36,640 nucleotides of DNA from a virus: positions 1-36,640 of the IMG/VR virus record IMGVR_UViG_3300033552_000033. One strand, written 5' to 3'. Position 1 is the first letter of the stretch. Each line of letters opens with the position of its first letter. The notes under the pieces are model-generated. The model saw only the letters and a program-made list of their open reading frames with translations, had not been told where the DNA came from and made no database searches. This document shows, piece after piece, positions 1 to 36,640 of the stretch. The position numbers and the translations under genes were made by a program.

Positions 1-127
1 TTTCTTTTACAGACGGCACAAACGACACGCCCTTTACAATAGGTTTTGGGTTAAAATTAAATGTTGTATCAGGGTATAAAGCTTTGATTTCAAAATACAC
101 CTCAGGGAATTACGAATGGGAAATAAG
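1..127. repeat. Terminal direct repeat, copy 1 (assembly overlap or terminal redundancy)
   Basis: Exact 127-nt identity with 36514-36640, read by eye. Confidence 0.9.
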
Positions 128-473
128 GCTTAATGGCTCACAGCTAGAAGTTGTTGTGTATAATCCATCGGCAACTGCATATCTATTTAAAGCACAAGGT
201 AATTTTGTTGCAAACACTTATTACAAAATATTAGTCACTTTTTCTGGTGGGGATATACGCACAACAGTCAATAATGTCTATGCAGGAAGTACCACTCAAA
301 ATATAGGTGGTTATACTAAAATGACTAACACCGCTTCTCCTGTGTTATTTGGTAAATCTGCAACTAATGGGTTTTTCTTAGATGGAACTATGGACGATAT
401 ATGTTTTTGGAATCGAATATTAACAAGTACCGAAATGACAGACAATTATAACAGAACAACTAATTTATTATAA
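1..473 (+). CDS. LamG/concanavalin-A-like lectin domain protein, 3' part (the gene opens at 36240 and wraps the junction; about 248 aa in total)
   Basis: ORF 84..473 is in frame with the ORF opening at 36240 once the 127-nt overlap is collapsed. The C-terminal motif LDGTMDDICFWNRILTSTEM is typical of Laminin_G_3-type domains. Confidence 0.7.
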   Translation, partial: SFTDGTNDTPFTIGFGLKLNVVSGYKALISKYTSGNYEWEIRLNGSQLEVVVYNPSATAYLFKAQGNFVANTYYKILVTFSGGDIRTTVNNVYAGSTTQNIGGYTKMTNTASPVLFGKSATNGFFLDGTMDDICFWNRILTSTEMTDNYNRTTNLL

Positions 474-548
474 AAATAATGATTACAGCAACGTACGGGA
501 ATATAATTTAGCAACCTGCATCCCTTTAAATTTAAACAAAAAATAAAC

Positions 549-785
549 ATGAAAACATTAAAAAATTGGTGGTTCGCAATATTAGGATTTGCATTAATTA
601 TTTTAGATCAGGGCTTTGAAATTCTAAATCCGTTTTTATCAGAAATAGGATTATCAGAAAAAGGAATAGGTATTGTTAAAATAGTATTTGGACTTTATGG
701 AGTTTACAAATTAAAAACATCACTACCAACCCAAAACACTGACAAATTAGAATCGTTAATTGAGAAGACTAAAGAGTCTGAATAG
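549..785 (+). CDS. Putative holin (small two-helix membrane protein)
   Basis: 78 aa with two hydrophobic segments (WWFAILGFALIILDQGF and GIGIVKIVFGLYGVY) and a polar, charged C-terminus. It lies two genes upstream of the endolysin. Confidence 0.45.
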   Translation: MKTLKNWWFAILGFALIILDQGFEILNPFLSEIGLSEKGIGIVKIVFGLYGVYKLKTSLPTQNTDKLESLIEKTKESE

Positions 786-799
786 AAAATAAATACATT

Positions 800-1105
800 A
801 TGAGTCCAGAAGAAAAAATAAAATTTGAAAAGATGGAAAATACCGTGGAGAAAATTCAAACTGATGTCATGGAAATTAAGGCTGCATTGTTGGGAAATAG
901 TATGTCTGGCGATAAGGGCTTAGTTGGCAGGATTGAAGTTTTAAACGTATCTCACGACCTTTTGGAATGTCAAGTAAAAACATTGATTGAGGAAAAAATA
1001 AAAAACGCATTATACATCAGGCTTATAAACTGGTTATTAGCGGTGATTGGAATGGGAGTTATAGGTGGGGTCATTACGTTATTCTTTAATTTATTAAATA
1101 AATAA
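800..1105 (+). CDS. Lysis-cassette membrane protein (holin/antiholin- or spanin-like)
   Basis: 101 aa with a coiled-coil-like N-terminus and a single C-terminal TM (WLLAVIGMGVIGGVITLFF). It ends 2 nt before the endolysin start. Confidence 0.35.
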   Translation: MSPEEKIKFEKMENTVEKIQTDVMEIKAALLGNSMSGDKGLVGRIEVLNVSHDLLECQVKTLIEEKIKNALYIRLINWLLAVIGMGVIGGVITLFFNLLNK

Positions 1106-1107
1106 TT

Positions 1108-1572
1108 ATGATTTCAACACAAAACGCAATTATAAAATACGGTTTTCCTACTGAAAATCCTAACTATTTAACAACGTTACGACTACCTTTTCCAATGCGT
1201 TTAAGTTGGGATAAGAATGTTTATGTAAACAAAATCCAATGTCACAAATTAGTAGTTGTTCAGTTAGAATTAATCCTTAAGAAAATTTTAGATTACTACG
1301 GTATTGAGAAAATTAAAAAACTTCAAATCGACATGTATGGAGGTTGCTTTAACTTTCGTAAAATGAGAGGCGGTAATGATTACTCACGGCATTCGTGGGG
1401 AATCGCAATTGATTTAGATCCAGAAAGAAACTTGCTTAAAGAAACATCTAAAACGGCTCGATTTGCAAGGGAAGAATACAAACCAATGATTGACATATTT
1501 TATAAACACGGCTTTGTAAATTTAGGTGTAGAGAAAAATTACGATTGGATGCACTTCCAAGTAAAAGACTAA
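1108..1572 (+). CDS. Endolysin, peptidase M15 (VanY / L-Ala-D-Glu endopeptidase type)
   Basis: SRHSWGIAIDLDP (H-x6-D zinc-ligand motif) plus C-terminal DWMHFQ. It is adjacent to the holin-like genes. Confidence 0.8.
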   Translation: MISTQNAIIKYGFPTENPNYLTTLRLPFPMRLSWDKNVYVNKIQCHKLVVVQLELILKKILDYYGIEKIKKLQIDMYGGCFNFRKMRGGNDYSRHSWGIAIDLDPERNLLKETSKTARFAREEYKPMIDIFYKHGFVNLGVEKNYDWMHFQVKD

Positions 1573-1591
1573 TTAATTAACAATAAACACT

Positions 1592-2062
1592 ATGAGACTA
1601 AAACTATTTCTTGCTCAAATTTGGGATTTTATCTCAGGAATTTGGAAAAAAACAACTAGCGAAATTAAAAGAATTACACCTATTGCCGTTAAGGCCGTTA
1701 ACGCTCTGAAATCAATAAACGATTCATTTGCAGGCGATGTAATTGAAACTGTAATCGCTTCTATTATTCCAGGCAAAACAGATGATATATTTATAGCAAT
1801 GCTTCGCCAAAAACTAAGAGAGATTCTACCAAAGGTTATTTTAAATTTAAATATCGTTAATTCAATTTCAAACATTGGTGACGCAAACGAACAGTTAAAA
1901 TCGATTGTTTCAGCTATAAATATGAGTTCTAACGAAACAAAAAACATTTACTATCATTCCTTATGCGTTTTGATTTTAGAATCCTTAGCAGATGGCAAAC
2001 TATCTTTTAGTGAATCAGTACAAATTTCAGAATATTATTATACAAATATTTATAAAAAATAA
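1592..2062 (+). CDS. Hypothetical protein, last gene of the late/lysis operon
   Basis: 156-aa ORF followed by an intrinsic terminator. No motif recognised. Confidence 0.5.
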   Translation: MRLKLFLAQIWDFISGIWKKTTSEIKRITPIAVKAVNALKSINDSFAGDVIETVIASIIPGKTDDIFIAMLRQKLREILPKVILNLNIVNSISNIGDANEQLKSIVSAINMSSNETKNIYYHSLCVLILESLADGKLSFSESVQISEYYYTNIYKK

Positions 2063-2138
2063 AATAAAAAGTATTATATTTGTATTTGTCTTTGGTTCTC
2101 GGAAAACCAATTTTGTTATTAAATTTTTCAAAATTTAC

Positions 2139-2167
2139 AAACCCATTCTTATTGAGTGGGTTTTTTT
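2139..2167 (+). terminator. Rho-independent terminator ending the late operon
   Basis: AAACCCA (2139-2145) pairs with TGGGTTT (2157-2163); the T-run continues to 2167. Confidence 0.75.
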
Positions 2168-2182
2168 ATGTAAATTAATTTT

Positions 2183-2217
2183 ATTACGTTATTATATTAG
2201 TTTTATTCGTATATTTG
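2183..2217 (+). promoter_or_regulatory. Predicted Bacteroidota-type promoter with upstream ACGT-box motif (site a)
   Basis: ATTACGTTATTATATTA (2183-2199), a 10-nt spacer, then TATATTTG (2210-2217, fits TAnnTTTG). It lies 22 nt upstream of ATG 2239. Confidence 0.5.
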
Positions 2218-2238
2218 GAAAACTAAAACCAATAAATT

Positions 2239-2472
2239 ATGTTAGATCTATCTAAAATCAAACATGGCTTTAACCTTATCCAAGCCCCTATTAACATTCG
2301 TAGAGTTATGCCAGAGGATTCAGATTTTATAGTATGGCTAAACACTGGCACTATAGCCGAATTAAACGCTGCTTTAAAAGCATTTGAAACTTCGCAAATG
2401 TATGAAGATTGTGCAATTATCTTTAAAGTCTTAAATGAAAAAATCAACTCAATTGTAACCCGCATAGACTAA
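2239..2472 (+). CDS. Hypothetical protein
   Basis: 77-aa ORF whose stop overlaps the next start (TAATG). Confidence 0.5.
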   Translation: MLDLSKIKHGFNLIQAPINIRRVMPEDSDFIVWLNTGTIAELNAALKAFETSQMYEDCAIIFKVLNEKINSIVTRID

Positions 2473-2870
2473 TGAAAATATCACAATTACCACCAGATGT
2501 TAAAGAAAAAGCCTTGTATTATTTTAATAACGATCCGTGCAATAAAGGCAAAGATTTGATTGATAATATAGAAGATTCTTTTGAGTGGGGCAAAACAAAA
2601 GAAGGTCATAATTATTGGGCTGATTGGTATGATAAAGAATTCATAGAAATAAAAGAAGACTCAATAGTAGAATCAATCAGAAAACAGTTTTTAGACCGTT
2701 CTAACGTAGGAATACAAAAATACGGTGTAACATTAGACAGGGAAGATTTAAGCCTATTAGAATGGTTGGAACACACCAAACAGGAGCAAATGGACTCTGT
2801 TTTATACTTAGAGAAAGCAATACAACAATTAAAGAATACGAATTTAGATTTCCCCCATCGTCAGAGCTAA
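2472..2870 (+). CDS. Hypothetical protein; C-terminal half weakly resembles all-alpha NTP pyrophosphohydrolase (MazG-like) helices
   Basis: 132 aa. The segment QKYGVTLDREDLSLLEWLEHTKQEQMDSVLYLEKA resembles such domains by eye only. Confidence 0.3.
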   Translation: MKISQLPPDVKEKALYYFNNDPCNKGKDLIDNIEDSFEWGKTKEGHNYWADWYDKEFIEIKEDSIVESIRKQFLDRSNVGIQKYGVTLDREDLSLLEWLEHTKQEQMDSVLYLEKAIQQLKNTNLDFPHRQS

Positions 2871-2884
2871 CCAATAATTAACCT

Positions 2885-3763
2885 ATGAGTAAATATGATT
2901 ATTTTAATTTAGAAGTTTTAAAGCATTTCGGAACATATCCAAACAATACGCATTTAGCGAAAGAGTTATTGCCAAAGGGAGAGCCATTGCAATTGGAAGC
3001 GTTAAGAAAATATATTGCGAAAATGCGTAAACACGCACATCCTAAAGAAGCCAAAGACGGTGTTAAGAGTTTGAAAAAATATTTAGCTATTGAGCCTTAC
3101 CTAAACGGTAACCCAGACAATATTCTAATTATTGGCGATCCACACGAACCATTTACTTTATTAGGTTATTTAAAGTTTTGTAGGGAACAGCAAGAGATTT
3201 ACGATTGCGGAACTGTTGTTTTTATTGGGGACATTATAGATAATCATTACAGTTCGTACCACGAAAGCGACCCCGACGGATACGGTGCGGGTGAGGAATT
3301 AGATAGAACAATTGATAAAATAAAAGATTGGTACAGAACATTTCCTAGAGCCAAAGTTATTGTAGGGAATCATGACCGTTTAGTATATAGAAAAGCATTT
3401 AGTGCAGGAGTTTCAAAAAGATGGATTAGAGATTATAAAGATGTTTTAGGGACACCAGATTGGGAATTTATGGAGAGTGTAGAAATATTTGGAATTAATT
3501 TCAATCATGGTGAGGGTGGTACTGCTAAAAACAGAATGAAAACAGAACTACAAAGCCAAGTTCAAGGACACTTACATACTCAATTATATGCGGAATTTTC
3601 GGTTGGTGCTAATTTTATTGTATTTGGTATGCAGGTGGGTTGTGGTATTGACATTAAAAGCTATGCAATGGCTTATGGGAAGCATTACAAAAAACCCGCT
3701 ATAGGTTGTGGAGTGGTTTTAAATAAAGGTACGTTACCAATAGCAATACCTATGAAAATGTAA
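2885..3763 (+). CDS. Calcineurin-like metallophosphoesterase (lambda phosphatase/NinI-like fold) with an N-terminal extension of about 80 aa
   Basis: Ordered motifs GDPHEP, GDIIDNH, GNHD, NHGEGG and GHLH. Confidence 0.8.
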   Translation: MSKYDYFNLEVLKHFGTYPNNTHLAKELLPKGEPLQLEALRKYIAKMRKHAHPKEAKDGVKSLKKYLAIEPYLNGNPDNILIIGDPHEPFTLLGYLKFCREQQEIYDCGTVVFIGDIIDNHYSSYHESDPDGYGAGEELDRTIDKIKDWYRTFPRAKVIVGNHDRLVYRKAFSAGVSKRWIRDYKDVLGTPDWEFMESVEIFGINFNHGEGGTAKNRMKTELQSQVQGHLHTQLYAEFSVGANFIVFGMQVGCGIDIKSYAMAYGKHYKKPAIGCGVVLNKGTLPIAIPMKM

Positions 3764-3799
3764 TATAAAAATAGTGGCTCAAATAAACACTTATAAGTT

Positions 3800-4067
3800 T
3801 GAGGGAATACAGCCGAAAGTGTAAAAGGCGTGGTTTCGGGAAAACGAGAGTTGAGATACGTTTAAGTTAGTAAGCACGGTGGGAAAGGCTAACATTTTTT
3901 AGACACAAACAAAAACAATAGTTAGTTTAAAGTAAAGAACCCTAATTAAATTTAGGAGCGCAGATTAACGACCTGCACTATTGTTTTTAAAAGTTCATAA
4001 TTTGGTTTTTTTAATTTTTCGGGGTGGTTTCCGAATATCGAACCCTTCTATTTTAGAGGGGTTTTTT
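3800..4067 (+). ncRNA. Candidate structured non-coding RNA (unknown class)
   Basis: A 360-nt ORF-free gap in a densely packed genome. It contains a TAAGTTTG -7-like box at 3794-3801, a 12-bp stem (3911-3922 with 3977-3988) closing a three-way junction, further hairpins, and an intrinsic terminator at 4041-4067. Confidence 0.35.
4041..4067 (+). terminator. Rho-independent terminator
   Basis: AACCCTTCT (4041-4049) pairs with AGAGGGGTT (4055-4063), including one G-U. T-run to 4067. Confidence 0.7.
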
Positions 4068-4078
4068 ATTTTGTTAAA

Positions 4079-4135
4079 GTTACGTTAATATATTAATAAA
4101 TGTATACGTAAATCAAAGTAAAGGTTGTATATTTG
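4079..4135 (+). promoter_or_regulatory. Predicted promoter with inverted pair of ACGT-box motifs (site b)
   Basis: GTTACGTTAATATATTAA (4079-4096), TATACGTAAA (4103-4112) and TATATTTG (4128-4135), at the head of the small-ORF array. Confidence 0.5.
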
Positions 4136-4169
4136 TCTCAGTAATAAAGCGAAACAAAAAACACATATT

Positions 4170-4358
4170 ATGAAAAATTCAATCGAAACTTTAAGAACTG
4201 AAAATAATTTACTTTTAACTTTATCTGAAAATCTTTTAAAAGAATTTAGAAAATTAATGAGAAAAGGAAACGTAAACGGAGCTAAATTAATTTTTTATAG
4301 AGTTGAGGAAGTGAATGCAAAAAGACAAGCTAATAATAAATTAATACTTTCTTTATAA
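4170..4358 (+). CDS. Hypothetical small protein
   Basis: The ORF-track ORF 4125..4358 is trimmed to ATG 4170, because 4128-4135 is the predicted -7 box. Its stop overlaps the next start (TAATG). Confidence 0.45.
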   Translation: MKNSIETLRTENNLLLTLSENLLKEFRKLMRKGNVNGAKLIFYRVEEVNAKRQANNKLILSL

Positions 4359-4516
4359 TGAAAGTAGAATTTAAAGGAGTTGCTCGTGACGGATTAGTTA
4401 TCACGAGTAACTCAATAATTCAAAAAGAAATAAATAATGTGCTTTATACTAAATTATGTATAAAAGGTCATTGGATAAGTATTTTAAATGAATCATTAGA
4501 AATAAAATTATTATGA
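4358..4516 (+). CDS. Hypothetical small protein (52 aa, below the ORF-track cutoff)
   Basis: Hand translation gives MKVEFKGVARDGLVITSNS... It has TAATG and ATGA overlaps with both neighbours. Confidence 0.4.
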   Translation: MKVEFKGVARDGLVITSNSIIQKEINNVLYTKLCIKGHWISILNESLEIKLL

Positions 4517-4704
4517 AAGAATTAAATTTCCCTAAAATAATGAAGTCACAAGACGGTCAAATAGTATTATTTGAATCAGAAGGAAAAGGAGTTGCTTTAA
4601 ACTGTGTGTGCGGAGAAATTGGAATAACTTATTTAGACTGGATAATGTCAAATTTTAAAGATTTTAACCAGCCTTTAATTATTAGCAATGAAATAATACT
4701 ATAA
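4513..4704 (+). CDS. Hypothetical small protein
   Basis: 63-aa ORF, translationally coupled to its neighbours. Confidence 0.5.
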   Translation: MKELNFPKIMKSQDGQIVLFESEGKGVALNCVCGEIGITYLDWIMSNFKDFNQPLIISNEIIL

Positions 4705-4705
4705 A

Positions 4706-4858
4706 ATGAAACAACAAACAGTAAGAAACCCAAAAGGAGCAGGACGACCCAAAGGAATAGAAACTAAGATACTGACTATAAGAGTGTGTAAAGTAATACA
4801 TGATGAACTAAAAGCGATGGTTAAATGTAAAGATGATGAGTTTAGAAAAAACGAGTAA
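4706..4858 (+). CDS. Small basic DNA-binding-like protein (ribbon-helix-helix-like)
   Basis: Hand translation (50 aa) gives MKQQTVRNPKGAGRPKGIETKILTIRVCKVIHDELKAMV... A GRPKG motif followed by a beta-strand and helix pattern is typical of RHH proteins. Confidence 0.4.
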   Translation: MKQQTVRNPKGAGRPKGIETKILTIRVCKVIHDELKAMVKCKDDEFRKNE

Positions 4859-4912
4859 CGTTCGCTAGTGTAAATTCGGCTGCTGAAATGTAACCGCTGT
4901 TATCAGGAGTAC
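4856..4912 (+). repeat. Intercistronic structured element, unit A (degenerate L arm plus canonical R arm)
   Basis: TAACGTTCGC box at 4856; R arm GTTATCAGGAGTAC at 4899-4912. Confidence 0.6.
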
Positions 4913-4938
4913 GAATTAACTAAAACAAAAATATATTT

Positions 4939-5202
4939 ATGGATTTAAAACATCTTTTAAACAGAATAGAAAGGAAAAGAGAACTTAAAATTGAACAGGA
5001 TATTATCGTTAATATTCCAGAATTTCAAACTGGAACAGAGGAAGCGTCGCTGGAAAGTTTAGTTCTTATTTTAAACAAACATCAACCAATAAAAAAATAC
5101 AGTTTTGATGTTAAAAAATTACAAAATTGGTGTGAAGTAAATAATTTGATATATTACATCGATGAACGCAATAGAATAGTTAATTTAAAACTAAAATCGT
5201 AA
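4939..5202 (+). CDS. Hypothetical protein
   Basis: 87-aa ORF with an A-rich leader downstream of an R arm. Confidence 0.55.
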   Translation: MDLKHLLNRIERKRELKIEQDIIVNIPEFQTGTEEASLESLVLILNKHQPIKKYSFDVKKLQNWCEVNNLIYYIDERNRIVNLKLKS

Positions 5203-5210
5203 ATATTATT

Positions 5211-5486
5211 ATGAAAACAGAATTAACAGTAGAACAGAAAATACAGGCTTTATCATCAAAATATTACGATGGATTGCCCTGGAATCCTAAAAAGGGAGAT
5301 TATTACACGACATCAAGAAATGATTTAGAATTATATCAAATTGTTGATGAAAATGAAACTACTTTATTTACAAATTATTGTGGAGAAAAGAAAGCGGACG
5401 AGCCTCACGAATGGAGCAAAAGAAAATTTCTAGAAGATTTTGGAGAAAGACGTGTTTTTGTTCCTGAATTTGTTTTAGGAATTTAA
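5211..5486 (+). CDS. Hypothetical protein
   Basis: 91-aa ORF. Confidence 0.55.
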   Translation: MKTELTVEQKIQALSSKYYDGLPWNPKKGDYYTTSRNDLELYQIVDENETTLFTNYCGEKKADEPHEWSKRKFLEDFGERRVFVPEFVLGI

Positions 5487-5491
5487 ACGCA

Positions 5492-5584
5492 GTATTCCTG
5501 ATAACGTTTCGCAGCCTTAAAATGCCAGCCTATACGCCAACACACTTTTGGCTGGTAAGTCAAGACTGCTGTTATCAGGAGTAC
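5492..5584 (+). repeat. Intercistronic structured element, unit B (complete: L arm, P2, P3 hairpin, R arm)
   Basis: L arm GTATTCCTGATAAC (5492-5505) pairs with R arm GTTATCAGGAGTAC (5571-5584), 14 bp including one G-U. P2 is 5511-5518 with 5562-5569. P3 is CCAGCC (5525-5530) with GGCTGG (5550-5555). Confidence 0.75.
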
Positions 5585-5608
5585 GGCAATTTAAAACTAA
5601 ATATTATT

Positions 5609-5836
5609 ATGAAAAATAAAATAAAAGAAATCCTTAATAATTATGAGGAGCAAATAGAAAGATATGAGTTACAAGTAGAAAAACTTATAGCTAAAATGGA
5701 TTTTTGTTCTGAACATAAATTTAATGAAGAATTTAGAATTGCTAATGTTGAATATCAAGCCGTAAATATGTGTGTTTATAGATGGAGAGATATGCACAAA
5801 GAAATTACATATATTCTTAATGAAACGGAATTGTAG
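5609..5836 (+). CDS. Hypothetical protein
   Basis: The ORF-track ORF 5522..5836 is trimmed to ATG 5609. The leader AAAACTAAATATTATTATG matches the leaders at 4939 and 7431, and the upstream extension would be translated from the folded element. Confidence 0.5.
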   Translation: MKNKIKEILNNYEEQIERYELQVEKLIAKMDFCSEHKFNEEFRIANVEYQAVNMCVYRWRDMHKEITYILNETEL

Positions 5837-5934
5837 TATTCCTGATAACGTATCGCAGCCTTGAAATTCCAGCCTATTTATAAAGTTGCTTCGGCTGGTA
5901 AGTAAAGACGGCTGTTATGCATAGTCTTTTTTTT
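5836..5934 (+). repeat. Intercistronic structured element, unit C (L arm, P3 hairpin, variant R' arm, T-run)
   Basis: L arm at 5836-5849. CCAGCC (5869-5874) pairs with GGCTGG (5893-5898) around an unrelated loop. R' arm GGCTGTTATGCATAGTC at 5910-5926. AAAGAC/GTCTTT stem plus T8 at 5904-5934. Confidence 0.7.
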
Positions 5935-5968
5935 ACTAAATTTATAAATTAACTTAAAAACAAACAAA

Positions 5969-6151
5969 ATGATAATCAAAGCAAAATTCACAGGAACAAA
6001 TTCTTTAGGGTATGAAACAGGAAAAGAATACGAATTAAAAGTAGCAGATTTACAAGGAATTTCAGTAGTAAGATTAGACGGGACAGGCAAATGCCCATAT
6101 ATGTCTCTATCTTCTTTTTTAAAAAATTGGACTAATATAGTCGTTGTGTAA
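5969..6151 (+). CDS. Hypothetical protein
   Basis: 60-aa ORF bracketed by the R'/L' inverted repeat pair. Confidence 0.5.
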   Translation: MIIKAKFTGTNSLGYETGKEYELKVADLQGISVVRLDGTGKCPYMSLSSFLKNWTNIVVV

Positions 6152-6301
6152 GATTATGCATAACGGCCGATGATACGGGAGGTTTTTCGGAATGGCCAAG
6201 AACTGTACTTTCTGGCCATTACAAAAAATAACAAGTACAGACAGATAAATCAATAATCAAAAATGCCGAAAATCTCTTGTATCATTTGTTAGGGAATCGG
6301 C
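6152..6301 (+). repeat. Intercistronic structured element, unit D (L' arm, 20-bp stem, hairpin, pseudoknot)
   Basis: GATTATGCATAACGGCC at 6152-6168. Long stem 6170-6190 with 6266-6285, containing 3 G-U pairs. Hairpin 6191-6198 with 6213-6220. Loop CTGTACT (6203-6209) is complementary to AGTACAG (6234-6240). Confidence 0.65.
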
Positions 6302-6319
6302 TTTTTAACACAAAACATT

Positions 6320-6538
6320 ATGGAAATAGAAAAGCATCTTGATTGGTTTCCTAGTTTTGAAAACCAAATAGATATAAAAGAAAAAACATTTACAATTACT
6401 ATTAAACAAGAAGAAATAGAGATAGAGTGCGACTGGGATTATGGATATGGTGGTAGAGGAACAGAGATAATGTACTTAAATTTGGAACTTTTAGAAAATT
6501 TAATCACTGAATTAAGACTCTCGCAAGCTGTTCCCTAA
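6320..6538 (+). CDS. Hypothetical protein
   Basis: 72-aa ORF. Confidence 0.5.
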   Translation: MEIEKHLDWFPSFENQIDIKEKTFTITIKQEEIEIECDWDYGYGGRGTEIMYLNLELLENLITELRLSQAVP

Positions 6539-6640
6539 TAGGCGCGCACTTCACGAAGTTTCAATTTCTTGAAACGTGTAGTTGAGCGAAGTGTGCGCCT
6601 ATTGAGTGAAGTGCGTGCGCGCATTTCACTCAACGTTCCC
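6537..6640 (+). repeat. Intercistronic structured element, unit E (two GC-rich hairpins)
   Basis: AATAGGCGCGCACTTC (6537-6552) pairs with GAAGTGTGCGCCTATT (6588-6603). Inner hairpin at 6558-6575. Second 12-bp hairpin at 6604-6631. AACGTTCCCG box at 6632-6641. Confidence 0.65.
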
Positions 6641-6692
6641 GTGACTGTTGTAGTTGTAAATAATTAAAGACTAATAATAACAAAAAAATACT

Positions 6693-6941
6693 ATGGAAAT
6701 TAAAAACAAAATTGCCGAAATAATAACTCAAACTCATAAAACACCATTTGAGCAAGCGGAAGAAATTGTACAATTATTTGCTGAAAATAACGATTACAAG
6801 CAATTACTACAGTCACGTGTTAGTGGGCAAAGCGAACTGTCTTGTGGCGGTAATTGCGGAATGAATTATTGTGACACAAACGGATGTATGGATAGAAAAC
6901 GAATACTTACTGAACCAAAACCGCCAGAAGATAGTCACTAA
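6693..6941 (+). CDS. Hypothetical protein with Cys-rich C-terminal segment
   Basis: 82 aa containing CGGNCGMNYCDTNGC. The stop lies within a TAACGTTCCCGC box. Confidence 0.5.
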   Translation: MEIKNKIAEIITQTHKTPFEQAEEIVQLFAENNDYKQLLQSRVSGQSELSCGGNCGMNYCDTNGCMDRKRILTEPKPPEDSH

Positions 6942-7092
6942 CGTTCCCGCTACTATAATTTCGGCTTGAGGTGGTCAGAAACCATATTTCGGATGAGCAA
7001 AAATAAAACAAACACAAAAAATTAATAACCCAATTACTGATAAAAAAGCTGAAATATAGCAGTTGTTAGCAGTAGTTATAATACTCGCAATT

Positions 7093-7263
7093 ATGATAAT
7101 ATACAAATTAGAATGCACAAATCAACACGGAGAAATAGAAGTAAATGGTTATTTTTTGAATAAAGAATACGCTAAGATTTGCAAAAAAGAAAACGATGAG
7201 CATCCTTGTAATAAAAAATACGGAATAATTCAACATATTATTGAAATTGAGGTTATCGAATAA
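7093..7263 (+). CDS. Hypothetical small protein
   Basis: The ORF track starts at a TTG (7063); ATG 7093 is preferred. Confidence 0.4.
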   Translation: MIIYKLECTNQHGEIEVNGYFLNKEYAKICKKENDEHPCNKKYGIIQHIIEIEVIE

Positions 7264-7405
7264 TTACTGCTAACGTTTCGCAGCCTTGCTTAGTGGCTGA
7301 TTCAAGACTGAGAAAAACAAACACAAACTAATAATCAAATTAAGAAACTATGAACAAAGAAAAGATAAATGAGCCATTGAGCAAGACTGCTGTTATCAGG
7401 AGTAC
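7264..7405 (+). repeat. Intercistronic structured element, unit G (degenerate L arm, hairpin, 71-nt insert, R arm)
   Basis: CTGCTAACGTTTCGCAGCC at 7267-7285. CAAGACTG occurs twice (7303-7310 and 7382-7389), flanking an extra segment. R arm at 7392-7405. Confidence 0.6.
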
Positions 7406-7430
7406 GAATTAATTTAAACTAAATATAATT

Positions 7431-7739
7431 ATGAAAACGGAATTTAAAGGTACTAAAGGAAAATTAAGTTTTTCAAGTCAAAAAGGAACAATAAACCATT
7501 GCGTTATGGCGCAAGTGTGGTCTGATAAACAAGAAACTTATGTAGCGAGGATTAATAGCACTGAGGACGAGCAAGAAGCTACGGCAAACGCAAGATTATT
7601 TTCAAACGCACCTGATTTATTAAATAATTTTATATCCGCTATAATTTTACTTAAACAAACTACCGAGTTTGAAGTTTTAGAAAGCTACCGAATTAAAGTA
7701 TTAGAGTTTGAAAAAGTTCTTGAAAAAGCATTAACGTAG
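7431..7739 (+). CDS. Hypothetical protein
   Basis: 102-aa ORF. The segment ANARLFSNAPDLLNNF resembles a motif common in uncharacterised phage proteins. Confidence 0.55.
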   Translation: MKTEFKGTKGKLSFSSQKGTINHCVMAQVWSDKQETYVARINSTEDEQEATANARLFSNAPDLLNNFISAIILLKQTTEFEVLESYRIKVLEFEKVLEKALT

Positions 7740-7752
7740 TATTCCTGATAAC
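7739..7752 (+). repeat. Solo L arm (unit H)
   Basis: GTATTCCTGATAAC overlaps stop codon TAG 7737-7739. No R partner lies downstream. Confidence 0.6.
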
Positions 7753-7784
7753 TACCTGCTACACGCTATAAATGTTTTACAATT

Positions 7785-7967
7785 ATGAAAAACTACACTA
7801 AAGTAAAGGTTATACGTATTTCAGAAGTGCAATTAAAAACGCTTAATAAAATGAAGTCGTATAATATTGATGTTGGTAAATTCATTAGAGACTCAATTTC
7901 AGAAAAGATAAAAAGGGAGTATTTAGAATTAATACCAAAGCCAGAGAAAGTAAAATATCCGTTTTAA
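7785..7967 (+). CDS. Small RHH-like protein; excisionase or regulator candidate
   Basis: 60 aa with a strand-helix-helix pattern (VKVIRISEVQLKTLNKM...GKFIRDSISEKI). It is convergent with the integrase. Confidence 0.35.
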   Translation: MKNYTKVKVIRISEVQLKTLNKMKSYNIDVGKFIRDSISEKIKREYLELIPKPEKVKYPF

Positions 7968-8017
7968 TCAAATAACAATCAAATAAGAATATCAATAAAT
8001 ACAGTACTTAACAAAGG

Positions 8018-8052
8018 AAAGTGTTTAAAAGTATCTAAAAGTGTTTAAAAGT
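8018..8052. repeat. Two direct copies of AAAGTGTTTAAAAGT, 20 nt apart
   Basis: Copies at 8018-8032 and 8038-8052, the second overlapping the integrase stop. Confidence 0.6.
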
Positions 8053-9196
8053 CCGTTCCTTTTTCTAGTATCTCTTTGCGGTTTATTTCTTTTAGATTGG
8101 TAATATAAATTTGTGTGGTAACTTCTGAACTGTGACCTGCTAAATCTTTAATGGCATTAATTGACACGTTAGCTAAAATAAGAGCGTTTGCACCTGCTTT
8201 TTTTAAAGCGTATAAATTCATGTCGATTCCTAATTTCTTTTTAACTACGGTCTCCCATCGCCTTGTTGCAGTGTCTCTATTAATATGAGTTGGTGCGGGA
8301 ATGAAATCATTAAATTTCCCTATATTACCCTTGCCAACTTCACGAAAAGAACCAAACAAATAATAATCTTTTGGTAAATTTTCAAACTGTAAATTTTTAT
8401 AATATTCCAATAAGAACGGAGATATCGGAACAACTCTTTTTTTATTGGTTTTTGTTATTTCTGGTGGTAACACTATTTCACTATCTTTTAAATTAACCAT
8501 TGATAACTTAATTTTTAAAATTTCCTCTGGTCTAATTAAAGTAAAAAATATTGTAATACAAAAAACGTAAAAATTATAATGATTAGCTTCTAACTCTTTT
8601 TTTATTTTCGCCATATCTTCTTTGCTCGCTGGCTTATTTGAGTCGGGCGCTGAAACCTTTAAATTATCAACTTTAAACGCTGGACTATTCTCTATTATAT
8701 CCCATTGCAAAAGCTCGCTTAAAACCGCCTTAAAATGGTTCAAATGTTTATTATATGCTTTATTGCTCCAGTTATTCAATTCCTTTGCCTTTTCCGTTAT
8801 TAACTTAACGTGAACACGTTTACAGTCAATTATTTTCAAATGTGTTAAGCCGATATTATTTATTGCAATTTCTAAAAAGTTTACAGATCCGTTATACCCT
8901 GAATAAGTTTTCTTTGAAATATTACTTTTCTTTTTGTCTAAGGCAAAACGTAAAGATTCAATTAATGTGAATTGGCTTTGTTGATTTATTTGATCTATTG
9001 TGTCTGGATTCCAACCCTCTTTTAAATCGTTCAGGATTAATTTAGCTAAATAGTTAAATTCAAGTTCCCTTTGCTTTAAATCTTTGATACGGTTTATTTC
9101 ATTTTTGATGCGGTGTTGCTTCCCGTTAAATCGAAAATGTACGTACCATGAAACACCGCTTTTTGATAATTTAGGGATTGTATAAGAGTTTTCCAT
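8045..9196 (-). CDS. int: Tyrosine recombinase / phage integrase (Bacteroidota type with N-terminal Arm DNA-binding domain)
   Basis: N-terminus SGVSWYVHFRFNGKQHRI. Catalytic region with LIRPEEI ... LKKAGANALI ... LAGHSSEVTTQIYI (R..K..H..Y pattern). Confidence 0.9.
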   Translation of the reverse strand: MENSYTIPKLSKSGVSWYVHFRFNGKQHRIKNEINRIKDLKQRELEFNYLAKLILNDLKEGWNPDTIDQINQQSQFTLIESLRFALDKKKSNISKKTYSGYNGSVNFLEIAINNIGLTHLKIIDCKRVHVKLITEKAKELNNWSNKAYNKHLNHFKAVLSELLQWDIIENSPAFKVDNLKVSAPDSNKPASKEDMAKIKKELEANHYNFYVFCITIFFTLIRPEEILKIKLSMVNLKDSEIVLPPEITKTNKKRVVPISPFLLEYYKNLQFENLPKDYYLFGSFREVGKGNIGKFNDFIPAPTHINRDTATRRWETVVKKKLGIDMNLYALKKAGANALILANVSINAIKDLAGHSSEVTTQIYITNLKEINRKEILEKGTDF

Positions 9197-9197
9197 T

Positions 9198-9218
9198 TGT
9201 GTACTGTTTTGTGTACTA
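9198..9218. repeat. Candidate integrase arm-type sites (pair 1)
   Basis: TGTGTACTG (9198-9206) and TGTGTACTA (9210-9218), 12-nt phasing. Confidence 0.45.
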
Positions 9219-9224
9219 TAAGGT

Positions 9225-9265
9225 AAAAAAAAATCGGGAAGTCACTGTTTATAGCGCTTCCCGAT
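9225..9265 (-). terminator. Rho-independent terminator on the minus strand, between the HTH gene and int
   Basis: ATCGGGAAG (9233-9241) pairs with CTTCCCGAT (9257-9265). The A-run 9225-9233 gives a U-tract on the minus strand. Confidence 0.65.
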
Positions 9266-9267
9266 TC

Positions 9268-9285
9268 TGGGCGGAGAAAGAGGGA
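9268..9285 (-). other. Candidate attP core resembling the 3' end of a tRNA (Ser-like acceptor/T-stem)
   Basis: The minus strand reads TCCCTCTTTCTCCGCCCA, which matches T-stem 3' strand CCCTC, then acceptor TTTCTCC, then discriminator G. The similarity ends before the T-loop. Confidence 0.45.
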
Positions 9286-9341
9286 AACTACGTAATATAT
9301 TTTAAGTGAAAAAATATGAACGTTTACGGGCGTTCTATGTA

Positions 9342-9632
9342 TTATACACTAGCGCATTTTACCTTTGTTTGTGTACTGTTTTGGGTACTGTGTTGACGCA
9401 TAAAAAGATTTTCAGTTTTTCTTATAATCCAGTTAGAATCTAAATTGTAAAACTCACAAATATTATGTACATGAATTAAATTAAAATGATTCACTTTATT
9501 TTTTATATTGGATAAGTTTTGTTCAGGCAAACCACATGCATTGCAAAAGTCACGTTTGTATTTCAACACGCCACGGCTTTGCAATTCCTTTAAAAGCTCA
9601 AACATCCGTTTATCTAAATCTTCTATTTTCAT
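9342..9632 (-). CDS. HTH DNA-binding protein (XRE/cI-like, no peptidase domain)
   Basis: FCNACGLPEQNLSNIKNKVNHFNLIHVHNICEFYNLDSNWII is a typical HTH ending in a DxxW(L/I) motif. Confidence 0.6.
   Translation of the reverse strand: MKIEDLDKRMFELLKELQSRGVLKYKRDFCNACGLPEQNLSNIKNKVNHFNLIHVHNICEFYNLDSNWIIRKTENLFMRQHSTQNSTQTKVKCASV
9370..9390. repeat. Candidate integrase arm-type sites (pair 2)
   Basis: TGTGTACTG (9370-9378) and TGGGTACTG (9382-9390), with the same 12-nt phasing as pair 1. Confidence 0.45.
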
Positions 9633-9775
9633 AATGTTAAGTTTGTGTAAAATGAGGTTTCCCGTAAAGAAGTTATTTATATAACTATTACGTTTGAGTA
9701 ATTAACCTCAAAACCTATTTAAAATGATTTACCTACTTTGGTTTAAAAACCTGCTTATTAATTTTGTATTAAAAA

Positions 9776-10099
9776 TTATTGTTTGTTTACTAAAATTTTT
9801 AATAAGTCCTTTATCGTTTCTTTTAAAAATTCGTTTTCTTTAACCAAATCGAAATTATCTTTTACAAAAACCTCTTTCCTATCTGGTGAGGGGTTTTTTG
9901 TTTCTATCATTTTAAAACCTTTTTTGAACTTATCAATAAAATCTTTTGACGGTTTTATTTTCCCGCTCATAATTCCAGAAACCGCACCTTTAGAAAAGTT
10001 AGTTACTTCTACTATTTCCGTATTAGTAGGTGTAGATACAAACTGTTTTAGTAAGTAGTCTAGTTCCTCGTTCCCGTTAAAGCGTTCAATCTTAATCAT
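9776..10099 (-). CDS. Putative CI-like repressor (HTH plus C-terminal coiled coil)
   Basis: HTH segment NTEIVEVTNFSKGAVSGIMSGKIKPSKDFI. It is divergent from the cro-like gene. The start is trimmed from TTG 10135 to ATG 10099 because 10104-10143 holds the operator repeats. Confidence 0.55.
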   Translation of the reverse strand: MIKIERFNGNEELDYLLKQFVSTPTNTEIVEVTNFSKGAVSGIMSGKIKPSKDFIDKFKKGFKMIETKNPSPDRKEVFVKDNFDLVKENEFLKETIKDLLKILVNKQ

Positions 10100-10103
10100 T
10101 CTT

Positions 10104-10181
10104 AATAAAAGTTTAATAAAAGTTTTGTTGTTCAATAAAAGTTCAGTACTTTTGATAAATCAAATTGAATATTCGATTTGA
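10104..10181. promoter_or_regulatory. Immunity-region operator/promoter cluster
   Basis: AATAAAAGTT at 10104, 10115 and 10134. TACTTTTG -7 box at 10147-10154. 22-nt near-palindrome TCAAATTGAATATTCGATTTGA at 10160-10181. Confidence 0.6.
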
Positions 10182-10223
10182 ACTAATAAAGTAAATCAAA
10201 ATATAATAACAAAACAAATTATT

Positions 10224-10436
10224 ATGATAAAAAAAGAGATTTTAGTTAGTTTGGTAAGAGATAACTTACTACATGATAAAATATTTTTAAAATTGAAATA
10301 TCGCCAATCAACTATCAGTCAATCATTTAAGAGGTGCGTAGAACGAAACAAGATAAGCGGAAAGACGCATGACCCCGCAGTATTAGATATTATCAAAAAA
10401 CACTTAAAATTAACCGATAAACAACTTTTTGAATAA
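10224..10436 (+). CDS. Cro-like early regulator (tentative)
   Basis: 70-aa basic ORF, first gene rightward of the operator cluster. Confidence 0.4.
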   Translation: MIKKEILVSLVRDNLLHDKIFLKLKYRQSTISQSFKRCVERNKISGKTHDPAVLDIIKKHLKLTDKQLFE

Positions 10437-10534
10437 TGAAAAACATTGAAAATTATATAGAAAAATACTATTACAAAGCTGGAGTGTGTATAGTACTTGT
10501 TTGGGTAATCACAGGTTTAATCTTATTTATTTAG
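10436..10534 (+). CDS. 32-aa single-TM micro-protein (tentative)
   Basis: Hand translation gives MKNIENYIEKYYYKAGVCIVLVWVITGLILFI. It fills the gap before the methyltransferase ATG. Confidence 0.3.
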   Translation: MKNIENYIEKYYYKAGVCIVLVWVITGLILFI

Positions 10535-10536
10535 TT

Positions 10537-11154
10537 ATGATAAATATAACAAATGAGTGTAACATGGAGCTAATGGCTCGTTATCCAGACAATTACTTTG
10601 ATTTAGCAATAGTTGACCCGCCTTATGGGATAGATTACGCTAAAAGAAAACAAAAAAACAAAAATTCAAAGATAAAATATACTCCGAAAAATTGGGACGT
10701 TAACAGACCTGAAAAAGAATATTTTACAGAATTAATGAGGGTTTCAAAAAATCAAATAATTTGGGGAGGAAATTACTTTTTAGACATTTTAGGTAATAGT
10801 AAAGGAATGATTTGTTGGGATAAATGCCAGCCAGAAGGACTTGATCAAGCTATGTGTGAATTTGCTTGGACTAATATAAATAAAAGTGCTAAAATAGTTA
10901 AAACATCAATACAACAGATACAATTTACAAGAACACACCCAACGGAAAAACCGAAAAAATTATATGATTGGTTATTAAATATGTACGCAAAAGACGGTGA
11001 TAAAATATTAGATACGCATTTAGGCTCTGGAAGCATTGCAATAGCGTGCCATGATTATAAGTTTGAGTTAACAGCTTGCGAATTAGATAAGGAATACTTT
11101 GACAAAGCAATGGAGCGTATCAATAACCACGTAGCACAGCAGAAGCTATTTTAA
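10537..11154 (+). CDS. Orphan DNA methyltransferase (N6-A/N4-C family, beta-class motif order)
   Basis: IVDPPYGI (motif IV) precedes LDTHLGSGSIAIAC (motif I). No restriction partner is present. Start set to ATG 10537 rather than GTG 10486. Confidence 0.85.
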   Translation: MINITNECNMELMARYPDNYFDLAIVDPPYGIDYAKRKQKNKNSKIKYTPKNWDVNRPEKEYFTELMRVSKNQIIWGGNYFLDILGNSKGMICWDKCQPEGLDQAMCEFAWTNINKSAKIVKTSIQQIQFTRTHPTEKPKKLYDWLLNMYAKDGDKILDTHLGSGSIAIACHDYKFELTACELDKEYFDKAMERINNHVAQQKLF

Positions 11155-11165
11155 ATAAAAAAAAT

Positions 11166-11417
11166 ATGGAATTAAACACTAATGAGAGAACGGATTTACC
11201 TCAAATTCATTTATCCGCAATTGACGGAGAAACAAAGGCACAAGCGACCGAAATAGTTATTCATAAAATTGCCGATGGTTCTATTTTTATAGAATGGTTT
11301 CCAAGTGAAATTATACAAAAAGCATTGAACTGCAATCAATTTATGGCAACCTTTAATCAAGAAGCAAAAAATAAATTAATTGATTTTATAAATTCTGATG
11401 TGACTTATGTGATTTAA
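11166..11417 (+). CDS. Hypothetical protein
   Basis: 83-aa ORF. Confidence 0.5.
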   Translation: MELNTNERTDLPQIHLSAIDGETKAQATEIVIHKIADGSIFIEWFPSEIIQKALNCNQFMATFNQEAKNKLIDFINSDVTYVI

Positions 11418-11472
11418 CGTAGCTATTGGATACACACTATAAACACATTACAATATTTAAAAACCTATTCTA

Positions 11473-11649
11473 ATGACAAAGGAGAAACAAATTGAACTGA
11501 TACTTCAGCTAATTAATAGTGATGCAGTACCTAGTGTCCCAAAGCTAAACAACCGTAAAGAAACCCCGAAGGAAATGCAAATTAGAGTATCTAAAAACTT
11601 TACTGAATACAAGGTAAAAATAGCTATTAAAAAAAATTTGCAAAAATAG
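11473..11649 (+). CDS. Hypothetical small protein (58 aa)
   Basis: Hand translation gives MTKEKQIELILQLINSDAVPSV... Confidence 0.35.
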   Translation: MTKEKQIELILQLINSDAVPSVPKLNNRKETPKEMQIRVSKNFTEYKVKIAIKKNLQK

Positions 11650-11702
11650 TTCAATAAAAGTTTTTTAGTTCAATAAAAGTTTACTAAATTTGAATATTCA
11701 AA
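11648..11702 (+). promoter_or_regulatory. Second operator/promoter cluster with the same architecture as 10104-10181
   Basis: AGTTCAATAAAAGTT at 11648-11662 and 11667-11681 (19-nt phasing). TAAATTTG at 11685-11692. Perfect palindrome TTTGAATATTCAAA at 11689-11702. Confidence 0.6.
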
Positions 11703-11723
11703 ACAACCAAACAATTAGAAATT

Positions 11724-11972
11724 ATGACACTAACTAAAAAAGATTTATTCAACCTAACCGCTCCACAAGGAATGTTTACACCTGATTCAATTAAAGAGGT
11801 TATTTCATACACTGGAGTAAAACGATTAGTTTATTTCAAAAAAGTAAACGGTGCAAGTTTTTGGAGCGATTCACTTGACAGTTTAGAGATAATGGTAAGA
11901 AATCACAAACCATTAATTAACGATGGTGCAAAGTGGGATTATAATAACGGAACTAATTTTAATAACGATTAA
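11724..11972 (+). CDS. Hypothetical protein
   Basis: 82-aa ORF. Confidence 0.5.
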   Translation: MTLTKKDLFNLTAPQGMFTPDSIKEVISYTGVKRLVYFKKVNGASFWSDSLDSLEIMVRNHKPLINDGAKWDYNNGTNFNND

Positions 11973-11974
11973 TT

Positions 11975-12082
11975 ATGAATTGGATAAATAAAACTACAGC
12001 GGACTACAAAAAAGAAGCTGAAGAAGCGATAAGAAAACACGAAGAAAAAAGAAAAGAGCAACTTGAAAAACAGACAAAATGA
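11975..12082 (+). CDS. Hypothetical 35-aa charged peptide (tentative)
   Basis: Hand translation; ATGA overlap with the next ORF. Confidence 0.3.
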   Translation: MNWINKTTADYKKEAEEAIRKHEEKRKEQLEKQTK

Positions 12083-12246
12083 AAACAGGATATAAAATAA
12101 CAGGTTCGATTTGGTCAACATCTAAATATTTTTATGTGTATAATTTTCCAAGTTTAAATGAATTATTTCTAGCTGGTTTTTTAGATAAAAATAAAAAAAC
12201 AAGTGTGTATAATGAATGTGTCGGAGTTTGGAAAATTAAAAACTAA
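12079..12246 (+). CDS. Hypothetical small protein (55 aa)
   Basis: Hand translation gives MKTGYKITGSIWSTSKYFYVYNF... Confidence 0.35.
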   Translation: MKTGYKITGSIWSTSKYFYVYNFPSLNELFLAGFLDKNKKTSVYNECVGVWKIKN

Positions 12247-12252
12247 AAAATA

Positions 12253-12435
12253 ATGGAACTACACACAAGAAAACCAAGTTTAAAATCAGCCTTAAATAGG
12301 CTTTTTAGGGTAGCTAAAAGGATTGAAATCACAAAGCTATCTACAAGCACCGTAACGGTTAAAAACGTTTACAAAAACAAACAAATTATAGATGTATCAA
12401 GTCAAATTATTAACAGATGTTACTCAAGAATATGA
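12253..12435 (+). CDS. Hypothetical small basic protein
   Basis: 60-aa ORF. Confidence 0.4.
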   Translation: MELHTRKPSLKSALNRLFRVAKRIEITKLSTSTVTVKNVYKNKQIIDVSSQIINRCYSRI

Positions 12436-12518
12436 AAAATAAAATAATATTATCCGTACTAATTACAATTTTCTCCTCAATAATGATCTATGTGATTGTT
12501 TACGGAGACATGAGCTAA
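12432..12518 (+). CDS. 28-aa single-TM micro-protein (tentative)
   Basis: MKNKIILSVLITIFSSIMIYVIVYGDMS; ATGA overlap with the upstream ORF. Confidence 0.3.
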   Translation: MKNKIILSVLITIFSSIMIYVIVYGDMS

Positions 12519-12537
12519 ACCAATTAAAAAACAAATT

Positions 12538-13200
12538 ATGAAAAATTTAGATTTATGGAACAAGGTCGAAAAAACCAATCCAAAGTACACAAAAAACGCA
12601 AATGTAAGAGGCAATAAAATAACATCGATAAGCCCACAGTTTCAGATAATGAACGTGACTGAGCAGTTTGGAACATACGGTGAAACATGGGGGTTTAAAA
12701 ACCTTGTATTAGATTATTCTTTGTCAAAAGATTTTGGCTTGGTAGTGTTAAACGCAACATTCTTTTTTCCTAAAGGAGAATTTGAAATTAAAAATTCAAT
12801 TAGTTTATTTATTGATAATGCGAAAACAAAAGTAGATAACGATTTTGCAAAGAAAATAGAAACCGACACGCTTACAAAAGCAATATCTAAACTAGGATTT
12901 AATGCGGATATATTCATGGGTAAATTTGATGACTTAAGATACATTGAAGAAATGAATGAGGAATTTAATCCAGAGATTAAGGCTAAAAAAGAAGCTGATT
13001 TAAAAGAAGCTAAATTATTAGAAGATAAACAAGCCAAAGAAATTTCAGACAGAATTGAGCGTAATACTATCCGTTTGAATACTTGTGAAACTGTAGAAAT
13101 GTTAGGTAACCTTTATAATACTTTCTCTCCAATTGAGAAAACTGAAATGAAAGTTTTAACTACGGAACTTAAAGAAAAATTAACCTTAATATCAGCGTAA
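12538..13200 (+). CDS. Single-strand annealing protein, Rad52/Sak-like (tentative family)
   Basis: KKIETDTLTKAISKLGFNADIFMGKFDDLRY resembles the conserved Rad52/Sak core. It lies next to the SSB gene. Confidence 0.55.
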   Translation: MKNLDLWNKVEKTNPKYTKNANVRGNKITSISPQFQIMNVTEQFGTYGETWGFKNLVLDYSLSKDFGLVVLNATFFFPKGEFEIKNSISLFIDNAKTKVDNDFAKKIETDTLTKAISKLGFNADIFMGKFDDLRYIEEMNEEFNPEIKAKKEADLKEAKLLEDKQAKEISDRIERNTIRLNTCETVEMLGNLYNTFSPIEKTEMKVLTTELKEKLTLISA

Positions 13201-13442
13201 TGGAAAGTAACAGAGAAGTATTTTTAAGAATGTCAGAGGAACATTATATGGCAATACCAAGCGAGGTACGTGAGTCATTTTTAAGTGATAAAAGAGTAGA
13301 TGAAGAAAAAGGAGACTGGTCGGAAAATATGAAAGATATAGATTTTTCGCTTTTGTATAAAGGTGTGAAAACTGCAAAAAAATATCTATCTGATAGAGAA
13401 TTTCAGTTAAGAGAAGAACGTAGAAAAATAACAATTAAATAA
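13200..13442 (+). CDS. Hypothetical protein
   Basis: 80-aa ORF with a TAATG overlap. Confidence 0.5.
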   Translation: MESNREVFLRMSEEHYMAIPSEVRESFLSDKRVDEEKGDWSENMKDIDFSLLYKGVKTAKKYLSDREFQLREERRKITIK

Positions 13443-13448
13443 ATAAAA

Positions 13449-13811
13449 ATGGAAGTAGTAGGAAAAATTAAAGTTATCAATGCAAATTGTGGAAACGAAA
13501 AATTTGCAAAATCAGAAATGGTAGTTACAACAGACGAACAATATCCACAAGAGATAATGATTGAGTTTGGAGGACAAAAAAGCGATTTAGTAGATCCTTA
13601 CAAAGTAGGTCAGAATGTAAAAGTATCTATAAATTTAGGTGGCAGAATGTGGACAAATGCCGAAGGAGTTGACAAGTATTTTAACAGTATTAGAGGTTGG
13701 AGAATTGAAAAGTTAGAAAGTAGCGAACCCGCATCAGAGCCGAAAAAAGATTCGATAAAAGAGGGAGCGACGGTAAATGCAAATGAACCACAAGATGATC
13801 TTCCTTTTTAG
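13449..13811 (+). CDS. Single-stranded DNA-binding protein (DUF3127-like OB fold with acidic SSB tail)
   Basis: C-terminal PQDDLPF matches the canonical SSB tip (DD[IL]PF). Compact OB-like N-terminal domain. Confidence 0.7.
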   Translation: MEVVGKIKVINANCGNEKFAKSEMVVTTDEQYPQEIMIEFGGQKSDLVDPYKVGQNVKVSINLGGRMWTNAEGVDKYFNSIRGWRIEKLESSEPASEPKKDSIKEGATVNANEPQDDLPF

Positions 13812-13822
13812 AAACCAATAAC

Positions 13823-13850
13823 ACCTCCCGATTAAAAGGGAGGTTATTTT
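13823..13850 (+). terminator. Rho-independent terminator
   Basis: ACCTCCC (13823-13829) pairs with GGGAGGT (13838-13844), followed by TATTTT. Confidence 0.6.
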
Positions 13851-13863
13851 AAACCAATAAATT

Positions 13864-14136
13864 ATGAATAATATACAAATAAAAGCACGTGAATTAGTTT
13901 CAAGTTTTACAGAGCCAGTAGATAGACTACATAAATATCCAATGTGTTTTGATACCGCTAAACAATGCGCATTAATTGCAGTTGATGAACTTATAAAATA
14001 CCACGAATCACTTTTTGATAAAGGATTTAAAGAAGTACATATTGCTTTATCGTCACCAATAAAGACATACAATGATATTTTAAACCCATTATTAAAAGAG
14101 TTGCGGGAACTAAAAGAAGAAATTGAAAAACTATAA
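13864..14136 (+). CDS. Hypothetical protein
   Basis: 90-aa ORF. Confidence 0.5.
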   Translation: MNNIQIKARELVSSFTEPVDRLHKYPMCFDTAKQCALIAVDELIKYHESLFDKGFKEVHIALSSPIKTYNDILNPLLKELRELKEEIEKL

Positions 14137-14271
14137 ATGAAATACACCGAAGAACAAAAGAAGCAGTTAAAGAGAAAAAATATACCATACTTACCAAGAC
14201 ATAACAGGTCAATTCCTAGTGTAATAATTAAAGACGGTTTTTATATTATTGAATCTAAAATGAACCGATGA
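14137..14271 (+). CDS. Hypothetical 44-aa protein (tentative)
   Basis: Hand translation gives MKYTEEQKKQLKRKNIPYLP... ATGA overlap with the next ORF. Confidence 0.3.
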   Translation: MKYTEEQKKQLKRKNIPYLPRHNRSIPSVIIKDGFYIIESKMNR

Positions 14272-14555
14272 TTGAAAGAATACGCAAACAGATGATTAAA
14301 AACCCGTCATCTAAATTATGGGATAAAGATTTTAAACGATGGAATGATAAAGATAAAGCAGACTTTGAAAAACTTGAAAACGGTGTTATTATTAAGAAAA
14401 TAGAACGTAGAATAAATGTAAATGCTATAAAAGTTTTAAGAGTTTCAGACGGCAAAATATACCACAGTATAACCGAGTGTGCAATGCAAAACGATTTCCA
14501 TAAAATAGAAATGCAAAAACAACTAAACGAAAATATAAACTTTAAAAGACTATAA
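14268..14555 (+). CDS. Hypothetical protein; C-terminal part resembles NUMOD/IENR-type DNA-binding modules
   Basis: VLRVSDGKIYHSITECAMQNDFHKIEMQKQL; by-eye resemblance only. Confidence 0.4.
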   Translation: MIERIRKQMIKNPSSKLWDKDFKRWNDKDKADFEKLENGVIIKKIERRINVNAIKVLRVSDGKIYHSITECAMQNDFHKIEMQKQLNENINFKRL

Positions 14556-14807
14556 ATGAACCCAAAGAAAAAACATACGTTAATGCATAAACTATATTGT
14601 TTGTCAAGTTTACTGCTCGAAAACCTTGACGAACTAAAACCAACAACTCCGACCGCAATTAAATTTAAAGACGATTTAACGGGGTTTTGTGAAGAATTAA
14701 ACAACCAAGTAGCAGACACAGCAACGATTCAAAAAAGTACTTATTTCAGTACTATAAGCAATAAAATAGACACGATACTAAGAAAAGAATTTAACGAAAA
14801 TATGTAA
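14556..14807 (+). CDS. Hypothetical protein
   Basis: 83-aa ORF. Confidence 0.5.
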   Translation: MNPKKKHTLMHKLYCLSSLLLENLDELKPTTPTAIKFKDDLTGFCEELNNQVADTATIQKSTYFSTISNKIDTILRKEFNENM

Positions 14808-14815
14808 AAATAAAC

Positions 14816-14856
14816 TACGTTATCAACGTAACTTTAATTTATTTAAACTATATTTG
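14816..14856 (+). promoter_or_regulatory. Predicted promoter with palindromic ACGT-box (site c)
   Basis: TACGTTATCAACGTAAC (14816-14832), a 16-nt spacer, then TATATTTG (14849-14856). Confidence 0.5.
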
Positions 14857-14869
14857 TACTTGTAATGAA

Positions 14870-14954
14870 GTGAGAAGCATTGCAAATTTAAAAAGACATT
14901 ATAAGAAATCCATTAGGAAAGCCCTTCTCACAATTCGGCTGACTTAATGGATTT
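14870..14954 (+). promoter_or_regulatory. Structured 5' leader (pseudoknot-capable) of the replication operon
   Basis: GTGAGAAG (14870-14877) pairs with CTTCTCAC (14924-14931). Loop AAATCCATTAGG (14906-14917) pairs with CTTAATGGATTT (14943-14954), 12 bp with one G-U. Confidence 0.5.
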
Positions 14955-15001
14955 TAACTTTTTAACCTACAGTTTATTGGAACTTAAAACCATTACTTAT
15001 T

Positions 15002-15229
15002 ATGGCAAAATTTGAATTAAAATTTATTGATTTATTTAAAGAAAAAGATTTTATTAAATGTGAATCTTATAATCAATTTGATGTAGAAGATAAGGTTATT
15101 AAAATTGAAGGATATGTAGATTCCCAATATTTTCATATTTTTTTAGATAAATCAACAGCGATAAAATTCGCCAAAACACTTCGTACTGAAATTAATAAAA
15201 TAACAGAAAGCGAGGGTTTAGATGGCTAA
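15002..15229 (+). CDS. Hypothetical protein
   Basis: 75-aa ORF. Confidence 0.5.
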   Translation: MAKFELKFIDLFKEKDFIKCESYNQFDVEDKVIKIEGYVDSQYFHIFLDKSTAIKFAKTLRTEINKITESEGLDG

Positions 15230-15965
15230 GGATAAGAAATCATTTTTAGTTTATTGTGACCTAATTCATACCGTTAGAAAAATGCGTAAAGAAGATGCTG
15301 GGGAATTGTTCCTGCATCTTCTTGAATACACTAACGACCTAGAGCCAGAGACCGAAAATGCTATAGTTGATATTGTTTTTGAGCCTATTAAACAGCAGTT
15401 AAAAAGGGATTTAGTGGCGTATGGTAAAAGCATTGAAGATAGTAGTATTAACGGGCGTGTAGGTAATTTAAAGAGGTGGAATACTGATCTATTTACGCAA
15501 TATAAAAACAAAGAAATAACTCTAGAGCAAGCGGAAAGTATCGCCACCCATCGCAAGGCATCGCCACCCGATGAAAATGATCGCCCCCTGTCGCTAACCA
15601 TCGCCAACATCGCTGTAACAGATACAGTAACAGTTACAGATAAAGATATAGTAATACCTAAAGTATCTTCTACACCTACGGTGAATTGGGATATGCTTTT
15701 ACAGCAATTCAATAACATAACAAACAAACAGGCTAGAGTTGTTGATGATAAATCTAAAAAACAATTTTTAGCAAGGTTAAAAGAAGGATACACCAAGATC
15801 GATATTATAAATGCAATTACCAACTGTTACAATTCAGAATTTCACAAAGGGAACGGACATAAAAACTTAACCTTAGAATTTATTAGCCGTCCAGATAAGT
15901 TCGCAATGTATTTCGATTTTAAAGAAACAATAGTTAAACCACAAATTAAACAAGATAGATTATAA
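15222..15965 (+). CDS. Putative replication initiator (two domains joined by an iteron-encoding linker)
   Basis: The N-terminus KKSFLVYCDLIHTVRKMRKEDAGELFLHLLEYTND resembles Bacteroidota phage replication-protein N-domains. Internal iterons sit at 15540-15609, and an AAA ATPase lies downstream. Confidence 0.5.
   Translation: MAKDKKSFLVYCDLIHTVRKMRKEDAGELFLHLLEYTNDLEPETENAIVDIVFEPIKQQLKRDLVAYGKSIEDSSINGRVGNLKRWNTDLFTQYKNKEITLEQAESIATHRKASPPDENDRPLSLTIANIAVTDTVTVTDKDIVIPKVSSTPTVNWDMLLQQFNNITNKQARVVDDKSKKQFLARLKEGYTKIDIINAITNCYNSEFHKGNGHKNLTLEFISRPDKFAMYFDFKETIVKPQIKQDRL
15540..15645. repeat. Candidate origin of replication: four 20-nt-phased iterons plus an ACAG short-repeat tract
   Basis: ATCGCCACCC (15540), ATCGCCACCC (15560), ATCGCCCCCT (15580) and ATCGCCAACA (15600), then GTAACAG-ATACAG-TAACAG-TTACAG (15614-15638). 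Confidence 0.6.
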
Positions 15966-15982
15966 ACTTAAAAACTAAAAAT

Positions 15983-16192
15983 ATGAAAACTGAATTAAAA
16001 AATTATACATCTACAGAAATACACAGAGAATTTTTAGATTTATCATTAGAAAAAAGAAATAAAATACTTTACGATGCGATAGACTATATGCAAAGTTATA
16101 ACGGTAGAAGTAGATTTTTATGTATAGCAATGGCTATGGGTTATGAAAATTATGAAGGGGATAGTATTAGTTATTTTAAAAATGAAAAATAA
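15983..16192 (+). CDS. Hypothetical protein
   Basis: 69-aa ORF. Confidence 0.5.
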   Translation: MKTELKNYTSTEIHREFLDLSLEKRNKILYDAIDYMQSYNGRSRFLCIAMAMGYENYEGDSISYFKNEK

Positions 16193-16711
16193 ATGAGCTG
16201 GACTAACCAAAATGCAATAAACAGAGTCTTTAACGTTTATAAGCGATTTAAAGAACAAAAAGGTAAGCTTTGGGATAATGACATCGAAGCGTTAAAAACT
16301 ATCAACACAGCCCTTGAAAACAGCTCAAAAGAACATGTTAACGATAATTTACTCTACGCTAAAGTTCTTGCAATATGTTTAGTGAATGAATTGCGCTACA
16401 CAAGGGATATAAAAGATGCAATGAGATGCGTTAGTTCTGATATAAGAAAACCTTTAAATTATCACTTGGATTTCTTAAGAATGCACCTAAACGAAATTGA
16501 TTTAGAAGCACATTTTAGATATTTAGGAATGTTAGATTTTGATTTCTGGGATGTGACACAAGAAACTAAAGACAAAAAGGCTAAAATAATTCAAGGGATT
16601 GAACCTGAAATGATTGATAAAATAAAACATAGCTGGACTTTGGAAAATGTGAAAAAATCATTTTATAAAACAGCAAACGAGTTTTTACAAGATGTGGGTA
16701 ATTATAAATAA
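16193..16711 (+). CDS. Hypothetical protein
   Basis: 172-aa ORF. Confidence 0.5.
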   Translation: MSWTNQNAINRVFNVYKRFKEQKGKLWDNDIEALKTINTALENSSKEHVNDNLLYAKVLAICLVNELRYTRDIKDAMRCVSSDIRKPLNYHLDFLRMHLNEIDLEAHFRYLGMLDFDFWDVTQETKDKKAKIIQGIEPEMIDKIKHSWTLENVKKSFYKTANEFLQDVGNYK

Positions 16712-16717
16712 TTGAGT

Positions 16718-17593
16718 ATGAACTTTGACGAATTAATCACAACAGGAACGCCTGAAATTATACCGAATGATTTTGCAAAAATGTTCAAGGATGCGTATAT
16801 CAATCCTAGTGAGAAGATAAAACCGCAACCACTGGCAATATCAATGGGCGTTAAACTTTATAAAAGCGAATATTACCCTGTGCCTTTAGGATCTTACGGA
16901 GATTTCAGTTGTTTGGTTGGAGCTTCCAAAAGCGGTAAGACTTTCTTAAAATCAGGCATTGAGGCAATCTATCTAGGAGGGAACGCAAACAAATACTTTC
17001 CTACTATGAAAGCGCACAACAATATGGATAAAGTAGTAGTAGCATTTGATACCGAACAAAGCCGATTTCATACCCAAAGAGTGGTTAAAAGAGTCATTGA
17101 AATGGTAGGTAATGATGACGGTAGATACAACGCTTTTTCTTTAAGGGGCTATTCCGCAAAAGAACGGTTTCAATTTATCGATTGGGTAGTGTATGAGAGT
17201 GATTTTAAAGGACAAATAGGTTTAATGTCTATTGATGGATTTGTTGATTTATTAGATGATTTTAACAACCTAGAAGAAAGCACCGCATTAACGCAAAAAT
17301 TATTAGAATGGACAGCCAACGGGAATATGCATTGTACGGGAATATTACATAAGAATTTCGGAACTGAAAAACCAGTTGGACATATTGGTTCATCGGTATT
17401 GAAGAAGGCGGAAACGGGAATCTTTATTGATGAAGATGGGAAAAACAAGAAAGTAGAATGTAGGTACTCTAGAAACGTAGCATTTGAAACCTTCAACTAT
17501 ACCATCAACGACGACAACTGGCTACCGTACGAAATTGATTCTAGCGTAGGAGATAAACTACCTAGAAACAAAGAAACAACAGCAAAATTTTAA
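16718..17593 (+). CDS. RecA-fold AAA ATPase (RepA/DnaB-C-terminal-like, AAA_25 type); putative replicative helicase or loader
   Basis: Walker A GASKSGKT and Walker B-like LMSIDGFVDLLD. Start set to ATG 16718 (the track uses TTG 16712). Confidence 0.7.
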   Translation: MNFDELITTGTPEIIPNDFAKMFKDAYINPSEKIKPQPLAISMGVKLYKSEYYPVPLGSYGDFSCLVGASKSGKTFLKSGIEAIYLGGNANKYFPTMKAHNNMDKVVVAFDTEQSRFHTQRVVKRVIEMVGNDDGRYNAFSLRGYSAKERFQFIDWVVYESDFKGQIGLMSIDGFVDLLDDFNNLEESTALTQKLLEWTANGNMHCTGILHKNFGTEKPVGHIGSSVLKKAETGIFIDEDGKNKKVECRYSRNVAFETFNYTINDDNWLPYEIDSSVGDKLPRNKETTAKF

Positions 17594-17603
17594 TAAAAAC
17601 ACA

Positions 17604-17756
17604 ATGGGAAAATTAATAGATGAATTAGAGCAATTATGTAATGAATATATATCAAAAATGAATGAGATTGATTTTAAAAAATCAGACCATAGTTATTACA
17701 GAGGAAAAGTAGACGGAATTTTTGAAGCACTTAAATTAATTGATAAATACAGATAA
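17604..17756 (+). CDS. Hypothetical 50-aa protein (tentative)
   Basis: Hand translation gives MGKLIDELEQLCNEYISKMNE... Confidence 0.35.
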   Translation: MGKLIDELEQLCNEYISKMNEIDFKKSDHSYYRGKVDGIFEALKLIDKYR

Positions 17757-17762
17757 AATATT

Positions 17763-18146
17763 ATGAAGAATTTAATATCAATGACAGATTTTGTTTTAGA
17801 GCAAAGGAAAATACACCAAGGAGATTTTGAGGATTTATCAGATTTATATTTTAGATACGCCAACTTCCTAAAAGAACCTTTAGAATTAGGAATGTTTGTT
17901 CCATGTGATGAAGAGGGGAATGTTTTAAATGAATTTGACTATTTAGTTGATATTGATAAGCATACTGAATGGTTTGAAGCAAAAGAACGGGTTTTGTTTG
18001 GTGGGTTTCGTTATAATTCACCAGGATATGTTACGGATGGAATATTTAAATTTAATGAGGAATATCTTAATGGTAAAACAATCGAAGATTTAGTAAAATA
18101 CAATTTACAACTAACCCCAACAGCATTAAAACAATTAGGACTATGA
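17763..18146 (+). CDS. Hypothetical protein
   Basis: 127-aa ORF. Confidence 0.5.
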   Translation: MKNLISMTDFVLEQRKIHQGDFEDLSDLYFRYANFLKEPLELGMFVPCDEEGNVLNEFDYLVDIDKHTEWFEAKERVLFGGFRYNSPGYVTDGIFKFNEEYLNGKTIEDLVKYNLQLTPTALKQLGL

Positions 18147-18271
18147 AAAAAAAGCAATCGCCACTTACCAGAATAAACAGGATTATGGAGTTTTTAAGGA
18201 AACGAGGGAATAACAAAGAATCGGTTAACGAAGTTTATAGAAACGTTTTAAAAGCAAGAAATGAATCATAA
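18143..18271 (+). CDS. Hypothetical 42-aa basic protein (tentative)
   Basis: Hand translation gives MKKKQSPLTRINRIMEFLRKRGNN... ATGA overlap upstream. Confidence 0.3.
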   Translation: MKKKQSPLTRINRIMEFLRKRGNNKESVNEVYRNVLKARNES

Positions 18272-18587
18272 AATCAGTCTAAAACCATTAAGCGTAAACG
18301 AGGCGTTTAAAGGACGTAGATTTAAAACAGATAAGTATGATCTATTTATTCGTAATTGTTTGTTATTGCTACCGAAAACAATATCTATTCCAAACGAAAC
18401 GAGTATTAAATTAGCTATTGAGTTTGGTTTTAGTTCCAAAGCAAGTGATATTGATAATTGTTGCAAGTCTTTTATAGATTGTTTGGTTAAAAAATATAAA
18501 GTTGATGATAGATTTATATACGAATTACATGTATTTAAGTCTATTGTAAAGAAAGGTGAGGAATATATTAATTTTAAAATTTATTAA
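18261..18587 (+). CDS. rusA: RusA-like Holliday junction resolvase
   Basis: PLSVNEAFKGRRFKT ... DIDNCCKSFIDCLVKKYKVDDRFIYELHVFK matches the RusA acidic D-x-D-N ... DD pattern. Confidence 0.65.
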   Translation: MNHKISLKPLSVNEAFKGRRFKTDKYDLFIRNCLLLLPKTISIPNETSIKLAIEFGFSSKASDIDNCCKSFIDCLVKKYKVDDRFIYELHVFKSIVKKGEEYINFKIY

Positions 18588-18589
18588 AA

Positions 18590-18622
18590 GTTACTATATT
18601 AACGTAAGTTTTTGTATCTTTG
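18590..18622 (+). promoter_or_regulatory. Predicted late promoter with ACGT-box (site d)
   Basis: GTTACTATATTAACGTAAG (18590-18608) and TATCTTTG (18615-18622). A 20-nt block is identical to site f. Confidence 0.55.
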
Positions 18623-18648
18623 GGTAGCTAAAGTAGCCCTAAGTAGGT

Positions 18649-18912
18649 ATGTCAGAAGAAAAAGAAAGATACGGAAGAAAAAAAGGTACGCCTAATAAGA
18701 CCACAGCTCAAACTAGAGAGCTGTTCCAGTCTATTGTTGACAGCAATATAGAACAAATCAAATTAGATTTAATAGAATTAAAGCCAGTCGAGAGAGTGAA
18801 AGCTATTATCGAACTGGCTAAATTTTGTGTACCTACTTTGAAAGCAATAGATTATACCGACAATACACCAGTAGAAAAAAATCCTGTTAAAATTATATTT
18901 GTTAAGAAATGA
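18649..18912 (+). CDS. terS: Putative terminase small subunit
   Basis: 87 aa with a basic N-terminus (GRKKGTPNKTTAQTRE). It overlaps the large terminase start by 4 nt. Confidence 0.5.
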   Translation: MSEEKERYGRKKGTPNKTTAQTRELFQSIVDSNIEQIKLDLIELKPVERVKAIIELAKFCVPTLKAIDYTDNTPVEKNPVKIIFVKK

Positions 18913-20183
18913 TAGGGGAAATATATTTCTCAGATAAATACACTTCGTTATTTGAATTATTGGAAAATGAATATCCCGAAGTTGATACTGTTTTAGTATC
19001 AGGCGGTAGGGATTCAGGAAAGACTTTTGGAATAGGTTGTTTCGTAGGCACAGCAGCAGAGCAATACAATCACAGAGTTTTATACACTAGACAAACAATG
19101 TCAAGCACAAACAACTCTATTACCAGAGCATTAGATAATAGGCTGGAGTTATTAGATATTGCGGACTGTTTTACTTTTGCTAATAACGATTATCTATCAA
19201 AGAATGGTAAGGGGTTAATATCTATAACAGGACAAAAGACAAGCAGCGGAACACAAACGGCAAAGTTAAAATCATTAGAAAACTATTCTATATTCATAAC
19301 AGATGAGGGGGAGGAATTAGAAAACTACGAAGATTGGGAAAAGATTAAACGATCTATGAGAGCAAATGATGTGCAATGTTTGTCAATCATATCTTTTAAC
19401 CCGCCAACTAAAGCACACTGGATTTACCCGCAATGGTATTTAAATATACCAGAGGGATTTAATGGAGTGATTGGAAATATAATGTACATACATACTACTT
19501 ATTTAGACAATGGTAAAGAGAATATGGCTTTGCATAACTGGAATGAATACGAAAGATTAAGAGGTGTTTATGAATATTATTTATCTGTTTCTACCGATGA
19601 AAGAATTAGTTTACCAAAGAAAACAATAAGAGAATATAAGAATTATAAAAATACTATTTTAGGAGGGTTTAGAGATACAGCGGAGGGCGTAATTTTTGAT
19701 TACACAATTGGCGATTATGTAAATGGAGATTATGATATTTATGCAATGGATCAGGGGTTTAACGATCCTACTACATTAATTAAAATAAATGTAGATAAGA
19801 ACCAAAAGAAAATATATTTAAAGCAGTGTTATTATGCGGTTGGTAAAACTGAAACTGATATTTATAATTCAATAAAAGACGAGGTTAGACAAGTTCGTAT
19901 ATGGTGTGATAGTGCCGTACCAATGTTTATAGAGGGATTGAGAAGAAAAGGATTAAATATTAAACCATGTATAAAACCAAAGATAGTAGATAGTATTTAT
20001 GCCTTGTTAGATTGGGAGTTGATAGTGGATCCAGATTCTAAAGAAATGATTGTAGAGTTTGATAATTATAAATGGAGCGATAAGAAACAAGATGAGCCGA
20101 TAGACGCATTTAATCACTGTATTGATCCTGTTCGTTACGGATTCACACACAAGATGAGCGAAAGAATTTCACAAGTATTATAG
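18909..20183 (+). CDS. terL: Terminase large subunit (PBSX/Terminase_3-like)
   Basis: Walker A VSGGRDSGKT and Walker B IFITDEGEE. The C-terminal nuclease region has conserved acidic residues (WCDSA, DAFNH). Confidence 0.85.
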   Translation: MIGEIYFSDKYTSLFELLENEYPEVDTVLVSGGRDSGKTFGIGCFVGTAAEQYNHRVLYTRQTMSSTNNSITRALDNRLELLDIADCFTFANNDYLSKNGKGLISITGQKTSSGTQTAKLKSLENYSIFITDEGEELENYEDWEKIKRSMRANDVQCLSIISFNPPTKAHWIYPQWYLNIPEGFNGVIGNIMYIHTTYLDNGKENMALHNWNEYERLRGVYEYYLSVSTDERISLPKKTIREYKNYKNTILGGFRDTAEGVIFDYTIGDYVNGDYDIYAMDQGFNDPTTLIKINVDKNQKKIYLKQCYYAVGKTETDIYNSIKDEVRQVRIWCDSAVPMFIEGLRRKGLNIKPCIKPKIVDSIYALLDWELIVDPDSKEMIVEFDNYKWSDKKQDEPIDAFNHCIDPVRYGFTHKMSERISQVL

Positions 20184-20185
20184 AT

Positions 20186-20389
20186 ATGAAAAAGAAAATT
20201 GAAATGAAAGATTTAGGCAAAGCGCACACGAAAGAGTTTTTAAAGAACTATCATCCGTTTTTAAGAAATGAGTTTCGTGTTGTTTTGAAAGCTGAACTAA
20301 AAAGCGATAAAGTTTTAAAAGAATTGTTTGGCGAAAAGGAAACCGAGTTATACAAATTAGAAGCTGTCTATGCGTACCAAAATTTATAA
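20186..20389 (+). CDS. Hypothetical protein
   Basis: 67-aa ORF. Confidence 0.5.
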   Translation: MKKKIEMKDLGKAHTKEFLKNYHPFLRNEFRVVLKAELKSDKVLKELFGEKETELYKLEAVYAYQNL

Positions 20390-20996
20390 AGACAAAGGTG
20401 ATATTTCTTATCTGACTTTCAAAAACTTTTCAGAAGTAATTGAAGTTAATGATTCTGATAGTTTCGTTACCAGACAAACAATAGAGTATTTTAACCCATC
20501 TAGTTTAGAAAGTTTTGCATTAGCGTTACAAACAGAGCCAAAAACTATTTCGATGCCTTACGAGATAGATTTAGAGTTTGAAACAGCGGGTAAGTTTATA
20601 GATTGTGATACATTTTTAAAAGATGAAATGGTAATGGATTTCTTAGAATTGATAATCAAACCTAAATACTTCTGGCAAACTGTAAAGCTTGAAACGTTAA
20701 GTATATCACAAGTTAATTATATTGTCAGTTTGTTTAACGAAAAGGTTACACCGATCAAAGAAGCGCACGAATGGATCTATAACCCGCCAATATTTGGAGG
20801 CGTAAGTGAAATAACAGACGGCACGGAAGAAAGACAAGAGTTTGCAAACCATTATGGTGGGTATATTGAAATGACTTATTTAATTGCGGGTGGTGATGTA
20901 TCAAAGTTTGAAACAATTACTAACTGGAGTTTAGATAAGTATTTATTTTTAGGTGAGTATTGTTTAAGAAAAAGAACCGTAGAAAATTTAAAATAA
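20370..20996 (+). CDS. Hypothetical protein
   Basis: 208-aa ORF overlapping the upstream gene by 20 nt. Confidence 0.5.
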   Translation: MRTKIYKDKGDISYLTFKNFSEVIEVNDSDSFVTRQTIEYFNPSSLESFALALQTEPKTISMPYEIDLEFETAGKFIDCDTFLKDEMVMDFLELIIKPKYFWQTVKLETLSISQVNYIVSLFNEKVTPIKEAHEWIYNPPIFGGVSEITDGTEERQEFANHYGGYIEMTYLIAGGDVSKFETITNWSLDKYLFLGEYCLRKRTVENLK

Positions 20997-20998
20997 TT

Positions 20999-21100
20999 AT
21001 GGAGAATTTAATAGTAGATTTAATGTGTATTTCATTAGCATTTAATATCATGTGGTTAATGGATTATATTTTCGATAAGGCAAATAAAAATTTAAAATAA
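20999..21100 (+). CDS. 33-aa single-TM micro-protein (tentative)
   Basis: MENLIVDLMCISLAFNIMWLMDYIFDKANKNLK. Confidence 0.3.
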   Translation: MENLIVDLMCISLAFNIMWLMDYIFDKANKNLK

Positions 21101-21106
21101 AAAATT

Positions 21107-21181
21107 ATGAAAAAAGCAGGATTAATAATTTCGTTTATATCAACTGTGTTTTGCTGGTATTGTGTTTATTTAGCTTGGTAA
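21107..21181 (+). CDS. 24-aa single-TM micro-protein (tentative)
   Basis: MKKAGLIISFISTVFCWYCVYLAW. Confidence 0.3.
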   Translation: MKKAGLIISFISTVFCWYCVYLAW

Positions 21182-21185
21182 TATT

Positions 21186-21638
21186 ATGAACGAAATACAA
21201 ATAGTTTACGATTGGTTAATAAACCATTTTACAAGTAGTGATTTAGTTCATACCGTTTCAATCCTGCCAACAATTGAATTAGATCAGAACAAAGAAAATA
21301 TTTATCCCTTGGTAAATATAGACTTTATAAACAAGGAAACAGAAGAGCAAGCAATTGTAACCACGTTTAAAATAACAGTAATTCAGCAACGAGATACGCA
21401 ACCGATTAAAACAAATAGCAAGCTATTAACTGAGACTAATTATTTAGATAACGTAAATGAAACAGCCAACATCTGCACCCGTTTTTATAATATTCTTACT
21501 GGGCAAAACAATATTTATAATATTGAATTAGTAGACATGACAAAAGAAAAGCCATTGCGTAATTGGGGGTTCAATACTTGTGATGGATTTCAATTCGAGG
21601 TTACTTTGTCAATTCCTAATATGGGTAAATCGTGCTAA
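21186..21638 (+). CDS. Putative virion morphogenesis protein
   Basis: 150-aa ORF in the structural block. No motif recognised. Confidence 0.4.
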   Translation: MNEIQIVYDWLINHFTSSDLVHTVSILPTIELDQNKENIYPLVNIDFINKETEEQAIVTTFKITVIQQRDTQPIKTNSKLLTETNYLDNVNETANICTRFYNILTGQNNIYNIELVDMTKEKPLRNWGFNTCDGFQFEVTLSIPNMGKSC

Positions 21639-22015
21639 CTGAAACCGAAATAAGAGCGATAGCGCAAAAGGTAATAGATCAGTCCAAAAGCTCAGCGAGA
21701 GTTGACACAGGGGCATTAAAGCGTTCTATGGCTTTTACTTATATTCGTGGAGTTGTAACGTTTAGACAATTTATTTACGGTCAGTTCGGCAGCAATTCAA
21801 AGTTAGAAAAGAACGCAATACGATTAATGCCAAACGGTACAAAATGGAGAATAGTTTACACGCAGTTTGGAGGCAAAGAAGTTGATAGCACACCAATAAG
21901 AAACGGTAGAGCATCGCAAGGCAGTGTATTTGGAGACTTGTTTAAAACAACGACATCAAAGATTAGAGCATTGATAGCACGTAAAAAAGCAAGGGATGGC
22001 GAAAAGGAGGACTAG
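21632..22015 (+). CDS. HK97 gp10-like head-tail joining / tail completion protein (tentative)
   Basis: The VDTGALKRS motif is characteristic of the gp10 family. GTG start. Confidence 0.45.
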   Translation: MLTETEIRAIAQKVIDQSKSSARVDTGALKRSMAFTYIRGVVTFRQFIYGQFGSNSKLEKNAIRLMPNGTKWRIVYTQFGGKEVDSTPIRNGRASQGSVFGDLFKTTTSKIRALIARKKARDGEKED

Positions 22016-22322
22016 AGAGCAAATAGATGCTGATAAGATAATTAAACAGCACCTTAACGAGTTGGGAGAGTTGGTTTATCAGCAAGCAACCGAAACTAGC
22101 AGACGAGACACAGGACGTTTGCAGGACGAACAAAATTACAAGGTGCAACCTGATACGGTATTAACCTTTGGACAAATGGTTTACGGACAATACAATTATC
22201 CTAAAGGAGTGACAAGCGGAGAAAAGAACGCATTATTAATAGCGATTAACGATCACTTAGAAGATGCCACCGCAATTATAATCGAATCCATAACCGATGC
22301 GATAATACAGGATTACAAATAA
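21996..22322 (+). CDS. Second gp10-like protein (tentative paralogue)
   Basis: RRDTGRLQDE motif, size similar to the previous gene, and a 20-nt overlap with it. Confidence 0.35.
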   Translation: MAKRRTREQIDADKIIKQHLNELGELVYQQATETSRRDTGRLQDEQNYKVQPDTVLTFGQMVYGQYNYPKGVTSGEKNALLIAINDHLEDATAIIIESITDAIIQDYK

Positions 22323-22359
22323 CAAAACGTGTGAAGATGCACGTTACAAATAATAACAA

Positions 22360-23550
22360 ATGGCAGCACCTAATTTAGAAGTTTTAGACCGTACTAATAT
22401 CACAACCGCAAACAAAATAACCTTTGCAAACAGTCCTATTCATTTACGTATTCAAAACGTTGCACAAAATAATACGATTCAATCAGTTGTAGTTTATTTG
22501 TGGATTTGGAACGGCTCTCAGAATAAAGTATTAGGAAGCCCAAACGCAACATACGTTAAAAGTAAAATAAGCGCATCAGATGACTACATAAATATCGAGG
22601 TTGCAGATGTTATCAAAGCCTATTTAATCAATCCGTTAAACGCATTAAATACCAACCAACCTACATTTGCATACAATGAATTGACTAATCCAGTGATTAC
22701 AGGTCAAGGAGTTTTCTGGCAAGTGATAGCAGATATTACTTCTACAGCAGGATTAGAAAGAATTGTAAACGCTACACGATTTGCTACACTTGGTTATCGT
22801 TGGAACTACGAGCAAAACCTAATAACAAACAACGGAAATAATCCAAACGGAGCAAATGGATTTATAGAAACGGTTAATAAATGGTACAATCCAAATGTAC
22901 ATAATTATATTAGTCAGGCTTTTAACTTGTCTACAACAGTCGGAACTGCTACGAGTGCTAACCTTGTAACGGTTTCCGATGTTGTACCTACTACACAATG
23001 GAAAAGATGCAGCAGAGAGCCTGTCTTAATTGTATTCCTCAACAAACTTGGTCTTTGGGAGATGTTTACAACTCACGGCAAAGTAACAGTTAAGAATAAA
23101 ATAGAAGCGGTTACAGGTCGCAGGTCGTTTAGAGATCCTTCCAAGATTGACAACAGCTACACACATTCAAAACTTAGAGAAGTTTCAGAGGTGCTGCAAT
23201 CGTATTCTATTAATACAGGGGCTTTAACCGAAGATATGAACTCTACTATTGAACAAATTATTTACTCACCTAAAGTTTACTTAATTAAGTTCAAAGGGGA
23301 TAAACAAACCAGTACCACAGTAGGGGTTACGATAGATAGTACTTTAGTGACTATTGATAATGTTAACATAACTATTGATAGTGCAATAGTAGGTCAGGAA
23401 AGCAACGGTTTTTTTAAAACACATCAACAAATTCCAGTAGTAGTTACTGATTCAGATTTCGGAAGAAAAACAAGGTTAAACGATAAAAACCAAATTGACT
23501 ATACAATTAATTTTGAAGAAACTACTAACAAGATTTTAAGCGTAAGATAA
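22360..23550 (+). CDS. Virion structural protein (tail-associated, unknown role)
   Basis: 396-aa beta-rich, N/T-rich ORF upstream of larger tail genes. Confidence 0.4.
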   Translation: MAAPNLEVLDRTNITTANKITFANSPIHLRIQNVAQNNTIQSVVVYLWIWNGSQNKVLGSPNATYVKSKISASDDYINIEVADVIKAYLINPLNALNTNQPTFAYNELTNPVITGQGVFWQVIADITSTAGLERIVNATRFATLGYRWNYEQNLITNNGNNPNGANGFIETVNKWYNPNVHNYISQAFNLSTTVGTATSANLVTVSDVVPTTQWKRCSREPVLIVFLNKLGLWEMFTTHGKVTVKNKIEAVTGRRSFRDPSKIDNSYTHSKLREVSEVLQSYSINTGALTEDMNSTIEQIIYSPKVYLIKFKGDKQTSTTVGVTIDSTLVTIDNVNITIDSAIVGQESNGFFKTHQQIPVVVTDSDFGRKTRLNDKNQIDYTINFEETTNKILSVR

Positions 23551-25793
23551 TGACAGAAGTATTTGTATCAATTGACAATTTAGAATTTACTAAATTAGAT
23601 CTTTCAAAAGACGAAAGTATTTTAATGAAGTACACGCAAAAAGATTTACAGGATATTTCTAAAATCTTTTCGCCTTACTCTCAAAACTTTAATTTTCCTG
23701 CAACTCCAAAAAATAGAATGGCTTTTGGTTTCTTTGGAGATACTGAAATCGTAAAAGTAAGCACAGAAAAGAAATACTTTTGCAAAATATACACCGATGG
23801 AATCTTGAACTTATCGGGATTTATTGTATTAAGCGAATTGAGTTATGACAACAACAAACCCGAAACATTCACAGGTAATTTTACCACTTCAATGCTTAAT
23901 CTTAAAGACAGGATAGGTGATGATAGTATTAGAGATTTAGCCCCCGTTGGATTAGTAGTTGATTGGACGTTTAAAAACGTTTTTAATTTAGTGAAAGGGG
24001 TTCAAAATAAGACAGTTGAAGGTGTTAACACTACTTTCTTTGTGCCTTTAATATCAAATAACCGTGTTTGGGCTTACAACCAGAACGATACTACAATTTT
24101 AAAAGATAATATTGCGTATAAAATTACAAATTTACCGAGTTCAAATAACTTAATTCAATCTACAGAGCTAAGACCTTGCGTTTCTTTTAGTTCAATTATT
24201 GATTTAATGATAAAAAAGTACGGTTTATTGATTACTTGCCCTTTATTTTCACGCAAAGAGTATAAAGATTTGTATGTATGGTGTACTAATGAAGATATTT
24301 ATAGTACAAAAGCAACAAAATTAACTATTAAAACTGCTTTCGGACAGTTGTTTTTTTACGATGCTAAAAACGAAAACGGCATTCCCGATCCTAAAAAGTA
24401 CACAGCAACGGCCAATACAACGACAAACTTATTTAAAGTTATAAAGCGTGCCTTGCCTTTTCCTAATTCTGGGGAATACAACGAGAAAGGATTTAATTTT
24501 AAAGTAAACTTAACGGGTGTTTCAGTTACAGGTGGCTCATCTACAACAAAAGCAATTGTCACATTAAAAAGGAAAACAACCTTAGAAGTATTTGCGTCAA
24601 AAGAATTTGATTTAGTAGGGACTAATATTGATTGTTTAGTTCCTGTTAGTGACAATTTATTTATAGGTAATGAAATAGAATTTGAGGCACATATATCTTT
24701 TAACCAACCTTTGAGTTGGAATAATTGCGAGTATAGAGTAGAGTTTAGATATTACGATGGTAAGACTGGAATATTCAGCGGAAAAGAGTATGCAACTTAT
24801 TATTACGAATCTAAAACAAATAATAATAGTTCAGAAGTATCAGCAACAAACATAGACTTATTTAAATCTTTACCAGATATTAAGTGCGTGGACTTTCTTA
24901 GTTCGTTTTTCAAGGCGTTTAATATTTCTGTATTTGATACGTCACCAAACAATGAGAATCTATTTTGGTTAACGCCTTTAGATATACAAACGGTAGGACA
25001 AACATATTCTAAAGCGGTTTTAGATTATACGCCTTATGTCGATGTTTCAAGTTTTAAAAAAGCAGTTCCAAGCGATTATAATTATTATAATTTCAAACAC
25101 GCAACGAGTAAATATAAATCTAATGTGGATTATGCGAGTGCCACAACGTTAGAATACGGCCAAGTTGTAAACCCTGCAATTAAACCAAGCAACGCAAAAG
25201 AGTTTAAGGTAGAAACTAATTTTAGTTTAATAGTTCCTGTAACAATTCAAGGTACAGCTGGAACACTGACGCACTACGGATTTACAAATGATACGCCCGA
25301 AATAATAGAAACTGGAGAAACAAGATACTCACCTAATTTTGGGGAGTTAACTATTTTTTATTCTCACGGAAACCAGCCGTTACCCGATCCATTTGGTTTT
25401 AAATCTGCTAATAATTCTGGGTTAAATATAAATGCAAAATTAGATAGTCATATAAAAGTTGCGCCTTGGAATATTGAAAATGATTCATTTGCATTTAGCA
25501 TATTGGTAGATTATGATTTAAATAATTACCCTATAAATTTATACCTAAAAGGGTACGACACGCAAACAGCAAGACTACTAAATATAAACGTTTTAAGCCA
25601 TGATTTTACATTCAACCTACCAAGTAATGAAATTTATTTAAACGAAGCTACGACGGTACAAGGGGGAGGAAATACACCCGCAGGATTTAGATTGCAAAAC
25701 GATATTATAGTAGGAGAAACACTCTTTACCATATTAGATGCAAGCGTAGATATTACAACAGGAAAGGCACAATTAACATTATTAAATAAATAA
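23550..25793 (+). CDS. Large tail/baseplate structural protein
   Basis: 747-aa ORF coupled (ATGA) to its neighbours in the tail block. Confidence 0.45.
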   Translation: MTEVFVSIDNLEFTKLDLSKDESILMKYTQKDLQDISKIFSPYSQNFNFPATPKNRMAFGFFGDTEIVKVSTEKKYFCKIYTDGILNLSGFIVLSELSYDNNKPETFTGNFTTSMLNLKDRIGDDSIRDLAPVGLVVDWTFKNVFNLVKGVQNKTVEGVNTTFFVPLISNNRVWAYNQNDTTILKDNIAYKITNLPSSNNLIQSTELRPCVSFSSIIDLMIKKYGLLITCPLFSRKEYKDLYVWCTNEDIYSTKATKLTIKTAFGQLFFYDAKNENGIPDPKKYTATANTTTNLFKVIKRALPFPNSGEYNEKGFNFKVNLTGVSVTGGSSTTKAIVTLKRKTTLEVFASKEFDLVGTNIDCLVPVSDNLFIGNEIEFEAHISFNQPLSWNNCEYRVEFRYYDGKTGIFSGKEYATYYYESKTNNNSSEVSATNIDLFKSLPDIKCVDFLSSFFKAFNISVFDTSPNNENLFWLTPLDIQTVGQTYSKAVLDYTPYVDVSSFKKAVPSDYNYYNFKHATSKYKSNVDYASATTLEYGQVVNPAIKPSNAKEFKVETNFSLIVPVTIQGTAGTLTHYGFTNDTPEIIETGETRYSPNFGELTIFYSHGNQPLPDPFGFKSANNSGLNINAKLDSHIKVAPWNIENDSFAFSILVDYDLNNYPINLYLKGYDTQTARLLNINVLSHDFTFNLPSNEIYLNEATTVQGGGNTPAGFRLQNDIIVGETLFTILDASVDITTGKAQLTLLNK

Positions 25794-25794
25794 A

Positions 25795-27570
25795 ATGGCG
25801 CAAGAAGATATTGAACAAAAGATTAAGTTAACCTACGAAACCAATGCAGATGAGGCTTCACAAACGGTTAATAATTTAACTAACAACGTTGATAAAACCA
25901 CCGATGCACAAACTAAGTCCGCAAAAGCCACTAAATTACAAGGCGATGCAATCAGGGATTTAGCACCAGCAGCCACAAGCGCAGTAGATAGCCTTAAATC
26001 AATGGGTAAAGCGATGTGGGCATTAGTTGCAAACCCGTTAGGAATAGTATTAACAGCTATTGCGGTGGTTATTGGGGTGTTGTTCTTAGCTTTTAAATCG
26101 TTTCAGCCGTTAATCGATAAAGTGGAGCAGTCTTTCGCAGCACTTGGGGCGGTTGTAAATGTTATTAAAACCACATTTATAGCGGTTGTCACAGGTACGA
26201 AATCACTAGGAGAAGCGTTTGGAGGTCTTAGCGATGATATGAGTATCGCTGCCAAAAGAACCATGGCACTTGTTAAGGCTCAACAGGATTTGGAGGACGC
26301 AATGGAAGTTTCAGAAGTCAGCACTGCAAGAACAAACGCACAAATAAACAAACTAAACGCACAGTTAAAAAATATAAATTTAACAGAAGAAGAACGTTTA
26401 AAAATTGCTGAAAAAAGCGAGAAACTACAGAAAGAAGTTTTTAATTCAAAAGTAAAAGAAGCTGACCAATTAGTTAAGAATGCAAGAGAAGCAATATCTA
26501 CTAAAGCAAATTTAACTAAAGAAGAAGAAAAGCAACTTAAAAAACAAGGGGTAGCTTATAAAGATTATGTAGAGCTAAAAGGCGCAGATGTTCAAGAAGA
26601 ATTTAAAACTTTAAAAGAAGCGCAATTAAAAAGGATTGCATTAGAGGACGAAGCTACGGTAAGGCTTGAAAAAAACTTTACAAAGCAAGAAACTTTACAA
26701 CAAGCAAAGAAAGATAAAGCAGATAAAGCAGCATCAGACGCAACGTCACGAAGAGAAAAAGCAGAAGCGGAATCTGAAAAGAGACAGGAAAAAGCATCGG
26801 CAGACAAAACAAAGCGGGAAGAGGAATCGCAAAAAGTTGCGGAAGCTAAGCGTAAAAAAGAGATTGACGATGCATATAATTTAAAATTAGAACAAGATCA
26901 GGTCGTATTAGATACACAGACAGCATCAGATAAAAGAGTAGAAGATCAGGCAGCGAAAGATGCCGAGGCAGGGGCGAATAAATTAGCACGTATTAAAGGC
27001 GAGTATGAGGAAGAAATGGCTATTAAGGAGGCTATGCTTCAACAAGAGCAAGCTATACAAGACGCTAAAGTAAACATAGCGCAACAGGCTATTCAATTAA
27101 TCTCAAATATATTCGGCAAATCTAAAGCAGTACAAAAAGCGGCTATTATTGCAGAAAACGCAATCGGAATTGGTAAAATGATTATTGCGAATAACACTGC
27201 AAATGTAGCGGCCTTAGCAACCCCGCAGGCAATCGCATCAAGTGGGGCAAGTGCCGTTCCCGTTATCGCATTAAATAATATTTCAACAGGTATTGGAGTT
27301 GCTTCGAGTATAGCAGCAACCGCAAAAGCATTAAAATCAGTAGGAGGGGGAACGGCAGGAGGAGGCTCTCAAACTTCTGGACCAAGAGGATCAAGTGGAG
27401 CAAGCGCAACGCCACAAGTTAACTTCCAAGCATCGAGCGAAAACCAAATAGGCAACACGGTAGCAGGTAGACTAAACGCACAGCCACCAATTAGAGTTAC
27501 AGTATTAGAGAGCGATATTACAAAAACACAAACAAGCGTACAGGCTAAAGTTGTGAGTAATAGTTTTTAA
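25795..27570 (+). CDS. Tape-measure-like protein (or internal/ejection protein)
   Basis: 591 aa with N-terminal hydrophobic helices (LGIVLTAIAVVIGVLFLAF), a long K/E/A coiled coil and a Gly/Ala/Ser-rich C-terminus. Confidence 0.55.
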   Translation: MAQEDIEQKIKLTYETNADEASQTVNNLTNNVDKTTDAQTKSAKATKLQGDAIRDLAPAATSAVDSLKSMGKAMWALVANPLGIVLTAIAVVIGVLFLAFKSFQPLIDKVEQSFAALGAVVNVIKTTFIAVVTGTKSLGEAFGGLSDDMSIAAKRTMALVKAQQDLEDAMEVSEVSTARTNAQINKLNAQLKNINLTEEERLKIAEKSEKLQKEVFNSKVKEADQLVKNAREAISTKANLTKEEEKQLKKQGVAYKDYVELKGADVQEEFKTLKEAQLKRIALEDEATVRLEKNFTKQETLQQAKKDKADKAASDATSRREKAEAESEKRQEKASADKTKREEESQKVAEAKRKKEIDDAYNLKLEQDQVVLDTQTASDKRVEDQAAKDAEAGANKLARIKGEYEEEMAIKEAMLQQEQAIQDAKVNIAQQAIQLISNIFGKSKAVQKAAIIAENAIGIGKMIIANNTANVAALATPQAIASSGASAVPVIALNNISTGIGVASSIAATAKALKSVGGGTAGGGSQTSGPRGSSGASATPQVNFQASSENQIGNTVAGRLNAQPPIRVTVLESDITKTQTSVQAKVVSNSF

Positions 27571-27599
27571 TTGTATCTTTAATGCTTAACTAAAAGCCT

Positions 27600-27791
27600 A
27601 TGGATAAACTAAATGAGATTGTAAATCACTTAAATACGATCCAAAGTAAAGAAGTGTTTAAAAATGTATCTTGTGAATTGCGTTATAAAATTAGTTCACA
27701 TTTAACAGTTATTACTTATCGTGATATTGATAAGATGATTAAGGCGTGTAAAGAACACGTTTACAGAGTTGAGAATGGAAAACCCTATTAA
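27600..27791 (+). CDS. Hypothetical protein
   Basis: 63-aa ORF whose stop lies inside the terminator stem-loop. Confidence 0.5.
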   Translation: MDKLNEIVNHLNTIQSKEVFKNVSCELRYKISSHLTVITYRDIDKMIKACKEHVYRVENGKPY

Positions 27792-27806
27792 GTTAGGGTT
27801 TTTTTA
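27781..27806 (+). terminator. Rho-independent terminator
   Basis: AACCCTA (27781-27787) pairs with TAGGGTT (27794-27800), followed by a T-run. Confidence 0.75.
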
Positions 27807-27815
27807 TTTTCAATA

Positions 27816-27851
27816 ATTACGTTGATATATTGGTTTTTATTTGTACATTTG
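27816..27851 (+). promoter_or_regulatory. Predicted promoter with ACGT-box (site e)
   Basis: ATTACGTTGATATATT (27816-27831) and TACATTTG (27844-27851). Confidence 0.5.
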
Positions 27852-27963
27852 TTAAACAGTTACGGTCTGAAACTTGGTAACTTAAAAACATTAGCCTTTT
27901 AATTTGAGTAAAGCATCAGACCCTTTACAATATAATTGAAAGGCATTTTTAATTTATAGAGTT

Positions 27964-28587
27964 ATGGATTTATTAGAAATAGAACAACAGAAACAAATAT
28001 CAATAAAATGCAAAGAAATTATTTTATTCCTAACAGACCAAAATGAAATTTCTTTTATAAACAATATTTATAAAAAAAGCGAAGTAAAGATTAATGAATT
28101 TAATAAAAAAAATACAACAACAGTTAATCCAACACCTACTGAAATTGGCAAGTGGCATTCAGCTATTAAAAGTTATTCAAGGTCATATTTTAAAGATAAA
28201 ATTAAAAAAGTATATCCAACTTATGTAGTTTCTTGTTTAGATTGTCAACATATGGAAAAAAGCGTTGATAAATATAATGATGAAAAATTTAAGTTAGATA
28301 ATTATTTTAAGGACTACAAAGATTATAATTATTGTAGTGAGTGTGTTAAAAAATGGGATAAATACGAGGATGAGTATGATAAAACAAGGTTGTCTAACTC
28401 CATAAATACAGATTTTTTATATGAAAAACTAAAAGATATAAAAATAGATGAATATTGGATGAATGCATATATTTTATTAAGTAGAAAGTATTGGGATATT
28501 ACTCAAATTGATGAATTAGGAAAAGCAACAAAAGAAATAATAAAAACAGAAATATTAAAACAAATAGTAACAATTAAATTAAACTAA
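27964..28587 (+). CDS. Accessory-island protein, K/Y/D/N-rich with a CxxC...CxxC zinc-ribbon-like motif
   Basis: CLDCQH ... CSECVKKW. It has its own promoter and long leader, and sits between the tail and head modules. Confidence 0.5.
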   Translation: MDLLEIEQQKQISIKCKEIILFLTDQNEISFINNIYKKSEVKINEFNKKNTTTVNPTPTEIGKWHSAIKSYSRSYFKDKIKKVYPTYVVSCLDCQHMEKSVDKYNDEKFKLDNYFKDYKDYNYCSECVKKWDKYEDEYDKTRLSNSINTDFLYEKLKDIKIDEYWMNAYILLSRKYWDITQIDELGKATKEIIKTEILKQIVTIKLN

Positions 28588-28591
28588 AATT

Positions 28592-28831
28592 ATGACACCA
28601 GTAAACACAAAATCACTTTTAGCATTTGTATTTAGCCAAATGGAAAAACTAGACAGTAAAGAAATTGATGTAGATACAGCGAACGCTCAATCTAAATTAG
28701 TACAACAAGCAAACAATCTTATTCGTTCAGAACACGAAAGAAGCAGGGTTAAAATGGAAATAATTAAACATAATTCAGAGTATAACGGCAGTATTGAATT
28801 AAGAGAAATTGAAAGCAAAAACTTTGACTAA
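28592..28831 (+). CDS. Hypothetical protein (accessory island)
   Basis: 79-aa ORF. Confidence 0.5.
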   Translation: MTPVNTKSLLAFVFSQMEKLDSKEIDVDTANAQSKLVQQANNLIRSEHERSRVKMEIIKHNSEYNGSIELREIESKNFD

Positions 28832-28847
28832 AATATTTTAAAAATAA

Positions 28848-28890
28848 GTTACTATATTAACGTAACTTATTAAATAATTCACTATCTTTA
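28848..28890 (+). promoter_or_regulatory. Predicted late promoter with ACGT-box (site f)
   Basis: GTTACTATATTAACGTAAC (28848-28866) and TATCTTTA (28883-28890, near-consensus). Confidence 0.5.
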
Positions 28891-28940
28891 CGGGAATTAA
28901 ACTATATGAAGATGTATAGAACCTTTAACACGAATACAAA

Positions 28941-28980
28941 AAGCCTATCTGATATTATACTCGGATAGGCTTTTCTGTTT
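28941..28980 (+). terminator. Intrinsic terminator/attenuator inside the late-operon leader
   Basis: AAGCCTATC (28941-28949) pairs with GATAGGCTT (28964-28972), followed by TTCTGTTT. It ends 3 nt before ATG 28983. Confidence 0.55.
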
Positions 28981-28982
28981 AT

Positions 28983-29963
28983 ATGCCTATGAAAGTTTAC
29001 GAAATTACATTCGAGAAAGATTTTAAAGTTAGCCTAGTTAAAAATCCAGCTTTGGAAATGACAATGGTAAAGTTTAGCGAAGAAATAGAAACGCCTTTAT
29101 ACTTCGCCAACGAGGAAAAAAGACAAATCTTTTCAGTGGCTATGTCACCTGATAAATTAATCTATCGTAACAACATACAAGGCGAGCCTGCTAACGTATT
29201 CTACACCGCAGAAACGATTGAGAAATTCCAACAAAACTACTTTAGAACAAACGCCAACAGCGGAACGAATATAGATCACGCAGAATTTAATACCGAGGGT
29301 GTATTTCCTTTTGAATCTTGGATAGTGGCAAACCCTGCTAATGATAAATCAAATGAACTTGGTCTAGTAACTAAAAAGGGTGATTTGGTTATGGGTTTTA
29401 AAGTTGATAACGATGCTGTTTGGAAACAATGTAAGGAAGGTAATCTTGATGGGTTAAGTATCGAAGGGAAAGTTTTATTTAAAGAAGTAAACACTAACAT
29501 TAATATTAATATGAATACAGAAAAAAAGGAAAATCTTTTGACTAAGATCATCGCTTTATTTTCCGCAGATGTTCCTGATGAAGAAACAAAAGTAGAAATG
29601 GCAGTCGATCCAAAAGAAGAAGATAAAAAAGAAGACGCACCTATTGAAGATGCACCAAAAGAAATTACAGCAGAAGCGGTGGCTGAAAATGAACCTATTG
29701 CAGAGGAAGTCGCAGAGGTCGCAGCCACCCCAGATGCCGAAGATTTACAATTAAAGTTTGACGCATTGATTGAAGAAAACGGAAAACTTAAAGCAGACTT
29801 AGCGTCGCTATTGGCTGATAAAGTAAAAGCCGAAGAAGATTTAGTGACAATGAGCAAACAAACGCCAGCAGCAGCAGCGATTGTGGACTTGCCTATTGAA
29901 GTTAAAATGACAGCTGAAGAAGCAAAACTAGACCGATTCAAAAAACAACATTTAAATAAATAA
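28983..29963 (+). CDS. Prohead protease (XkdF-like) fused to an acidic coiled-coil scaffold-like C-terminus
   Basis: VSLVKNPA ... NIDHAEFN ... ESWIV ... LDGLSIEGK pattern, and an E/A/K-rich tail. It lies directly upstream of the capsid gene. Confidence 0.6.
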   Translation: MPMKVYEITFEKDFKVSLVKNPALEMTMVKFSEEIETPLYFANEEKRQIFSVAMSPDKLIYRNNIQGEPANVFYTAETIEKFQQNYFRTNANSGTNIDHAEFNTEGVFPFESWIVANPANDKSNELGLVTKKGDLVMGFKVDNDAVWKQCKEGNLDGLSIEGKVLFKEVNTNININMNTEKKENLLTKIIALFSADVPDEETKVEMAVDPKEEDKKEDAPIEDAPKEITAEAVAENEPIAEEVAEVAATPDAEDLQLKFDALIEENGKLKADLASLLADKVKAEEDLVTMSKQTPAAAAIVDLPIEVKMTAEEAKLDRFKKQHLNK

Positions 29964-29974
29964 AATAAAAAATT

Positions 29975-30997
29975 ATGCCATTAGATTATACAGGAAAAGT
30001 AGTAGTAAGAGGTGCGCAAATCGCTGAAATCGGTTTAGAGCAACTTTATGTTGACAAATCCATTGCAGATGGGATTGTAGCATTAAACACCGATTCAAAG
30101 CACGGAGTTGTAAAAACAGAAACGTCAAACGATGTTACAGAGCAAGCCTACACAGGTCAAGCACTTACAGCAGATGGAAACTTCACTTTGTTTGATTACC
30201 AAGTAAACCACGTTAAGACAGAATTTAAAGTTGACATTTTGACTGATACTTTGCGTAATACTATCATGGGCGAAGATATGGCTAAGGGAGCGGCTAATAT
30301 CGAAGCACCACGTTTCATGCAATTAGCAGCCGATCAGTTAGGTGCTAAAATGGCACACAAAGCACAAGTACAAAGATGGATAGGAGCAACAGCCGCAACG
30401 AAGGCAGCTATCGCAGCATTAGTAGCAGCAGCCCCACAAGGATCTATCTCTGTATCAACTAAAGCAGTAATTGCGGCATTACCTACAACATTGAGAGATG
30501 GTTGGTTGGCAGTATCGATTTACAATTCTTTAAATGCTACTAAGGTGGCAGGACTTGGTAAGTATATCAAAGTAGTTTCATCAGCAGTTACAAGCGCAAA
30601 CATTGCTGCAGAATATGCTAAAATGTATTTAGCTATTCCAGTAGTTCAAAGAGATGACACTGCAACACCTTATGTGTTAAATGCGCCTTTGTCTCACAAA
30701 GCATTAATTAAGATTGCTAACAATTCAGTTGGAGCGTCTTCAAATAAAAACTTCTTAGACGAAGGTGGTAAAATATCTTACAACGATATTCAAATCAATT
30801 TTGTTCAACTTCCAGAGGATGTGGTAATCGGTGCGCCAAAAGGATCTTTAGCATTGAACATGGATTTAGCTTCTGATGACAATTCAATGGAAGTTGGAGA
30901 GTACGCAGGTGGTTCTGATGTTAAATATTTCAGAGGAATTAATGCTTGGTCAACTCACGTATCTCGTCAAGAGTTCAATTTAATTTACGGAGGATAA
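29975..30997 (+). CDS. Major capsid protein (HK97-fold inferred from position)
   Basis: 340 aa, follows the protease/scaffold gene and is followed by a hairpin terminator. Confidence 0.7.
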   Translation: MPLDYTGKVVVRGAQIAEIGLEQLYVDKSIADGIVALNTDSKHGVVKTETSNDVTEQAYTGQALTADGNFTLFDYQVNHVKTEFKVDILTDTLRNTIMGEDMAKGAANIEAPRFMQLAADQLGAKMAHKAQVQRWIGATAATKAAIAALVAAAPQGSISVSTKAVIAALPTTLRDGWLAVSIYNSLNATKVAGLGKYIKVVSSAVTSANIAAEYAKMYLAIPVVQRDDTATPYVLNAPLSHKALIKIANNSVGASSNKNFLDEGGKISYNDIQINFVQLPEDVVIGAPKGSLALNMDLASDDNSMEVGEYAGGSDVKYFRGINAWSTHVSRQEFNLIYGG

Positions 30998-31004
30998 AAA
31001 TAAT

Positions 31005-31028
31005 AAGGGAGCGTAAAAACTCCCTTTT
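31005..31028 (+). terminator. Hairpin / partial terminator after the capsid gene
   Basis: AAGGGAG (31005-31011) pairs with CTCCCTT (31020-31026), followed by TT. Confidence 0.5.
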
Positions 31029-31041
31029 AAAAATTTAATAT

Positions 31042-31593
31042 ATGAGTTGTGTAACACTTACAAAAAGCAGAAAATTAGCTTGTACTTCCAGAATTGCGGG
31101 AGTTGTGGCTATTGGTATTGCTAAATACGATTCTTTAAATAGAGTCGCAACAACCGCCACAGGAGTCGTTGCTTTACCTACGCCTTATGGTATAGGAACG
31201 ATAGCACGATTAGAATTGAAAAATACAGCTACTAAATTCCTTGAAAATGGTGTAAGTGGTGGAGACAATAGAAGCACAGGCGTAACAGGAAACATTCAAT
31301 GTATTTTTAATGTTGCAGCAGGTTCTGACATTAAAGACGCTTTAATGATTGAGGAGTTACTAAAAGGCGAAGTAGTTTTGTTTATCGAAAAGAAAGATGG
31401 AACTATTATAGTAGCGGGTTCACAATTAGGAGCGCAAGTAATTACAGCCGATGATGATACAGGCGGAACAATTGGAGACTTAAACGGTTATACGGTTACT
31501 TTTCAAACTATGGAACCTGATTTTTCAAGAAAATATCTTTTAACAGGCGCAGGATTAACGGCTTATGCTACTGCTTTAATGGCTTACGTTTAG
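31042..31593 (+). CDS. Abundant structural protein (major tail tube or head decoration candidate)
   Basis: 183 aa, G/T/A-rich and beta-like. It is bracketed by the capsid hairpin and a strong terminator. Confidence 0.4.
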   Translation: MSCVTLTKSRKLACTSRIAGVVAIGIAKYDSLNRVATTATGVVALPTPYGIGTIARLELKNTATKFLENGVSGGDNRSTGVTGNIQCIFNVAAGSDIKDALMIEELLKGEVVLFIEKKDGTIIVAGSQLGAQVITADDDTGGTIGDLNGYTVTFQTMEPDFSRKYLLTGAGLTAYATALMAYV

Positions 31594-31615
31594 TTTTTGT
31601 AGTTAATAATTGAAT

Positions 31616-31642
31616 AAAGGCGGTTTAATATCGCCTTTTTTT
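31616..31642 (+). terminator. Rho-independent terminator
   Basis: AAAGGCG (31616-31622) pairs with CGCCTTT (31632-31638). T-run to 31642. Confidence 0.75.
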
Positions 31643-31658
31643 ATAAACATTTCAAAAA

Positions 31659-31988
31659 ATGAAAGTACTTTTTTTATTAGAAGCCTTGAAATTTAGCTTA
31701 ATACCAAGAAAATATCCTATTATTTCCGACATATTAACGCTTAATCTAAGGAATGAGACTACAGGATTGGTTATAAATCCTGCAATAACTTTTACCGTTA
31801 CGGATAAGTTAAATATAACAATCACAGCACAGCCTTTAGACTTCAAAACTCAAAATAAATACGAGGTTACGATCTTAAAAGGTTCTGAAATTATCTACAA
31901 AGGCAAATTAATAGTACTTGAATCAGGTACAGACGTACAAAATTATAATTATGGCAGCCAAACCACAAGTAAATACAGTTTCAAATAG
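31659..31988 (+). CDS. Hypothetical small beta-rich protein
   Basis: 109-aa ORF overlapping the portal start. Confidence 0.4.
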   Translation: MKVLFLLEALKFSLIPRKYPIISDILTLNLRNETTGLVINPAITFTVTDKLNITITAQPLDFKTQNKYEVTILKGSEIIYKGKLIVLESGTDVQNYNYGSQTTSKYSFK

Positions 31989-33096
31989 TTATCATTCTTT
32001 TGAGGGAGTTGTTAAATTCAGTGCCTACCAACCTATTGACATTAAACCATTGTATGGCAGAAAGTGGGTAACGAATGGCGCAAATAATGTAAACTTTAAA
32101 ACCTACAAAGATGCTTACGATGACAGCCCTACAAATGCAAGTATTATAAATGCGTTTGTAAATTATGTGTATGGTGAGGGGTTGATCGATAAAGCAGGAA
32201 AAGAACAATTATACTCCAATGTAAAAGCAATTATATCTCCAGAAGATCAATTACTAATTTGTCAAGACTACAAAACTTATGGAGGTTATGCGGCACAAAT
32301 TATTTGGAATGCAGCGATCAAACAGACCGACAGAAAGCCGTTAAAAATTGAGTATATGCCTATTTATAAACTAGGTGTAAACTATGACGGTGAAAATAAA
32401 GTAGATGGGTATTGGTATTCTTACGATTGGGGAAACCGTGCCAGATACCAACCTAAACTATATCCTAAATTCACAGGTAAAGATAACGGTAAAAACTTAG
32501 AAATACTTTACGTACGTAGACCAACTGCCGAGCCTTTTTTTCCTATTCCAGATTATTTAAGTGGGTTGTATTGGGCAAGTGTTGAGGGTGAACTTGCAAA
32601 CTCCGCTTTGCATCATTTTAAAAACTCAATTGAAGATTTAACTATTATCAACTACAATAATGGAAGAATACGCGACAAAGCAGCGGCAACAAAAGAAGCT
32701 GACAAGGTGCGTAATGATGTAGTAGGAACAAACAACCGAAGTAGGGTTATTGTAGCTTTTAATGACGGTGTAGAAGAAGCGGTAGTAGTTGACAGAATTA
32801 GCCCCCCAGAATTAAACCAACAAAATGTATTCTATGCTGAAGAAGCTGAAAGAAAACTAATTGTAGCACATAGCGCACCGCCTGTATTATTTGCAGGATC
32901 AAACAGTGGAAATGGTTTTAGTTCAAATGCTGATGAAATCGCAGTAGCAACAAAAGGACTTTACCGCAGGCACATAAACCCGATGCGAGAAATTATATTA
33001 AACGGTTTGCAATCGGTTTTTGACTTGATTAATAACGAAGTTATTTTAGACTTCAAAGACTTCAAAGAAGAAGAAACCATAACAACAGCGGAATAA
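31951..33096 (+). CDS. Portal protein
   Basis: GRKWVTNGANNVNF...SPTNASIINAFVNYVYGEGL at the N-terminus and VIVAFNDGVEEAVVVDRI...ERKLIVAHSAPPVLFAG at the C-terminus match typical portal blocks. The start is ATG 31951 or 31918. Confidence 0.65.
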   Translation: MAAKPQVNTVSNSYHSFEGVVKFSAYQPIDIKPLYGRKWVTNGANNVNFKTYKDAYDDSPTNASIINAFVNYVYGEGLIDKAGKEQLYSNVKAIISPEDQLLICQDYKTYGGYAAQIIWNAAIKQTDRKPLKIEYMPIYKLGVNYDGENKVDGYWYSYDWGNRARYQPKLYPKFTGKDNGKNLEILYVRRPTAEPFFPIPDYLSGLYWASVEGELANSALHHFKNSIEDLTIINYNNGRIRDKAAATKEADKVRNDVVGTNNRSRVIVAFNDGVEEAVVVDRISPPELNQQNVFYAEEAERKLIVAHSAPPVLFAGSNSGNGFSSNADEIAVATKGLYRRHINPMREIILNGLQSVFDLINNEVILDFKDFKEEETITTAE

Positions 33097-33563
33097 TGAA
33101 ACTCTTTTTACAACCCAACGACATAGCAAGCCTAACAGGATTCAATGGTAATATTGACAATGATAGTATTAAACCCGCTATCAATACAGCTCAAACAACA
33201 CAGGTTAAACGTGTATTAGGCACTAAATTATATGATAAGATTTATACGGATTTAAATACTTTATCTGGTAATTACGCAACGATTTTTAATGATTACGTAG
33301 TTTATATGACTGCCTTTTTTACGGCTTCAATTTATTTGAGTTTATCGGTTGACAAAGTGGCAAACGGTGGAGTATTCAAACTAAGCGCAGAAAATGCGAC
33401 CAATACAAGCGATGCAAAAATAAACACTTTATCAAAGAATTATGAAGCAATAGCAATCAGCTACGAGAATAATTTTAAGGATTTTATGGAAACTATTACT
33501 ATTCCAGAATACGGAATAGAAGAAAAAGAAACAGAAAATACAAACTATATACCTTGGTATTAA
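33096..33563 (+). CDS. Putative head-tail connector/adaptor
   Basis: 155 aa, follows the portal with an ATGA overlap. The N-terminal DIASLTGFNGNIDNDSIKPAINTAQTTQVKRVLG resembles gp6-like adaptors. Confidence 0.35.
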   Translation: MKLFLQPNDIASLTGFNGNIDNDSIKPAINTAQTTQVKRVLGTKLYDKIYTDLNTLSGNYATIFNDYVVYMTAFFTASIYLSLSVDKVANGGVFKLSAENATNTSDAKINTLSKNYEAIAISYENNFKDFMETITIPEYGIEEKETENTNYIPWY

Positions 33564-34055
33564 ATGGCTAAAATAAATCATAATATATCAAATCCGAATG
33601 ATGGTTTGGGCGATCAGTTAAGGACAGGTTTTAGTAATCAAAACTTAATGAATGCTGAACTTTACGAAACGAAAGTAGATAAGGTTCTAGGAAAGGGATT
33701 AACTGAAAATGAGTTTACCACTACTGAAAAGACAAAGTTATTAAATATCGCAGCAGGCGCAGAAGTAAATGTACAGCCTGATTGGGCACAAGCAGACGTT
33801 AACGCAGATAGTTTTATTAAAAACAAACCTACAATAGAGGCTTCTTTTTCTTCAATATACATCGAAAAGTTTTTATCTAATGGGATAGTAAATACGGTCA
33901 CTCTGCCAATAGGTGTAGTAGTGTTTAATTTATATATAGATAGGGGCGTAAGATACAAATTTTCAGAATGGACTCAAACGAATGAAATAGTGACAATACT
34001 AGGCGATATTTTACTAGCAGGAGCAGACGTATACATAACAGGAATGAAAGCATAA
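33564..34055 (+). CDS. Putative tail fibre/baseplate-associated protein
   Basis: GLTENEFTTTEKTKLLNIAAGAEVN resembles a repeat common at fibre N-termini. Confidence 0.4.
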   Translation: MAKINHNISNPNDGLGDQLRTGFSNQNLMNAELYETKVDKVLGKGLTENEFTTTEKTKLLNIAAGAEVNVQPDWAQADVNADSFIKNKPTIEASFSSIYIEKFLSNGIVNTVTLPIGVVVFNLYIDRGVRYKFSEWTQTNEIVTILGDILLAGADVYITGMKA

Positions 34056-34070
34056 ATCAAAACAAACAAA

Positions 34071-36236
34071 ATGAAAAAAGTATTATTTTTATTATTAATA
34101 ACGTCAATTTCATACGGTCAAGCATTATTTGACAAAGGTATAAAAATCACAGGTGGAATCGCAACGGAAAATACAGCGACAAAGGTCTTTGTGCACAGCG
34201 CAAACAACGTTCTAAACACAATAGCAAAATCAGATTTAATCGATGTATTAGAATTTGCAAGCGCAATAAATTTACCAGTTACAGGTGTATCAGGAAAGAT
34301 ATACGTAACTATTGATAATGGTAAGCTTTACCGATGGAATGGAACGGTTTATATTGAGTTAGCGCCAGCGCTAGTTACATCGGTTAACGGTTTGGTAGGT
34401 TCAGTAGTTTTAACCACTGCAAACATAGCGGATTCAACAAATAAACGCTACCAAACAGACGCACAGCAACTAAACAACGATGCTACAAGTCCGATACAAG
34501 CTCAATTAAATAGCAAAGCGCCTGCAACAGGTTCTACAAGTTATATACAAAATGATGCAGCTACTTTTCAAAGTGCTAATTTTGCAATAACAGGTTTTGG
34601 GCAATTTGGAAATACAAGGATAAGCGACAACGGGGCAAACGGTCAAATTCAATCTTTTAATTTAACCCCATTAGCTTTAAATCCTTTAGCCAGTAATGTA
34701 ATGGTTGGTACTGCAACAGACAACAATCAAGGTAAGCTCCAAGTAAACGGTAATATTACAGCCTCCACAGCAACACTATCAAATCAAGTTACTACGTTTG
34801 GACAAGTGTTTACAAGTCCAACCTTCACAGGAACACCAACAGCACCAACAGCTGTAGCAGGAACAAACACCACGCAATTAGCTACAACGGCTTTTGTTAC
34901 TAATGAATTAACTTCAAAAAGCTTTAAATCATTTTCATCTTCAACTTCTGAATCTTACGGTGATAGTATGACGGATGGATATGGCGCTACGTTAGGTTTT
35001 GATTATATGAGTTTGTTTTCTTCGTATTTTGGAGTAACAAATGTAAATAGGGCGGTTTCTGCCAGGGGAATATGGGAGGCTGTAAGATTGCATAATTTAA
35101 ACATTAATATAGGGAATGTAAAATCTTCTGTTTTAATGGCGGGATTTAATGATGTTAGAAGAGGCGGAAATGCGGTTAAAACAATATCTAAAATAAAAAA
35201 CGGATATAGAGCTATAATTGTAAATCAATTTTTAAAAACATTTGTCTCGACTAATAGCGGAAGTAGCACAATAACTTCTTCTGGAACTTGGACAAACTAC
35301 CCTTCAGCAACTTACGGTGGTAAATCTGCTTCTTTAGGTGGTTATAATTCAATAATAGGAAGCTTTAAACAGTATAATTTTACAGATAATAATGTAGTTG
35401 TTGCGTTTATAGGTAGTGATGGAGTTGGAGAAGTACATGGAAATTTTGACGTACATATTGATGGAGTTTTTAAAGGTAATTATACAGCTAACGGGACTAC
35501 AGACGGAATTTCTGATGGGTCTAATGACAACACAAGAGCGCCTTTTATTTTATATTTCGGAGGCTTAACAGATGCTTTGCATACTATTAAAATAACAGTT
35601 ACTACAGCAAATTTTGTAGTAATAGATTATTTTGGGAACTTGAAAGCACCAAGATTTACAAATCCTTTGTTTTTAGTCCAAGCTCCAAAAATGAACGCAT
35701 CAGGTTACGCAACAGCACCAGCTCTAGCAACGGATGTTATAATTAATCAATTAAATTCAGAACTAACGAATGTTATATCTGAGTTTTCGTATGATTACCC
35801 GATAATTAACGCTAAAACAAATGACTATTATAATATAGCTAATGGTTTAAGTGCCGATAACATACACCCAAACGATACAGGTTACAGGCAAATTTACAGT
35901 GCGATTATTAACGCTAGTAACTCATTGTATATAGATAAACCAACCGCAGTATCTATAAACTCCGTTAGGCAAATTTCAACAGCTACCACATTGACAGACA
36001 GTGATAATGGGCTTGTAATTATTCTTACAGGAAGTGCAACAGTAACAATACCCAATGGATTGGTATCTAATTTTGAATGTACATTAGTAACATTGACGGG
36101 AGCTACTCTTACGGTGGCGCAGGGTGGTTTAGTTACTTTATTAAATAACGCAGGAACCTCAATGGCAGAAAAATTAAGCTTCACACTAAAAAATACACTA
36201 ACTACAAATCAATATTTAACTGTAGGAAATCTTTAA
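34071..36236 (+). CDS. Tail fibre protein with an SGNH/GDSL esterase domain and a signal-peptide-like N-terminus
   Basis: Fibre motifs: GKIYVTIDNGKLYRWNG and TGTPTAPTAVAGTNTTQLATTAFV. SGNH blocks: YGDSMTDG, GFND and DNIHPND. N-terminus MKKVLFLLLITSISYGQ. Confidence 0.75.
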   Translation: MKKVLFLLLITSISYGQALFDKGIKITGGIATENTATKVFVHSANNVLNTIAKSDLIDVLEFASAINLPVTGVSGKIYVTIDNGKLYRWNGTVYIELAPALVTSVNGLVGSVVLTTANIADSTNKRYQTDAQQLNNDATSPIQAQLNSKAPATGSTSYIQNDAATFQSANFAITGFGQFGNTRISDNGANGQIQSFNLTPLALNPLASNVMVGTATDNNQGKLQVNGNITASTATLSNQVTTFGQVFTSPTFTGTPTAPTAVAGTNTTQLATTAFVTNELTSKSFKSFSSSTSESYGDSMTDGYGATLGFDYMSLFSSYFGVTNVNRAVSARGIWEAVRLHNLNINIGNVKSSVLMAGFNDVRRGGNAVKTISKIKNGYRAIIVNQFLKTFVSTNSGSSTITSSGTWTNYPSATYGGKSASLGGYNSIIGSFKQYNFTDNNVVVAFIGSDGVGEVHGNFDVHIDGVFKGNYTANGTTDGISDGSNDNTRAPFILYFGGLTDALHTIKITVTTANFVVIDYFGNLKAPRFTNPLFLVQAPKMNASGYATAPALATDVIINQLNSELTNVISEFSYDYPIINAKTNDYYNIANGLSADNIHPNDTGYRQIYSAIINASNSLYIDKPTAVSINSVRQISTATTLTDSDNGLVIILTGSATVTIPNGLVSNFECTLVTLTGATLTVAQGGLVTLLNNAGTSMAEKLSFTLKNTLTTNQYLTVGNL

Positions 36237-36239
36237 ATT

Positions 36240-36640
36240 ATGAAAAAAATAATCATATTGTTTTTACTGTCTTTAAGTTGCTTAGCTCAGTCGAATTTAG
36301 TCTTAAAACAAGTTTATGGAAATAAAAAAATAAATAGCAGTGCTTTGTTGAGCGGATTGATTGCGTATTATCCATTAGAATCTAATTCTAATGATTTAAA
36401 AAACGCGTACAACGGAGCTGACACAGCTATATCTTATATCGCATCAGGCATAGGGAACGGGGCGTCTTTTAATGGAAGTTCAAGTTTTGTATCGGTAGCT
36501 GATCAAAATGTTTTTTCTTTTACAGACGGCACAAACGACACGCCCTTTACAATAGGTTTTGGGTTAAAATTAAATGTTGTATCAGGGTATAAAGCTTTGA
36601 TTTCAAAATACACCTCAGGGAATTACGAATGGGAAATAAG
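36240..36640 (+). CDS. LamG/concanavalin-A-like lectin domain protein, 5' part (continues at nt 128 after collapsing the overlap)
   Basis: Opens with the signal-peptide-like MKKIIILFLLSLSCLAQS and is in frame with 84..473. Confidence 0.7.
   Translation, partial: MKKIIILFLLSLSCLAQSNLVLKQVYGNKKINSSALLSGLIAYYPLESNSNDLKNAYNGADTAISYIASGIGNGASFNGSSSFVSVADQNVFSFTDGTNDTPFTIGFGLKLNVVSGYKALISKYTSGNYEWEI
36514..36640. repeat. Terminal direct repeat, copy 2
   Basis: Exact 127-nt identity with 1-127. Confidence 0.9.

Follow-up and report, generated by a model that had tools for sequence, protein, structure and literature searches.

A probable mobile gene-cassette array, without its recombinase, in a viral genome, and its integron-like relatives in phages of Flavobacteriia

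Results

The window (the whole stretch of 36,640 nt that was analysed, IMG/VR record IMGVR_UViG_3300033552_000033) carries an array of seven cassettes, one empty cassette and seven hairpins (Table 1). A preliminary description had noted a GC-enriched element in nearly every gap between the small ORFs, and seven GC-richer gap elements (A–G) were confirmed; no further elements occur elsewhere in the 36.6-kb window. The L-arm-like end of the pre-array ORF has no matching R arm upstream, and gap element A is akin to the 'CGCTAGTATAATTTCGGCTG' type of hairpin in phage 6H. In cassette 4 the core of the L arm is mutated to TAAT; the arm family is intact in 6H, 1H, F7 and L005. The R arm of cassette 5 directly adjoins the preceding AAC, with no hairpin in between, and its pairing is probably partial (GTGACTGT / AGTCAC).

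At the fixed end of the array, the RHH-like ORF occupies the place that the recombinase has in other arrays, an arrangement found at 23 of 136 loci. As the window encodes no member of the array-linked recombinase family, this is an orphan array with only putative activity of its own. The neighbouring convergent integrase does not belong to the array-associated recombinase family and is listed for context only.

Table 1. Components of the cassette array and adjacent genes.
Feature	Position	Strand	Description
L-arm-like end of pre-array ORF 4706-4858	4846..4859	+	TAA of its TAAC core serves as the stop codon; the array's first core
Gap element A	4857..4901	+	45 nt, AAC..GTT; decayed or truncated hairpin; weak fold (-5.2 kcal/mol)
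Cassette 1	4899..5505	+	R arm 4899-4912 GTTATCAGGAGTAC; ORFs 4939-5202 and 5211-5486; L arm 5492-5505 GTATTCCTGATAAC
Gap hairpin B	5503..5573	+	short class, 71 nt
Cassette 2	5571..5849	+	R arm 5571-5584; ORF 5609-5836 (75 aa); L arm 5836-5849
Gap hairpin C	5847..5916	+	short class, 70 nt; arms on its two sides mismatched
Cassette 3	5914..6164	+	R arm 5914-5927 GTTATGCATAGTCT; ORF 5969-6151; L arm 6151-6164 AGATTATGCATAAC
Gap hairpin D	6162..6290	+	long class, 129 nt; -37.9 kcal/mol
Cassette 4	6288..6539	+	R arm 6288-6301 GTTAGGGAATCGGC, bulged T; ORF 6320-6538; L arm 6526-6539 AGCTGTTCCCTAAT
Gap hairpin E	6536..6605	+	70 nt; near-perfect 16-bp stem
Empty cassette	6601..6634	+	arms (A)TTGAGTGAAGTGCG / CGCATTTCACTCAAC with a 4-nt loop between them; no ORF; G·T at position 11
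Cassette 5	6635..6942	+	degenerate R arm 6635-6650 GTTCCCGTGACTGTTG; ORF 6693-6941; L arm 6929-6942 AGATAGTCACTAAC
Gap hairpin F	6940..7067	+	long class, 128 nt; homologous to hairpins in L005, L009 and L012
Cassette 6	7065..7274	+	R arm 7065-7078 GTTAGCAGTAGTTA; ORF 7093-7263; L arm 7261-7274 TAATTACTGCTAAC
Gap hairpin G	7272..7394	+	long class, 123 nt
Cassette 7	7392..7752	+	R arm 7392-7405; ORF 7431-7739; L arm 7739-7752
Fixed array end	7750..7967	+	last core TAAC|TACCTGCTACACGCTATAAATG.., then conserved RHH-like ORF 7785-7967
Phage integrase	8045..9196	-	383 aa; convergent with the array; TIGR02249 20.7 bits vs 265

The recurrent arm sequences were found as described before, with exact copies of the L arm at 5492, 5836 and 7739 and of the R arm at 4899, 5571 and 7392, all on the plus strand. 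When up to 3 mismatches are allowed, shuffled sequences contain a mean of 3.9 matches to the L arm and 1.6 to the R arm, and the 10 R-arm matches actually seen were reached by no shuffle. The reported association with start and stop codons also stands: the L arms lie at stop codons (TAG at 5834-5836 and 7737-7739, and TAA at 5484-5486, six nt upstream of the arm at 5492), while the R arms precede the ATGs at 4939, 5609 and 7431 by 25–27 nt. The two sequences are complementary at 13 of 14 positions, with a single G(R)/T(L) at position 11, and the arms of cassette 1 accordingly show 13 of 14 Watson-Crick pairs. Two supposed degenerate L-arm copies, near 4853 and 7264, are not copies of it: the latter (7261-7274) is a distinct arm with its own partner at 7065-7078, and 4846-4859 has nothing but the TAAC core in common with the L arm.

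What could not be upheld is the claim that an L arm pairs with the R arm of its own gap. Among homologous phages, arms that share a gap are mostly unrelated, they pair at no more than background level (in 191 gaps, delimited without reference to the arms, and in 93 gaps), and substitutions in them are not compensated within the gap, the outcome that the preliminary description had itself named as a refutation. The partner of an R arm is instead the L arm beyond the downstream ORF (seen in about 150 cassettes at about 140 related loci), so that each cassette ORF is enclosed by its own complementary arm pair of 14–15 nt. Pairing at 9–10 of 10 positions was seen for 25 across-ORF pairs versus 4 of the 191 within-gap pairs. 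The arm stem is 15 bp long and ends sharply, and its sequence is freely variable (more than 80 variants; 36 distinct arm pairs among 46 cassettes), with position 11, read on the ORF strand, being G·T in about 99% of cassettes. An independent replication on 117 new loci gave arms with a partner matching at 9 or more of 10 positions in 59/85 and 50/87 cases (shuffles: 0/85), and G·T at position 11 in 108/109. Homologous ORFs carry compensated arms, for example GTTAGGGCAAGTAC / GTATTTGCCCTAAC on the L006 homologue of the cassette 7 ORF, and cassette 3, with an arm sequence other than that of cassettes 1 and 2, likewise pairs across its ORF. The geometry is constant, as the ATG follows the R arm by about 25 nt, the stop codon adjoins the L arm or coincides with the core's TAA, and the ORF is co-oriented with its cassette in 44 of 46 cases.

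The gap hairpins (about 70 or 122–128 nt) are separate from the arms and constitute a genuine family of structured intercistronic elements with strong covariation: double compensatory changes affect 18 of 19 pairs in the stem, 85.6% of cells are paired (54.7% when shuffled), and the covariation score is 0.68 vs 0.19. The box AACGT(T/A)TCGCAGCC and the CCAGCC/GGCTGG hairpin described for units B and C are present. That the fold belongs to the sense strand is borne out by stem-only energies, which favour this strand in 22 of 27 hairpins (p=2e-4), and the stems contain 42 sense G·T pairs vs 8 A·C. A search of Rfam returned 0 matches even at E<=1, in keeping with the earlier statement that no named RNA family was recognised. 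Neither intrinsic terminators in the gaps nor a promoter motif were detected. Hairpin sequence families recur within and between phages at 75–95% identity; the elements form one array per genome, in a single orientation and always between cassettes.

The secondary idea of recombination joints for cassette shuffling proved sound. In near-identical cultured F. psychrophilum phages, homology stops exactly at TAAC|G and less often at CT|GTTA, which indicates that cassettes have been exchanged there. Phages 2A and D17, for example, differ by a 925-nt indel bounded by CTAACG. About 33 of 83 high-identity breakpoints lie at TAACG, and metagenomic HSPs also begin and stop at cores. Hairpins reassort with both neighbours, and a single crossover site thus cannot explain everything; gap hairpin G is 87% identical to L004 6769-6888, yet both flanking arms differ.

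In relatives, the arrays are linked to a short tyrosine recombinase (264–278 aa) of the Xer/IntI clade, which lacks the IntI-specific insertion and scores below the IntI cutoff. Same-strand cassettes lie upstream of this gene at 47 of 50 loci, with none downstream (0/49) and none upstream on the opposite strand; the recombinase is therefore downstream of the cassettes and co-oriented with them, and its ATG follows the last core by 52–53 nt, across a conserved junction. The cassette system, with its own recombinase, is present in hundreds of phage contigs, and a complete copy of the platform resides within an F. columnare prophage.

Discussion

Of the explanations considered, we favour one in which the region is a mobile gene-cassette array of a Flavobacterium-type phage, probably an orphan copy, devoid of a recombinase, of an integron-like platform with a wide distribution among phages of Flavobacteriia. 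The platform is best read as integron-like yet distinct from the canonical integron. Two kinds of stem-loop module alternate in it: ORF modules, starting with GTTA, ending with TAAC and carrying their own complementary 14–15-nt arms with the invariant G·T, and hairpin modules, whose covarying stem measures about 19 bp and whose loop is rich in A. The short sequences TAAC|G and CT|GTTA are the cores at which these are joined and recombine, and in complete platforms the last TAAC core is followed by the conserved 52-nt junction, as a putative attI analogue, and then by the short Xer/IntI-like recombinase gene. A unit (hairpin - R arm - leader - ORF - L arm) may be excised as a circle, which would make L arm, hairpin and R arm contiguous. 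On the ORF-sense single strand, the presumed substrate, these are predicted to fold into one long imperfect hairpin (15-bp outer stem, asymmetric internal loop, 19-bp inner stem). The recombinase would cut after TAAC and insert the unit at a resident TAAC core; this would explain why the arms flank the ORF in the linear array.

The proposal that the 14-nt arms of each gap pair to close it into an independent RNA hairpin is barely credible. Unit B (5492-5584) can adopt such a fold only because three cassettes of the window happen to share one arm family; in unit C and in most gaps of relatives, as in an L006 gap where GTATTTGCCCTAAC faces GTTATCAGGAGTAC, the arms are unrelated, complementarity does not exceed background, and compensation is found across ORFs instead. 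A related reading, which we consider unlikely but more serious, has sense-strand RNA elements in which long-range pairing over 15 bp, with G·U at position 11, encloses each cistron and a hairpin lies between one cistron and the next. These would act as RNase III-like processing stalks (cf. those of rRNA precursors and of T7 early mRNAs), as caps that stabilise the mRNA or as insulators of translation, while exchange at cores is a by-product of microhomology and of selection against crossovers that break stems or ORFs. The invariant wobble, its bias to the sense strand, the strict co-orientation of ORFs (44/46; no opposite-strand cassettes) and the fixed spacing to start and stop codons are no less compatible with an RNA role. 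The arrangement in which the arms pair, that of the array, is also the one that is transcribed, and the gaps are free of intrinsic terminators. Structured elements also punctuate polycistronic units at RNase III stalks (rRNA operons, where long-range stems enclose a functional RNA, and T7 early intercistronic sites) and at T4 promoter-early stem-loops (PeSLs). This reading leaves unexplained, however, the tight and oriented linkage to a tyrosine recombinase with its conserved junction, the recurrent breakpoints of nucleotide precision, and recombination of an L core by IntI1 (see below); no Rfam family matches, and typical substrates of bacterial RNase III have stems longer than 15 bp. The dedicated recombinase at the array end in relatives, which the RNase III and PeSL systems do not share, makes the processing, cap and insulator readings less necessary. 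An RNA role could exist side by side with recombination, and the limitation of crossovers to unpaired linkers could derive in part from microhomology and selection rather than from catalysis.

Selfish palindromes (REP/BIME- or MITE-like), or linkers resembling the T4 PeSLs, which lie on either side of the small ORFs that are shuffled in hyperplastic regions of phages, would supply mere homology for general recombination, with no dedicated site-specific machinery. Recurrent hairpin families are in line with this, and a phage-encoded exonuclease makes homology-driven exchange plausible. We nevertheless regard it as very unlikely, as each genome has the elements in a single array only, all in one orientation and between cassettes, and as homologous recombination inside hairpins should yield chimeric stems, whereas the stems remain complementary and the breakpoints fall at cores of 5–6 nt; nor does it account for cassette-specific complementary arms, the invariant G·T or the adjacent recombinase.

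A bacterial integron remnant (CALIN), with ordinary attC sites used by a host IntI, is also highly improbable, despite attC-like NTAAC...GTTA cores, site sizes and imperfect hairpins. The likeness to integrons is extensive: arrays of short, co-oriented, apparently promoterless ORFs are separated by imperfect-palindrome sites with structure more conserved than sequence, the cores are ..TAAC and GTTA.. (vs RYYYAAC / GTTRRRY), site sizes are similar (about 45–136 nt), stop codons overlap the site, and an Xer/IntI-clade recombinase and a fixed end site adjoin the array. In both, recombination leaves a portion of the site with the adjacent cassette, which is why the arms pair across the ORF. Prior art is partial, as HattCI had already annotated two members of this family in Polaribacter phage P12002L as attC; one of the two was recombined by IntI1 at GCCTAA|C, on the ORF sense strand, while P12002L_attC1, which clearly belongs to the family, failed with this enzyme (PMC9892861). 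Against a CALIN, the folded strand is the ORF sense strand and not the bottom strand, the hairpin is a separately reassorting module that does not travel with the upstream ORF, and crossovers occur mainly at the stop-adjacent TAAC, and also at the other core, rather than at a distal G|TT. The measured outer stem of 15 bp with its invariant G·T, the linked Xer-like enzyme without IntI insertion, located downstream, the presence of the system in hundreds of phage contigs and its carriage by phages of Flavobacteriia also set it apart.

Our favoured reading, recombination of folded cassette sites, has further parallels. Acinetobacter dif modules (pdif / XerCD; Microbiol Spectr 2026;14:e03186-25, PMC13141974) also comprise two alternating module types between inversely oriented recombination sites, some without an ORF. 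Related replicons differ by exchange, deletion or inversion of such modules, the crossovers centre on the sites, and Xer-type recombinases are implicated. The modules reside in plasmids rather than phages, and pdif sites are 28-bp duplexes that comprise a 6-bp spacer and conserved arms to which XerC and XerD bind. In the phage elements the arms vary freely and only complementarity and the 4-nt core are conserved, which implies recognition of a folded strand. Such recognition resembles CTX-phi attP(+) and other folded single-stranded Xer substrates, where an Xer-family enzyme acts on a hairpin from one specific phage DNA strand and mismatches define the substrate; CTX-phi attP(+) has, however, no sequence similarity to the present elements, and a whole single-stranded phage is integrated at dif instead of cassettes being shuffled inside a double-stranded one. 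Arrays with a dedicated recombinase thus have the appearance of an integron-like platform for gene shuffling that is carried by viruses and has not been described before.

Accessory and anti-restriction genes make up the cargo, and 7 of 8 larger cassettes encode orphan DNA methyltransferases. CALINs have been reported in phages, and methyltransferase cargo was noted there too (Front Microbiol 2023;14:1091391, PMC9892861).

Results

Setting and content of the array

The PHROGs annotation of the window shows a temperate siphovirus, in whose genome the small ORFs form a cassette array in the cargo position. The terminator upstream of the array suggests that this region starts a separate transcription unit. 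The array comprises seven cassettes, a further cassette that is empty, and seven hairpins, of which two are decayed. None of the small ORFs has a Pfam match; in relatives, the larger cassette ORFs are DNA methyltransferases in 7 of 8 cases, belonging to four families.

Features in and around the cassette array of the window
Feature	Position	Strand	Remarks
Endolysin	1108-1572		PHROGs
Metallophosphoesterase	2885-3763		PHROGs
Terminator	4040-4064	+	intrinsic-type hairpin and T-run; just 5' of the small-ORF block
Cassette array	after the terminator, before the RHH-like ORF		
RHH-like ORF	7785-7967		weak DUF6290 match, E=0.005
Integrase, 383 aa	8045-9196		convergent with the array
Early genes, then late genes	after the integrase		

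Arms pair across the ORF

The preliminary description recorded two recurrent motifs, and both are present exactly as it reported: the L arm GTATTCCTGATAAC at 5492, 5836 and 7739, at or overlapping stop codons, and the R arm GTTATCAGGAGTAC at 4899, 5571 and 7392, 25-27 nt 5' of ATGs, all on the + strand. The GC-richer elements that it placed in the gaps between small ORFs are likewise found; there are seven, from 4857 to 7394. The two motifs are complementary at 13 of 14 positions, the sole exception being position 11, with G in the R arm and T in the L arm.

It had also been proposed that the two arms of one gap pair with each other, and that degenerate L arms lie near 4853 and 7264. These are not copies, the sequence at 7261-7274 being a different arm with its partner at 7065-7078. 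In gap element C (5847-5916), a repeat finder showed a canonical L arm together with an unrelated R arm, GTTATGCATAGTCT at 5914, which is complementary to AGATTATGCATAAC at 6151, beyond the ORF at 5969-6151. A scan of viral contigs with the R arm gave seven true relatives. The relative phage locus L006 has a homologue of window ORF 7431-7739, bordered by GTTAGGGCAAGTAC and GTATTTGCCCTAAC, where five central bases are altered on both sides and the position-11 G·T is kept; the gap 3' of this homologue holds its own L arm GTATTTGCCCTAAC and an unrelated R arm.

Pairing was assessed systematically with arm pairs of the form GTT(N11)...(N11)AAC at a threshold of at least 12 of 14 Watson-Crick positions. 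A looser scan counting G·T as a pair was overwhelmed by background, and detection of AAC...GTT elements by fold energy was too noisy; both were abandoned. The 46 cassettes obtained have 36 distinct arm pairs, in which at most one position other than the G·T at position 11 departs from Watson-Crick pairing, while only one internally pairing gap, that of window element B (5503-5573), was seen among 12 sources. A non-circular test, where gaps were set by the cores (TAAC|G and CT|GTTA) and the inner stem alone, without the arms, gave 25 across-ORF pairs scoring 9-10 of 10 variable positions, all with position-11 G·T, and only 4 of 191 within-gap pairs at that score. The result was replicated independently on 117 new loci retrieved by hairpin edges alone: a partner at 9/10 or better was found for 59 of 85 R arms and 50 of 87 L arms (shuffles, 0/85), and position 11 was G·T in 108 of 109 cases, over 84 distinct arms. 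Within-gap pairing was again at background level. As complementarity within gaps does not exceed background and the partners lie across the ORF, the 14-bp stem previously drawn inside the gap is an accident, seen in element B because three window cassettes share one arm family.

The outer helix formed by the arms ends sharply, with position 15 paired in 69 of 88 cases and position 16 in 5 of 88; T·T occupies position 10 in 12/88 and the base is closed by T·G in 69/88. There are more than 80 different arm sequences, in which only TAAC/GTTA and position 11 are invariant. In the empty cassette (6601-6634), an R-type arm of 15 nt is separated from its L-type partner by only a 4-nt joint, TGCG, and the position-11 G·T is kept; the R arm of the cassette that follows abuts AAC directly, without a hairpin (6632-6650). 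Arms can thus remain where there is no cargo, and a direct AAC|GTT joint is possible.

A sub-class of R arms (for example at window 6288-6310) has TCGGC at its end, with a T-run after it (GTTAGGGAATCGGCTTTTT), its L partners beginning with AGCTG; these arms follow the position-11 rule given one bulged T. The T-run may point to weak termination or to a different signal.

A covarying hairpin fills the gap

The stretch from AAC to GTT holds a hairpin of its own, which falls into two narrow size classes, one of about 70 nt and one of 122-128 nt, and is set off by a 5-nt spacer, GTTYY, after AAC and by 1-2 nt, (C)T, before GTT. In its stem of about 19 bp, a C·A lies near position 5 and two G·T pairs recur. 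RNAalifold applied to 27 diverse hairpins gave 19 pairs, and compensatory double changes occur at 18 of these. Hairpin cells were paired in 85.6%, compared with 54.7% after shuffling (0/500 shuffles reached the observed value), and the covariation score of 0.68 compares with 0.19 for shuffles and at most 0.18 for slid registers. The earlier remark that no named RNA family could be recognised agrees with Rfam: no covariance model matched anywhere in the window at the gathering threshold, and none matched 4000-8100 at E<=1.

In the long hairpins, the A-rich loops have in common CAAGTACAAAA, and AAATTATAAATTAAGCC directly 5' of the 3' arm (window 6228-6245 and many loci). Some of them contain a short ATG-initiated reading frame.

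Folding strand and ORF geometry

Whole-element energies made the antisense strand slightly more stable, an artefact of A-rich versus U-rich loops; they are misleading because of the A-rich loops, and the preference was reversed by stem-only folding, which favoured the ORF sense strand in 22 of 27 hairpins (p=2e-4, with RNA and DNA parameters alike). Sense-strand G·T outnumbers A·C in the stems by 42 to 8, and the ORF is on the position-11 G·T strand in 44 of 46 cassettes. The sense-strand fold inferred in the preliminary description therefore stands. The cassette ATG is typically 36-39 nt 3' of GTT, and the stop codon either lies just 5' of the L arm or coincides with TAA in the TAAC core.

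Homology breaks at the cores

The suggestion that the elements are recombination joints for cassette shuffling is upheld by the homology breakpoints, which fall at the cores. In BLAST comparisons between arrays, homology blocks begin and stop at most about 3 nt away from AAC or GTT, and the TAACG core holds about 33 of 83 distinct breakpoints (at least 95% identity). The same arrays occur in the cultured temperate F. psychrophilum phages 6H, 23T, 2A, 1H, FPSV-D15, -D17 and -F7. Between 2A and D17, identity extends to ...CGCTAACG and resumes at CTAACG..., D17 carrying 925 nt extra that correspond to two whole [hairpin - R arm - ORF - L arm] units. A single L arm is joined to as many as four different downstream sequences, one hairpin is found 3' of four different L arms and 5' of three different R arms, and four different last cassettes are joined to the same downstream sequence. 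ORF modules and hairpin modules alternate, and both kinds reassort at the cores.

A short recombinase is linked to the arrays

Iterative HMM searches over all ORFs of the array loci revealed a short tyrosine recombinase of 264-278 aa, encoded on the cassette strand and starting about 45-55 nt past the last L core in 9 of 10 loci; one example is the 267-aa enzyme of locus L222, at 9001-9804. The family falls in the Xer/IntI clade (NF040815, 173-191 bits; XerC/D, about 150-160 bits; TIGR02249, 145-164 bits in two pieces, with a cutoff of 265). Its closest solved relatives are XerC-like, XerA and IntI4; it lacks the IntI-specific insertion (34 aa vs 82 in IntI4, 2a3v), and its alignment is contiguous with XerA and XerC-like proteins.

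IMG/VR contains 475 relatives of this recombinase. Cassettes were sought within 3 kb in the 50 recombinase loci with enough upstream sequence, and same-strand G·T-arm cassettes lie upstream in 47 of them; in these 50 loci none was found downstream, and none upstream on the opposite strand. The last core is 52-53 nt before the recombinase ATG, in a conserved junction NTAAC|TAYTATATGTA...AAACACYAATAAA...ATG. A 70%-identical recombinase is encoded in an F. columnare chromosome, CP197485.1, within a prophage with the order primase, about nine cassettes, junction, recombinase, structural genes. As the junction is intact inside this prophage, the recombinase is not the prophage integrase at that junction.

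An HMM search found no member of this recombinase family in the window, and the 383-aa integrase there is unrelated to it (20.7 bits on TIGR02249, cutoff 265). The window array is therefore an orphan and, having an array and no recombinase, CALIN-like. That integrase was rejected as the cassette recombinase, its homologues occurring in only 4 of 136 array loci.

The conserved RHH-like terminal ORF occupies the place of the recombinase at the array end in 23 of 136 loci; a scan of genome contigs with this ORF found no relatives. The ORF at 4706-4858 likewise looks RHH-like (..GRPKG..TIRV..); the array of L006 contains one that is similar.

Discussion

The anatomy, covariation, strand bias, core breakpoints and recombinase linkage described here are best read as those of an integron-like or dif-module-like cassette system. 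The preliminary interpretation is partly supported: the structured sense-strand family and the recombination-joint idea were right, while the pairing partners were not, and its primary RNA-processing reading is not supported. RNase III-type sites are cut within stems of the transcript, giving mature 5' and 3' ends. The same structures may have an RNA role as processing stalks or insulation, possibly alongside recombination, and the sense-strand folding bias is consistent with this, but such a role cannot explain the linkage to a recombinase.

Several known systems resemble the arrays in part. The attC sites of integrons are imperfect inverted repeats of 57-141 nt with R''(..AAC) and R'(GTT..) cores, conserved in structure more than in sequence; the gap elements are attC-like in their NTAAC/GTTA cores, their sizes and their covarying hairpin, and unlike attC in the 15-bp outer stem with its G·T. 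The co-oriented cassettes, fixed site and adjoining recombinase of relatives (47/50, with a conserved 52-nt junction) are also integron-like. However, IntI has a family-specific insertion in its catalytic domain and its gene adjoins the array, a description that fits neither the window integrase nor the array-linked recombinase of relatives. In integrons the strand that recombines is the bottom one, antisense with respect to the cassette ORF, whereas here sense-strand stems are more stable and the position-11 G·T is on the ORF strand. An integron cassette is an ORF with its downstream attC, and crossover takes place away from the ORF, at G|TT of R'; natural breakpoints here are mainly at TAAC|G, beside the stop codon, and a hairpin travelling with the upstream ORF was rejected, as hairpins are linked to the upstream L arm in 0 of 69 pairs and weakly to the downstream R arm.

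The pdif/XerCD sites are 28 bp long, with conserved XerC and XerD arms and a 6-bp spacer; duplex sites of this type are ruled out by arms that are not conserved and by unequal spacing (5 nt vs 1-2 nt). REP/BIME or MITE elements occur as many dispersed intergenic copies in both orientations, with target duplications or a RAYT/transposase. The present copies are limited to one array and one orientation and always alternate with cassettes, which speaks against such elements, and no HUH/Y1 gene was seen in the window. In T4 PeSL, an early promoter and a stem-loop flank each ORF; a sigma-70 scan of the gaps, which does not cover Bacteroidota promoters, gave no consistent site. The gap elements were rejected as terminators, none being found within the gaps. 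Alternating modules, inversely oriented bounding sites and exchange between replicons are shared with dif modules, those of Acinetobacter (PMC13141974) being the nearest analogue in layout.

Literature searches returned nothing closer than a screen of 10,705 phage genomes (PMC9892861), in which a CALIN was reported in Polaribacter phage P12002L and HattCI called two sites attC. We find attC1 to be a short gap element of the present family, and attC2 to correspond to a methyltransferase cassette's L core, read from the opposite strand. In that study IntI1 failed on attC1 and recombined attC2 at G|TTAGGC; the strand used corresponds to the sense strand of the ORF. Across-ORF arms, the position-11 G·T, alternating modules, Flavobacterium phages and the Xer-like recombinase are not described there.

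We favour a process where the unit [hairpin - R arm - ORF - L arm] would circularise, so that L arm-TAAC|GTTYY-hairpin-CT-GTTA-R arm could form one long imperfect sense-strand hairpin. The recombinase would cut after TAAC and insert the unit at a resident TAAC, leaving the unit's own arms flanking its ORF; crossovers at CT|GTTA would result when, more rarely, the other strand is used. We put at somewhat better than even the chance that this is an undescribed, IntI-independent system of cassette capture and shuffling native to Flavobacteriia phages, in which a short Xer-like recombinase reads a folded, ORF-sense single strand (15-bp helix, obligatory position-11 G·T, TAAC cleavage core, covarying hairpin), which swaps anti-restriction methyltransferases and small accessory genes between phages, and by which orphan arrays such as that of the window are mobilised in trans.

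If confirmed, phages of the Flavobacteriia, a major aquatic and fish-pathogen-associated bacterial class, own an integron-like engine for gaining and reshuffling accessory genes, with a cargo that prominently includes orphan DNA methyltransferases, which defeat host restriction. Structure-dependent cassette recombination would then reach past IntI to a simple Xer-like enzyme, providing a second example, independently evolved or highly diverged, on which the integron rules of strand choice, extrahelical features and site polarity can be tested. It would also account for the hypervariable small-ORF regions of Flavobacterium phages in aquaculture phage therapy. With a defined substrate (15-bp helix, fixed G·T, 4-nt core) and culturable material (the F. 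columnare prophage; F. psychrophilum phages 6H, 2A and FPSV-D17), the mechanism is directly testable, and the system may serve as a compact recombination tool.

Some further observations concern individual loci. The early-region DNA methyltransferase of the window (10486-11154) has 67% DNA identity to the methyltransferase at L015 5895-6510, which in that relative lies inside a G·T-arm cassette; the window copy has no recognisable arms, and may be a fixed former cassette gene or a cassette source. In the locus of phage 6H (L017), an identical hairpin and cassette occur twice (about 6100-6500 and 8400-8850 of the locus, arms GTTAGGGAATCGGC / AGCTGTTCCCTAAC), flanking an insertion of about 2 kb that carries, on the opposite strand, a host-like fragment of cytochrome c oxidase subunit I. 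In the relative locus L005 (oriented copy), two arrays of opposite orientation (8007-9716 and 11039-13287) diverge from a region of perfect long inverted repeats (10252-10600), an arrangement that looks as if an entire array had been inverted as a block, an event also reported for dif modules.
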